Source: Escherichia coli
Lineage (GTDB): Bacteria > Pseudomonadota > Gammaproteobacteria > Enterobacterales > Enterobacteriaceae
Assembly: GCF_048403405.1 (NCBI RefSeq)
Contig: NZ_CP183129.1
DNA: 64,000 nucleotides
Reading direction: 5' to 3' (one strand)
Shown here: piece by piece, positions 1 to 64,000 of the stretch
Position numbering within the stretch: the first letter of the stretch is position 1
Layout of the letters: each line of letters begins with the position of its first letter
Notes under the pieces: generated by a model
What the model was told of the DNA's origin: nothing
The model's database searches: none
The model's input: the letters and a program-made list of their open reading frames with translations, nothing else
Position numbers and translations under genes: made by a program

Positions 1-314
1 ACGCCGAATTGTTCGCACACCTGGTGGTCCTCATCAGACAGGAGCGTAAAGTTAAGCAGCTCTTTTTCCGCAAAACGGGAGAGTTTTTCAGGTTTATCGG
101 TGCTGATACCCAGCACATCAACGCCCGCTTTTTTCAACTCATCCATGTTATCGCGTAAGCCGCAGGCCTGTACGGTACAGCCGGGGGTCATGGCTTTCGG
201 GTAGAAATAAACCAGAACACGCTGTCCCTGGAAGTCGGTCAAATTAACTTGTTCTCCGTCTTGATCCGGCAAGCTAAATTTCGGTGCGATATCACCGGCT
301 TTCAGTGGATTCAT
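1..314 (-). CDS. bcp: thiol peroxidase Bcp (peroxiredoxin), 5' part only; gene runs off the left window edge
   Basis: Minus-strand translation from ATG (complement of 312-314) reads MNPLKAGDIAPKFSLPDQDGEQVNLTDFQGQRVLVYFYPKAMTPGCTVQACGLRD... with peroxiredoxin TPGC motif; no stop before position 1. Start overlaps gcvR stop (TAATG). Confidence 0.85.
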   Translation of the reverse strand, partial: MNPLKAGDIAPKFSLPDQDGEQVNLTDFQGQRVLVYFYPKAMTPGCTVQACGLRDNMDELKKAGVDVLGISTDKPEKLSRFAEKELLNFTLLSDEDHQVCEQFG

Positions 315-886
315 TACTTAACTCCATCCTGTTCATCATGTTGGGAATAATTGACGACGTTAATACTGCCTTGTGCATTGAGTTCTGTACATAGGGCTTT
401 GAACGCTTGCTCAATATTTGCTGCGTCCGCAGATGCGGGGCTGTGGGCGGTTATCTGAATATGCAACTGCGCAGCCCGTTCATTTTCAGCAGGTTGCGTG
501 CGCGACACCAGCTCCGCAATGTTCATATGATGCGCGTCGAAAAGTGCTGTGAAGCGTTCAATTAAATGCGGGGAGTCTGCCACATCGACCTGAACCCAGA
601 CAGATGCTGGCATTGGCGGACGCGGACGCGCCGTCGTGCGCTTCATCACGATTAAAAGATCCAGTTCTGCACCTTTCAACGGTAACGTTGATTCAATCAG
701 AGTAATGGCATTCCATGAACCGGAAAGCAGCATGATAAACGTGAACTCTTCTCCCAGCATCGCCAGGCGACTGTCTTCAATATTACAGCCGCAACTACTG
801 ACATGACGGGTGATGGTGTTCACAATTCCAGGGCGATCGGCACCCAACGCAGTGATCACCAGATAATGTTGCGATGACAGTGTCAA
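314..886 (-). CDS. gcvR: glycine cleavage system transcriptional regulator GcvR (tandem ACT domains)
   Basis: Track ORF 314..952 (-); sequence ...TLSSQHYLVITALGADRPGIVNTITRHV... matches GcvR. I place the start at in-frame TTG (complement of 884-886) giving 190 aa; the track's upstream extension to 952 is probably not translated. Confidence 0.85.
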   Translation of the reverse strand: MTLSSQHYLVITALGADRPGIVNTITRHVSSCGCNIEDSRLAMLGEEFTFIMLLSGSWNAITLIESTLPLKGAELDLLIVMKRTTARPRPPMPASVWVQVDVADSPHLIERFTALFDAHHMNIAELVSRTQPAENERAAQLHIQITAHSPASADAANIEQAFKALCTELNAQGSINVVNYSQHDEQDGVK

Positions 887-1031
887 ACTGGTTATTCCTT
901 TAAGGGGTGAGTTGTTCTTAAGGAAAGCATAAAAAAAACATGCATACAACAATCAGAACGGTTCTGTCTGCTTGCTTTTAATGCCATACCAAACGTACCA
1001 TTGAGACACTTGTTTGCACAGAGGATGGCCC

Positions 1032-1910
1032 ATGTTCACGGGAAGTATTGTCGCGATTGTTACTCCGATGGATGAAAAAGGTAATGTCTGTCGGGCTAGC
1101 TTGAAAAAACTGATTGATTATCATGTCGCCAGCGGTACTTCGGCGATCGTTTCTGTTGGCACCACTGGCGAGTCCGCTACCTTAAATCATGACGAACATG
1201 CTGATGTGGTGATGATGACGCTGGAGCTGGCTGACGGGCGCATTCCGGTGATTGCCGGAACCGGCGCTAACGCTACTGCGGAAGCCATTAGCCTGACGCA
1301 GCGCTTCAATGACAGTGGTATCGTCGGCTGCCTGACGGTAACCCCTTACTACAATCGTCCGTCGCAAGAAGGTTTGTATCAGCATTTCAAAGCCATCGCT
1401 GAGCATACTGACCTGCCGCAAATTCTGTATAATGTGCCGTCCCGTACTGGCTGCGATCTGCTCCCGGAAACGGTGGGCCGTCTGGCGAAAGTAAAAAATA
1501 TTATCGGAATCAAAGAGGCAACAGGGAACTTAACGCGTGTAAACCAGATCAAAGAGCTGGTTTCAGATGATTTTGTTCTGCTGAGCGGCGATGATGCGAG
1601 CGCGCTGGACTTCATGCAATTAGGCGGTCATGGGGTTATTTCCGTTACGGCTAACGTCGCAGCGCGTGATATGGCCCAGATGTGCAAACTGGCAGCAGAA
1701 GGGCATTTTGCCGAGGCACGCGTTATTAATCAGCGTCTGATGCCATTACACAACAAACTATTTGTCGAACCCAATCCAATCCCGGTGAAATGGGCATGTA
1801 AGGAACTGGGTCTTGTGGCGACCGATACGCTGCGCCTGCCAATGACACCAATCACCGACAGTGGTCGTGAGACGGTCAGAGCGGCGCTTAAGCATGCCGG
1901 TTTGCTGTAA
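1032..1910 (+). CDS. dapA: 4-hydroxy-tetrahydrodipicolinate synthase
   Basis: Track ORF 1014..1910 starts at TTG; ATG at 1032 gives [19 protein letters not shown]... (292 aa), class I aldolase DapA. Stop TAA 1908-1910. Confidence 0.95.
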
Positions 1911-1926
1911 AGTTTAGGGAGATTTG

Positions 1927-2961
1927 ATGGCTTACTCTGTTCAAAAGTCGCGCCTGGCAAAGGTTGCGGGTGTTTCGCTTGTTTTATTACTCGCTGCCTG
2001 TAGTTCTGACTCACGCTATAAGCGTCAGGTCAGTGGTGATGAAGCCTACCTGGAAGCGGCACCGCTTGCGGAGCTTCATGCCCCGGCTGGAATGATTTTG
2101 CCGGTGACCTCCGGTGATTATGCAATCCCGGTGACCAACGGTAGTGGTGCTGTCGGTAAGGCGCTGGACATTCGTCCACCAGCCCAGCCGCTGGCACTGG
2201 TTTCTGGCGCGCGTACCCAGTTCACGGGCGATACCGCTTCATTGCTGGTGGAAAATGGTCGTGGCAATACTCTGTGGCCGCAGGTGGTTAGCGTGCTGCA
2301 GGCGAAAAACTACACCATCACCCAACGTGATGATGCTGGTCAGACACTGACCACCGATTGGGTACAATGGAACCGTCTGGACGAAGACGAGCAGTATCGT
2401 GGTCGTTATCAAATCTCTGTTAAGCCGCAGGGTTATCAGCAGGCGGTTACGGTTAAACTGCTGAACCTGGAACAGGCGGGCAAACTGGTTGCAGACGCGG
2501 CTTCCATGCAGCGTTACAGCACGGAGATGATGAACGTTATTTCCGCCGGTCTGGATAAATCTGCCACTGACGCCGCGAACGCTGCGCAAAATCGAGCCTC
2601 CACCACTATGGACGTACAAAGTGCAGCTGATGACACCGGTTTACCAATGCTGGTCGTACGCGGGCCGTTCAATGTGGTTTGGCAACGTCTGCCAGCGGCG
2701 CTGGAAAAAGTGGGCATGAAAGTGACCGACAGCACCCGTTCGCAGGGCAACATGGCCGTAACTTACAAGCCGCTGTCTGACAGCGACTGGCAGGAACTGG
2801 GCGCGAGCGATCCAGGCCTGGCATCCGGTGACTATAAACTGCAGGTTGGCGATTTAGATAACCGCAGCAGCCTACAGTTCATCGATCCGAAAGGTCATAC
2901 TCTGACTCAGAGTCAGAACGACGCGCTGGTAGCTGTCTTCCAGGCTGCGTTTAGCAAGTAA
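1927..2961 (+). CDS. bamC: outer-membrane lipoprotein BamC (NlpB), BAM complex component
   Basis: ATG 1927 preceded by AGGGAGA; [28 protein letters not shown] has a lipobox (LAAC); 344 aa; 16 bp after dapA, consistent with a dapA-bamC operon. Confidence 0.92.
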
Positions 2962-2967
2962 AAATAC

Positions 2968-2995
2968 AGGGCTGGAGTCATCCGGCCCTTTTTTC
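2968..2995 (+). terminator. intrinsic terminator after bamC
   Basis: GGGCTGGA-gtca-TCCGGCCC stem (one G-U pair) followed by TTTTTT, 7 bp after the bamC stop. Confidence 0.7.
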
Positions 2996-3004
2996 TGATA
3001 TGAT

Positions 3005-3020
3005 ACGCAAACGTGTGCGT
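3005..3020. promoter_or_regulatory. PurR operator-like box upstream of purC
   Basis: ACGCAAACGTGTGCGT, a near-perfect palindrome matching the pur-box consensus (ACGCAAAC/GTTTGCGT), about 155 bp upstream of the purC ATG. Confidence 0.6.
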
Positions 3021-3065
3021 CGGCAGAAAAATGCGATTTTAGCGGTAATTCGCACAAAATTTGTT

Positions 3066-3110
3066 TGTCGGACGTAGGTCGGATAAGGCGTTCTTGCCGC
3101 ATCTGACAAA
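3066..3110. repeat. REP-type palindromic unit
   Basis: GACGTAGGTCGGATAAGGCGTT...GCCGCATCTGAC matches the REP family motif (GCCGGATGCGGCG / CTTATCCGGCCTAC type) in the bamC-purC intergenic region. Confidence 0.6.
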
Positions 3111-3173
3111 ACATCCGGCACACCAGACAGCAAAAGATTTTAAAACGTTAATTCACACCCAGGAGTGATAAAG

Positions 3174-3887
3174 ATGCAAAAGCAAGCTGAGTTGTATCGT
3201 GGTAAAGCGAAAACCGTATACAGCACGGAAAACCCGGACCTGTTGGTGCTCGAATTCCGCAATGATACGTCAGCAGGGGATGGCGCGCGCATTGAGCAGT
3301 TTGATCGCAAAGGTATGGTGAACAACAAGTTCAACTACTTCATTATGAGCAAACTGGCTGAAGCGGGTATCCCGACTCAAATGGAGCGTCTGCTCTCCGA
3401 TACCGAATGTCTGGTCAAAAAGCTGGATATGGTGCCGGTTGAGTGTGTCGTGCGTAACCGTGCTGCTGGCTCTCTGGTGAAACGTCTTGGAATCGAAGAA
3501 GGTATTGAGCTGAACCCGCCGCTGTTCGATCTGTTCCTGAAAAACGACGCCATGCACGATCCGATGGTCAACGAATCTTACTGCGAAACCTTTGGCTGGG
3601 TGAGCAAAGAGAACCTGGCGCGTATGAAAGAGCTGACCTACAAAGCGAACGACGTGCTGAAAAAACTGTTCGATGATGCTGGTCTGATTTTGGTCGACTT
3701 TAAACTGGAGTTTGGCCTGTACAAAGGTGAAGTGGTACTGGGCGATGAGTTCTCCCCGGACGGCAGCCGCCTGTGGGACAAAGAAACGCTGGAGAAAATG
3801 GACAAAGACCGTTTCCGCCAGAGCCTCGGTGGCCTGATCGAGGCCTATGAAGCCGTCGCCCGCCGCCTGGGTGTACAGCTGGACTGA
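3174..3887 (+). CDS. purC: phosphoribosylaminoimidazole-succinocarboxamide synthase
   Basis: ATG 3174 after AGGAG; [39 protein letters not shown]... (237 aa) is SAICAR synthetase. The track start at 3165 is an upstream GTG. Confidence 0.95.
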
Positions 3888-4054
3888 TTTTTCTGCTCAT
3901 CATCTTGCCGTGCAGCTGGCACGGCAAGACAACCGCTCTCGGAAGATGTGCATTGAACGCTCATTCCTCCGCCATTTCATCCCGCTTTCCTGTGGTAATC
4001 TTCCTCTGAACCACCTACGATCATTTCTATAATGAATATATTGTTGAGGTATCT

Positions 4055-4918
4055 ATGCGTTGGCAAGGGCGACGTGAAAGTGACAATGTTGAAGACAGGC
4101 GCAACAGCTCTGGTGGTCCGTCAATGGGCGGTCCAGGTTTTCGCCTGCCAAGCGGTAAAGGCGGGCTGATTTTACTGATAGTCGTGCTGGTTGCAGGTTA
4201 CTATGGCGTTGATTTAACCGGGTTGATGACCGGACAGCCGGTTTCCCAACAGCAATCAACACGGTCAATTAGTCCTAATGAAGACGAAGCCGCAAAATTC
4301 ACTTCGGTGATTCTGGCAACCACGGAAGACACCTGGGGACAGCAATTCGAGAAGATGGGTAAAACCTATCAGCAACCGAAGCTGGTCATGTACCGTGGAA
4401 TGACGCGCACCGGCTGCGGGGCGGGCCAGTCCATTATGGGACCGTTCTATTGCCCGGCGGATGGCACGGTTTATATCGATCTCTCCTTCTATGATGACAT
4501 GAAAGACAAACTTGGCGCGGATGGCGATTTTGCCCAGGGGTACGTTATCGCCCATGAAGTCGGTCATCATGTGCAGAAACTGTTAGGCATCGAGCCGAAA
4601 GTTCGTCAACTGCAACAAAACGCGACGCAGGCGGAAGTGAACCGCTTATCTGTGCGTATGGAACTCCAGGCCGACTGTTTTGCTGGTGTCTGGGGGCATA
4701 GTATGCAGCAGCAAGGCGTTCTGGAAACCGGCGATCTGGAAGAGGCGCTGAACGCGGCGCAGGCCATCGGCGATGACCGTTTACAACAGCAAAGTCAGGG
4801 GCGAGTAGTACCAGACAGTTTCACTCATGGCACTTCTCAGCAACGCTACAGCTGGTTTAAACGTGGTTTCGACAGCGGCGATCCGGCACAATGCAATACT
4901 TTTGGTAAAAGCATTTAA
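4055..4918 (+). CDS. ypfJ: putative zinc metallopeptidase-like membrane-anchored protein YpfJ
   Basis: Track ORF 287 aa; N-terminal TM segment ([15 protein letters not shown]) and HEXXH-type motif HEVGHH. Confidence 0.8.
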
Positions 4919-4932
4919 CTTCCGGGGCAGGG

Positions 4933-6948
4933 ATGGCTGAACTAACTGCGCTTCACACATTAACAGCGCAAATGAAACGTGAAGGGATCCGCCGCTTGCT
5001 GGTGTTGAGCGGGGAAGAGGGTTGGTGTTTTGATCATGCGCTTAAGTTGCGTGATGCCTTACCTGGCGACTGGCTGTGGATTTCGCCGCAGCCAGATGCT
5101 GAAAACCACTGTTCACCCTCGGCGCTACAAACTTTACTTGGGCGCGAGTTCCGGCATGCGGTATTCGACGCCCGCCACGGCTTTGATGCCGCTGCCTTTG
5201 CGGCACTTAGCGGAACGTTGAAAGCGGGAAGTTGGCTGGTTTTGTTACTCCCTGTATGGGAAGAGTGGGAAAACCAACCTGATGCCGACTCGCTGCGCTG
5301 GAGTGATTGCCCTGACCCTATTGCGACGCCGCATTTTGTCCAGCATCTCAAACGCGTACTTACGGCGGATAACGACGCTATTCTCTGGCGGCAAAACCAG
5401 CCGTTCTCGTTGGCGCATTTTACTCCCCGTACTGACTGGCACCCCGCGACCGGCGCACCACAACCAGAACAACAGCAACTCTTACAGCAGCTACTGACCA
5501 TGCCGCCGGGCGTGGCAGCGGTAACTGCTGCGCGTGGGCGCGGTAAATCGGCGTTGGCAGGGCAACTCATTTCTCGTATTGCGGGCAGTGCGATTGTCAC
5601 CGCGCCCGCAAAAGCGGCAACGGATGTACTGGCACAATTTGCGGGCGAGAAGTTTCGCTTTATTGCGCCGGATGCCTTGTTAGCCAGCGATGAGCAAGCC
5701 GACTGGCTGGTGGTCGATGAAGCCGCAGCTATACCTGCGCCGTTGTTGCATCAACTGGTATCGCGTTTTCCTCGAACGTTGTTAACCACTACGGTGCAGG
5801 GCTACGAAGGCACCGGACGTGGTTTTTTGCTGAAATTTTGCGCTCGCTTTCCGCATTTACACCGTTTTGAACTACAACAGCCGATCCGCTGGGCGCAGGG
5901 ATGCCCGCTGGAAAAAATGGTTAGTGAGGCACTGGTGTTTGACGATGAAAACTTCACCCATACACCACAAGGCAATATCGTCATTGCCGCATTTGAACAG
6001 ACGTTATGGCGAAGTGAGCCAGAAACGCCGTTAAAGGTTTATCAGCTATTGTCTGGTGCGCACTACCGGACCTCGCCGCTGGATTTACGCCGCATGATGG
6101 ATGCACCAGGGCAACATTTTTTACAGGCGGCTGGCGACAACGAGATTGCCGGGGCGCTGTGGCTGGTGGATGAGGGGGGATTATCTCAACAACTCAGTCA
6201 GGCGGTATGGGCGGGTTTTCGTCGCCCGCGGGGTAATCTGGTGGCTCAGTCGCTGGCGGCGCACGGCAGCAATCCTCTGGCGGCGACATTGCGCGGACGG
6301 CGGGTCAGCCGGATAGCAGTTCATCCGGCTCGTCAGCGGGAAGGCACAGGGCGGCAACTTATTGCTGGTGCTTTGCAATATACGCGTGACCTCGACTATC
6401 TTTCGGTGAGTTTTGGTTACACCGGGGAGTTATGGCGTTTCTGGCAACGCTGCGGTTTTGTGCTGGTGCGAATGGGTAATCATCGTGAAGCCAGCAGCGG
6501 TTGCTATACGGCGATGGCGTTGTTACCGATGAGTGATGCGGGTAAACAGCTGGCTGAACGTGAGCATTACCGTTTACGTCGCGATGCGCAAGCTCTCGCG
6601 CAGTGGAATGGCGAAACGCTCCCTGTTGATCCACTAAACGATGCCGTCCTTTCTGACGACGACTGGCTTGAACTGGCCGGTTTTGCTTTCGCTCATCGTC
6701 CGCTATTAACGTCGTTAGGTTGCTTAATGCGTCTGTTACAAACCAGCGAACTGGCATTACCGGCGCTGCGTGGGCGTTTACAGAAAAACGCCAGTGACGC
6801 GCAGTTATGTACCACACTTAAACTTTCAGGCCGTAAGCTGTTACTGGTCCGTCAACGCGAAGAAGCCGCGCAGGCGCTGTTCGCACTTAATTATGTTCGC
6901 ACTGAGCGTCTGCGCGATCGCATAACGCAATGGCAATTTTTTCACTGA
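4933..6948 (+). CDS. tmcA: tRNA(Met) cytidine acetyltransferase TmcA (YpfI)
   Basis: 671 aa; P-loop ARGRGKSA, helicase-like core and C-terminal GNAT-like region; starts 14 bp after ypfJ. Confidence 0.88.
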   Translation: MAELTALHTLTAQMKREGIRRLLVLSGEEGWCFDHALKLRDALPGDWLWISPQPDAENHCSPSALQTLLGREFRHAVFDARHGFDAAAFAALSGTLKAGSWLVLLLPVWEEWENQPDADSLRWSDCPDPIATPHFVQHLKRVLTADNDAILWRQNQPFSLAHFTPRTDWHPATGAPQPEQQQLLQQLLTMPPGVAAVTAARGRGKSALAGQLISRIAGSAIVTAPAKAATDVLAQFAGEKFRFIAPDALLASDEQADWLVVDEAAAIPAPLLHQLVSRFPRTLLTTTVQGYEGTGRGFLLKFCARFPHLHRFELQQPIRWAQGCPLEKMVSEALVFDDENFTHTPQGNIVIAAFEQTLWRSEPETPLKVYQLLSGAHYRTSPLDLRRMMDAPGQHFLQAAGDNEIAGALWLVDEGGLSQQLSQAVWAGFRRPRGNLVAQSLAAHGSNPLAATLRGRRVSRIAVHPARQREGTGRQLIAGALQYTRDLDYLSVSFGYTGELWRFWQRCGFVLVRMGNHREASSGCYTAMALLPMSDAGKQLAEREHYRLRRDAQALAQWNGETLPVDPLNDAVLSDDDWLELAGFAFAHRPLLTSLGCLMRLLQTSELALPALRGRLQKNASDAQLCTTLKLSGRKLLLVRQREEAAQALFALNYVRTERLRDRITQWQFFH

Positions 6949-7021
6949 CTCCTTCAATTTTCTCCCATGGTCATTGTGAGTCAGCGGCGTAAAATTAATG
7001 ACATCAGTTAAGGAGTTCGCC

Positions 7022-7720
7022 ATGAAACATGACCATTTTGTTGTTCAAAGCCCGGATAAACCTGCGCAACAGTTGTTACTGCTTTTCCACGGTGTCGGGG
7101 ATAACCCGGTGGCAATGGGGGAAATAGGTAGCTGGTTTGCACCGCTGTTTCCTGATGCGCTGGTGGTGAGTGTCGGTGGCGTGGAGCCGAGCGGTAATCC
7201 GGCGGGGCGTCAGTGGTTTTCGGTGCAGGGTATTACGGAAGATAATCGCCAGGCACGTGTGGATGCCATCATGCCGACGTTTATTGAAACGGTGCGCTAC
7301 TGGCAGAAACAGAGCGGAGTAGGGGCTAACGCCACGGCGCTAATCGGTTTCTCACAAGGCGCGATTATGGCGCTGGAGAGCATTAAAGCCGAACCGGGCC
7401 TTGCTTCGCGCGTCATTGCCTTCAACGGACGCTACGCGAGCCTGCCGGAAACCGCGTCTACAGCCACGACAATTCACCTGATTCATGGCGGTGAAGATCC
7501 TGTTATCGATCTGGCGCATGCGGTTGCGGCGCAGGAAGCGTTAATCAGTGCCGGTGGTGATGTGACGCTGGATATCGTGGAGGATTTAGGCCATGCGATC
7601 GACAATCGCAGTATGCAATTTGCCCTGGATCACTTGCGTTATACCATTCCGAAACATTATTTCGACGAAGCGCTAAGTGGCGGTAAGCCTGGCGATGATG
7701 ATGTGATTGAAATGATGTAA
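7022..7720 (+). CDS. ypfH: esterase/carboxylesterase YpfH (alpha/beta hydrolase)
   Basis: ATG 7022 gives MKHDHFVVQSPDKPAQQLLLLFHGVGDN...; nucleophile elbow GFSQG; the track start at 6998 is upstream in-frame. Confidence 0.85.
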   Translation: MKHDHFVVQSPDKPAQQLLLLFHGVGDNPVAMGEIGSWFAPLFPDALVVSVGGVEPSGNPAGRQWFSVQGITEDNRQARVDAIMPTFIETVRYWQKQSGVGANATALIGFSQGAIMALESIKAEPGLASRVIAFNGRYASLPETASTATTIHLIHGGEDPVIDLAHAVAAQEALISAGGDVTLDIVEDLGHAIDNRSMQFALDHLRYTIPKHYFDEALSGGKPGDDDVIEMM

Positions 7721-7724
7721 TAAT

Positions 7725-7795
7725 AGCCGGGTAGGCCTGATAAGACCGTATCAGGCATCATGGCCGGATGCGGCGTTAACGCCTTATCCGGCCAC
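7725..7795. repeat. two adjacent REP units (BIME-like) between convergent ypfH and ypfN
   Basis: GCCTGATAAGACCGTATCAGGC followed by GGCCGGATGCGGCGTTAACGCCTTATCCGGCC; both are imperfect palindromes of the REP family. Confidence 0.75.
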
Positions 7796-7800
7796 TCAGC

Positions 7801-8001
7801 TTACTTCTTCGGTTGATCCTTTTTCGGCCAGTCGTCGTCATCGTCCCACTTATCGTTGAAATCACGATGCGGGGGAAGCTCCGGCTTGTTGGCGAGAAAT
7901 TTCTTATGGTCGACGCGCTTGAGATCTTTAATCACGTTCAGCAGGACGCCTACCAAAAAGACAATCACCAGAATCCACCAATATTTAGCCAGCCAGTCCA
8001 T
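7801..8001 (-). CDS. ypfN: small inner-membrane protein YpfN (UPF0370)
   Basis: [34 protein letters not shown]...[14 protein letters not shown] (66 aa): single TM helix plus acidic tail. The track ORF extends 8 codons upstream to 8025. Confidence 0.8.
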
Positions 8002-8028
8002 GCTTATTTCCTCTTGCAGAACCACTCA

Positions 8029-9156
8029 TCAGGCGACGAGCTGTTCCATGATACGTTGATACATACGGGCAAGTAGCTGCAGGTCGGCAGCGTTCACACA
8101 TTCATTAATTTTATGAATAGTGGCATTGACCGGCCCGAGTTCCACCACCTGCGCCCCCATGCGGGCAATAAAGCGCCCGTCGGACGTTCCGCCTGTGGTC
8201 AGTAGCTGCGGTTTAATTTCATTATAGTGCTCAACCGCGTTAACGACCGCATCCACCAGTTTACCGCGCGCGGTCAAAAATGGCTGCCCGGAAAGCCACC
8301 ATTCCACCGTATAACGCAGTTGATGTTTTTCAAGCAGGGCAAGTACCTGCGCTTTGATCATCTCATCAGTCAGTTCGGTGCTGAAGCGGAAGTTAAACTG
8401 CACAAACAGTTCACCCGGAATAACGTTGTTACTGCCCGTTCCCGCCTGAATATTGGCAATCTGCATACTGGTCGCCGGGAAGAATTCATTGCCCTGATCC
8501 CACTCAATAGCCACTAATTCATTAAGGAAAGGTGCTGCGCGATGTACCGGATTGTCAGCCAGATGTGGGTAGGCAACATGCCCCTGCACGCCATGAATGG
8601 TGAGGTTGCAGGTTAACGATCCGCGACGACCATTTTTCACCACATCACCTACCACTTCGATACTCGACGGTTCGCCAACCAGGCAGTAATCGAGACGCTC
8701 ATTACGTGCCATCAACGCTTCGACGACTTTTACCGTACCGTTATGGGCACTGGCTTCTTCATCAGAAGTGATCAGAAATGCCAGTCGACCTGCATGGTTG
8801 GGATGTTGTGCGACAAAGCGTTCTGCCGCTACCACCATCGCTGCCAGCGAGCCTTTCATATCTGCCGCACCGCGCCCGAATAACATGCCATCACGAATGG
8901 TGGGTTCAAACGGCGGATTGATCCAACGATCGGCGTCGCCAGGCGGCACCACGTCGGTATGCCCGGCAAAGGCCAACGTTTCACCTTGCCCACGCCATGC
9001 CCAAAAATTCTGCGTATCGGCAAAATCCATGCGTTCAACGGTAAAACCGATCGCCTGCAAACGTTCAATCAACAAAGCCTGACATCCTGCGTCATCAGGA
9101 CTCAGGGAAGGGCGGCGAATAAGCTGTTGTGTCAGCTCAATAACCGGGCACGACAT
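8029..9156 (-). CDS. dapE: succinyl-diaminopimelate desuccinylase
   Basis: 375 aa, [26 protein letters not shown]...; M20 peptidase metal-binding motifs (HTDVVP, GAADMKG). Confidence 0.95.
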
Positions 9157-9159
9157 AGA

Positions 9160-9534
<375 letters not shown>

Positions 9535-9897
9535 TTATGAGAATAAATACTCATTTAAGGGTGAAAACATTTTGCCTGCAAATGATTATCAGGAAATATA
9601 ACATTATCGAAGTATTCAAATTAACAACTATTAAATAATATTAAACATTTTTAACGTAAACATTAAGAATATTCATCTTGTTATCTGTCTGTATTTTAAC
9701 CAGAATTAAATCAGTATTAGATGCCGTATGAATATCTCGAAATGTTGCTGTGTATCACATACAAATCATCACCGCAGGACCATAGTATTTACATAAGATT
9801 TGTCCCCCCGGAGGTAGTCATCGCAGCAATCGAGTAAATTAGCTTCACCACGGTATATTGTTTCCGTAGAATACCCATAATTATAAGAGAGGTTGTT

Positions 9898-9957
9898 ATG
9901 ATTGAACGTGAACTGGGGAACTGGAAAGACTTTATCGAAGTTATGCTTCGTAAGTAA
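9898..9957 (+). CDS. ypfM: 19-aa small protein YpfM
   Basis: ATG 9898 preceded by AGAGAGG (spacing about 6 nt); translation MIERELGNWKDFIEVMLRK, stop TAA 9955-9957. Not in the ORF track (below size cutoff). I recognise the peptide from memory as the K-12 small protein YpfM. Confidence 0.75.
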   Translation: MIERELGNWKDFIEVMLRK

Positions 9958-10015
9958 TTCCTGAGACAAAGTACAAAAAGCAAGAACCTGCTGAGCAAGT
10001 TCTTAATCGGAAAGT

Positions 10016-10050
10016 TGAAAAAGGCGACACATTGGCATGTCGCCTTTTTT
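10016..10050. terminator. bidirectional intrinsic terminator between ypfM (+) and acrD (-)
   Basis: A-run, GGCGACA-cattggca-TGTCGCC stem, then TTTTTT; lies 6 bp from the acrD stop. Confidence 0.75.
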
Positions 10051-10055
10051 ATTGC

Positions 10056-13000
10056 TTATTCCGGGCGCGGCTTCAGCGGGAAGCGGCGGCGCACCAGCAC
10101 AAAGAACAGCGGCACGAAGTAAATAGCCAGAATAGTGGCCGAAATCATCCCGCCCATTACGCCAGTACCCACCGCATGCTGACCACCGGAACCGGCACCC
10201 GTGCTGGTTGCCATTGGCAATACGCCGAAGATAAATGCCAGCGAGGTCATCAGAATCGGGCGTAAACGCTGACGGCAGGCGTGGAGCGTCGCTTCAAACA
10301 GGTCGTGGCCTTTTTGGTTCATCTCGTTAGCAAACTCGACGATCAGGATGGCGTTTTTCGCCGATAAACCAATGACCGTTAACAGGCCCACCTGGAAGTA
10401 AACGTCGTTTTCCAGCCCGCGCATCCAGGTTGCCAGCAGCGCGCCGATAACCCCCAGCGGCACGACCAGCATTACCGAGAACGGCACCGACCAGCTTTCA
10501 TACAGCGCCGCCAGACACAGGAATACCACCAGCAAGGAAATGGCGTACAGCGCCGGAGCCTGCGCGCCGGAAAGCCGCTCCTGATACGACATCTCCGTCC
10601 ACTCCAGACCAAAGCCGTTTGGCAGCTGCTTCACTAACGATTCCATAATATCCATCGCCGTACCAGTACTGACCCCCGGTGCGGCTTCCCCGACAATCTC
10701 TACCGCAGAATAACCGTTATAGCGTTCCAGACGCGGCGAGCCTGTTTCCCAGCGTGAGGTCGCGAAAGCAGAGAAGGGCACCATGCCGCCATCTTTATTT
10801 CGGACATACCAGAGATTAATGTCATCTGGCAGCATGCGATACGGCGCAGCTGCCTGCACATAGACTTTCTTCACGCGACCGCGATCCATAAAGTCATTCA
10901 CATAGCTCGAACCCCAGGCGGTTTGCAGTGTGTCGTTAATATCGTCGATAGCAACGCCCAGCGCCTGAGCTTTACGCTGGTCGATATCAATCTGCAACTG
11001 CGGACTGTCGTCGAGGCCGTTATGGCGCACACGGGTTAGCTCCGGGTTTTCCGCCGCCAGCGCCAGCAACTGGTTACGTGCTGCCATCAGCGCATCGTGA
11101 CCTGCTCCAGCGTGGTCCTGCAACTCCATATCAAAACCCGCAGAACTGCCAAGACCGCTAATTGCTGGCGGGCTGCTGGCGATAACGCGAGCTTCTTTAA
11201 TCTTGTTAAACGCCTTCGTTGCACGCTCGATAATGGCAAACGAGGTGCCGGTCTTACTGTCGCGTTCGCTCCAGTCTTTCAGGCGGATAAACATTCGCGC
11301 CACGTTTTGCCCGTTACCCCCAGGGCCAGAACCAACAGTGGCAAACACCGACATGATGTTGTCTTTTTCATGGGTGAAGTAATATTTCTCGATTTGCTCA
11401 ACGACTTTCAGGGTCTGTTGTTGGGTTGAACCGCTGGGCAATTGTACCGAGGTAGTAAACATGCCACGGTCTTCCAGCGGTAAGAACGACGTCGGCAAAC
11501 GCAGGAACAGGAACACCATGCCGCCAAGCAGCAGGACATAAATCACAATCCAGCGCAGGCTGCGGTGGAGAATTTTCGCCACCCCTTTTTCGTAGCGTTC
11601 GGCGTTGCGGTTAAACATCTGGTTAAACCAGGCAAAAAAGCCTTTTTGCCCGTGATGCTCACCCTTTTTCAGTGGCTTAAGTAGCGTGGCACACAGAGCC
11701 GGAGTGAGGATCATCGCTACCAGTACTGACAGCACCATCGCCGCAACAATGGTAATAGAGAACTGGCGATAGATGGCACCGGTGGTGCCGCCGAAGAAGG
11801 CCATTGGTACAAATACCGCCGAAAGCACCATCGCAATCCCGACCAGTGCCCCCTGGATCTGCCCCATCGATTTACGTGTGGCTTCGCGAGGAGTGAGTCC
11901 TTCCTCACTCATAATACGTTCGACGTTTTCCACCACCACGATGGCGTCATCCACCAGCAGACCGATCGCCAGTACCATTGCGAACATGGTTAAGGTGTTG
12001 ACGCTGTAACCGAAGGCGTAAAGTACGGAGAAGGTTCCCATCAACACCACCGGCACGGCGATAGTGGGTATCAGCGTGGCGCGGAAGTTTTGCAGGAACA
12101 GATACATAACGAGGAAAACCAGAGCGATAGCTTCCAGCAGCGTTTTCACCACGTCTTCAATGGAGGCTTTAACAAACGAGGTGGTTTCATACGCCACCTT
12201 GTATTCCAGTCCGTGCGGGAAATACTGCGCCAGCTCGTCGAGACGATTGAGCACCAGCTCCGCTGTCGCCATTTCGTTCGCGCCGGAGGCCAGTTTTACC
12301 CCCAACCCGGAGGCTGGCTTACCATTGAAGCGGCTAAGATAATCGTATTTCTCCGCCCCCATTTCGACGGTGGCGACATCGCCCAGCCTTACCTCTGAGC
12401 CGTCCTGATTCACCCGCAAGGTGATATCGCGGAACTGTTCTGGTGTTTGCAGCAGTGACTGGGCGTTAATGGTGGCGTTGAGCGCCTGCTTATCGACGGA
12501 AGGCGTACCACCAAGTTGCCCAACCGCAATCTGCGCGTTCTGTGACTCAATGGCATCAGTGACATCTTTAGCCGTCATCTGGAAACTGTTGAGTTTCGCC
12601 GGGTCCAGCCAGATACGCATGGAATATTGCGAACCATAGGCATCGATATCCCCAACGCCATTCACGCGGCTTAACGGATCCTGAATATTACTGGCAACGT
12701 AATCGGCAATATCCTGTTTATCCATCGAACCATCGGTAGAGACGAAGGCAATGGTCAGAATGTTGGTATCGCCGGTTTTACGCACCGTCACGCCCTGATT
12801 TTGCACTGCCTGCGGTAACTTTCGCATGGCAGATTGCAGCTGGTTTTGTACTTGCTGCACGGCTTCGTCCGGATCGGTGCCTGCTTTAAAACTTAAAGTG
12901 ACAGATGCCTGACCGGTGCCGCTGCTCTGAGATGACATATACATCAGATTATCGAGACCGGTCATATTTTGCTCGATAACCTGGGTCACGGTGTTTTCCA

Positions 13001-13169
13001 GCGTCTGGGCCGATGCGCCGGGATAGTTAGCGGTCACTCGCACATTCGGTGGCGCGAGATCGGGGTATTGTTCAACGGGCAATGAAAAAATCGCCAGGGT
13101 CCCTGTCAGACACAACAGGATTGCCAGCACCCAGGCAAAAATGGGGCGATCAATAAAGAAATTCGCCAT
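10056..13169 (-). CDS. acrD: RND aminoglycoside efflux pump AcrD
   Basis: 1037 aa, [41 protein letters not shown]..., HAE1-family RND transporter (AcrB paralogue). Confidence 0.93.
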
Positions 13170-13239
13170 TAAAAGAGGACCTCGTGTTTCTGCGTATCGT
13201 TGTAGGCTTGACTTGCTTCACTGTAGCGGCAAGGTACGA

Positions 13240-13257
13240 GCCAATCGTGGAGAAAAA
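13240..13257 (-). promoter_or_regulatory. BaeR box-like site upstream of acrD
   Basis: Minus-strand reading TTTTTCTCCACGATTGGC, matching the BaeR consensus TTTTTCTCCATDATTGGC at 17/18 positions, about 70-90 bp upstream of the acrD start. Confidence 0.6.
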
Positions 13258-13332
13258 AAGGAGTTAATGTAAATTATCATGCCCTTTTATACTGAACCTT
13301 AAGTGCCAGTATTCTTTGGTCAGTCGGAGGCA

Positions 13333-15033
13333 TTACATCAGCTGGCTTTCCTCACCCTCCGCGGAGCGAAAGCTAATACTCACTAACGTGCCGCCGCCGG
13401 AAGGTTGCGAAAAAGTCAGCGTCCCACTCAATCTTTCCGCGCGTTCACGCATGATATTCAGACCATAATGGCCTTCGGGTTCTTTCGGTTCACCGATGCC
13501 AATCCCGTTGTCGCGAATATAGACTGTGTGATTGCCATCCGGCGCGGTGACGCAGCTAACGGCGATTTCGCTGGCGTTGGCGTGCTTCATCGCATTCAGC
13601 ACCGCTTCGCGAATAATTTGCAACAAATGCACCTGCATTTGCGCATCCAGCGCCAGGGTTGGCAGACGGCAGTCGAGGGTCAGTTTGGCGCTGGTTTGAT
13701 TTTGTAACGTATCCAGCATTTCCCTCAACGCGGAGGGGAGATCCGCCTGCTGCAGCGTCAGGCGGAAAGTAGTTAACAGCTCGCGTAACTGCCGATAAGC
13801 ATCATTCAACGCCTGGGAAAAATCGGCCATGATACTTTGTGCGGTGGCATTATCTTCCGGTATCGAACGCTTCAGTAACGTCAACTGGATACGTAAGTAA
13901 GAAAGTACCTGAGCCAGCGAGTCGTGCAATTCGCGGGCGATGGTCGCACGTTCTTCCATCAACAATAACTGCTGAAAATGCTTCTGCGCCTGATTAAAGT
14001 ACAAACCGCGTCCCAGCATCGACGAAACGCTATTAAGCAGCGGTTCTGATGATGAAACGTGACTATTTTGCCAGTGCAGTTCGCCGTAAACCGTCTCTTG
14101 CATTGTCACCGGTAAAATCTGCATCGGCAATTCCGGGTTTGGTTGCCCTTCGCTAATCCGCCAGTTTTCACCGACATTTAACTCCAGATATTCAGCCGCT
14201 TCATTGTCGCGAACAATCTGCAAAATATGGCGGAAACAATGCACATCAATCTGGCTGGTGTTCAGCGCCTGCGAACACTGATACAACACCTCCAGACGAC
14301 GCTTGGCCTCGTGGAGATCGCGGGTCTTTTCTTCTACTGACGCCTCCAGCGAACGGTACAATTTATGTAGCTCGCTCGACATCTGGTTAAAGGTTTTTGC
14401 AAGCAGGCCAAGCTCATTCGGCAGGCTGGTATCCAGCGGCGGCGAGTCGAACTGCCCGTGTTCAATACGCTGACTGGCGGTAACCAGCTGATTCAGCGGG
14501 GCAACCACCTGATGGCGTATGCGGCGCAAAGTAAAAAAGACCAGCGTGAAAATACCGATGCCGCCAGCCAGGGAAATTGCCACCACCAGCAGCATTTTGC
14601 GTTCAGCGTAGTGCTGTAAAGCCAGCACGAACAGGTCTATCTGATTAACATAATTATTAATATTGGCCTGATACCACGGCAAGTCGCCCTTGCTGAGCCG
14701 ATTATTCATCTCCAGCCAGTTGGCATTCAGATGCGCATAGCGGGTTTTTACTGCTTCTGGCACATACCAGACGTTGAGATTGGTTAATACCGGTGAATGC
14801 AGTGCCTGCTGAAATAACTGGCGATGTGCATTGAGTTGTGGACTGCCACTTTGCAAGTCGTAGCCCAGGCGGTAACTCTGCATACGCAGCGATCCGGCAA
14901 TATTGATAGCCTCAGCGTCGCGCAAACTGCTCGCCAGAGTTAGCAGAGCGATACCCGTGGAAAGAATCGACAGCAGCACAATGTAAAAAAAGGCCCGGGC
15001 CAGACTGGCCGAGACGGGTCGTTTAACAATCAC
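13333..15033 (-). CDS. narQ: nitrate/nitrite sensor histidine kinase NarQ
   Basis: Track ORF 13333..15048; I place the start at GTG (complement of 15031-15033) giving MIVKRPVSASLARAFFYIVLL... (566 aa); HAMP and HisKA_3 (ELHDSLAQ) / HATPase domains. Confidence 0.9.
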   Translation of the reverse strand: MIVKRPVSASLARAFFYIVLLSILSTGIALLTLASSLRDAEAINIAGSLRMQSYRLGYDLQSGSPQLNAHRQLFQQALHSPVLTNLNVWYVPEAVKTRYAHLNANWLEMNNRLSKGDLPWYQANINNYVNQIDLFVLALQHYAERKMLLVVAISLAGGIGIFTLVFFTLRRIRHQVVAPLNQLVTASQRIEHGQFDSPPLDTSLPNELGLLAKTFNQMSSELHKLYRSLEASVEEKTRDLHEAKRRLEVLYQCSQALNTSQIDVHCFRHILQIVRDNEAAEYLELNVGENWRISEGQPNPELPMQILPVTMQETVYGELHWQNSHVSSSEPLLNSVSSMLGRGLYFNQAQKHFQQLLLMEERATIARELHDSLAQVLSYLRIQLTLLKRSIPEDNATAQSIMADFSQALNDAYRQLRELLTTFRLTLQQADLPSALREMLDTLQNQTSAKLTLDCRLPTLALDAQMQVHLLQIIREAVLNAMKHANASEIAVSCVTAPDGNHTVYIRDNGIGIGEPKEPEGHYGLNIMRERAERLSGTLTFSQPSGGGTLVSISFRSAEGEESQLM

Positions 15034-15238
15034 ACGCGTCTTCTCCACAAAAAATCATTAATGTTCCAGTTCGCTGAAACACAATTTAGTCAGTGATGGG
15101 ATTATTTGATCTGCCACAGTTTATAGCGAAATAGTTACTTATTCTGGGCACATGAACATTGCCGATTCCCCTGTAAGTCGGGTAATAACAACACTCATAT
15201 AAAGAATAAGGTTTTTACAACCAAAAAAGAAGGTCGTT

Positions 15239-17218
15239 ATGAATCGTTTTATTATGGCCAACAGTCAGCAATGTCTGGGGTGTCATGCTTGTGAAATCGC
15301 CTGTGTCATGGCTCACAATGATGAACAACATGTCTTGAGCCAACACCATTTTCATCCCCGAATTACGGTTATCAAACATCAGCAGCAACGTAGTGCAGTG
15401 ACCTGTCACCATTGCGAAGATGCGCCCTGCGCCCGTAGCTGCCCTAATGGCGCAATCAGCCACGTTGATGACAGCATTCAGGTCAATCAGCAAAAGTGTA
15501 TTGGCTGTAAATCCTGCGTGGTGGCCTGTCCATTTGGTACGATGCAAATCGTCCTTACCCCCGTCGCGGCAGGAAAAGTAAAAGCCACGGCGCATAAATG
15601 CGACCTTTGTGCAGGGCGCGAAAACGGTCCTGCCTGTGTCGAGAATTGCCCGGCAGACGCGCTGCAACTGGTCACTGATGCCGCACTCTCCGGCATGGCG
15701 AAATCCCGCCGCTTGCGTACCGCACGTCAGGAACATCAACCGTGGCATGCCAGTACCGCGGCTCAAGAAATGCCGGTAATGAGTAAAGTCGAGCAAATGC
15801 AGGCAACGCCCGCGCGTGGCGAGCCGGACAAACTGGCGATTGAAGCGCGTAAAACCGGTTTTGATGAAATTTATCTGCCATTCCGTGCCGATCAGGCACA
15901 ACGGGAAGCCTCGCGCTGCCTTAAGTGCGGCGAGCACAGCGTTTGTGAATGGACCTGCCCGCTGCATAACCATATTCCGCAGTGGATTGAACTGGTGAAA
16001 GCCGGAAACATCGACGCCGCCGTCGAGCTTTCTCACCAGACCAACACTCTGCCGGAAATTACCGGACGCGTTTGTCCGCAAGACCGTTTGTGTGAAGGAG
16101 CCTGTACTATTCGCGATGAGCACGGTGCAGTAACTATCGGCAACATTGAACGCTACATTTCAGATCAGGCGTTGGCGAAAGGTTGGCGTCCTGACTTAAG
16201 CCATGTCACCAAAGTGGACAAGCGGGTGGCGATTATCGGTGCGGGTCCGGCAGGGCTGGCCTGTGCGGATGTTCTGACCCGCAATGGCGTGGCGGTGACG
16301 GTGTACGATCGCCATCCAGAAATTGGTGGCTTGCTCACTTTCGGCATTCCTTCTTTCAAACTGGATAAATCCCTGCTGGCACGCCGTCGGGAAATCTTCA
16401 GCGCGATGGGGATTCACTTCGAACTCAATTGTGAAGTGGGTAAAGATGTCTCTTTGGATTCGCTTTTGGAACAATACGACGCGGTCTTCGTTGGCGTAGG
16501 CACTTACCGTTCCATGAAAGCGGGTTTACCCAATGAAGATGCGCCAGGCGTTTATGACGCGCTGCCGTTCCTCATCGCCAACACTAAACAGGTGATGGGA
16601 CTCGAAGAGCTACCGGAAGAGCCGTTTATCAATACCGCCGGACTCAACGTCGTGGTACTGGGCGGCGGCGACACCGCGATGGACTGTGTGCGTACCGCGC
16701 TGCGCCACGGCGCGAGTAACGTCACCTGCGCTTATCGTCGTGATGAAGCTAACATGCCAGGCTCGAAGAAAGAGGTGAAGAACGCCCGCGAAGAGGGGGC
16801 CAACTTTGAATTTAACGTCCAGCCGGTGGCGCTTGAGCTGAATGAGCAAGGTCACGTTTGCGGAATTCGTTTCCTGCGCACGCGTCTTGGCGAGCCGGAT
16901 GCCCAGGGGCGTCGGCGTCCAGTGCCGGTGGAAGGCAGTGAATTTGTCATGCCAGCCGACGCGGTGATTATGGCGTTTGGCTTCAATCCACACGGGATGC
17001 CGTGGCTGGAATCGCACGGTGTAACGGTAGACAAATGGGGCCGCATCATCGCGGATGTGGAAAGCCAGTACCGTTATCAGACCACGAATCCGAAAATCTT
17101 CGCCGGTGGTGACGCCGTGCGTGGTGCGGATCTGGTGGTTACCGCAATGGCAGAAGGACGTCATGCGGCACAGGGGATTATTGACTGGCTGGGGGTAAAA
17201 TCAGTCAAATCTCACTGA
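15239..17218 (+). CDS. aegA: putative Fe-S oxidoreductase AegA (ferredoxin-like N-terminus + GltD-like FAD/NAD(P) domain)
   Basis: 659 aa; several CxxCxxCxxxCP 4Fe-4S motifs (CLGCHACEIAC, CIGCKSCVVACP) and dinucleotide-binding VAIIGAGPAGLA; divergent from narQ. Confidence 0.88.
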   Translation: MNRFIMANSQQCLGCHACEIACVMAHNDEQHVLSQHHFHPRITVIKHQQQRSAVTCHHCEDAPCARSCPNGAISHVDDSIQVNQQKCIGCKSCVVACPFGTMQIVLTPVAAGKVKATAHKCDLCAGRENGPACVENCPADALQLVTDAALSGMAKSRRLRTARQEHQPWHASTAAQEMPVMSKVEQMQATPARGEPDKLAIEARKTGFDEIYLPFRADQAQREASRCLKCGEHSVCEWTCPLHNHIPQWIELVKAGNIDAAVELSHQTNTLPEITGRVCPQDRLCEGACTIRDEHGAVTIGNIERYISDQALAKGWRPDLSHVTKVDKRVAIIGAGPAGLACADVLTRNGVAVTVYDRHPEIGGLLTFGIPSFKLDKSLLARRREIFSAMGIHFELNCEVGKDVSLDSLLEQYDAVFVGVGTYRSMKAGLPNEDAPGVYDALPFLIANTKQVMGLEELPEEPFINTAGLNVVVLGGGDTAMDCVRTALRHGASNVTCAYRRDEANMPGSKKEVKNAREEGANFEFNVQPVALELNEQGHVCGIRFLRTRLGEPDAQGRRRPVPVEGSEFVMPADAVIMAFGFNPHGMPWLESHGVTVDKWGRIIADVESQYRYQTTNPKIFAGGDAVRGADLVVTAMAEGRHAAQGIIDWLGVKSVKSH

Positions 17219-17285
17219 TAGCCTGCGCAGACAAACCCGGCTTCACAGCGTAAGATAATTGTTCATTTCGCGCTGTGGAGTCGGT

Positions 17286-17861
17286 ATGACGCAACAAATC
17301 ACCCTCATTAAAGACAAAATTCTCTCCGATAACTATTTCACCCTGCACAACATTACTTACGATCTCACGCGCAAAGATGGCGAAGTTATCCGTCATAAAC
17401 GTGAAGTTTACGATCGCGGTAATGGTGCGACGATCCTCCTGTACAACGCGAAGAAAAAGACCGTGGTTCTGATTCGTCAGTTCCGCGTCGCTACCTGGGT
17501 TAATGGCAATGAAAGCGGGCAGCTGATTGAAACCTGCGCCGGGCTGCTGGATAACGACGAACCGGAAGTGTGTATACGTAAAGAAGCAATTGAAGAGACG
17601 GGTTATGAAGTTGGCGAAGTGCGCAAATTATTTGAACTGTATATGTCGCCAGGCGGTGTGACTGAGCTAATCCACTTCTTTATCGCCGAATACAGTGACA
17701 GCCAGCGCGCTAACGCGGGCGGTGGTGTCGAAGATGAAGATATTGAAGTGCTCGAGCTGCCGTTCAGCCAGGCGCTGGAGATGATCAAAACCGGCGAGAT
17801 ACGTGACGGTAAGACGGTGTTATTGCTTAACTATTTGCAAATGTCACATTTAATGGACTGA
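17286..17861 (+). CDS. nudK: GDP-mannose pyrophosphatase NudK (Nudix hydrolase)
   Basis: ATG 17286 gives [26 protein letters not shown]... (191 aa); Nudix box [22 protein letters not shown]. Confidence 0.88.
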
Positions 17862-17986
17862 AAAATAACAATAATATTTCGTTGTTTATTATTGGCTCAA
17901 TCCGACAAATCCGATTGAGCCGCGCTACCTGCGCAACGAAGATACGACTTGTGCTGTTTGTTTGAACTTCTGGGGTCGTACCGTCC

Positions 17987-19030
17987 ATGCGCTATCGCAT
18001 TTTCCTTCTCTTTTTTTTCGCTTTGTTGCCGACGTCTTTGGTGTGGGCGGCACCAGCGCAACGGGCGTTTTCCGACTGGCAGGTCACCTGTAATAACCAA
18101 AACTTCTGCGTGGCGCGTAATACGGGCGATCATAACGGACTGGTGATGACCCTGAGCCGCAGCGCCGGGGCGCATACCGATGCCGTTTTACGTATTGAGC
18201 GCGGCGGGTTGAAGTCGCCGGATGCGTCTGAAGGGGAGATAGCGCCACGGCTGCTGTTAGATGGTGAGCCGTTGGCGTTAAGTGGTGACAAGTGGCGGAT
18301 TTCACCATGGTTATTAGTAACCGATGATACGGCAACCATCACCGCGTTTTTGCAGCTGATTCAGGAAGGGAAGGCAATCACCTTACGCGATGGCAATCAG
18401 ACCATTTCTCTGAATGGCTTAAAAGCGGCGTTGTTGTTTATTGATGCTCAGCAAAAGCGCGTTGGCAGTGAAACCGCGTGGATAAAGAAAGGGGACGAAC
18501 CGCCGCTCAGCGTACCGCCCGCGCCTGCGCTGAAAGAGGTCGCGGTGGTTAACCCAACGCCGACGCCACTCTCACTCGAAGAACGCAACGATTTGCTGGA
18601 TTATGGAAACTGGCGGATGAATGGTCTGCGCTGCTCGCTTGATCCATTGCGTCGAGAGGTAAATGTCACTGCGCTGACCGATGATAAAGCGCTGATGATG
18701 ATTAGCTGTGAGGCAGGGGCCTATAACACCATTGATTTGGCCTGGATTGTGTCGCGTAAAAAGCCACTGGCCTCGCGCCCGGTTCGGTTACGTTTGCCGT
18801 TCAACAACGGTCAGGAGACGAATGAACTGGAACTGATGAACGCAACATTTGATGAGAAATCGCGTGAACTGGTGACCTTAGCGAAAGGGCGCGGATTAAG
18901 CGATTGTGGCATTCAGGCGCGCTGGCGCTTTGACGGTCAGCGTTTTCGCCTGGTGCGTTACGCCGCAGAACCCACCTGCGATAACTGGCATGGGCCAGAC
19001 GCCTGGCCCACGTTGTGGATCACCCGTTAA
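17987..19030 (+). CDS. ypfG: DUF1176-family secreted protein YpfG
   Basis: 347 aa with Sec signal peptide (MRYRIFLLFFFALLPTSLVWAAPA). Confidence 0.8.
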   Translation: MRYRIFLLFFFALLPTSLVWAAPAQRAFSDWQVTCNNQNFCVARNTGDHNGLVMTLSRSAGAHTDAVLRIERGGLKSPDASEGEIAPRLLLDGEPLALSGDKWRISPWLLVTDDTATITAFLQLIQEGKAITLRDGNQTISLNGLKAALLFIDAQQKRVGSETAWIKKGDEPPLSVPPAPALKEVAVVNPTPTPLSLEERNDLLDYGNWRMNGLRCSLDPLRREVNVTALTDDKALMMISCEAGAYNTIDLAWIVSRKKPLASRPVRLRLPFNNGQETNELELMNATFDEKSRELVTLAKGRGLSDCGIQARWRFDGQRFRLVRYAAEPTCDNWHGPDAWPTLWITR

Positions 19031-19061
19031 ACAAAATCCCAGATGCGCCCCTATAAAGCGC

Positions 19062-19110
19062 ACGGACCGTCCCCTCGCCCCTCTGGGGAGAGGGTTAGGG
19101 TGAGGGGAAC
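19062..19110 (+). repeat. GC-rich palindromic dispersed repeat, copy 1 (possibly Box C-type; family unconfirmed)
   Basis: CGGACCGTCCCCTCGCCCCTCTGGGGAGAGGGTTAGGGTGAGGGGAACA; internal inverted repeat CCCTCGCCCC/GGGGAGAGGG; about 46 of 49 nt identical to 32455-32512, same orientation. Confidence 0.6.
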
Positions 19111-19132
19111 ATACAGCATCCGGCGATCACCA

Positions 19133-21136
19133 TCAGGCACCTTTCACTCCCAGCACGTTATGCGCTTTTGCCACAATATTCTCGGCGGTAAAGCCAAAGA
19201 ACGGGAACAGCTTATCCGCCGGAGCAGATTCCCCATAGCCGGTCATCCCGACAATTGCCCCTTTCAGACCAACATATTTGTACCAGTAATCGGCGATGCC
19301 TGCTTCCACCGCCACGCGAGCCGCAACGTTAGAAGGCAACACCGACTCCCGATATTCCTCATCCTGGGCGTCGAAAATATCGGTCGAGGGCAGGGAAACT
19401 ACGCGTACATTGCGACCTTCTCCCGCTAATTTCTCTGCCGCTTGCAGGGTGATTTCCATCTCTGAACCGGTGGCAATCAAAATAATATCTGGCTTACCAC
19501 CGCTGTCTTTCAGTACATAACCGCCACGAGCAATCTCTTTAACCTGATCCGGCGTACGTTCCACCTGGGCCAGATTCTGCCTTGAGAGGATCAGTGCCGT
19601 CGGTCCGTTGTGGCGCTCAACGGCCAGCTTCCAGCCCACCGCTGCTTCCACCTGATCGCACGGTCGCCAGGTGCTGAAATTTGGCGTTAAGCGCAGACTG
19701 GCCAGTTGCTCAACAGCCTGGTGCGTAGGACCATCTTCGCCCAGACCAATTGAGTCGTGGGTATAAACCATAATCTGCCGCGCTTTCATTAGTGCCGCCA
19801 TCCGCGCGGCGTTACGGGCGTATTCAACAAACATCAGGAACGTCGCGGTATACGGCACAAAGCCGCCGTGGTGCGCAATGCCGTTGGCGATAGCGGTCAT
19901 GCCAAATTCACGCACCCCGTAGTGAATGTAGTTGCCCGCCGGATCTTCCTTCAGCGACACAGAACCTTTCCAGATGGTCAGGTTGCTGGGAGCCAGATCC
20001 GCCGAACCGCCGAGCAGCTCCGGTAGCAAGGGGCCATAAGCGTTAAGCGTATTTTGCGAAGCCTTACGGGTGGCGATTTTCGCCGGATTCGCCTGTAATT
20101 CATTGATATATTTCTGAGTCGTTTTCTCCCAGTCCTTCGGTAAACCACCGCTCATCCGACGGGTAAACTCTTCTGCCAGTTGCGGATGAGCCTTTTTATA
20201 GGCGGCAAACTTCTCATTCCAGCTCTGCTGCGCTTTTTCGCCTTTTTCGCGGGCATCCCAGGCGTGATAAATCTCTTTAGGGATCTCAAATGGCGGATGG
20301 TGCCAGCCCAGTTTTTGCCGTGCCAGCGCCACTTCTTCTTCCCCCAGTGGTGCGCCGTGCGCCTCTTCCTTACCTGCTTTATTCGGCGATCCAAAGCCAA
20401 TCACCGTACGGCAGATAATCAGCGACGGCTTATCTTTCACGCTTTGCGCTTCAAGGATCGCTTCCTTCACCGCCTGCGGATCGTGACCGTCGATCTCGTG
20501 GATCACATGCCAGTGATAGGCTTCAAAACGTTTTGCTGTATCGTCGGTAAACCAGCCTTCGGTTTCACCGTCGATGGAAATACCGTTGTGATCGTAAAAA
20601 CCAATCAGCTTGCCCAGTCCCAGCGTGCCCGCCAGCGAACAGACTTCGTGGGAAATACCTTCCATCAGGCAACCGTCGCCCATAAACACATAGGTGAAGT
20701 GATCGACAATTTCATGATCCGGCTGGTTAAACTGCGCCGCCAGTGTACGCTCTGCTATCGCCAGCCCGACGGCGTTCGCCAAACCTTGTCCAAGTGGACC
20801 GGTGGTGGTTTCAACACCTGGCGTATAACCAATCTCCGGGTGACCTGGGGTTTTTGAATGCAACTGACGGAAGTTCTTCAGTTCTTCCAGCGGCAGGTCG
20901 TAACCGGTCAGATGTAGCAAACTGTAGAGCAGCATCGACGCGTGGCCGTTGGAAAGAATAAAGCGGTCGCGATCATACCAGGTTGGGTCGGTGGGGTTAT
21001 GTTTAAGAAAATCGTTCCACAGCACTTCGGCAATATCAGCCATGCCCATCGGCGCGCCGGGATGACCAGAATTGGCTTTTTGTACCGCATCCATACTGAG
21101 TGCGCGAATCGCATTGGCAAGGTCTTTTCGGGACAT
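19133..21136 (-). CDS. tktB: transketolase 2
   Basis: Start trimmed to ATG (complement of 21134-21136): [40 protein letters not shown]... (667 aa); TPP-binding transketolase. Confidence 0.93.
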
Positions 21137-21155
21137 ATAACACTCCGTGGCTGGT

Positions 21156-22106
21156 TTATAGTTTGGCGGCAAGAAGATCTTCCAGTTTGCGTTGATCAAC
21201 GGCGAACAGACGAATGCCTTCAGACAGTTTTTCTACCGCCATTGCATCCTGATTGTGCTCCCAACGGAACTCCGCTTCGCTCATGGGAGCTGGGCGTGGG
21301 AACGTCTGAGAAGGTGGGATTAATTTACGTACCACTGGCGAAACTTTTTCCTGCAGCTCCTTCAGCAAATTCGGTGCGATAGTCAGTCGATCGCAGCCGG
21401 TTAAGGCGAGGATTTGTTCGGTGCGACGGAAGCTCGCGCCCATCACAATGGTTTCATAGTGGTGTTGCTTATAGTAGTCGTAGATATTGCGTACTGATTT
21501 AACGCCTGGATCTTCTTCCACCACATACGGGTCCATCGGCTTGCGTGCCTGATACCAGTCATAAATACGCCCGACAAACGGCGAAATCAGAAAAACGCCC
21601 GCTTCTGCACAGGCCCGCGCCTGTGCAAAAGAAAACAGCAGCGTCAGGTTGCAGTTAATACCTTCTTTTTCCAGCTCTTCTGCCGCGCGAATTCCTTCCC
21701 AGGTTGAAGCCAACTTGATCAAAATGCGTGATTTCTCAACGCCTTGTTGCTGATACAAGTCCACCAGATGGCGCGCCTTCTCAATACTCTTTTCTTTATC
21801 AAAAGAGAGGCGTGCATCAACTTCTGTTGACACGCGACCGGGTACGATTTTGAGAATTTCAGCACCGAAATTGACCGCCAGTTTGTCACACGCTGCGACC
21901 ACCTGTTGTTCCTGGGTTTTGCCATTTTTTCTACCCCAGGCGATAGCATCGTCTATTAAATGCTCATATTGTGATAATCCGGCAGCCTTGAGTAACAGCG
22001 AAGGATTGGTGGTGGCATCCTGGGGATGATAATGGCGAATGGACTCAATATCGCCGCTGTCTGCCACGACAGTGGTGAACTGTTTGATGCCGTCTAACTC
22101 GTTCAT
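21156..22106 (-). CDS. talA: transaldolase A
   Basis: 316 aa, [39 protein letters not shown]...; 19 bp upstream of tktB (talA-tktB operon). Confidence 0.93.
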
Positions 22107-22394
22107 AGGAAATACTCCTTGAAAAGTAAAGTGTTAGATGAGTGCGTTAATTCACACTTCTGAGAAATTTCGCTAAACGCATCAAAAAAGCATAGCAGAC
22201 AGGCATGGTATTGCTGGATTAAGCAGGTAACATCAGTGTTATAGGATTATTACCAAAACATTATATTAATGGTGAGAGTTTGGACTTGCTCAAAGTCTGT
22301 AGACTCCGGCAAGGTAATAATGTGCGCCACGTTGTGGGCAGGGGCTGTTGCCCACACACTTTATTTGTGAACGTTACGTGAAAGGAACAACCAA

Positions 22395-24674
22395 ATGGAT
22401 GACCAGTTAAAACAAAGTGCACTTGATTTCCATGAATTTCCAGTTCCAGGGAAAATCCAGGTTTCTCCAACCAAGCCTCTGGCAACGCAGCGCGATCTGG
22501 CGCTGGCCTACTCACCAGGCGTTGCCGCACCTTGTCTTGAAATCGAAAAAGACCCGTTAAAAGCCTACAAATATACCGCGCGCGGTAACCTGGTGGCGGT
22601 GATCTCTAACGGTACGGCGGTGCTGGGGTTAGGCAACATTGGCGCGCTGGCAGGCAAACCGGTGATGGAAGGCAAGGGCGTTCTGTTTAAGAAATTCGCC
22701 GGGATTGATGTATTTGACATTGAAGTTGATGAACTCGACCCGGACAAATTTATTGAAGTCGTCGCCGCGCTTGAACCGACCTTCGGCGGCATCAACCTCG
22801 AAGACATTAAAGCGCCAGAATGTTTCTATATTGAACAGAAACTGCGCGAGCGGATGAATATTCCGGTATTCCACGACGATCAGCACGGCACGGCAATCAT
22901 CAGCACTGCCGCCATCCTCAACGGTTTGCGCGTGGTGGAGAAAAACATCTCTGACGTGCGGATGGTGGTTTCCGGCGCGGGTGCCGCAGCAATCGCCTGT
23001 ATGAACCTGCTGGTAGCGCTGGGTCTGCAAAAACATAACATCGTGGTTTGCGACTCAAAAGGCGTTATCTATCAGGGCCGTGAGCCAAACATGGCGGAAA
23101 CCAAAGCCGCATATGCGGTGGTGGATGACGGCAAACGTACCCTCGATGATGTGATTGAAGGCGCGGATATTTTCCTCGGCTGTTCCGGCCCGAAAGTGCT
23201 GACCCAGGAAATGGTGAAGAAAATGGCTCGAGCGCCAATGATCCTGGCGCTGGCGAACCCGGAACCGGAAATTCTGCCGCCGCTGGCGAAAGAAGTGCGT
23301 CCGGATGCCATCATCTGCACCGGTCGTTCCGACTACCCGAACCAGGTGAACAACGTTCTTTGCTTCCCGTTCATCTTCCGTGGCGCGCTGGACGTTGGCG
23401 CAACGGCTATCAATGAAGAGATGAAACTGGCGGCAGTACGCGCGATTGCAGAACTGGCCCATGCGGAACAGAGTGAAGTGGTGGCTTCAGCTTATGGCGA
23501 TCAGGATCTGAGCTTTGGTCCGGAATACATCATTCCAAAACCGTTTGATCCGCGCTTGATCGTTAAGATCGCTCCTGCGGTCGCTAAAGCCGCGATGGAG
23601 TCGGGCGTGGCGACGCGTCCGATTGCTGATTTCGACGTCTACATCGACAAGCTGACGGAGTTCGTTTACAAAACCAACCTGTTTATGAAGCCGATTTTTT
23701 CCCAGGCTCGCAAAGCGCCGAAGCGCGTCGTTCTGCCGGAAGGGGAAGAGGCGCGCGTTCTGCATGCCACTCAGGAACTGGTAACGCTGGGGCTGGCGAA
23801 ACCGATCCTTATCGGTCGTCCGAACGTGATCGAAATGCGCATTCAGAAACTGGGCTTGCAGATCAAAGCGGGTGTTGATTTTGAGATCGTCAATAACGAA
23901 TCCGATCCGCGCTTTAAAGAGTACTGGACTGAATACTTCCAGATCATGAAGCGTCGCGGTGTCACTCAGGAACAGGCTCAGCGTGCGCTGATCAGTAATC
24001 CGACAGTGATCGGCGCAATCATGGTTCAGCGTGGCGAAGCCGATGCAATGATCTGCGGTACGGTGGGCGATTATCATGAACATTTTAGCGTGGTAAAAAA
24101 TGTCTTTGGTTATCGCGATGGCGTTCACACCGCAGGTGCCATGAACGCGCTGCTGCTGCCGAGTGGTAACACCTTTATTGCCGATACCTACGTCAATGAC
24201 GAACCAGACGCAGAAGAGCTGGCGGAGATCACCTTGATGGCGGCAGAAACTGTTCGTCGTTTTGGCATTGAGCCGCGTGTGGCTCTGTTGTCGCACTCCA
24301 ACTTTGGTTCTTCTGACTGCCCGTCGTCGAGCAAAATGCGTCAGGCGCTGGAACTGGTCAGGGAACGTGCACCAGAACTGATGATTGATGGTGAAATGCA
24401 CGGCGATGCAGCGCTGGTGGAAGCGATTCGCAGCGACCGTATGCCGGACAGCCCTTTGAAAGGTTCCGCTAATATTCTGGTGATGCCGAACATGGAAGCT
24501 GCCCGCATTAGTTACAACTTATTGCGCGTTTCCAGCTCGGAAGGTGTGACTGTCGGCCCGGTGCTGATGGGCGTGGCGAAACCGGTTCACGTGTTAACGC
24601 CGATCGCATCGGTACGTCGTATCGTCAACATGGTGGCGCTAGCCGTGGTTGAAGCACAAACCCAACCGCTGTAA
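22395..24674 (+). CDS. maeB: NADP-dependent malic enzyme (malic enzyme core + phosphotransacetylase-like C-terminal domain)
   Basis: 759 aa, [44 protein letters not shown]... Confidence 0.93.
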
Positions 24675-24692
24675 TTCATTCTTAACTCTCAC

Positions 24693-24727
24693 GCTTACCC
24701 TGAATATTCAGGGTAAGCGGTTTTCCT
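24693..24727 (+). terminator. strong intrinsic terminator after maeB
   Basis: Perfect palindrome GCTTACCCTGAATA/TATTCAGGGTAAGC followed by GGTTTTCC, 19 bp after the maeB stop. Confidence 0.8.
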
Positions 24728-24966
24728 GAAATATATTAGCAAAGCTTATTACTGAGTTTGCGAATAATAAAAAAAGCAGTATATAAAATATCTCGATATT
24801 ATTTTATTTATATTCATGCCTCGCATATGAAAGTTTATTCATAACAGTAAATATCTCTCCATTCTTAGTGATCTACCTCACCTTTTAAACGCGCTTGCCG
24901 AATTTTGTTATTTACTCTGACGAAAAATTGTCACGATACACGAAAGTTTTTCACAGGCGGCGACTC

Positions 24967-25302
24967 ATGGATAAAGAACGCATCATTCAGGAATTTGTGC
25001 CCGGCAAACAGGTCACACTGGCGCATCTCATCGCGCATCCCGGCGAGGAACTGGAGAAGAAAATCGGCGTTCCTGATGCGGGCGCAATCGGCATTATGAC
25101 GCTAACTCCCGGCGAAACGGCGATGATCGCCGGTGATTTAGCACTAAAAGCCGCCGATGTGCATATCGGTTTTCTCGACCGTTTTAGCGGCGCGTTGGTG
25201 ATTTATGGCTCGGTGGGTGCAGTAGAAGAAGCGTTATCACAAACCGTCAGCGGTTTAGGGCGTTTATTAAATTATACGCTTTGTGAAATGACCAAAAGTT
25301 AA
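24967..25302 (+). CDS. eutS: ethanolamine-utilisation microcompartment shell protein EutS (BMC domain)
   Basis: ATG 24967: [57 protein letters not shown]... (111 aa). The track start at 24895 is upstream in-frame in an AT-rich leader. Confidence 0.9.
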
Positions 25303-25314
25303 TACGAGGCATTC

Positions 25315-25794
25315 ATGAAACGAATTGCGTTTGTGGGTACCGTCGGGGCAGGAAAAACAACGTTATTTAATGCGTTGCAGGGAGATTATACCCTCGCCAG
25401 AAAAACGCAGGCCGTAGAATTTAATGATAAGGGCGATATTGATACGCCGGGTGAATATTTTAGCCATCCCCGCTGGTATCACGCCTTAATTACCACGCTA
25501 CAGGATGTGGACATGCTGATCTATGTCCATGGCGCGAATGACCCGGAAAGTCGGTTGCCTGCCGGGTTGCTGGATATTGGCGTCAGCAAACGGCAAATCG
25601 CCGTCATCAGTAAAACGGACATGCCAGATGCTGACGTCGCCGCAACGCGAAAGTTATTGCTTGAGACGGGCTTCGAAGAGCCGATTTTCGAGCTAAACAG
25701 CCACGACCCGCAAAGCGTGCAGCAACTGGTGGATTATCTGGCATCTCTCACCAAACAGGAGGAAGCAGGTGAAAAAACTCATCACAGCGAATGA
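25315..25794 (+). CDS. eutP: EutP, P-loop NTPase of the eut operon
   Basis: 159 aa; Walker A GTVGAGKTT. Confidence 0.9.
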   Translation: MKRIAFVGTVGAGKTTLFNALQGDYTLARKTQAVEFNDKGDIDTPGEYFSHPRWYHALITTLQDVDMLIYVHGANDPESRLPAGLLDIGVSKRQIAVISKTDMPDADVAATRKLLLETGFEEPIFELNSHDPQSVQQLVDYLASLTKQEEAGEKTHHSE

Positions 25795-26470
25795 TATTCG
25801 TGAAGCACACGCGCGCGGCGAACAGGCAATGTCCGTGGTTCTGCGCGCCAGCATTATTACCCCGGAAGCCCGTGAAGTGGCAGATCTACTGGGTTTTACC
25901 ATCACTGAATGTGATGAATCGACCCCGGTAACGGCGTCCGTTCCCGCCTGCGTGCCAGCCGATAAAACCGAAAGCCAGCGTATCCGCGAAACCATCATCG
26001 CCCAGCTACCGGAAGGCCAGTTTACCGAAAGCCTGGTCGCGCAGCTGATGGAAAAAGTGATGAAGGAAAAACAGTCACTGGAGCAGGGTGCAATGCAGCC
26101 GAGTTTCAAATCGGTGACCGGCAAAGGCGGCATCAAAGTTATTGATGGCAGCAGCGTCAAGTTTGGTCGTTTCGACGGCGCAGAGCCGCATTGCGTGGGC
26201 TTGACTGATCTTGTGACCGGAGACGACGGCAGCAGCATGGCCGCCGGTTTTATGCAGTGGGAGAACGCATTCTTCCCGTGGACCCTGAACTACGACGAAA
26301 TCGACATGGTGCTGGAAGGGGAGCTGCATGTTCGCCACGAAGGCGAAACCATGATCGCCAAAGCAGGCGACGTAATGTTTATCCCGAAAGGCTCCAGCAT
26401 CGAATTTGGTACGACATCCAGCGTGAAATTCCTGTATGTCGCCTGGCCGGCTAACTGGCAATCCCTATGA
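25769..26470 (+). CDS. eutQ: EutQ, cupin-fold protein (acetate kinase activity reported)
   Basis: 233 aa; overlaps eutP by 26 bp in a different frame. Confidence 0.88.
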   Translation: MKKLITANDIREAHARGEQAMSVVLRASIITPEAREVADLLGFTITECDESTPVTASVPACVPADKTESQRIRETIIAQLPEGQFTESLVAQLMEKVMKEKQSLEQGAMQPSFKSVTGKGGIKVIDGSSVKFGRFDGAEPHCVGLTDLVTGDDGSSMAAGFMQWENAFFPWTLNYDEIDMVLEGELHVRHEGETMIAKAGDVMFIPKGSSIEFGTTSSVKFLYVAWPANWQSL

Positions 26471-27270
26471 AAGATTTCATCACCGAAGCATGGCTAAGAG
26501 CGAATCATACGCTTAGCGAAGGCGCAGAGATCCATCTCCCTGCGGACAGTCGCCTGACGCCCTCTGCCCGGGAGTTGCTGGAAAGCCGCCATCTGCGCAT
26601 CAAGTTTATTGACGAGCAGGGCCGCCTGTTTGTTGACGATGAACAGCAGCAGCCGCAGCCCGTTCACGGGCTGACCAGTAGTGATGAACATCGGCAGGCG
26701 TGCTGCGAACTGTGCCGCCAGCCGGTGGCGAAAAAGCCGGACACGCTGACTCACCTGTCGGCGGAAAAAATGGTCGCCAAAAGCGATCCGCGTCTGGGTT
26801 TTCGCGCGGTTCTCGACAGCACCATTGCGCTGGCAGTGTGGCTGCAAATTGAACTGGCGGAACCGTGGCAGCCGTGGCTGGCGGACATCCGCTCGCGTCT
26901 TGGCAACATTATGCGCGCCGATGCGCTGGGGGAACCGCTGGCCTGCCAAGCGATTGTCGGGCTTTCTGACGAAGATCTGCATCGGCTTTCTCATCAGCCG
27001 CTGCGCTATCTTGGTCACGATCATCTGGTGCCGGAAGCCAGCCACGGGCGCGATGCGGCGTTACTCAATCTGCTACGCACCAAAGTGCGGGAAACCGAAA
27101 CCGTAGCGGCGCAGGTGTTTATAACCCGCAGTTTTGAAGTATTACGCCCGGACATCTTGCAGGCGCTGAACCGCCTTTCGAGCACGGTCTACGTGATGAT
27201 GATCCTGAGCGTAACGAAGCAGCCGCTAACGGTGAAGCAGATCCAACAACGACTGGGGGAAACGCAATGA
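26467..27270 (+). CDS. eutT: EutT, ATP:cob(I)alamin adenosyltransferase
   Basis: 267 aa; 4-bp overlap (ATGA) with eutQ. Confidence 0.88.
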
Positions 27271-28283
27271 TTATTGAACGTTGTCGTGAACTGGCGTTGC
27301 GAGCGCCCGCCAGAGTGGTTTTTCCGGATGCGTTAGATCAACGTGTGCTGAAAGCCGCGCAATATTTACATCAACAAGGTCTGGCAACGCCCATTCTGGT
27401 CGCCAATCCGTTTGAACTTCGTCAGTTTGCGCTCAGTCACGGCGTGGCGATGGACGGGCTACAGGTGATAGATCCGCATGGCAACCTCGCAATGCGGGAA
27501 GAATTTGCTCTCCGCTGGCTGGCCCGTGCGGGCGAAAAAACGCCGCCGGATGCGTTGGAAAAACTCACCGATCCGCTGATGTTCGCTGCCGCAATGGTCA
27601 GCGCCGGGACAGCGGATGTCTGTATCGCGGGCAATCTCTCTTCCACGGCGAATGTGCTGCGTGCCGGATTACGCATTATTGGCTTACAGCCAGGCTGTAA
27701 AACGCTCTCCTCCATTTTCCTGATGCTGCCACAGTACAGTGGCCCCGCATTGGGCTTTGCCGATTGCAGCGTAGTGCCACAGCCGACGGCGGCGCAGCTG
27801 GCGGATATCGCGCTTGCCAGCGCCGAAACCTGGCGCGCCATCACCGGAGAAGAGCCGCGCGTGGCGATGCTGTCGTTTTCCAGCAACGGTAGTGCCCGTC
27901 ACCCCTGCGTTGCCAACGTCCAGCAGGCGACAGAAATCGTCCGTGAGCGCGCACCGAAGCTGGTGGTGGATGGCGAGTTGCAGTTTGACGCCGCCTTCGT
28001 GCCGGAAGTGGCGGCGCAAAAAGCGCCTGCCAGCCCGCTACAAGGCAAGGCCAATGTGATGGTTTTTCCGTCGCTGGAAGCCGGAAATATTGGCTACAAA
28101 ATCGCACAACGACTCGGCGGATATCGTGCCGTCGGGCCATTGATACAAGGGCTTGCCGCGCCGATGCACGATCTCTCTCGTGGTTGTAGCGTGCAGGAAA
28201 TTATCGAGCTGGCGCTGGTGGCAGCTGTGCCGCGTCAGACAGAAGTGAACCGCGAAAGCAGTTTACAAACACTGGTTGAATGA
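27267..28283 (+). CDS. eutD: EutD, phosphotransacetylase
   Basis: 338 aa, Pta-like (resembles the C-terminal domain of maeB/pta); 4-bp overlap with eutT. Confidence 0.9.
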
Positions 28284-28321
28284 ACGGTCCCGTTCTGGAC
28301 CCTGATAAAGAGGAAAGCACA

Positions 28322-28615
28322 ATGGAAGCATTAGGAATGATCGAAACCCGGGGCCTGGTTGCACTGATTGAGGCTTCTGACGCGATGGTGAAAGCTGCGC
28401 GCGTCAAGCTGGTTGGTGTTAAGCAGATTGGCGGCGGCCTGTGTACTGCCATGGTTCGTGGTGATGTTGCAGCCTGTAAAGCCGCGACCGACGCAGGTGC
28501 TGCAGCGGCACAGCGTATCGGCGAGCTGGTATCTGTACACGTTATCCCGCGTCCGCACGGCGACCTGGAAGAAGTCTTCCCGATCGGCCTGAAAGGCGAT
28601 AGCAGCAACCTGTAA
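28322..28615 (+). CDS. eutM: EutM, hexameric BMC shell protein
   Basis: ATG 28322: [55 protein letters not shown]... (97 aa). The track start at 28280 is upstream in-frame. Confidence 0.92.
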
Positions 28616-28623
28616 TCACCCTG

Positions 28624-28660
28624 TGTGACGTCGATTCGGGCGTCACGCTCTCTCCTTTTT
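28624..28660 (+). other. stem-loop with U-rich tail in the eutM-eutN spacer (possible partial terminator or mRNA-stability element)
   Basis: GTGACG-tcgattcggg-CGTCAC followed by GCTCTCTCCTTTTTCAGTTTTCC, inside a 106-bp spacer in an otherwise tightly packed operon. Confidence 0.5.
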
Positions 28661-28721
28661 CAGTTTTCCTTCCGCGGAGGGTAGGGGGAGCTTTTACCTG
28701 AAATACGCCACGGAGGCGGGT

Positions 28722-29009
28722 ATGAAACTGGCAGTCGTCACTGGACAAATTGTTTGTACCGTACGCCATCACGGACTGGCGCATGACAAATTGCTGATGG
28801 TGGAAATGATTGATCCACAAGGTAATCCTGACGGGCAATGCGCCGTCGCCATCGACAATATTGGCGCGGGAACCGGGGAGTGGGTGTTGCTGGTGAGTGG
28901 CAGTTCTGCCCGCCAGGCGCATAAAAGCGAAACATCACCGGTCGATCTGTGCGTGATTGGCATCGTCGATGAGGTGGTGTCTGGCGGTCAGGTAATTTTC
29001 CACAAATAA
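28722..29009 (+). CDS. eutN: EutN, pentameric vertex shell protein
   Basis: 95 aa, MKLAVVTGQIVCTVRHHGLAHDKLLMVEMIDPQGNPDGQCAVAIDNIGAG... Confidence 0.9.
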   Translation: MKLAVVTGQIVCTVRHHGLAHDKLLMVEMIDPQGNPDGQCAVAIDNIGAGTGEWVLLVSGSSARQAHKSETSPVDLCVIGIVDEVVSGGQVIFHK

Positions 29010-29020
29010 GGCAGAACATC

Positions 29021-30424
29021 ATGAATCAACAGGATATTGAACAGGTGGTGAAAGCGGTACTGCTGAAAATGCAAAGCAGTGACACGCCGCCCGCCGCCGT
29101 TCATGAGATGGGCGTTTTCGCGTCCCTGGATGACGCCGTTGCGGCAGCCAAAATTGCCCAGCAAGGGTTAAAGAGCGTGGCAATGCGCCAGTTAGCCATT
29201 GCTGCCATTCGTGAAGCAGGCGAAAAACACGCCAGAGATTTAGCGGAACTTGCCGTCAGTGAAACCGGCATGGGCCGCGTCGAAGATAAATTTGCCAAAA
29301 ACGTCGCTCAGGCGCGCGGCACACCAGGCGTTGAGTGCCTCTCACCACAGGTGCTGACCGGTGACAACGGCCTGACCCTGATTGAAAACGCACCCTGGGG
29401 CGTGGTGGCTTCGGTGACGCCTTCCACTAACCCGGCGGCAACCGTAATTAACAACGCCATCAGCCTGATTGCCGCGGGCAACAGCGTCATTTTTGCCCCG
29501 CATCCGGCGGCGAAAAAAGTCTCCCAGCGGGCGATTACGCTGCTCAACCAGGCGATTGTTGCCGCAGGCGGGCCGGAAAACTTACTGGTTACTGTGGCCA
29601 ATCCGGATATCGAAACCGCACAACGCTTGTTCAAGTTTCCCGGCATCGGCCTGCTGGTGGTGACCGGCGGCGAAGCGGTAGTAGAAGCGGCGCGTAAACA
29701 CACCAATAAACGTCTGATTGCCGCAGGCGCTGGCAACCCGCCGGTAGTGGTGGATGAAACCGCTGACCTCGCCCGTGCTGCTCAGTCCATCGTCAAAGGC
29801 GCGTCTTTCGATAACAACATCATTTGTGCCGACGAAAAGGTACTGATTGTTGTTGATAGCGTAGCCGATGAACTGATGCGTCTGATGGAAGGCCAGCACG
29901 CGGTGAAACTGACCGCAGAGCAGGCGCAGCAGCTGCAACCGGTGTTGCTGAAAAATATCGACGAGCGCGGAAAAGGCACCGTCAGCCGTGACTGGGTTGG
30001 TCGCGATGCGGCGAAAATCGCGGCGGCAATCGGCTTTGAAGTTCCGGAACAAACGCGACTGCTGTTTGTAGAAACCACCGCAGAACATCCGTTTGCTGTG
30101 ACTGAACTGATGATGCCGGTGCTGCCCGTCGTGCGCGTCGCCAACGTGGCGGATGCCATTGCGCTGGCGGTGAAACTGGAAGGCGGTTGCCATCACACGG
30201 CGGCAATGCACTCGCGCAACATCGAGAACATGAACCAGATGGCGAACGCCATTGATACCAGCATTTTCGTTAAGAACGGACCGTGCATTGCCGGGCTGGG
30301 GCTGGGCGGGGAAGGCTGGACCACCATGACCATCACCACGCCAACCGGTGAAGGGGTAACCAGCGCGCGTACGTTTGTCCGTCTGCGTCGCTGTGTATTA
30401 GTTGATGCGTTTCGCATTGTTTAA
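29021..30424 (+). CDS. eutE: EutE, CoA-acylating acetaldehyde dehydrogenase
   Basis: 467 aa aldehyde dehydrogenase family with catalytic Cys context (NIICADEKV). Confidence 0.9.
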   Translation: MNQQDIEQVVKAVLLKMQSSDTPPAAVHEMGVFASLDDAVAAAKIAQQGLKSVAMRQLAIAAIREAGEKHARDLAELAVSETGMGRVEDKFAKNVAQARGTPGVECLSPQVLTGDNGLTLIENAPWGVVASVTPSTNPAATVINNAISLIAAGNSVIFAPHPAAKKVSQRAITLLNQAIVAAGGPENLLVTVANPDIETAQRLFKFPGIGLLVVTGGEAVVEAARKHTNKRLIAAGAGNPPVVVDETADLARAAQSIVKGASFDNNIICADEKVLIVVDSVADELMRLMEGQHAVKLTAEQAQQLQPVLLKNIDERGKGTVSRDWVGRDAAKIAAAIGFEVPEQTRLLFVETTAEHPFAVTELMMPVLPVVRVANVADAIALAVKLEGGCHHTAAMHSRNIENMNQMANAIDTSIFVKNGPCIAGLGLGGEGWTTMTITTPTGEGVTSARTFVRLRRCVLVDAFRIV

Positions 30425-30434
30425 GGAGTAACCG

Positions 30435-31271
30435 ATGGCGCACGACGAACAATGGCTCACCCCACGTCTGCAAACGGCGGCAACGCTGTGTAACCAGACG
30501 CCCGCCACGACGGAGTCTCCGCTGTGGCTGGGGGTAGATCTGGGCACCTGCGATGTGGTGTCGATGGTTGTCGACCGCGACGGTCAGCCGGTGGCGGTAT
30601 GCCTCGACTGGGCTGATGTGGTCCGCGACGGCATCGTCTGGGATTTCTTCGGTGCGGTCACCATTGTTCGTCGCCATCTCGACACTCTTGAGCAGCAATT
30701 CGGTCGCCGTTTTAGCCATGCGGCGACCTCATTTCCTCCTGGTACGGACCCGCGTATTTCCATCAACGTGCTGGAGTCTGCCGGACTGGAAGTGAGCCAT
30801 GTGCTGGATGAGCCAACCGCAGTTGCGGATCTGCTGCAACTGGACAACGCCGGTGTAGTGGATATCGGCGGTGGCACCACCGGCATTGCCATCGTGAAAA
30901 AGGGCAAGGTGACTTACTCGGCAGATGAAGCCACCGGCGGACATCATATCTCTCTGACTCTCGCCGGAAATCGCCGTATTTCGCTGGAAGAGGCGGAGCA
31001 GTACAAGCGCGGTCACGGTGACGAGATTTGGCCTGCGGTGAAACCGGTGTACGAAAAAATGGCGGACATTGTCGCCCGGCATATTGAAGGGCAGGGCATT
31101 ACTGATTTATGGCTGGCGGGCGGCTCTTGTATGCAACCGGGCGTGGCGGAACTGTTTCGCAAACAATTCCCGGCGTTACAGGTGCATCTACCGCAGCACA
31201 GTTTGTTTATGACCCCGCTGGCGATCGCCAGTAGCGGGCGAGAGAAAGCGGAGGGGATCTATGCAAAATGA
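30435..31271 (+). CDS. eutJ: EutJ, actin/Hsp70-fold chaperone-like protein
   Basis: 278 aa; sugar-kinase/Hsp70/actin-fold motifs (DLGTCDVVS, VDIGGGTTGIAIV). Confidence 0.88.
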   Translation: MAHDEQWLTPRLQTAATLCNQTPATTESPLWLGVDLGTCDVVSMVVDRDGQPVAVCLDWADVVRDGIVWDFFGAVTIVRRHLDTLEQQFGRRFSHAATSFPPGTDPRISINVLESAGLEVSHVLDEPTAVADLLQLDNAGVVDIGGGTTGIAIVKKGKVTYSADEATGGHHISLTLAGNRRISLEEAEQYKRGHGDEIWPAVKPVYEKMADIVARHIEGQGITDLWLAGGSCMQPGVAELFRKQFPALQVHLPQHSLFMTPLAIASSGREKAEGIYAK

Positions 31272-32448
31272 ATTGCAGGCCGCGCTCTTTCAGGCGTTCG
31301 ATACCCTGAATCTGCAACGGGTAAAAACATTTAGCGTTCCACCGGTGACGCTTTGCGGTCCGGGCGCGGTGAGCAGTTGTGGGCAGCAAGCGCAAACGCG
31401 TGGGCTGAAACATCTGTTCGTGATGGCAGACAGCTTTTTGCATCAGGCAGGGATGACCGCCGGGCTGACGCGTAGCCTGGCCGTTAAAGGTATCGCCATG
31501 ACGCTCTGGCCATGTCCGGTGGGCGAACCATGCATCACCGACATGTGTGCAGCCGTGGCGCAGTTGCGTGAATCAGGCTGTGACGGGGTGATTGCGTTTG
31601 GCGGCGGCTCGGTGCTGGATGCAGCAAAAGCCGTGGCGTTGCTGGTGACGAACCCGGATAGCACGCTGGCAGAGATGTCAGAAACCAGCGTTCTGCAACC
31701 GCGCCTGCCGTTGATTGCCATTCCAACTACCGCCGGAACCGGTTCTGAAACCACCAACGTAACGGTGATTATCGACGCGGTGAGCGGGCGCAAGCAGGTG
31801 TTAGCCCACGCCTCGCTGATGCCGGATGTGGCGATTCTCGACGCTGCGCTGACCGAAGGCGTGCCGTCGCATGTCACGGCGATGACCGGTATCGACGCGT
31901 TAACCCATGCTATTGAAGCGTACAGCGCGCTGAACGCTACACCGTTTACCGACAGCCTGGCGATTGGCGCAATCGCGATGATTGGTAAATCACTGCCGAA
32001 AGCGGTGGGCTACGGTCATGACCTTGCCGCGCGCGAGAGCATGTTGCTGGCTTCATGCATGGCGGGAATGGCGTTTTCCAGTGCGGGGCTTGGGTTATGC
32101 CACGCGATGGCGCATCAGCCGGGGGCGGCGCTGCATATTCCGCACGGTCTGGCGAACGCCATGTTGTTGCCAACGGTGATGGAATTTAACCGGATGGTTT
32201 GTCGTGAACGCTTTAGTCAGATTGGTCGGGCGCTGCGAACTAAAAAATCCGACGATCGTGACGCTATTAACGCGGTAAGTGAGCTGATTGCGGAAGTCGG
32301 GATTGGTAAACGACTGGGCGATATTGGTGCGACATCTGCGCATTACGGCGCATGGGCGCAGGCCGCGCTGGAAGATATTTGTCTGCGCAGCAACCCGCGT
32401 ACCGCCAGCCTGGAGCAGATTGTCGGCCTGTACGCAGCGGCGCAATAA
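31261..32448 (+). CDS. eutG: EutG, iron-containing alcohol dehydrogenase
   Basis: 395 aa Fe-ADH family (GGGSVLDAAK); 11-bp overlap with eutJ. Confidence 0.9.
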   Translation: MQNELQAALFQAFDTLNLQRVKTFSVPPVTLCGPGAVSSCGQQAQTRGLKHLFVMADSFLHQAGMTAGLTRSLAVKGIAMTLWPCPVGEPCITDMCAAVAQLRESGCDGVIAFGGGSVLDAAKAVALLVTNPDSTLAEMSETSVLQPRLPLIAIPTTAGTGSETTNVTVIIDAVSGRKQVLAHASLMPDVAILDAALTEGVPSHVTAMTGIDALTHAIEAYSALNATPFTDSLAIGAIAMIGKSLPKAVGYGHDLAARESMLLASCMAGMAFSSAGLGLCHAMAHQPGAALHIPHGLANAMLLPTVMEFNRMVCRERFSQIGRALRTKKSDDRDAINAVSELIAEVGIGKRLGDIGATSAHYGAWAQAALEDICLRSNPRTASLEQIVGLYAAAQ

Positions 32449-32452
32449 AAGT

Positions 32453-32574
32453 GTACGGACAGTCCCCTCGCCCCTTTGGGGAGAGGGTTAGGGTGAGGGG
32501 AACAGAGTCGCGCCGGTGCAAACAATTACCCTCACCCCGGCCCCTCGGCTTCCAGAGTGAGGGAAAAACCCACT
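32453..32574 (+). repeat. GC-rich multi-palindromic repeat, copy 2 (extended), between eutG and eutH
   Basis: Core 32455-32512 nearly identical to 19062-19110; further inverted arms GGGTGAGGG / CCCTCACCC / GTGAGGG within a 169-bp gap inside the eut operon. Confidence 0.6.
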
Positions 32575-32617
32575 TTCAGCATTGGCAATAAATAACAACT
32601 AACAGGGAGTAAAGGCG

Positions 32618-33844
32618 ATGGGAATTAACGAAATCATCATGTACATCATGATGTTCTTTATGCTGATAGCTGCCGTAGACAGGATCCTGTCGCAGTTCGG
32701 TGGTTCTGCTCGTTTCCTCGGTAAGTTCGGTAAAAGTATCGAAGGATCAGGCGGTCAGTTCGAAGAAGGCTTTATGGCAATGGGCGCTCTGGGCCTGGCG
32801 ATGGTCGGTATGACCGCGCTGGCACCGGTACTGGCTCACGTACTCGGGCCGGTGATTATCCCGGTTTACGAAATGCTCGGCGCAAACCCGTCAATGTTCG
32901 CCGGAACACTGCTGGCGTGCGATATGGGCGGGTTCTTCCTCGCCAAAGAGCTGGCGGGCGGCGACGTAGCAGCGTGGCTATACTCTGGGTTAATTCTCGG
33001 GTCGATGATGGGGCCAACGATTGTGTTTTCCATTCCGGTGGCGCTCGGCATTATCGAACCTTCTGACCGTCGTTATCTGGCGCTCGGCGTGCTGGCGGGC
33101 ATTGTGACCATTCCGATTGGCTGTATTGCTGGTGGTCTGGTTGCTATGTACTCCGGTGTGCAGATCAACGGTCAGCCGGTGGAATTCACCTTTGCGCTGA
33201 TCCTGATGAACATGATCCCGGTACTTATCGTTGCGGTGCTGGTGGCGCTGGGGCTGAAATTCATCCCGGAAAAAATGATCAACGGCTTCCAGATCTTCGC
33301 CAAATTCCTCGTTGCATTGATCACCCTCGGTCTTGCTGCCGCGGTAGTGAAATTCCTCCTTGGCTGGGAACTGATCCCCGGTCTGGATCCTATCTTTATG
33401 GCCCCTGGCGACAAACCCGGTGAAGTGATGCGCGCCATTGAAGTTATCGGTTCTATCTCCTGCGTTCTGTTAGGGGCGTACCCGATGGTGCTGCTGCTGA
33501 CCCGCTGGTTTGAAAAACCGCTGATGAGCGTCGGTAAAGTGCTGAATATGAACAACATCGCGGCAGCTGGCATGGTGGCAACGCTTGCTAACAACATCCC
33601 GATGTTCGGCATGATGAAGCAGATGGATACCCGCGGCAAAGTCATCAACTGCGCCTTCGCCGTTTCCGCTGCTTTCGCCCTGGGTGACCACTTAGGCTTC
33701 GCCGCTGCCAACATGAACGCCATGATTTTCCCGATGATTGTCGGCAAGTTGATCGGCGGCGTAACGGCGATTGGCGTGGCGATGATGCTGGTGCCAAAAG
33801 AAGACGCGACCGCGGCCAAAACCGAAGCGGAGGCACAATCGTGA
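32618..33844 (+). CDS. eutH: EutH, ethanolamine permease
   Basis: 408 aa polytopic membrane protein; ATG 32618 after GGGAG. Confidence 0.9.
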   Translation: MGINEIIMYIMMFFMLIAAVDRILSQFGGSARFLGKFGKSIEGSGGQFEEGFMAMGALGLAMVGMTALAPVLAHVLGPVIIPVYEMLGANPSMFAGTLLACDMGGFFLAKELAGGDVAAWLYSGLILGSMMGPTIVFSIPVALGIIEPSDRRYLALGVLAGIVTIPIGCIAGGLVAMYSGVQINGQPVEFTFALILMNMIPVLIVAVLVALGLKFIPEKMINGFQIFAKFLVALITLGLAAAVVKFLLGWELIPGLDPIFMAPGDKPGEVMRAIEVIGSISCVLLGAYPMVLLLTRWFEKPLMSVGKVLNMNNIAAAGMVATLANNIPMFGMMKQMDTRGKVINCAFAVSAAFALGDHLGFAAANMNAMIFPMIVGKLIGGVTAIGVAMMLVPKEDATAAKTEAEAQS

Positions 33845-35244
33845 ACACTCGCCAGCTACTGAGCGTCGGTATCGATATCGGCACCACCACCACCCAGGTG
33901 ATTTTCTCCCACCTGGAGCTGGTTAACCGTGCGGCGGTGTCGCAGGTGCCGCGCTACGAATTCATCAAACGCGAAATTAGCTGGCAAAGCCCGGTGTTCT
34001 TTACCCCTGTCGATAAACAGGGTGGTTTAAAAGAAGCGGAACTGAAAACCTTAATCCTGGAGCAATATCAGGCTGCGGGCATTGCGCCGGAAAGTGTTGA
34101 TTCTGGTGCCATCATCATCACCGGTGAAAGCGCGAAAACCCGCAACGCTCGCCCGGCGGTGATGACGCTCTCCCAGTCTCTGGGCGATTTTGTCGTCGCC
34201 AGCGCCGGGCCGCATCTCGAATCCGTGATCGCCGGTCACGGTGCCGGGGCGCAAACCCTTTCTGAACAACGGCTGTGTCGGGTACTGAATATCGATATCG
34301 GCGGTGGCACTGCGAACTACGCCCTGTTCGATGCCGGAAAAATCAGCGGCACCGCCTGCCTCAACGTCGGCGGTCGCCTGCTGGAAACCGACAGCCAGGG
34401 GCGCGTGGTTTACGCTCATAAACCGGGGCAGATGATTGTGGATGAGTGCTTCGGCGCAGGCACCGACGCCCGTTCGCTGACCGGCGCGCAGCTGGTGCAG
34501 GTTACCCGGCGGATGGCAGAGCTGATTGTCGAAGTGATTGACGGAACGCTTTCGCCGCTCGCGCAGGCATTAATGCAAACCGGTTTGCTGCCCGCAGGTG
34601 TTACGCCCGAAATCATTACGCTTTCTGGCGGCGTGGGCGAATGTTATCGCCACCAGCCCGCCGACCCGTTCTGTTTTGCCGATATCGGCCCGCTTCTGGC
34701 AACGGCGCTGCATGACCATCCGCGCCTGCGTGAGATGAACGTGCAGTTTCCGGCGCAAACCGTACGCGCCACGGTGATTGGCGCGGGTGCACATACCCTT
34801 TCGCTCTCTGGCAGCACAATCTGGCTGGAGGGCGTACAACTGCCGCTGCGCAATTTGCCGGTGGCGATCCCAATTGATGAAACGGATCTGGTGAGTGCCT
34901 GGCAACAGGCGCTGATTCAGCTGGATCTTGATCCCAATTCTGACGCGTACGTGCTGGCGCTTCCCGCCTCGCTGCCTGTGCGTTACGCCGCGGTACTGAC
35001 GGTCATCAACGCGCTGGTCGATTTCGTCGCGCGTTTTCCGAATCCGCATCCCCTGCTGGTGGTGGCCGGGCAGGACTTTGGTAAAGCTCTGGGCATGTTG
35101 TTGCGCCCACAGCTACAACAACTCCCGTTGGCAGTCATTGACGAAGTGATTGTCCGCGCGGGGGACTATATCGACATTGGTACGCCTCTTTTTGGCGGAT
35201 CGGTTGTGCCGGTGACGGTGAAATCACTCGCATTTCCTTCCTGA
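33841..35244 (+). CDS. eutA: EutA, ethanolamine ammonia-lyase reactivase
   Basis: 467 aa; GTG start 33841 overlapping the eutH stop; ASKHA-fold motifs (GIDIGTTTT). Confidence 0.9.
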   Translation: MNTRQLLSVGIDIGTTTTQVIFSHLELVNRAAVSQVPRYEFIKREISWQSPVFFTPVDKQGGLKEAELKTLILEQYQAAGIAPESVDSGAIIITGESAKTRNARPAVMTLSQSLGDFVVASAGPHLESVIAGHGAGAQTLSEQRLCRVLNIDIGGGTANYALFDAGKISGTACLNVGGRLLETDSQGRVVYAHKPGQMIVDECFGAGTDARSLTGAQLVQVTRRMAELIVEVIDGTLSPLAQALMQTGLLPAGVTPEIITLSGGVGECYRHQPADPFCFADIGPLLATALHDHPRLREMNVQFPAQTVRATVIGAGAHTLSLSGSTIWLEGVQLPLRNLPVAIPIDETDLVSAWQQALIQLDLDPNSDAYVLALPASLPVRYAAVLTVINALVDFVARFPNPHPLLVVAGQDFGKALGMLLRPQLQQLPLAVIDEVIVRAGDYIDIGTPLFGGSVVPVTVKSLAFPS

Positions 35245-35255
35245 GGGAACGACTT

Positions 35256-36617
35256 ATGAAACTAAAGACCACATTGTTCGGCAATGTATATCAGTTTAAG
35301 GATGTAAAAGAGGTGCTGGCTAAAGCCAACGAACTGCGTTCGGGGGATGTGCTGGCGGGCGTTGCAGCGGCAAGCTCACAAGAGCGCGTGGCGGCAAAGC
35401 AGGTGTTGTCGGAAATGACCGTAGCGGACATCCGCAATAATCCGGTGATTGCCTATGAAGATGACTGCGTGACGCGGCTGATTCAGGACGACGTTAACGA
35501 AACGGCCTACAACCAGATTAAAAACTGGAGCATCAGCGAACTGCGTGAGTATGTCCTGAGCGATGAAACCAGCGTGGACGACATTGCCTTTACCCGCAAA
35601 GGGCTGACCTCGGAAGTGGTTGCGGCGGTAGCGAAGATTTGCTCCAACGCGGACCTGATCTACGGCGCGAAGAAAATGCCGGTAATCAAAAAGGCCAATA
35701 CCACCATCGGTATTCCGGGCACCTTCAGCGCCCGTTTGCAGCCAAATGACACCCGTGACGACGTGCAAAGTATCGCTGCGCAAATCTACGAAGGGCTTTC
35801 CTTCGGGGTGGGCGATGCGGTGATCGGCGTCAACCCGGTGACGGACGACGTGGAAAACTTAAGCCGCGTGCTGGACACCATCTACGGCGTGATCGACAAA
35901 TTCAACATTCCGACCCAGGGCTGCGTGCTGGCGCACGTCACCACCCAGATTGAAGCGATCCGTCGTGGCGCACCGGGCGGGCTGATTTTCCAGAGTATCT
36001 GCGGCAGCGAAAAAGGGCTGAAAGAGTTTGGCGTGGAGCTGGCGATGCTCGATGAAGCACGCGCAGTGGGCGCGGAGTTCAACCGTATCGCCGGGGAAAA
36101 CTGCCTCTACTTCGAAACCGGACAAGGTTCGGCGCTGTCCGCTGGCGCTAACTTCGGCGCTGACCAGGTGACGATGGAAGCGCGTAACTATGGGCTGGCG
36201 CGTCATTACGATCCGTTTATCGTCAACACCGTGGTCGGTTTTATTGGGCCGGAGTATCTCTACAACGACCGCCAGATTATCCGCGCGGGCTTAGAAGATC
36301 ACTTTATGGGCAAGCTGAGCGGCATCTCTATGGGCTGTGACTGCTGCTACACCAACCACGCTGACGCTGACCAGAACCTCAACGAAAACCTGATGATCCT
36401 GCTCGCCACCGCAGGCTGTAACTACATCATGGGGATGCCGCTGGGTGATGACATCATGCTCAACTACCAGACTACGGCCTTCCACGACACCGCCACTGTG
36501 CGTCAGTTACTCAACCTGCGCCCGTCACCGGAGTTTGAACGCTGGCTGGAAAGCATGGGCATTATGGCAAACGGTCGCCTGACCAAACGGGCGGGCGATC
36601 CGTCACTGTTCTTCTGA
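35256..36617 (+). CDS. eutB: EutB, ethanolamine ammonia-lyase large subunit
   Basis: 453 aa, MKLKTTLFGNVYQFKDVKEVLAKANELRSGDVLAGVAA...; starts 11 bp after eutA. Confidence 0.93.
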   Translation: MKLKTTLFGNVYQFKDVKEVLAKANELRSGDVLAGVAAASSQERVAAKQVLSEMTVADIRNNPVIAYEDDCVTRLIQDDVNETAYNQIKNWSISELREYVLSDETSVDDIAFTRKGLTSEVVAAVAKICSNADLIYGAKKMPVIKKANTTIGIPGTFSARLQPNDTRDDVQSIAAQIYEGLSFGVGDAVIGVNPVTDDVENLSRVLDTIYGVIDKFNIPTQGCVLAHVTTQIEAIRRGAPGGLIFQSICGSEKGLKEFGVELAMLDEARAVGAEFNRIAGENCLYFETGQGSALSAGANFGADQVTMEARNYGLARHYDPFIVNTVVGFIGPEYLYNDRQIIRAGLEDHFMGKLSGISMGCDCCYTNHADADQNLNENLMILLATAGCNYIMGMPLGDDIMLNYQTTAFHDTATVRQLLNLRPSPEFERWLESMGIMANGRLTKRAGDPSLFF

Positions 36618-36637
36618 TGACGCGGAGATAACACATC

Positions 36638-37525
36638 ATGGATCAAAAACAGATTGAAGAAATTGTACGCAGCGTGATGGCGTCAATGGGACAAGCGGCC
36701 CCCGCGCCGTCAGAAGCAAAGTGCGCCACCACCACCTGTGCGGCACCGGTGACCTCGGAAAGCTGCGCGCTGGATTTAGGCTCTGCGGAAGCAAAAGCGT
36801 GGATTGGCGTTGAAAACCCGCATCGCGCAGACGTATTAACAGAACTGCGTCGCAGCACCGTGGCCCGCGTTTGTACCGGTCGTGCCGGTCCGCGTCCGCG
36901 TACCCAGGCGTTGCTGCGTTTCCTGGCCGATCACTCTCGTTCGAAAGATACCGTACTGAAAGAAGTGCCGGAAGAGTGGGTGAAAGCGCAGGGCTTGCTG
37001 GAAGTCCGCTCTGAAATTAGCGACAAAAATCTCTACCTGACTCGTCCGGATATGGGCCGCCGCCTGTGTGCAGAAGCTGTTGAAGCGCTGAAAGCGCAGT
37101 GTGTTGCCAATCCGGACGTGCAGGTCGTTATTTCTGATGGCCTGTCAACTGATGCGATCACCGTGAACTACGAAGAGATCCTGCCACCGCTGATGGCGGG
37201 CCTGAAACAGGCCGGGCTGAAAGTCGGTACGCCATTCTTTGTTCGTTATGGTCGCGTGAAGATTGAAGATCAGATCGGTGAGATCCTCGGCGCGAAAGTA
37301 GTGATCCTACTGGTGGGGGAACGCCCGGGATTAGGGCAGTCAGAAAGCCTCTCCTGCTACGCCGTTTACTCGCCGCGTATGGCGACCACCGTTGAGGCCG
37401 ATCGCACCTGCATCTCTAACATTCACCAGGGCGGCACGCCGCCGGTTGAAGCCGCAGCCGTCATTGTGGATTTGGCGAAACGTATGCTGGAGCAGAAAGC
37501 ATCCGGCATCAACATGACCCGATAA
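36638..37525 (+). CDS. eutC: EutC, ethanolamine ammonia-lyase small subunit
   Basis: 295 aa, [19 protein letters not shown]... Confidence 0.92.
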
Positions 37526-37534
37526 GGAGGCATC

Positions 37535-38194
37535 ATGCCAGCTTTAGATTTGATTCGACCGTCGGTCACCGCCATGCGGGTGATTGCCTCTGTTAACGCC
37601 GAATTTGCGCGTGAACTGAAATTGCCGCCGCATATTCGTAGCCTCGGGCTGATTTCTGCTGATTCCGATGACGTCACCTACATTGCGGCTGACGAAGCGA
37701 CCAAGCAGGCGATGGTCGAAGTGGTGTATGGCCGCTCGCTGTATGCGGGAGCTGCACACGGACCGTCACCGACTGCCGGTGAAGTGCTGATTATGCTCGG
37801 TGGGCCAAACCCGGCGGAAGTGCGTGCTGGTCTGGATGCGATGGTTGCGCATATTGAAAATGGCGCGGCTTTCCAGTGGGCTAATGATGCGCAAGATACG
37901 GCATTCCTGGCACATGTAGTTTCGCGTACCGGTTCTTATCTCTCATCAACCGCCGGGATCACGCTTGGCGATCCGATGGCGTATCTGGTGGCACCGCCGC
38001 TGGAAGCGACCTATGGCATTGATGCAGCCCTGAAATCTGCCGACGTACAGCTGGTGACCTATGTCCCGCCACCGTCTGAAACCAACTACTCGGCAGCATT
38101 TTTAACCGGTAGCCAGGCAGCGTGTAAAGCAGCCTGTAACGCCTTTACCGATGCAGTGCTGGAAATCGCGCGTAATCCAATCCAGCGTGCGTAA
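37535..38194 (+). CDS. eutL: EutL, tandem-BMC-domain (trimeric) shell protein
   Basis: 219 aa. Confidence 0.9.
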
Positions 38195-38206
38195 CGGAGG
38201 TTGCCG

Positions 38207-38707
38207 ATGATCAATGCACTGGGATTGCTGGAAGTGGACGGCATGGTCGCCGCGCTAGATGCTGCGGATGCCATGCTCAAAGCAGCTAACGTTCGTCTGC
38301 TCAGTCACGAAGTGCTTGACCCTGGTCGCCTAACGCTGGTGGTGGAAGGCGATCTGGCGGCGTGTCGTGCGGCGCTGGACGCAGGTTGTGCTGCCGCGAT
38401 GCGTACCGGGCGTGTCATCAGCCGCAAGGAGATCGGTCGGCCAGACGATGACACCCAGTGGCTGGTTACTGGCTTTAACCGCCAGCCTAAGCAACCCGTA
38501 AAGGAACCCGACGCGCCAGTTATCGTCGCGGAATCTGCTGACGAGTTGTTGGCGCTGTTAACATCAGTACGTCAGGGAATGACGGCAGGAGAAGTGGCTG
38601 CCCACTTTGGCTGGCCGCTGGAAAAAGCCAGAAATGCGCTCGAACAGCTCTTTTCTGCCGGGACGTTACGTAAACGCAGTAGTCGTTATCGTCTCAAGCC
38701 CCATTAA
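38207..38707 (+). CDS. eutK: EutK, BMC shell protein with C-terminal helix-turn-helix-like extension
   Basis: ATG 38207: MINALGLLEVDGMVAALDAADAMLKAANVRLL... (166 aa). The track start is TTG at 38201. Confidence 0.88.
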   Translation: MINALGLLEVDGMVAALDAADAMLKAANVRLLSHEVLDPGRLTLVVEGDLAACRAALDAGCAAAMRTGRVISRKEIGRPDDDTQWLVTGFNRQPKQPVKEPDAPVIVAESADELLALLTSVRQGMTAGEVAAHFGWPLEKARNALEQLFSAGTLRKRSSRYRLKPH

Positions 38708-38752
38708 CCTGTCGGAGGTGCCGGGTGTCCTACAACACCCGGCATTAACATC

Positions 38753-39805
38753 ATGAAAAAGACCCGTACAGCCAATTTGCACCATCTTTATCATGAACCC
38801 TTACCCGAAAACCTGAAGCTCACGCCGAAGGTCGAAGTGGATAATGTTCATCAACGACAGACAACGGATGTCTATGAACATGCTTTGACAATTACCGCCT
38901 GGCAGCAGATTTACGATCAGCTGCATCCGGGCAAGTTTCATGGTGAATTTACGGAAATTCTACTCGATGATATTCAGGTTTTTCGTGAATACACCGGTCT
39001 GGCGCTGCGTCAGTCGTGCCTGGTCTGGCCGAATTCGTTCTGGTTTGGCATTCCGGCGACGCGCGGTGAGCAGGGATTTATCGGTTCGCAATGTCTGGGA
39101 AGCGCAGAAATAGCGACGCGCCCTGGTGGAACCGAGTTTGAATTAAGTACGCCGGATGATTACACGATCCTTGGCGTAGTGCTTTCTGAAGATGTCATCA
39201 CCCGTCAGGCTAACTTTTTGCATAATCCGGATCGGGTATTACATATGCTGCGTAGCCAGTCGGCGCTGGAAGTGAAAGAGCAGCATAAAGCCGCGCTGTG
39301 GGGCTTTGTCCAACAGGCGCTGGCGACATTTTGCGAGAACCCGGAAAATCTTCATCAGCCTGCTGTGCGTAAAGTGCTGGGGGATAATTTGCTAATGGCG
39401 ATGGGGGCGATGCTGGAAGAAGCGCAGCCAATGGTGACGGCGGAAAGCATCAGTCATCAGAGTTACCGTCGGTTGCTTTCCCGCGCCCGTGAATATGTGC
39501 TGGAAAACATGTCTGAGCCGGTGACTGTGCTGGACTTGTGTAATCAACTGCATGTCAGCCGCCGCACGCTACAAAACGCGTTTCACGCTATTTTAGGCAT
39601 TGGCCCAAATGCGTGGCTGAAACGCATTCGCCTGAACGCCGTACGCCGCGAACTGATAAGCCCTTGGTCGCAAAGCACAACGGTAAAAGACGCCGCCATG
39701 CAGTGGGGATTCTGGCATCTGGGGCAATTTGCCACGGATTACCAGCAGCTGTTTGCCGAGAAGCCGTCGTTGACGCTGCATCAGCGGATGCGGGAATGGG
39801 GGTGA
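38753..39805 (+). CDS. eutR: EutR, AraC-family activator of the eut operon
   Basis: 350 aa; C-terminal AraC HTH (region around [33 protein letters not shown]). Confidence 0.9.
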
Positions 39806-39810
39806 GGGAG

Positions 39811-40713
<903 letters not shown>

Positions 40714-41583
40714 TTACCGCTTTCTCGAGTGTGCTTTCTGGTTGTCAAACCAGTGAAAATAACTGATCACGCCTTCGGCAATCGCTGTGGCGATTTTCTG
40801 GCGAAATGCCGCCGTGCCTAACAGCCGCTCTTCTTCCGGATTGGTGATAAACGAGGTTTCCACCAGCACCGAAGGAACCGACGGCGATTTCAACACCACA
40901 AACGCGGCTTGTTCGGTGTTGCGGCTGTGCAGTTTATGCACCGGCTTAATCTTCTTCAGAATATGCGAGCCGAGCGTCAGGCTGTTTTTAATAGTATCGG
41001 TTTGCACCAGATCAAACAGCACTTGCTGCAATAGGTGATCCTTGTCAGTCGCCTTTTTACCGGCAACTTCATCGGCGCGGTTTTCGCGTTCAGACAGGTA
41101 TTTCGCCATTGCGCTACTTGCACCGCGGTTAGAGAGGGCAAATACCGAAGCACCGGCAGCTTTCGGGTTGGTAAAGCCGTCGGCATGAATTGACATAAAC
41201 AGATCTGCGCCATGTTTATGGGCGATTTCAACGCGATCGTACAGTGGGATAAACGTATCGCCAGAACGCGTTAAACGCGCATCAATGCCATGATTACGCA
41301 AAATGGAACGGACGTTTTTAGCAATCGCCAGCACCACATGTTTTTCTTTCGAACCGTTGCGCCCGATCGCTCCGGTATCAATCCCGCCGTGGCCTGGATC
41401 GAGAACAACGACACGTTTGCCGCCAGATTTTTTGGCTTTCGGCTTGCTGTGTCCGTTGCTGGTTTTTAAAGGTTCGTCTTTGGCGATGGCTTGCGACATT
41501 CCTGACAACGTCAGCGCTGCAAGTCCGGCTTTCAGCACCTGGCGGCGCGAAGTGAGTGTTTTTAGTGGTTTAAAAGTGCTCAT
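40714..41583 (-). CDS. amiA: N-acetylmuramoyl-L-alanine amidase AmiA (Tat-secreted)
   Basis: 289 aa; twin-arginine signal (SRRQVLKAGLAAL); amidase_3 domain; amiA-hemF are adjacent on the same strand. Confidence 0.92.
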   Translation of the reverse strand: MSTFKPLKTLTSRRQVLKAGLAALTLSGMSQAIAKDEPLKTSNGHSKPKAKKSGGKRVVVLDPGHGGIDTGAIGRNGSKEKHVVLAIAKNVRSILRNHGIDARLTRSGDTFIPLYDRVEIAHKHGADLFMSIHADGFTNPKAAGASVFALSNRGASSAMAKYLSERENRADEVAGKKATDKDHLLQQVLFDLVQTDTIKNSLTLGSHILKKIKPVHKLHSRNTEQAAFVVLKSPSVPSVLVETSFITNPEEERLLGTAAFRQKIATAIAEGVISYFHWFDNQKAHSRKR

Positions 41584-41796
41584 ACGGCCTGAGTTGTAAT
41601 AATAAAGTTCCAGATGTTATATCGTATCGCGTAATCCGTTACGACCGTTTGCTGTTGAGAATTGTTTTACTTTTCATTTCAATAGTTGACAACTCCCCAT
41701 TATGCCACTTTTTCAACCGATTTTCGTCAGATATTGGCTAATTCGACCGTTCACGCCATAATCAGCCTTTTAACCCGCAAAAAGGTAACGAATACC

Positions 41797-42222
41797 ATGG
41801 AGATACGCGTATTTCGCCAGGAAGATTTCGAAGAGGTCATCACCCTTTGGGAGCGTTGCGACTTGCTGCGTCCGTGGAACGATCCGGAAATGGACATCGA
41901 GCGTAAGATGAACCATGACGTCAGTTTGTTTCTGGTCGCTGAGGTGAACGGTGAAGTGGTCGGAACGGTGATGGGCGGTTATGACGGGCATCGCGGGTCT
42001 GCTTATTATCTTGGCGTGCATCCAGAGTTTCGTGGGCGTGGGATTGCTAATGCGTTGCTTAATCGGTTGGAGAAAAAGCTGATTGCTCGCGGCTGCCCGA
42101 AAATTCAGATCAACGTGCCGGAAGATAACGACATGGTGCTCGGAATGTATGAACGCCTGGGATATGAACACGCCGACGTGCTGAGTCTGGGTAAGCGTTT
42201 GATTGAAGATGAAGAGTACTGA
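41797..42222 (+). CDS. ypeA: GNAT-family N-acetyltransferase YpeA
   Basis: ATG 41797: [29 protein letters not shown]... (141 aa); the track ORF is extended upstream. Confidence 0.85.
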
Positions 42223-42658
42223 GTTTCATCCTGTCCATTATGATGCACACGGTCGCCTGCGTTTACCCTTGCTCTTCTGGTTTGTGCTATTGCTTCAGGC
42301 GCGAACCTGGGTGCTGTTTGTCATTGCCGGTGCGTCGCGCGAGCAGGGTACTGCGCTGCTAAATCTGTTTTATCCCGATCACGATAATTTCTGGCTGGGG
42401 TTGATTCCCGGCATTCCGGCGGTGCTGGCGTTTTTGCTGAGTGGTCGGCGGGCTTCATTTCCCCGTATCTGGCATGTGCTCTATTTTCTGTTGCTGTTGG
42501 CGCAGGTGGTTTTACTTTGCTGGCAACCGTGGCTGTGGCTGAACGGTGAATCCGTTAGCGGTATCGGGCTGGCGCTGGTAGTGGCGGATATTGTGGCGTT
42601 AATCTGGCTGCTGACCAATCGACGTTTACGCGCTTGTTTTAATGAAGAAAAAGAATAA
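42209..42658 (+). CDS. yfeZ: inner-membrane protein YfeZ
   Basis: [29 protein letters not shown]...; four predicted TM segments; start overlaps the ypeA 3' end. Confidence 0.8.
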
Positions 42659-42718
42659 CGGCACTTTTTGGTGAATTTGCACTCCAAGCAACGTTATTGA
42701 ATAACCAAAGGAAGTGAC

Positions 42719-43294
42719 ATGAAATCGCTGCGTTTAATGTTATGCGCTATGCCGTTGATGCTGACCGGCTGTTCCACGATGTCGTCAGTTAACTGGTCTG
42801 CCGCTAACCCGTGGAACTGGTTTGGGTCGTCCACCAAAGTGAGCGAGCAGGGCGTTGGTGAATTAACGGCGTCCACACCACTGCAAGAACAAGCCATTGC
42901 CGATGCGCTTGATGGCGATTATCGCCTGCGCAGCGGAATGAAAACCGCGAACGGCAACGTGGTGCGCTTTTTTGAAGTGATGAAAGGCGACAACGTGGCG
43001 ATGGTGATTAACGGCGATCAGGGTACGATCAGCCGCATTGATGTGCTGGATAGCGATATTCCTGCTGACACCGGTGTTAAAATCGGTACACCGTTTAGCG
43101 ACCTTTACAGCAAAGCATTTGGCAATTGCCAAAAAGCTGATGGTGATGATAATCGTGCCGTCGAATGTAAAGCCGAAGGCAGTCAACATATTAGCTACCA
43201 GTTCAGCGGGGAATGGAGTGGTCCTGAAGGGTTAATGCCTTCAGACGATACCCTGAAAAACTGGAAAGTCAGTAAAATTATCTGGCGGCGTTAA
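42719..43294 (+). CDS. yfeY: outer-membrane lipoprotein YfeY
   Basis: 191 aa; lipobox LTGC in MKSLRLMLCAMPLMLTGCSTM. Confidence 0.82.
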   Translation: MKSLRLMLCAMPLMLTGCSTMSSVNWSAANPWNWFGSSTKVSEQGVGELTASTPLQEQAIADALDGDYRLRSGMKTANGNVVRFFEVMKGDNVAMVINGDQGTISRIDVLDSDIPADTGVKIGTPFSDLYSKAFGNCQKADGDDNRAVECKAEGSQHISYQFSGEWSGPEGLMPSDDTLKNWKVSKIIWRR

Positions 43295-43305
43295 TTTGCG
43301 TCTGA

Positions 43306-44289
<984 letters not shown>

Positions 44290-44312
44290 GCGTTTCTGAT
44301 TCATTGATTAAA

Positions 44313-44345
44313 GGCCAGCCAGTAACACAACTGACTGGCCTTTTT
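44313..44345 (+). terminator. intrinsic terminator after yfeX
   Basis: GGCCAGCCAGT-aacaca-ACTGACTGGCC (one mismatch) followed by TTTTT. Confidence 0.7.
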
Positions 44346-44374
44346 ATTACTGCTTTAACGCCGCATACACTTGA

Positions 44375-44464
44375 TCAACTACTTTCTGTCAGAACAGGGT
44401 ATTTTGCGGCGCTGACGCTACAGCTGACAGCCAGCAGAGAAAGATAGAGCATTGTCCGTTTCAT
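44375..44464 (-). pseudogene. 29-codon ORF with Sec-signal-peptide-like sequence, 4 bp downstream of murP; possible remnant of the gene occupying this position in K-12 (yfeW/pbp4B)
   Basis: Minus-strand ATG (complement of 44462-44464) gives MKRTMLYLSLLAVSCSVSAAKYPVLTESS then TGA. Assignment as a remnant is an inference; I cannot verify similarity to YfeW. Confidence 0.35.
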
Positions 44465-44468
44465 GATA

Positions 44469-45893
<1,425 letters not shown>

Positions 45894-45896
45894 GGG

Positions 45897-46793
45897 TTAT
45901 TCCTTGTCTAAAACCTGACGAATAAAGCCGCCGTGTTGATCCAGGCGTTTTTTAGCTTCTGCGGCATCGAGATTTTTCAGCACCATCACAATGGCCGTTT
46001 TACAGTTGCGCTCGCAGGCAACCAATGCCGCTTCCGCTTGCTCTGCGCTACATCCGGTAGCGTTTTTGACGATATTGACCTGGCGCACATGCAGTTTTTC
46101 GTTGGTGGCGACCACATCGACCATCAGGTTGCCGAACACTTTGCCGGATTTAATCATCAGCCCGGTGGAGAGCATATTGAGCACCAGTTTCTGCGCTGTA
46201 CCTGCTTTCATCCGCGAAGAACCGGTAACCACTTCGGCACCTACAATCGGTGTAATGGCAAACTCTGCGGTGGTTGAAACGGCGCTCCCCGGATTACAGG
46301 AAATTCCCACTGTGCGGCAACCGAGCTGGCGGGCGTATTCCAGTCCGGCAATCACATACGGCGTACGACCGCTGGCGGCAATACCGACCACCACATCCTG
46401 TGCCGTTAAATTAATATTTTTCAGATCGTTAACGCCGCCTTCCCGGCTATCTTCCGCGCCTTCCACCGCGTGCTGAATGGCATATTCGCCGCCAGCAATC
46501 AAACCAACTACCAGGCCCGGTTTCACGCCGTAGGTCGGCGGACATTCACTGGCATCAAGAATACCCAGACGACCAGAGGTCCCCGCACCGATGTAAATCA
46601 GACGGCCGCCGCCGCTCACCTGGGCGTGAATAACATCGATCGCCGCTGCAATATCCGGCAGTACGCGCTCAACGGCGAGTGGTACGGTTTTATCTTCATC
46701 GTTGATAATCCGGCACATTTCCAGCGTCGAAACGCGGTCAATTTCAGCCGAGGCGGCATTCGAGCCTTCGGTAATCATCTTTTCAAGTTGCAT
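45897..46793 (-). CDS. murQ: N-acetylmuramic acid 6-phosphate etherase
   Basis: 298 aa SIS-domain protein, [26 protein letters not shown]...; 3 bp upstream of murP. Confidence 0.92.
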
Positions 46794-46964
46794 CAGTGGT
46801 GACCTTAGTATTCACAATCAAATAATTGCATATTGATGGAATCATATATCTCAATTTGCTAGTTTTAAAGGAATCATTGAGTCTGAAATCACAGAGTGTG
46901 AAGAGCGTCAAAGGGCAAAATCCGTGTGCTATGCTGCGCGCAGGATGTGGTGAGGGAGTGGAAG

Positions 46965-47822
46965 ATGTTGTACCTGACGAAAATACGCAATGCGGAAAGT
47001 GAATTTACCGAGAACGAGCAAAAAATTGCTGACTTTCTGCGGGCCAACGTGAGTGAGCTGAAATCCGTCTCTTCGCGCAAGATGGCGAAACAGCTCGGCA
47101 TCAGCCAGTCGAGTATTGTGAAGTTTGCCCAGAAGCTCGGTGCGCAAGGATTTACTGAATTGCGTATGGCGTTAATTGGCGAATACAGTGCTAGCCGGGA
47201 GAAAACGAATGCCACGGCGCTGCACCTGCACAGTTCGATTACCAGTGATGATTCGCTGGAAGTGATTGCCCGCAAATTGAATCGCGAAAAAGAGCTGGCG
47301 CTGGAGCAAACCTGTGCGTTGTTCGACTACGCGCGGTTGCAAAAAATCATTGAGGTCATCAGTAAAGCACCGTTTATCCAGATAACGGGCCTGGGTGGGT
47401 CGGCGCTGGTGGGGCGCGATCTTTCATTCAAACTGATGAAAATTGGTTATCGTGTGGCCTGTGAAGCTGACACGCATGTACAAGCCACCGTTTCCCAGGC
47501 GCTGAAAAAAGGCGATGTACAAATCGCTATCTCTTACAGCGGCAGTAAAAAAGAGATTGTCTTGTGCGCCGAGGCAGCGCGAAAGCAGGGGGCAACGGTG
47601 ATTGCCATTACCTCATTAACCGATTCCCCGCTGCGGCGGCTGGCGCATTACACCCTCGATACCGTTTCTGGCGAAACCGAATGGCGCAGCTCGTCGATGT
47701 CCACCCGCACGGCGCAAAATTCTGTTACCGATTTACTGTTTGTTGGCCTTGTGCAACTCAATGATGTGGAGTCATTGAAAATGATTGAGCGCAGCAGTGA
47801 GCTAACGCAACGCCTGAAATGA
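46965..47822 (+). CDS. murR: RpiR-family repressor MurR
   Basis: ATG 46965: [32 protein letters not shown]... (285 aa), HTH + SIS domains; divergent from murQP. The track start is GTG at 46926. Confidence 0.9.
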
Positions 47823-47950
47823 TGCATAAAGCAGCGACTGGATTGAGATTTTCCTGAATTAGTGAGCTGATCCGCAGCAATATTTTGTTTATCCTGTATT
47901 TTCAGAGGGAATGGAGTGTAACGCTCTGTATTAACAAGGAGAGCATTAAA

Positions 47951-48742
47951 ATGGGTAAACTCACGGGCAAGACAGCACTGATTACGGGCGCATTGCAGGG
48001 AATTGGCGAAGGAATTGCCAGAACTTTTGCGCGTCATGGCGCAAACCTAATCTTGCTGGATATCTCCCCTGAGATCGAAAAGCTGGCGGACGAACTGTGT
48101 GGTCGTGGTCATCGCTGTACGGCGGTTGTCGCCGATGTGCGTGACCCGGCGTCGGTCGCCGCAGCTATCAAGCGCGCGAAGGAAAAAGAAGGGCGCATTG
48201 ATATCCTGGTGAATAACGCAGGCGTTTGTCGTCTGGGCAGTTTCCTCGATATGAGCGATGAAGATCGCGATTTCCATATTGATATCAATATTAAAGGCGT
48301 ATGGAACGTCACGAAGGCGGTGCTGCCGGAGATGATTGCCCGCAAAGATGGCCGCATTGTGATGATGTCTTCGGTCACCGGCGATATGGTGGCGGACCCA
48401 GGTGAAACGGCGTATGCCTTAACGAAAGCGGCGATTGTTGGCCTGACTAAGTCGCTGGCGGTGGAGTACGCGCAGTCTGGTATTCGCGTTAACGCCATCT
48501 GCCCGGGATACGTTCGCACGCCAATGGCGGAAAGCATTGCCCGCCAGTCGAACCCGGAAGATCCAGAATCGGTGCTGACTGAAATGGCAAAAGCAATCCC
48601 GATGCGTCGCCTCGCCGATCCGCTGGAAGTCGGCGAACTGGCAGCCTTCCTCGCATCGGATGAATCAAGTTATTTAACCGGTACACAGAATGTGATTGAT
48701 GGCGGCAGCACACTGCCGGAGACGGTTAGCGTCGGCATTTGA
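47951..48742 (+). CDS. ucpA: short-chain dehydrogenase/reductase UcpA
   Basis: ATG 47951: MGKLTGKTALITGALQGIGEGIA... (263 aa), SDR Rossmann motif. Confidence 0.9.
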   Translation: MGKLTGKTALITGALQGIGEGIARTFARHGANLILLDISPEIEKLADELCGRGHRCTAVVADVRDPASVAAAIKRAKEKEGRIDILVNNAGVCRLGSFLDMSDEDRDFHIDINIKGVWNVTKAVLPEMIARKDGRIVMMSSVTGDMVADPGETAYALTKAAIVGLTKSLAVEYAQSGIRVNAICPGYVRTPMAESIARQSNPEDPESVLTEMAKAIPMRRLADPLEVGELAAFLASDESSYLTGTQNVIDGGSTLPETVSVGI

Positions 48743-48754
48743 TTCACCTCTGTT

Positions 48755-48787
48755 TCCTCCCTGCATTTGTGGGGAGGATTTCGTCTT
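48755..48787 (+). terminator. candidate terminator after ucpA
   Basis: TCCTCCC-10 nt loop-GGGAGGA followed by TTTCGTCTT; U-tract is weak. Confidence 0.5.
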
Positions 48788-48912
48788 GAACCCGGTTCTT
48801 ATTCCCTTTTCAACTTCCAAATCACCAAACGGTATATAAAACCGTTACTCCTTTCACGTCCGTTATAAATATGATGGCTCTTAGAAAGTCATTAAATTTA
48901 TAAGGGTGCGCA

Positions 48913-49929
48913 ATGGCCGTTAACTTACTGAAAAAGAACTCACTCGCGCTGGTCGCTTCTCTGCTGCTGGCGGGCCATGTACAGGCAACGGAACTGCTGA
49001 ACAGTTCTTATGACGTCTCCCGCGAGCTGTTTGCCGCCCTGAACCCGCCGTTTGAGCAACAATGGGCCAAAGATAACGGCGGCGACAAACTGACGATAAA
49101 ACAATCTCATGCCGGGTCATCAAAACAGGCGCTGGCGATTTTGCAGGGCTTAAAAGCCGACGTTGTCACTTATAACCAGGTGACTGACGTACAAATCCTG
49201 CACGACAAAGGCAAGCTGATCCCGGCCGACTGGCAAACGCGCCTGCCGAATAACAGCTCTCCGTTCTACTCCACCATGGGTTTCCTGGTGCGTAAGGGCA
49301 ACCCGAAAAATATCCACGACTGGAACGATCTGGTGCGCTCCGACGTGAAGCTGATTTTCCCGAACCCGAAAACGTCGGGTAACGCACGTTACACCTATCT
49401 GGCGGCATGGGGTGCAGCGGATAAAGCTGACGGTGGCGACAAAGCCAAAACCGAACAGTTTATGACCCAGTTCCTGAAAAACGTTGAAGTGTTCGATACC
49501 GGTGGCCGTGGCGCGACCACCACCTTTGCCGAGCGCGGGCTGGGCGATGTGCTGATTAGCTTCGAATCGGAAGTGAACAACATCCGCAAACAGTATGAAG
49601 CGCAGGGCTTTGAAGTGGTGATTCCGAAAACCAACATTCTGGCGGAATTCCCGGTGGCGTGGGTCGATAAAAACGTGCAGGCCAACGGTACGGAAAAAGC
49701 AGCAAAAGCCTACCTGAACTGGCTCTACAGCCCGCAGGCGCAGACCATCATCACCGACTATTACTACCGCGTAAATAACCCGGAAGTCATGGACAAACTG
49801 AAAGACAAATTCCCGCAGACCGAACTGTTCCGCGTGGAAGACAAATTTGGCTCCTGGCCGGAAGTGATGAAAACCCACTTCACCAGCGGCGGCGAGTTAG
49901 ACAAGCTGTTAGCGGCGGGGCGTAATTAA
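48913..49929 (+). CDS. cysP: periplasmic thiosulfate-binding protein
   Basis: 338 aa with signal peptide ([25 protein letters not shown]). Confidence 0.93.
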
Positions 49930-50762
49930 TGTTTGCAGTTTCATCAAGACGCGTGCTGCCGGGCTTTACCTTAAGCCTCGGCACCAGTCTGCTGTTTGTG
50001 TGCCTGATTTTGCTGCTGCCGCTCTCCGCGCTGGTGATGCAGCTGGCTCAGATGAGCTGGGCGCAGTACTGGGAGGTGATCACCAACCCACAAGTGGTCG
50101 CGGCCTACAAAGTGACGCTGCTGTCAGCGTTTGTCGCGTCGATTTTTAACGGCGTTTTCGGTTTGCTGATGGCGTGGATCTTAACCCGCTATCGCTTTCC
50201 GGGCCGCACGCTGCTTGATGCGCTGATGGATTTACCCTTTGCGCTGCCAACGGCAGTCGCCGGTTTGACGCTGGCCTCGCTCTTTTCCGTGAACGGTTTT
50301 TACGGTGAATGGCTGGCGAAGTTTGATATCAAAGTCACCTATACCTGGCTGGGGATTGCGGTGGCGATGGCCTTTACCAGCATTCCGTTTGTGGTGCGTA
50401 CCGTGCAGCCGGTGCTGGAAGAGTTAGGCCCGGAATATGAAGAAGCGGCGGAAACGCTCGGCGCAACGCGCTGGCAGAGTTTCTGCAAAGTGGTGCTGCC
50501 GGAGCTATCTCCGGCGCTGGTGGCGGGCGTGGCGCTGTCGTTTACCCGTAGTCTTGGTGAATTTGGCGCGGTGATTTTTATCGCCGGGAACATCGCCTGG
50601 AAGACAGAAGTGACGTCGCTGATGATTTTTGTTCGCTTACAGGAGTTTGATTACCCGGCGGCGAGCGCGATTGCTTCGGTGATCCTCGCGGCATCCCTGC
50701 TGCTGCTGTTCTCAATTAACACTCTGCAAAGTCGCTTTGGTCGGCGTGTGGTAGGTCATTAA
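49929..50762 (+). CDS. cysU: sulfate/thiosulfate ABC transporter permease CysU (CysT)
   Basis: 277 aa permease; start overlaps the cysP stop. Confidence 0.92.
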   Translation: MFAVSSRRVLPGFTLSLGTSLLFVCLILLLPLSALVMQLAQMSWAQYWEVITNPQVVAAYKVTLLSAFVASIFNGVFGLLMAWILTRYRFPGRTLLDALMDLPFALPTAVAGLTLASLFSVNGFYGEWLAKFDIKVTYTWLGIAVAMAFTSIPFVVRTVQPVLEELGPEYEEAAETLGATRWQSFCKVVLPELSPALVAGVALSFTRSLGEFGAVIFIAGNIAWKTEVTSLMIFVRLQEFDYPAASAIASVILAASLLLLFSINTLQSRFGRRVVGH

Positions 50763-51637
50763 TGGCGGAAGTGACACAGTTGAAGCGTTATGACGCGCGC
50801 CCGATTAACTGGGGCAAATGGTTTCTGATTGGCATCGGGATGCTGGTTTCGGCGTTCATCCTGCTGGTGCCGATGATTTACATCTTTGTGCAGGCGTTCA
50901 GTAAAGGGCTGATGCCAGTTTTACAGAATCTGGCCGATCCGGACATGCTGCACGCCATCTGGCTGACGGTGATGATTGCGCTGATTGCCGTGCCGGTGAA
51001 CCTGGTGTTCGGCATTCTGCTGGCATGGCTGGTGACGCGCTTTAACTTCCCCGGACGCCAGTTGCTGCTGACGCTGCTGGACATTCCGTTTGCCGTGTCG
51101 CCGGTGGTTGCCGGTCTGGTGTATCTGCTGTTTTACGGCTCTAACGGCCCGCTCGGCGGCTGGCTGGATGAACATAATCTGCAAATTATGTTCTCCTGGC
51201 CGGGAATGGTGCTGGTCACCATCTTCGTGACGTGTCCGTTTGTGGTGCGTGAGCTGGTGCCGGTGATGTTAAGCCAGGGCAGCCAGGAAGACGAAGCGGC
51301 GATTTTGCTGGGCGCATCTGGCTGGCAGATGTTTCGCCGCGTCACGCTGCCGAACATCCGCTGGGCGCTGCTTTATGGCGTGGTGCTGACCAACGCCCGC
51401 GCGATTGGCGAGTTTGGTGCGGTGTCGGTGGTTTCCGGCTCGATTCGCGGCGAAACACTTTCGCTGCCGTTACAGATTGAATTGCTGGAGCAAGACTACA
51501 ACACCGTCGGCTCCTTTACCGCTGCCGCGTTGTTGACGCTGATGGCGATTATCACCCTGTTTTTAAAGAGTATGTTGCAGTGGCGTCTGGAGAATCAGGA
51601 AAAACGCGCGCAGCAGGAGGAACATCATGAGCATTGA
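50762..51637 (+). CDS. cysW: sulfate/thiosulfate ABC transporter permease CysW
   Basis: 291 aa permease; start overlaps the cysU stop. Confidence 0.92.
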
Positions 51638-52724
51638 GATTGCCAATATTAAGAAGTCTTTTGGTCGCACCCAGGTGCTGAACGATATCTCACTGGATAT
51701 TCCTTCTGGTCAGATGGTCGCGTTGCTGGGGCCGTCCGGTTCCGGGAAAACCACGCTGCTGCGCATTATCGCCGGGCTGGAGCATCAAACCAGCGGGCAT
51801 ATTCGCTTCCACGGCACCGACGTCAGCCGCCTGCATGCGCGCGATCGTAAAGTTGGTTTCGTGTTCCAGCACTATGCGCTGTTCCGCCATATGACGGTGT
51901 TCGACAATATCGCTTTCGGCCTGACGGTGCTGCCGCGTCGCGAGCGCCCGAATGCCGCAGCCATCAAAGCGAAAGTGACAAAATTGCTGGAGATGGTGCA
52001 GCTTGCGCATCTGGCGGATCGTTATCCGGCACAGCTTTCCGGCGGGCAGAAACAGCGCGTGGCGCTGGCGCGTGCGCTCGCTGTGGAACCGCAAATTCTG
52101 CTGCTTGATGAACCGTTTGGCGCGCTGGATGCGCAGGTGCGTAAAGAGCTGCGTCGCTGGCTGCGTCAGTTACATGAAGAGCTGAAATTCACCAGCGTGT
52201 TTGTGACCCATGACCAGGAAGAAGCGACCGAAGTAGCCGATCGTGTAGTGGTGATGAGCCAGGGCAATATCGAGCAGGCTGATGCACCGGACCAGGTATG
52301 GCGCGAACCAGCGACCCGTTTTGTACTCGAATTTATGGGCGAAGTGAACCGCCTGCAGGGAACCATTCGCGGCGGGCAGTTCCATGTTGGCGCGCATCGC
52401 TGGCCGCTGGGCTATACACCTGCGTATCAGGGGCCGGTGGATCTCTTCCTTCGTCCGTGGGAAGTGGATATCAGCCGCCGTACCAGCCTCGATTCGCCGC
52501 TGCCGGTACAGGTACTGGAAGCCAGCCCGAAAGGCCACTACACCCAATTAGTTGTGCAGCCGCTGGGGTGGTACAACGAACCGCTGACGGTTGTGATGCA
52601 TGGCGACGATGCCCCGCAGCGTGGCGAGCGTTTATTCGTTGGTCTGCAACATGCGCGGCTGTATAACGGCGACGAGCGTATTGAAACCCGCGATGAGGAA
52701 CTTGCTCTCGCACAAAGCGCCTGA
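51627..52724 (+). CDS. cysA: sulfate/thiosulfate ABC transporter ATP-binding protein
   Basis: 365 aa; Walker [13 protein letters not shown] signature LSGGQKQR. Confidence 0.93.
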
Positions 52725-52745
52725 TAGGTTGAGTGAATGTTAAAC

Positions 52746-52778
52746 GCCCGGAGGCGCTTCCCGCGATCCGGGCTTTTT
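52746..52778 (+). terminator. terminator-like hairpin between cysA and cysM
   Basis: GCCCGGA-14 nt loop-TCCGGGC followed by TTTTT, 22 bp after the cysA stop. Confidence 0.6.
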
Positions 52779-52802
52779 AATGGCAAGGTTTGTAACCTGT
52801 AG

Positions 52803-52834
52803 GCCTGATAAGACGCGCAAGCGTCGCATCAGGC
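52803..52834. repeat. REP-type palindromic unit upstream of cysM
   Basis: GCCTGATAAGACGCGCAAGCGTCGCATCAGGC, an imperfect REP-family palindrome. Confidence 0.65.
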
Positions 52835-52857
52835 AACACCACGTATGGACAGAGATC

Positions 52858-53769
52858 GTGAGTACATTAGAACAAACAATTGGCAATACGCCTCTGGTGA
52901 AGTTGCAGCGAATGGGGCCGAATAACGGCAGTGAAATCTGGTTGAAACTGGAAGGCAATAACCCGGCAGGTTCGGTGAAAGATCGTGCGGCGCTTTCGAT
53001 GATCGTCGAGGCGGAAAAGCGCGGGGAAATTAAACCGGGTGATGTGTTAATCGAAGCCACCAGTGGTAACACCGGCATTGCGCTGGCAATGATTGCCGCG
53101 CTTAAAGGCTATCGCATGAAATTGCTGATGCCCGACAACATGAGCCAGGAACGCCGTGCGGCGATGCGTGCTTATGGTGCGGAACTGATTCTTGTCACCA
53201 AAGAGCAGGGCATGGAAGGTGCGCGCGATCTGGCGCTGGAGATGGCGAATCGTGGCGAAGGAAAGCTGCTCGATCAGTTCAATAATCCCGATAACCCTTA
53301 CGCCCATTACACCACTACCGGGCCGGAAATCTGGCAGCAAACTGGCGGGCGCATTACCCATTTTGTCTCCAGCATGGGAACAACCGGCACCATCACCGGC
53401 GTGTCACGCTTTATGCGCGAACAATCCAAACCGGTGACCATTGTCGGCCTGCAACCGGAAGAGGGCAGCAGCATTCCCGGCATTCGCCGCTGGCCTGCGG
53501 AATATCTGCCGGGGATTTTCAACGCTTCGCTGGTGGATGAGGTGCTGGATATTCATCAGAGCGATGCGGAAAACACCATGCGTGAACTGGCGGTGCGGGA
53601 AGGAATATTCTGTGGCGTTAGCTCCGGCGGCGCGGTTGCCGGAGCACTGCGCGTGGCAAAAGCTAACCCCGGCGCGGTGGTTGTGGCGATCATCTGCGAT
53701 CGCGGCGATCGCTACCTCTCCACCGGCGTGTTTGGGGAAGAACACTTTAGCCAGGGGGCGGGGATTTAA
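52858..53769 (+). CDS. cysM: cysteine synthase B (O-acetylserine sulfhydrylase B)
   Basis: GTG start 52858: (M)STLEQTIGNTPLVKLQRMGP... (303 aa), PLP enzyme; the track ORF from 52780 runs through the REP/terminator and is unlikely to be translated. Confidence 0.9.
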   Translation: MSTLEQTIGNTPLVKLQRMGPNNGSEIWLKLEGNNPAGSVKDRAALSMIVEAEKRGEIKPGDVLIEATSGNTGIALAMIAALKGYRMKLLMPDNMSQERRAAMRAYGAELILVTKEQGMEGARDLALEMANRGEGKLLDQFNNPDNPYAHYTTTGPEIWQQTGGRITHFVSSMGTTGTITGVSRFMREQSKPVTIVGLQPEEGSSIPGIRRWPAEYLPGIFNASLVDEVLDIHQSDAENTMRELAVREGIFCGVSSGGAVAGALRVAKANPGAVVVAIICDRGDRYLSTGVFGEEHFSQGAGI

Positions 53770-53771
53770 GA

Positions 53772-54231
<460 letters not shown>

Positions 54232-54244
54232 GAGAAAAAATTAA

Positions 54245-55096
54245 ATGAGTAGTTTGTTGTTGTTTAACGATAAGAGCAGGGCATTGCAGGCGGATATCGT
54301 CGCCGTGCAGTCGCAGGTAGTGTACGGCAGCGTAGGCAACAGCATTGCGGTGCCTGCTATAAAACAGAACGGCTTGAATGTCTTTGCCGTGCCGACTGTA
54401 TTGCTGAGCAATACACCGCATTATGACACTTTCTACGGTGGTGCGATTCCGGACGAATGGTTTAGCGGCTATTTGCGTGCGCTTCAGGAGCGTGATGCGC
54501 TGCGCCAACTTCAAGCAGTAACCACGGGCTATATGGGAACGGCATCGCAAATCAAAATCCTTGCCGAGTGGCTGATTGCGCTACGCAAAGACCATCCTGA
54601 CTTATTGATTATGGTCGATCCGGTGATTGGCGATATTGATAGCGGAATTTATGTCAAACCTGACCTTCCCGAGGCATATCGACAATATTTACTGCCTCTG
54701 GCGCAGGGAATTACGCCAAATATCTTTGAGCTGGAAATTCTGACAGGTAAAAATTGCCGCGATCTCGACAGCGCCATTGCTGCCGCAAAAAGTCTGCTTT
54801 CAGACACATTAAAATGGGTGGTGATTACCAGCGCCTCCGGTAACGAAGAAAATCAGGAGATGCAGGTGGTGGTGGTCAGTGCCGACAGCGCGAATGTTAT
54901 TTCCCATTCTCGGGTAAAAACGGACCTTAAAGGAACAGGAGATCTGTTTTGCGCCCAGCTTATCAGTGGCTTGTTGAAAGGTAAGAAATTAACTGACGCG
55001 GTACATAGCGCGGGATTACGCGTGCTGGAGGTGATGCGCTATACCCAGCAGCATGGCAGTGATGAATTGATTTTGCCGCCCCTGACGGAAGCATAA
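54245..55096 (+). CDS. pdxK: pyridoxal/pyridoxine/pyridoxamine kinase
   Basis: 283 aa, [33 protein letters not shown]...; ribokinase-like fold. Confidence 0.92.
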
Positions 55097-55124
55097 AAAA
55101 ATGGCGCCCATCGGCGCCATTTTT
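55095..55124. terminator. bidirectional intrinsic terminator between pdxK (+) and crr (-)
   Basis: AAAAAA-ATGGCGCC-catc-GGCGCCAT-TTTT; perfect 8-bp stem. Confidence 0.8.
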
Positions 55125-55138
55125 CACTGCGGCAAGAA

Positions 55139-55648
55139 TTACTTCTTGATGCGGATAACCGGAGTTTCACCCACAGTTACGCTACCGGACAGTTTGATCA
55201 GTTCTTTGATTTCGTCCATGTTGGAGATAACAACCGGAGTCAGGGTAGACTTGGCTTTCTCTTCCAGCAGCGGCAGATCAAATTCAATGACAGTATCGCC
55301 AACTTTCACGCGCTGACCTTCTTCAGCAATACGCTTGAAGCCTTCGCCTTTCAGTTCAACGGTGTCGATACCGAAGTGGACGAACAGTTCAACGCCGCTA
55401 TCAGATTCGATAGAGAACGCGTGGTTGGTTTCAAAGATTTTACCAATGGTGCCGTCTACAGGCGCGACCATTTTGTTACCCGTTGGTTTGATAGCAATAC
55501 CATCACCAACGATTTTTTCCGCAAAAACGACATCCGGCACGTCTTCGATATTGACGATCTCGCCAGAGAGCGGAGCAATGATCTCAATAGTTCCGGTATC
55601 CTTCTTGTCGTCGGAAACCAGAGATTTCAGTTTATCGAACAAACCCAT
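55139..55648 (-). CDS. crr: PTS glucose-specific EIIA component
   Basis: 169 aa, [50 protein letters not shown]... Confidence 0.96.
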
Positions 55649-55688
55649 GATCTTCTCCTAAGCAGTAAATTGGGCCGCATCTCGTGGA

Positions 55689-57416
55689 TTAGCAGATTGT
55701 TTTTTCTTCAATGAACTTGTTAACCAGCGTCATTAACTCGTCCGTTGTCGGTTGAGCAAGAGCCTGCTCTGCTAACACCTTCGCATCTTCGAAGTTCGTG
55801 TTACGGATAATCTTCTTAATGCGCGGGATAGAAATGGCGCTCATAGAGAATTCGTCCAGACCCATCCCCAGCAACAGAAGTGTAGCACGTTCATCGCCAG
55901 CAAGCTCACCACACATGCCAGTCCATTTGCCTTCAGCATGAGAAGCATCAATAACTTGCTTGATCAAGTTCAGCACGGACGGTGACATTGGCTGGTAAAG
56001 GTGTGAAATCATATCATTACCACGGTCAACTGCCAGAGTGTACTGCGTTAAATCATTGGTGCCGATACTAAAGAAATCAACTTCTTTGGCTAAATGACGT
56101 GCAATTGTTGCGGCAGCCGGTGTTTCCACCATTACGCCGATTTCAATTGACTCGTCAAACGCTTTACCTTCGTCGCGCAGTTCCTGTTTGTAGATTTCGA
56201 TCTCTTTGCGCAGTGCACGCACTTCTTCAACAGAGATGATCATCGGGAACATAATGCGCAATTTACCGAAAGCCGAGGCACGCAGGATAGCGCGGAGCTG
56301 ATCGCGCAGGATCTCTTTACGATCCATCGCGATACGGATAGCGCGCCAGCCGAGGAACGGGTTCTCTTCTTTCGGGAAGTTCATGTATGGCAGCTCTTTG
56401 TCGCCGCCGATGTCCATGGTACGAACGATAACCGCCTGCGAGCCACACGCTTCAGCCACTGCTTTGTAAGCAGCAAACTGTTCTTCTTCAGTGGGCAGCG
56501 CGTCGCGGTCCATGAACAGAAACTCAGTACGATACAGACCAACGCCTTCAGCGCCGTTACGCTCTGCACCTTCAACGTCACGAACCGTACCAATGTTAGC
56601 GCACACTTCGACCTGGTGACCGTCCAGCGTAATAGCTGGCAGATCTTTCAGTTTAGCAAGCTCTGCTTTTTCAGAAGCCACTTGCTCCTGAACAGCGCGC
56701 ATTTTATCAATAACTTCGTTGGTTGGATTGACGTAAACCTGATTATTTACGGCATCCAGAATCAGATAGTCGTCATTTTTCACCTGAGAGGTGACGCTAC
56801 CGGTACCCACGATAGCAGGCAGTTCCAGAGAACGCGCCATGATAGAGGTGTGGGAAGTACGGCCACCCGCGTCGGTGATGAAACCCAGCACCTTCTTCAG
56901 GTTCAGCTGTGCAGTTTCGGACGGCGTCAGGTCAGCGGCAACCAGAATGACTTCATCCTGAATGGCGCTCAGGTCGATAATCTTCAGGCCCAGGATGTTG
57001 CGCAGCAGGCGCTTACCGATATCACGTACGTCAGCCGCACGTTCTTTCAGGTATTCATCATCCAGCTCTTCCAGGGCAGAAGCCTGACCTTCGATAACTT
57101 CATGAGCAGCTGCGTCAGCTGTCATGTGCTTATCTTTAATCAGGGCTATGATTTCCTGCTCCAGCTCCTCATCTTCGAGCAGCATAATATGCCCTTCAAA
57201 GATGGCTTCTTTTTCTTCACCGAACGTTTCACCAGCTTTCGTTTTGATCGTTTCCAGCTGGGCTGATGCCTTGGCACGACCGCTCAGAAAACGTTCAACT
57301 TCCTGATCAACCTGGTCGGCAGAAATTTTTTTCCGGTCAATGACAATTTCGTCTTCTTTCAGAAGCAGAGCTTTACCGAAAGCGATACCCGGGGATGCTA
57401 AAATGCCTGAAATCAT
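55689..57416 (-). CDS. ptsI: PTS enzyme I
   Basis: 575 aa, [43 protein letters not shown]... Confidence 0.96.
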
Positions 57417-57460
57417 AACCCTACCTTACTTGTGACTGATTTTTAAAAGAACCCGGGAAA

Positions 57461-57718
57461 TTACTCGAGTTCCGCCATCAGTTTAACCAGATGTTCAACC
57501 GCTTTCTGCTCGTCTTCGCCTTCTGCGGAGATAGTCACAACGGTACCTTGAGTCAGGCCCAGAGTCTGCAGTTTAAACAGGCTTTTCGCGCTGGCGCTTT
57601 TGCCGTTGGAAGTCACAGTAATTTCAGAAGTGAAGCCCTTAGCTTCTTTTACAAACTGGGCAGCAGGGCGGGTGTGCAGACCGTTCGGAGCGGTAATGGT
57701 AACTTCTTGCTGGAACAT
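57461..57718 (-). CDS. ptsH: phosphocarrier protein HPr
   Basis: 85 aa, [29 protein letters not shown]... (His15 context). Confidence 0.96.
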
Positions 57719-57956
57719 TGTATTTCCCCAACTTATAGGTTTAGTGTTGTGGAACTAAAGTCTAGCCTGGCGGTTCGACTTTAGCCTGTATTGTTAGCGC
57801 CAGTTTTTAACAGACGCGACGCACGAAGAGCGCAATACAGTCCATTGCTGGCGGGTGTTGACCGCTGACGTTTCGTACGTCATTAAACATTATGCCGCTA
57901 AAGGAAGAATTGAACCAAATCATAAAATCGATTCAGCTTTGGCTTTTCCTGTAACG

Positions 57957-57980
57957 ATTAATTTCGCGCATCAAAATAAT
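57957..57980 (-). promoter_or_regulatory. candidate Mlc/NagC-type operator in the ptsH upstream region
   Basis: ATTAATTTCGCGCATCAAAATAAT: AT-rich arms around a central CGCG, about 240 bp upstream of ptsH. Consensus recalled from memory only. Confidence 0.3.
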
Positions 57981-58051
57981 TAGTCTGGTTAAATACCAGT
58001 TCCGACAGGCTGAATCAATGCCAGGAGGGGCGAAAGTTTGAAGCAGGCCAC

Positions 58052-58080
58052 AAAAAAGCACCTGAAAAGGTGCTTTTTTA
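58052..58080 (-). terminator. intrinsic terminator after cysK (hairpin usable in both directions)
   Basis: Minus strand: AAGCACC-ttttc-AGGTGCTT followed by TTTTGTGG, 22 bp after the cysK stop. Confidence 0.75.
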
Positions 58081-58101
58081 CGCATTTTTAACAAGCTGGC
58101 A

Positions 58102-59073
58102 TTACTGTTGCAATTCTTTCTCAGTGAAGAGATCGGCAAACAATGCGGTGCTTAAATAACGCTCACCCGATGACGGCAGAATAACCACAATATTCTTGTT
58201 GGTAAAGCTTTCATCTTCTTGTAGTTTCAACGCCGCAGCAACAGCTGCTCCAGAAGAGATACCTGCAAGAATACCTTCTTCTTCCATCAGACGACGCGCG
58301 GTAGAAATGGCTTCTTCATTGGTGATGCCAATGACTTTATCGACCAGCTTGAGATCGAGGTTAGCCGGGATAAAACCTGCGCCAATACCCTGAATTTTAT
58401 GCGGGCCAGGTTTAATCTCTTCACCAGCCAGTGCCTGGGCGATAACTGGAGAATCGGTTGGCTCAACGGCGACAGAGATAAGATCGGTCTTGCCTTTGGT
58501 GCCTTTAATGTAGCGGCTGACGCCAGTCAGCGTACCGCCAGTCCCAACGCCAGCAATAAATACATCAACCTGACCGTCGGTATCTTCCCAGATCTCCGGA
58601 CCGGTGGTTTTTTCGTGAATTTCAGGGTTTGCCGGATTGCTGAATTGTTGCAGCAGCAGGTATTTCTCTGGATTGCTGGCGACAATTTCTTCTGCTTTTT
58701 GGATTGCGCCTTTCATGCCTTTAGCACCTTCGGTCAGCACCAGGTTTGCACCTAACGCTTTCAGCAGCTTGCGGCGTTCAATACTCATGGTTTCTGGCAT
58801 GGTCAGGGTAAGTTTGTAACCGCGAGCGGCAGCGACATAGGCCAGTGCAATCCCGGTATTACCGCTGGTTGGTTCAACCAGTTCAACGCCTGGTTTCAGC
58901 ACGCCGCGCTTTTCGGCATCCCAAATCATGTTGGCACCGATACGGCACTTAACGCTGAAGCTGGGGTTACGAGATTCCACCTTCGCCAGAATGCGTCCGT
59001 TACCGATGCGATTCAGGCGAACCAGCGGCGTGTGACCGATAGTCAGCGAGTTATCTTCAAAAATCTTACTCAT
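58102..59073 (-). CDS. cysK: cysteine synthase A (O-acetylserine sulfhydrylase A)
   Basis: 323 aa, [57 protein letters not shown]... Confidence 0.96.
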
Positions 59074-59193
59074 GGCCTGTCCTTAACTGTATGAAATTGG
59101 GATACAACAGGTAGCATAACCGCTCAGAGAATATGCGGAAGTAAGGATTTAGCATATCTATATGCAGAAGGGAAATAATGACATGCAAGATGG

Positions 59194-59218
59194 AATAAGG
59201 GGCGGCATAAGCCACCCC
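59194..59218 (-). terminator. candidate terminator after cysZ
   Basis: Minus strand: GGGGTGGC-ttat-GCCGCCCC followed by TTATT, about 40 bp after the cysZ stop. Confidence 0.5.
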
Positions 59219-59257
59219 TGTTTCACACAAGCGGTTTACAAAATAACCGGTAGATTG

Positions 59258-60019
59258 TTACCGCCACATCGCGTGTTTATCGCGATAGCAATCGACCCAC
59301 ATCGCCGTCGCACCACAAACGGCAACGGGCATGATGAACAGATTAAGCAGAGGGATCATCGTAAACAGGCTGGTTAAAGCACCAAACTGCATATTGGTGA
59401 TTTTGCGTGTGCGCAGGGCGGTGCGCATCTCTTTAAACGGCACTTTGTGGTTATCGAAGGGGTAATCGCAATACTGGATGGCTAACATCCAGGCGCTAAA
59501 CAGGAACCATAGTACCGGCGCGACGGTTTGCCCAATACCAGGGATGAAGTAAAGAATTAGCAATACAATTGCGCGCGGCAGATACCAGGCAAATTTTTGC
59601 CATTCGCGTTTCATGATTCGCGGCACATCTTTCATGATACCGAAAATCCCGGTATCTGGCGGTGTAGCGCCAGTCAATCGTGCTTCCAGTTGTTCAGCCA
59701 ATAAACCGTTAAACGGAGCGGCAATCCAGTTAGCAATCGTTGAGAAGAAATAGCCAAACACTAACAGCACGGAGATGACTGCCAGAGGCCACAACAGATA
59801 GCTCAGCCATTGTAACCAGTCCGGAACATAACTCATGAGAGTCGGGATCCAGACATCGAGTTGCGTAAATAGCCACCAGAATGCGCCCCCCATCAACAAA
59901 ATATTGACCAGCAGCGGTAAAATAACGAAACGCCGAATCCCAGGTTGCGAGACGAGCTTCCAGCCTTGCGCAAAATAGTAAAAACCGCTGCGTGGGGCAG
60001 ATGTGAATGATGAAACCAT
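59258..60019 (-). CDS. cysZ: sulfate transporter CysZ
   Basis: 253 aa polytopic membrane protein, [31 protein letters not shown]... Confidence 0.9.
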
Positions 60020-60248
60020 AATCAGGATGAGCTCCTTTTGACCAATCCCAGGAAAATTCTGCGTATTTTACCGGGTAATTGCGCAATGGACAGTTAGGAT
60101 ATGTTCGAAAAAACAGCAAAAAGCACGATTTCATCTATCTTTGTGCTGTGAAAGTTAATAGTGCACTTGCACTTGAGGTAATCGGCAAATACTCTTAGTG
60201 AGTAAATGTTTGCCGTGGTGGCAAGGTGTTAGAACAACAGAGAATATA

Positions 60249-61247
60249 ATGATGCAGGATTTGCGTCTGATATTAATCATTGTTGGCGCGATCGCCATAA
60301 TCGCTTTACTGGTACATGGTTTCTGGACCAGCCGTAAAGAACGATCTTCTATGTTCCGCGATCGGCCATTAAAACGAATGAAGTCAAAACGTGACGACGA
60401 TTCTTATGACGAGGATGTCGAAGATGATGAGGGCGTTGGTGAGGTTCGTGTTCACCGCGTGAATCATGCCCCGGCTAACGCCCAGGAGCATGAGGCTGCT
60501 CGTCCGTCGTCGCAACACCAGTACCAACCGCCTTATGCGTCTGCGCAGCCGCGTCAACCGGTCCAGCCGCCGCCTGAAGCGCAGGTACCGCCGCAACATG
60601 CTCCGCGTCCAGCGCAGCCGGTGCAGCAACCCGTGCAGCAGCCTGCCTATCAGCCGCAGCCTGAACAGCCGTTGCAGCAGCCAGTTTCGCCACAGGTCGC
60701 GTCAGCGCCGCAGCCAGTGCATTCAGCACCGCAACCGGCACAACAGGCTTTCCAGTCTGCAGAACCCGTAGCGGCACCACAGCCTGAGCCTGTAGCGGAA
60801 CCGGCTCCAGTTATGGATAAACCGAAGCGCAAAGAAGCGGTGATTATCATGAACGTCGCGGCGCATCACGGTAGCGAGCTAAACGGTGAACTGCTTCTTA
60901 ACAGCATTCAACAAGCGGGCTTCATTTTTGGCGATATGAATATTTACCATCGTCATCTTAGCCCGGATGGCAGCGGCCCGGCGTTATTCAGCCTGGCGAA
61001 TATGGTGAAACCGGGAACCTTTGATCCTGAAATGAAGGATTTCACTACTCCGGGTGTCACTATCTTTATGCAGGTACCGTCTTACGGTGACGAGCTGCAG
61101 AACTTCAAGCTGATGCTGCAATCTGCGCAGCATATTGCCGATGAAGTGGGCGGTGTAGTGCTTGACGATCAGCGCCGTATGATGACTCCGCAGAAATTGC
61201 GCGAGTACCAGGACATCATCCGCGAAGTCAAAGACGCCAACGCCTGA
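60249..61247 (+). CDS. zipA: cell-division protein ZipA
   Basis: ATG 60249: [30 protein letters not shown]... N-terminal TM anchor, P/Q-rich linker, C-terminal FtsZ-binding domain; 332 aa from this start. The track ORF begins 17 codons upstream. Confidence 0.9.
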
Positions 61248-61277
61248 TACACTTAAGGCAAATTAACTCCTCTTCGA

Positions 61278-61300
61278 ACCCCCGCTTGTCGGGGGTTTTT
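61278..61300 (+). terminator. intrinsic terminator after zipA
   Basis: ACCCCCG-cttgt-CGGGGGT followed by TTTT, 30 bp after the zipA stop. Confidence 0.75.
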
Positions 61301-61308
61301 AGCATTGA

Positions 61309-63333
<2,025 letters not shown>

Positions 63334-63334
63334 G

Positions 63335-63553
63335 ATGGAAAAAGAGCAGCTGATTGAAATAGCCAATACGATAATGCCGTTTGGCAAATACAAAGGGCGT
63401 CGCTTAATCGACCTGCCGGAGGAGTATCTTCTGTGGTTTGCCCGCAAAGATGAGTTCCCGGCAGGGAAGCTCGGTGAGCTAATGCAAATCACGCTGCTGA
63501 TTAAAACTGAGGGGCTGACGCAACTGGTCCAGCCCCTGAAGCGTCCTCTTTAA
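63335..63553 (+). CDS. ypeB: DUF3820-family small protein YpeB
   Basis: 72 aa, MEKEQLIEIANTIMPFGKYKGRRLIDLPEEYLLWFARKDEFPAGKLG...; starts 1 bp after the ligA stop. Confidence 0.8.
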   Translation: MEKEQLIEIANTIMPFGKYKGRRLIDLPEEYLLWFARKDEFPAGKLGELMQITLLIKTEGLTQLVQPLKRPL

Positions 63554-64000
63554 GCTTTATTGGCGCGGCTTTCCTGCTGCGCCTGTAACTGTTCGGTCTG
63601 GTGTTTGTATCGACGCGCCAGCACCGCACAGACCATCAATTGGATCTGATGGAAAATCATCAGAGGCAGCATCATCATACCGATCACCGATGTGGGGAAA
63701 AGAATGTTTGCCATCGGGATGCCATTTGCCAGACTCTTTTTCGAACCACAAAAGACGATAGTAATTTCATCTGCCTTATTGAAGCCCAGTCGGCGTGCCA
63801 TAAAGACGTTAACTACAATCACGATAGCCAGAAGAACGCAGCTGACCACCACGATAAACAGCAATGATCCCCAGCCAACTTTATGCCAGATACCATTAAC
63901 AACGGCTTCGCTGAACGCTGTATAAACCACCAACAGAATGGACGTCTGGTCAGTTTTCGCAATCCATTTTTTATTGCGTGACACCCAGCCACCAATCCAC
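63550..64000 (-). CDS. yfeH: putative membrane transporter YfeH (bile acid:sodium symporter-like), 3' part only; gene runs off the right window edge
   Basis: Minus-strand frame is open to the window end; hydrophobic sequence ...LLFIVVVSCVLLAIVIVVNVFMARRLGF...; stop overlaps the ypeB 3' end by 4 bp. Confidence 0.65.
   Translation of the reverse strand, partial: WIGGWVSRNKKWIAKTDQTSILLVVYTAFSEAVVNGIWHKVGWGSLLFIVVVSCVLLAIVIVVNVFMARRLGFNKADEITIVFCGSKKSLANGIPMANILFPTSVIGMMMLPLMIFHQIQLMVCAVLARRYKHQTEQLQAQQESRANKA

Follow-up and report, generated by a model that had tools for sequence, protein, structure and literature searches.

The 23-bp quasi-palindrome at positions 57958-57980 of the window, the whole 64-kb stretch of Escherichia coli DNA that was analysed, is very likely the operator through which Mlc controls P0, the distal promoter of ptsHI-crr. 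The site itself is already known and nothing about it is novel; it is encountered here in an E. coli strain other than K-12, whose ptsH P0 operator is identical over all 23 bp and lies in the same cysK-ptsH-ptsI context, with the strain background as the sole difference. Through this operator, and by means of the sequestration of Mlc, the expression of HPr and Enzyme I would follow the actual flux of glucose through PtsG. The value of the result lies in correct annotation and in showing that operators of the ROK family are recognisable from sequence alone; the comparative data described below are a modest addition, in which the promoter-operator geometry is seen to be conserved over four gammaproteobacterial orders.

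The operator resides in the spacer between cysK and ptsH (57719-58101), and the measured length of 383 bp agrees with the preliminary description, in which the site had been placed in a cysK-ptsH intergenic region of about 380 bp. The spacer has a composition of 57% A+T and is found in 5425/5426 complete E. coli genomes, in many of them with 100% identity. In comparison with K-12 MG1655 it differs at 1/383 positions, a change that falls in the loop of the cysK terminator and outside the operator, for which the K-12 counterpart is NC_000913.3 2533502-2533524. Small ORFs of 42 aa on the plus strand and 68 aa on the minus strand overlap the operator; the site is conserved in the manner of a dyad rather than of a coding region. 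The features discussed here are collected in the table.

Table. Features of the cysK-ptsH region and of the eutS side, in window coordinates.
Feature	Position	Strand	Basis or remark
23-bp operator of ptsH P0, very likely for Mlc	57958-57980, dyad centre 57969	.	sequence, matrix rank, rule fit, conservation
Inferred P0 extended -10, TGgTATTTA	57990-57998	-	TAT and flanking bases (nearly) invariant in 36 genera; same layout in Vibrionales
Inferred P0 -35, TTGATT	58013-58018	-	conserved TTG-TT block; spacing, 17 nt upstream of the -10 hexamer
Mapped downstream (P1-type) start	57881	-	Kim et al. 2012, NC_000913.2 2531623, 163 nt upstream of ptsH
CRP-like site TGTGGCCTGCTTCAAA	58037-58052	-	centre about -62 from the inferred P0 start
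Probable Cra (FruR) box GCTGAATCGATTTT, downstream of the operator	57924-57937	-	sole window match to RSTGAAWCSNTHHW
cysK intrinsic terminator hairpin, upstream bound of the regulatory region	58052-58079	-	terminator scan; stem conserved
ptsH (HPr) coding sequence, first P0-controlled gene	57461-57718	-	ORF list, K-12 annotation
ptsI	55689-57416	-	ORF list, K-12 annotation
cysK	58102-59073	-	ORF list
eutS-side matches	24833-24855 and 24907-24929		NagC matrix

Mlc and NagC sites are 23-bp quasi-palindromes in which only the TT and AA at +/-5,6 are invariant, and position +/-11 is A/T in Mlc sites versus C/G in high-affinity NagC sites (PMC4288165); the Mlc-specific A/T at +/-11 is read by linker residues R15/P18. 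The Mlc consensus has likewise been given as TT-9 bp-AA with AT-rich positions from +/-7 to +/-11 and imperfect dyad symmetry (PMC1874608). The ptsH site, which in the sense of ptsH (minus strand, 57980..57958) reads ATTATTTTGATGCGCGAAATTAA and is centred 251 bp upstream of the ptsH ATG, follows this description closely: TT (-6,-5) is found at 57975-57974 and AA (+5,+6) at 57964-57963 about the centre at 57969, the arms from +/-7 to +/-11 are A/T at 10/10 positions, and the dyad symmetry is imperfect. Position +/-11 is A and A in the preferred register, and T and T in a register shifted by 1 that also qualifies; the C/G of high-affinity NagC sites is present in neither. When the 64 kb are searched with the strict form of the rule (TT-N9-AA and A/T at each of the ten positions of the arms), 2 matches are returned, and both are registers of the ptsH operator.

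The preliminary description had quoted a 24-mer within 57940-57990 as a Mlc/NagC-type operator candidate, and this 24-mer, ATTAATTTCGCGCATCAAAATAAT, is real and unique, occurring as a single copy at 57957-57980 on the plus strand (ATTATTTTGATGCGCGAAATTAAT in the sense of ptsH), with no second match in the window at up to 3 mismatches and none in 100 shuffles. Its assignment to the Mlc/NagC class is borne out by the fit to the rules above, by rank 1 in a matrix search, by its presence in FITBAR Table 2, by conservation, and by the literature on Mlc at P0. The site had also been pictured as AT-rich arms flanking a central CGCG; the arms are indeed 100% A/T, and the CGCG is present but not exactly central, as it occupies 57965-57968, displaced by 1-4 bp from the dyad centre, and is not the defining feature. 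The wording 'far upstream' of ptsH holds as well, since P0 is placed about 265 bp ahead of the ATG.

A symmetrised scoring matrix was constructed from the 10 NagC operators in FITBAR Table 1 (PMC3098098), with ptsH excluded. With this matrix, 57958-57980 takes rank 1 of all 23-mers in the 64-kb window (~64,000) at 18.2 bits, which is within the range of 17-25 bits scored by the training sites themselves; the matrix was built from NagC, not Mlc, sites, and by itself cannot tell Mlc from NagC. The NagC-matrix scan of K-12 published with FITBAR includes, as hit 15 of its Table 2, the sequence attattttgatgcgcgaaattaa upstream of ptsH (PMC3098098), and in a full-text literature search the operator sequence was found in FITBAR only. 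A further match at 57975-57997 (12.9 bits, overlapping the -10) was considered as a tandem operator and rejected, because it is made up of the -10 and the left operator arm and is not conserved in Vibrionales.

Conservation was assessed on ptsH loci gathered blind to their upstream region, by matching a degenerate DNA pattern for the HPr peptide against species-representative genomes. This HPr-anchored sample holds 120 loci from Enterobacterales, Vibrionales, Pasteurellales, Aeromonadales and Orbales, 110 of which were evaluable. A site of at least 15 bits is present within 450 bp upstream of ptsH in 81/110 evaluable loci, where about 1.7 would be expected by chance, a roughly 48-fold excess; the background was taken from the remainder of the same loci (1.0 Mb), with 0.015 sites of at least 15 bits per 450 bp. 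The upstream site also outranks every other position of its locus in 86/110. When the spacers of 36 Enterobacterales genera were aligned with MAFFT, their mean identity to the window sequence was 0.89 over the operator versus 0.62 overall, the arm positions being invariant and the centre variable. The parts conserved across species are the TTATTT and AAATTA arms, the G at -3 and the CG at +3,+4, and the dyad is retained in Vibrionales and Aeromonas even where the sequence changes. Both +/-11 ends are A/T in 33 of the 34 distinct Enterobacterales versions and in all 11 Vibrionales sites (11/11).

The spacing between the operator and a conserved promoter is likewise constant in Enterobacterales, Vibrionales, Pasteurellales and Aeromonas. 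In the conserved module the order is cysK terminator, CRP-like TGTG-N-TCAAA, TTGATT, 17 nt, TGgTATTTA, 9 nt and operator, the last gap separating the extended -10 from the operator downstream of it. Vibrionales keep this plan with TTGATC, TGGTAATAT, 9 nt and the operator TTTATTTTTAGCTTCAAAATAAA, and the promoter-operator layouts of Pasteurellales and Aeromonas are recognisably similar. A simple consensus sigma-70 scan called no canonical promoter in the spacer, P0 included, and P0 was therefore assigned from conservation. Its start would lie near 57983 +/-1, about 7 nt after the -10, and with a start at this position the operator would extend from about +4 to +26. A DNase I footprint of Mlc on pts P0 has been reported to extend from about +1 to +25, with polymerase binding blocked by Mlc (Kim et al. 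1999, J Biol Chem 274:25398), in agreement with the geometry deduced here. The proposed -10 of P0 falls within a small inverted repeat, CTGGT-attta-ACCAG (57985-57999), which was marked as 'terminator-like' for the minus strand and is probably of no significance.

The genome-wide table of transcription start sites of Kim et al. 2012 has no ptsH start near the predicted P0 position at 57983. The ptsH starts that it does contain are 163, 69 and 30 nt upstream of the ATG, corresponding to 57881, 57787 and 57748 in the window (Kim et al. 2012). The first of these, of P1 type, has CATAAT as its -10 at 57889-57894. The downstream P1 region (57800-57890) is poorly conserved in Enterobacterales, with an identity of 0.3-0.5, which contrasts with the block comprising P0 and the CRP, Mlc and Cra elements and with the ~60 nt immediately preceding the ATG. 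A perfect dyad, TGACGT-acgaa-ACGTCA, is also seen in the P1 region at about 57867-57883.

Two further elements accompany P0. The CRP-like site TGTGGCCTGCTTCAAA has 2 mismatches to TGTGA-N6-TCACA and is not significant alone; its TGTG and TCAAA vary little or not at all between genera, and CRP sites have been mentioned for the pts promoter (PMC8085971). Downstream of the operator, the block holding GCTGAATCGATTTT is conserved at 0.8-0.9 across Enterobacterales. The pattern that it matches, RSTGAAWCSNTHHW, is taken here to be the Cra consensus. GCTGAATCGATTTT is thus the probable site of Cra action in the pts promoter region, consistent with the description of ptsHI as Cra-repressed (PMC8085971, PMC2759082).

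Published work places Mlc at this promoter: repression by a complex of Mlc on promoter 0 of ptsH/ptsI is described (PMC2238713), ptsHI are repressed by Mlc at P0 (PMC1156936, PMC8085971), and ptsHI expression is highest on glucose, along with that of ptsG and manXYZ (PMC8085971). Combined with the arrangement deduced here, a mechanism can be proposed in which the ROK-family repressor Mlc would bind the 23-bp quasi-palindrome and, from a position at about +4 to +26, would exclude RNA polymerase from P0 and leave the downstream P1-type promoters free. During glucose transport, dephosphorylated EIICB(Glc) (PtsG) would, as described in the literature, sequester Mlc at the membrane; the operator would then be vacated and P0 would fire, presumably with the aid of cAMP-CRP bound to the conserved site near -62.

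One rival reading is that the site serves NagC, or NagC and Mlc together, which would tie ptsHI to the availability of N-acetylglucosamine. The logos of NagC and Mlc are essentially indistinguishable and overproduced proteins give cross-repression (PMC4288165), and it was with a NagC matrix that the ptsH site was detected, both here and in FITBAR. The identity of position +/-11 decides against it, as high-affinity NagC sites have C/G there and the ptsH site has A/A or T/T, an A/T character kept in all but one of the Enterobacterales versions; at physiological protein levels, moreover, no cross-regulation is reported (PMC4288165). A NagC operator was therefore rejected on the +/-11 rule and is considered very unlikely, and the assignment of the operator as Mlc-type rather than NagC-type is supported by that rule together with the reported absence of cross-regulation in vivo (PMC4288165).

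An AT-rich palindrome arising by chance, or a generic promoter-proximal feature such as the initial transcribed region or a Fis/IHF-type site, would involve no specific repressor at all. In an A+T-rich spacer this has some appeal, as the bare rule is present in 27% of dinucleotide-shuffled 64-kb windows (0.34 matches per window) and at least once in 2.6% of shuffled spacers, and on these frequencies the bare rule alone is only modestly significant. The rank on an independent matrix and the conservation across species nevertheless indicate far more than chance, the strong upstream site recurring in 81 genomes, and invariant symmetric arms around a variable centre, with the dyad retained in Vibrionales and Aeromonas, form the pattern of an operator for a dimeric HTH protein, making such an explanation exceedingly improbable. 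The dyad could instead act in RNA, as a hairpin at the 5' end of the P0 transcript, given that a P0 transcript would include the site, which is an inverted repeat, albeit an imperfect one. Folding speaks against this: the predicted energy is -2.3 kcal/mol (z = +0.35), 121/200 shuffles fold at least as well, and the arms are not paired with each other in the minimum-energy structure, for which reason the hairpin was rejected and is given next to no credence. The preferred reading is thus that of an Mlc operator at P0.

In further comparing the ptsH operator to other sites, the K-12 spacers upstream of ptsG, manX, malT and mlc, which are all Mlc-repressed genes (PMC1156936), were scanned with a uniform-background matrix and the best non-training matches were taken; these scan matches are candidates for the native Mlc operators of those genes, namely the autoregulatory site of mlc, the sites of ptsG, the proximal site of manX and the site of malT. 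They comprise ATTATTTTACTCTGTGTAATAAA (12.5 bits) and GTTTTTTTAAAGCTCGTAATTAA (9.2 bits) as the first and second matches for ptsG, ATTTTTTCGATATCTAAAATAAA for manX (12.1 bits), TTAATTACGAAGCGCAAAAAAAA for malT (11.0 bits) and ATTATTTCGGAGCGCGAAAATAT for mlc (11.3 bits). On the same uniform-background matrix the ptsH operator scores 17.0 bits, versus 9.2-12.5 for the scan matches of the other Mlc targets, and it is accordingly nearer to the shared motif than those of mlc, ptsG, manX and malT. All of them share the 23-bp TT-N9-AA quasi-palindrome with AT-rich arms, and identity to the ptsH operator among these best scan matches is 18/23 for mlc, 16-17/23 for ptsG, 15/23 for manX and 15/23 for malT. 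Position +/-11 is A/T in all of these scan matches except the second ptsG match, which starts with G. In number of sites, ptsH differs from ptsG and Salmonella hilE, as it apparently has a single site whereas those have two sites ~100 bp apart (PMC1874608). The NagC operators of FITBAR Table 1 (nagE/nagB, chiP, chbB, glmU and fimB) share the core motif and length with the ptsH operator, which departs from them in having A/T at +/-11 where C/G is typical of high-affinity NagC operators (PMC4288165).

Outside the Enterobacterales, the orthologous operators of Aeromonas (loci L024, L060, L068, L087 and L102) read GTTATTTTTCGTTATAAAATAAT and lie ~218 bp upstream of ptsH, with L110 at -342. The Aeromonas sequence GTTATTTTTCGTTATAAAATAAT has G at -11, a NagC-like signature, and A. 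media also has CTTATTTTTTGGGGTAAAATAAC, with C/C at +/-11, just after the cysK terminator. Conceivably, the CRP site, P0 and the Mlc operator are an ancient module that Enterobacterales, Vibrionales and Pasteurellales have retained with a constant 9 nt between -10 and operator, and the G acquired at -11 in Aeromonas may record a switch in the control of ptsH, in that lineage, from an Mlc-like regulator to a NagC-like one of the ROK family; this proposal is a speculative one and rather unlikely to hold. Several Vibrio genomes (loci L001, L011, L022, L029 and L101) have a second HPr paralogue that is not beside cysK, with N-termini of MHKKNVVITA or MYKKTAVITA, and the second HPr of L011 has an 18.4-bit Mlc/NagC-like site 150 bp upstream.

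Elsewhere in the window, the maeB-eutS spacer (24675-24967) contains two matches to the NagC-type matrix upstream of eutS, 74 bp apart. One, GTTTATTCATAACAGTAAATATC, scores 16.2 bits and has G/C at +/-11; the other, GTTATTTACTCTGACGAAAAATT, scores 12.0 bits and is the same as the FITBAR 'eutS' match. The pair flanks a CRP-like sequence, AGTGATCTACCTCACC, at 24867-24882, and from this arrangement it could be a NagC operator pair on the promoter of the ethanolamine-utilisation operon. The distance from the eutS-side site (24907) to the ptsH operator (57980) is 33.1 kb in the window versus 42.4 kb in K-12 (FITBAR positions 2573887 and 2531523). This shorter distance indicates that the window strain is without ~9 kb present between the two sites in K-12. 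The absent stretch may include the CPZ-55 prophage in the eut operon.

Follow-up and report, generated by a model that had tools for sequence, protein, structure and literature searches.

The window, by which we mean the whole stretch of 64,000 nucleotides of Escherichia coli DNA that was analyzed, carries zipA on the plus strand at positions 60249–61247 (332 codons plus the stop codon). The gene was assigned from the list of open reading frames, from a Pfam match and from its identity to annotated zipA. It lies between cysZ (59258–60019, minus strand) and ligA (61318–63333, plus strand), and the order cysZ–zipA–ligA, as read from the open reading frames, is the conserved position of the gene. 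We adopted the ATG at 60249 as the start, in the style of RefSeq; the stop codon occupies 61245–61247. This start yields a protein of 332 residues, as an earlier reading made from the letters of the window (the sequence-only reading) had stated, and the same ATG is the annotated start in a record with an identical zipA. Over its 999 bases the gene matched the zipA annotated in strain K_EC180, whose product is WP_001328398.1, with 100% identity. RefSeq annotates zipA in 20 of the 20 E. coli records from which the zipA region was fetched.

The domains were delimited by comparison with ZipA of K-12, a protein of 328 residues with a PQ domain at residues 86–185 and a globular FtsZ-binding domain at residues 186–328, in which the linker forms an unstructured, flexible tether (PMC6904479). 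With these boundaries, the P/Q-rich disordered linker of the window protein comprises residues 86–189 (K-12 numbering 86–185) and is encoded at 60504–60815 on the plus strand. Residues 1–87, which include the N-terminal anchor and the charged region, were identical to those of K-12 and are followed by the P/Q-rich linker. The FtsZ-binding domain was recognized by Pfam (PF04354, ZipA_C) at residues 198–321, that is, at 60840–61211 on the plus strand, with an E-value of 3.1e-46 and a score of 156.8 bits (cut-off 23); its protein sequence is that of K-12. Every defining feature of ZipA, which tethers FtsZ to the membrane in gammaproteobacteria, that could be tested was present, and the protein is a standard ZipA. 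Given an FtsZ-binding domain identical to that of K-12, it would be expected to bind FtsZ and to be needed in cell division. Neither Rfam nor the tRNA scan gave a match anywhere in the window.

The PVQQ repeat and its counterpart in K-12

The linker contains two adjacent units of 12 bases, seen both in the sequence as read and in the codon view. The first copy, CCGGTGCAGCAA, occupies 60618–60629 on the plus strand and encodes P124 V Q Q127; the second, CCCGTGCAGCAG, occupies 60630–60641 on the same strand and encodes P128 V Q Q131. Ten of the 12 bases match, and the two differences are both synonymous third-position changes. The tandem near-duplication encoding PVQQ-PVQQ that the sequence-only reading had reported in the linker was confirmed in sequence and in coordinates: it corresponds to residues 124–131, in frame with the open reading frame from 60249. 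A hexanucleotide repeat, CAGCCG CAGCCT (encoding QPQP; 60651–60662, plus strand), adjoins it 10 bases downstream.

Taken alone, the PVQQ repeat is statistically unremarkable. Tandem Repeats Finder reported no repeat between 60200 and 61300 at a minimum score of 30, the PVQQ repeat being too short for this program. Codon shuffling of the linker produced a tandem 12-mer with at least 10 of 12 matches in 26% of cases, and residue shuffling produced an exact tandem repeat of four residues in 6.9%. The two units do form a tandem short repeat of at least two adjacent copies, yet one below the threshold of the program and at a level that chance reaches in 26% of shuffles. Because the repeat is weak by both measures, the case for a real variant rests on the comparison between genomes.

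In K-12 BW25113, zipA is 987 bp long and encodes 328 residues, compared with 999 bases and 332 residues in the window. The K-12 length given in the sequence-only reading was correct, as both this gene and the published description (PMC6904479) attest. DNA and protein alignments placed the whole difference, exactly 12 bases or four residues, at the repeat, and the four extra codons proved to be exactly one PVQQ unit; length and repeat count thus differ between the two genes, as had been proposed. As aligned, the 12 bases absent from K-12-type alleles are GTGCAGCAACCC (60621–60632, plus strand). In the DNA alignment, an 8-base direct repeat, GTGCAGCA, is found at 60621–60628 and again at 60633–60640 (plus strand), and removal of one GTGCAGCA together with the four intervening bases gives the K-12 sequence exactly.

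ZipA of K-12 (WP_001300494.1) otherwise shares much with the window protein: the neighbors cysZ and ligA in the same order, and an identical N-terminal anchor, charged region and C-terminal FtsZ-binding domain. Apart from the additional PVQQ unit at 60621–60632, the window gene differs from that of K-12 by nine nucleotides. At the protein level there are five amino acid substitutions, P88S, Q107P, H120R, P152S and P170S, all in the linker; the rest of the protein, the indel aside, is identical. A proline is gained or lost in four of the five substitutions.

Length alleles among complete E. coli genomes

A survey of linker length across E. coli, suggested by the sequence-only reading, was carried out in a collection of 5,426 complete genomes, in which the whole-gene zipA query matched 5,427 records. 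The rows sampled from this search split into spans of 999 and 987 bases. With a 200-base query centered on the repeat, 2,378 records had an identity of 95% or above and 3,048 had one of 90–95%; the spans sampled were 200 bases in the former class and 188 bases in the latter, and 62 records had less than 80% query coverage. A synthetic query with three copies of the unit separated the alleles further: 2,316 records lacked one of its units (the long allele), 3,040 lacked two (the short allele) and 71 fell in neither class. Two more queries were concordant, with 2,311 long and 3,042 short alleles. The two-copy allele of the window thus accounts for about 43%, the one-copy allele of K-12 for about 56% and other alleles for about 1% of the 5,427 records, percentages that describe the database, a biased sample of isolates, and not nature. 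Strains differ by whole units at this exact site, with one, two and three copies all found.

In the same collection, one of the 5,426 genomes gave no zipA match, and two matches were on records labelled plasmid. A collection of plasmids also yielded zipA matches, mostly on records of megabase size that appear to be misfiled chromosomes; in one record of 50 kb the match spanned 992 bases, a length not divisible by three.

Direction of the length change

The sequence-only reading had taken the extra unit to be a repeat expansion in this strain. To address the direction of the change, we compared regions of 6.2 kb from seven genomes with the long allele and seven with the short one, drawn as an evenly spaced sample of the match ranking. 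Four Escherichia outgroups other than E. coli (E. albertii, E1V33, SCPM-O-B-8794 and MOD1-EC7003) came from a scan of species-representative genomes, which listed 80 loci; the main E. coli, E. fergusonii and full-length Salmonella matches were not among them, and Salmonella zipA was obtained from the flanks of partial matches. A neighbor-joining tree, in which these four lineages served as outgroups to 19 sequences of E. coli, was then computed from zipA with 600 bases of flank at either end (2,121 columns free of gaps) and rooted on E. albertii. In this tree, which is limited to about 2.1 kb so that recombination could distort its topology, long alleles occupied several basal branches and were paraphyletic within E. 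coli, and all seven of the sampled short alleles fell in one terminal clade. According to the haplotype table, the long alleles sampled come from divergent haplotypes and all share one diverged insert, GTGCAGCAACCC.

The indel is linked to a single-nucleotide polymorphism at 60716 (plus strand). At this position A is found in the window, in E. albertii and in all of the long alleles sampled, and T in all of the short ones sampled; since E. albertii has A, T is the derived base. Neither the short allele with A nor the long allele with T was found at 100% identity among the 5,427 records, as probed on the commonest exact background. Spans of the long allele were seen in NU14, APEC O18, IMT5155, PMV-1, IAI39, CE10, ST648, O157:H7 and O55:H7, and spans of the short allele in K-12, ST167 and O111:H8, a distribution that agrees with the tree. 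We take the named long-allele strains to belong to phylogroups B2, F and E, and the named short-allele strains to A and B1.

Other species offered a view of the unit itself. In ZipA of other Escherichia and Enterobacteriaceae, units of the QPVQQ(P) type occupy the same position in the linker in variable number. In the other Escherichia the unit has 18 bases (QPVQQP) and one to three copies, and the two-copy allele of E. coli resembles two such units minus 6 bases. We counted two units in SCPM-O-B-8794, three in E1V33 and two in E. albertii, the second of which is degenerate. In both SCPM-O-B-8794 and E1V33 the first unit ends in CAG CAA and the last in CAG CAG, exactly like the two copies in the window. 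The nearest outgroup, MOD1-EC7003 (Escherichia sp.), has a single unit ending in CAA CCG, which suggests an independent loss. In Intestinirhabdus alba the linker holds its units in a long, regular row, first two of QPAQQP and then four of QPVQQP; this array is much more regular than that of E. coli and shows QP(A/V)QQP as the building unit of the ZipA linkers of the family.

Long alleles at the base of the tree, short alleles in one derived clade, the linked T and the units of the outgroups together point to a contraction in K-12. We consider it very probable that K-12 carries this contraction and that the window carries no expansion but retains the older state, so that the direction originally proposed is probably to be reversed. 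Had the window allele instead arisen by a 12-base tandem duplication in a K-12-like ancestor with one unit, the single unit of MOD1-EC7003, as the nearest outgroup, would be accounted for, and duplications of the unit do occur (EcN_Sk has re-duplicated it and 700481 has gone from two copies to three). Yet the two copies differ at the same two synonymous sites in every sampled long allele, and their CAA/CAG pattern is that of the first and last units of the outgroups; the long alleles are basal and paraphyletic, and the short ones make up a single derived clade, marked by the derived T that is linked to them. A fresh duplication of the K-12 unit is, furthermore, expected to be a perfect copy, which is exactly what EcN_Sk shows and what the window lacks. 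An origin of the window allele by duplication is therefore unlikely.

One strain that tells against this reading, ET915 (from sediment, China; zipA at 2720–3718 of the fetched region), carries the long allele. At all informative sites its cysZ–zipA–ligA haplotype otherwise agrees with that of short-allele strains of the B1 type, such as O111:H8. Either this is a surviving pre-deletion haplotype or a patch of less than about 250 bases was recombined into it; the deletion would accordingly be younger than that haplotype, or the allele would have moved by recombination.

With the two-unit state as the older one, the variant is with good confidence explained as an in-frame polymorphism in length, ordinary and of long standing, in the disordered P/Q tether. 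The older state of E. coli would have had two units (332 residues), as the remnant of an array of 18-base QPVQQP units. The K-12-type allele would have arisen from it by loss of 12 bases between the 8-base direct repeats GTGCAGCA, most likely through replication slippage. Judging from the tree, there was apparently a single loss, on the branch from which the A/B1-type haplotypes descend, and its inheritance since then would have been clonal. The site still slips in both directions, on rare occasions.

Several rare alleles bear on this last point. In 700481 the 12 bases GTGCAGCAACCC are duplicated once more, giving three copies and 336 residues. EcN_Sk carries a perfect re-duplication of the short allele, GTGCAGCAGCCT twice in succession, on a K-12-type haplotype, and can be distinguished from the common long allele. 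In 2017-02-2CC (zipA at 2720–3730 of the fetched region) the neighboring CAGCCG CAGCCT has become four copies of CAGCCT, which adds QPQP and also gives 336 residues; the hexanucleotide is thus a further, minor site of slippage. TB06052 has the long allele with CAA changed to CAG. The first three amount to about three independent changes of length among 5,427 records, each known from one assembly. The site does slip, as the sequence-only reading had anticipated, but rarely, with the three-copy allele, the re-duplication and the expansion of the neighboring hexanucleotide seen once each in the 5,427 records. Changes in copy number have recurred independently in EcN_Sk and 700481 (single assemblies), to which the apparent loss in MOD1-EC7003 can be added.

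This behavior is not that of a phase-variable contingency locus, because the 12-base unit never shifts the frame and switching is infrequent: the changes are always in frame, the alleles are linked to clades and only about three events were seen in 5,427 records. In-frame changes in the copy number of a short unit, within an unstructured spacer of low complexity whose exact sequence is of little consequence, are what the site has in common with slippage polymorphisms of disordered linkers in general, for which the C-terminal linker of FtsZ, disordered and tolerant of length change, is an example; it differs from them in having only one to three copies, rare events and no on/off switching.

Tolerance of linker length

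The ZipA tether has about 100 residues, so that a difference of four would alter its contour length by about 4% and is expected to have no measurable effect on the tethering of FtsZ; by simple arithmetic, the expected random-coil end-to-end distance changes by about 2%. Across the Enterobacteriaceae species examined, ZipA has 320–345 residues and the number of QPVQQ-type units varies. The position of the repeat inside an unstructured tether, the very small change in contour length and the variable lengths in the family all favor neutrality, as does the finding that the five substitutions relative to K-12 are confined to the linker, leaving the anchor, the charged region and the FtsZ-binding domain unchanged. 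It is strongly suggested, too, by natural isolates with linkers 28 to 33 residues shorter than that of K-12. The four-residue difference is, on these comparisons of sequence, very likely neutral.

The first of the shortened alleles encodes 300 residues and was found in ML775 (O103; 620–1522 of the fetched region). It lacks 84 bases relative to K-12 and 96 relative to the window. The deletion corresponds to approximately 60614–60709 of the window, lies between CGCAGCC microhomologies and removes the whole PVQQ repeat region. Its junction was matched in one piece at 100% identity by exactly 30 complete genomes. Most carriers are of bovine or human origin, come from a single study series and have genomes of about 5.4 Mb, and the carriers together probably constitute one clonal lineage.

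The second encodes 295 residues and was seen in one genome, EM10-18-28 (chicken meat, Laos; 301–1188 of the fetched region). Here an in-frame deletion of 111 bases relative to the window (approximately 60567–60677) lies between two CAGCAGCC repeats. The flanks of this zipA are 100% identical to those of long-allele strains such as IAI39, NU14 and CE10. When this allele was used as the query, normal alleles tied with it at 100% through two joined pieces, so that carriers are not separable by this search.

Could the difference in length nevertheless be functional, with tether length tuning the spacing between the membrane and the Z-ring or the avidity of ZipA for FtsZ, under lineage-specific selection? 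Both alleles are frequent (43% and 56% of the records in this collection), and the 300-residue allele is fixed in a lineage of 30 genomes. These frequencies track clonal structure, however, as those of a neutral marker would, and only four of about 100 disordered residues change; natural isolates carry the deletions of 28 to 33 residues relative to K-12, and both the length and the sequence of the linker drift freely among related genera, the substitutions relative to K-12 being all in the linker. We regard a functional difference as very unlikely. A more specific form of the idea, in which the one-unit allele swept through A/B1 and the 300-residue allele became fixed in a lineage that includes O103, both by selection on tether length under particular growth conditions, appears very improbable. 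An artefact of sequencing or assembly, in favor of which we found no point, has practically no probability and is effectively ruled out, as over 2,300 complete genomes, independent of one another, carry the same in-frame 999-base allele, annotated as an intact zipA.

We prefer, then, to regard the variant as a very likely neutral polymorphism in the tether. Variation in the copy number of the PVQQ unit is of a familiar kind, a change in the number of short repeats in a disordered spacer, and the exact protein already has a RefSeq accession. A search of the literature for polymorphism in the zipA linker found no description, and this absence reflects the unremarkable nature of the polymorphism. 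Its biological weight is small: the protein is well studied, and the variant looks like a neutral marker. It is of some practical use all the same. In about 43% of the complete E. coli genomes in the collection, K-12 numbering of ZipA is shifted by four after residue 123. The indel and the polymorphism at 60716 together make a simple marker that distinguishes A/B1-type from B2/F/E-type haplotypes. Finally, the natural alleles of 295 to 336 residues form a ready series on the tolerance of ZipA to linker length in the wild.

Comparison with K_EC180 also yielded two observations elsewhere in the window. Between bamC and purC, K_EC180 has an IS200C element (about 706 extra bases) at the position corresponding to approximately 2989–2994 of the window, which is without it. 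The zipA genes are 100% identical, yet the next 47 kb after the IS200C site are only 98.4% identical; given these two differences, the window belongs to another strain, whose source the identity of zipA does not reveal. The eut operon, mapped from the annotation of K_EC180 to approximately 24960–39880 of the window, runs uninterrupted from eutS to eutR, with eutA followed directly by eutB; in K-12 the operon is interrupted by the CPZ-55 prophage remnant.
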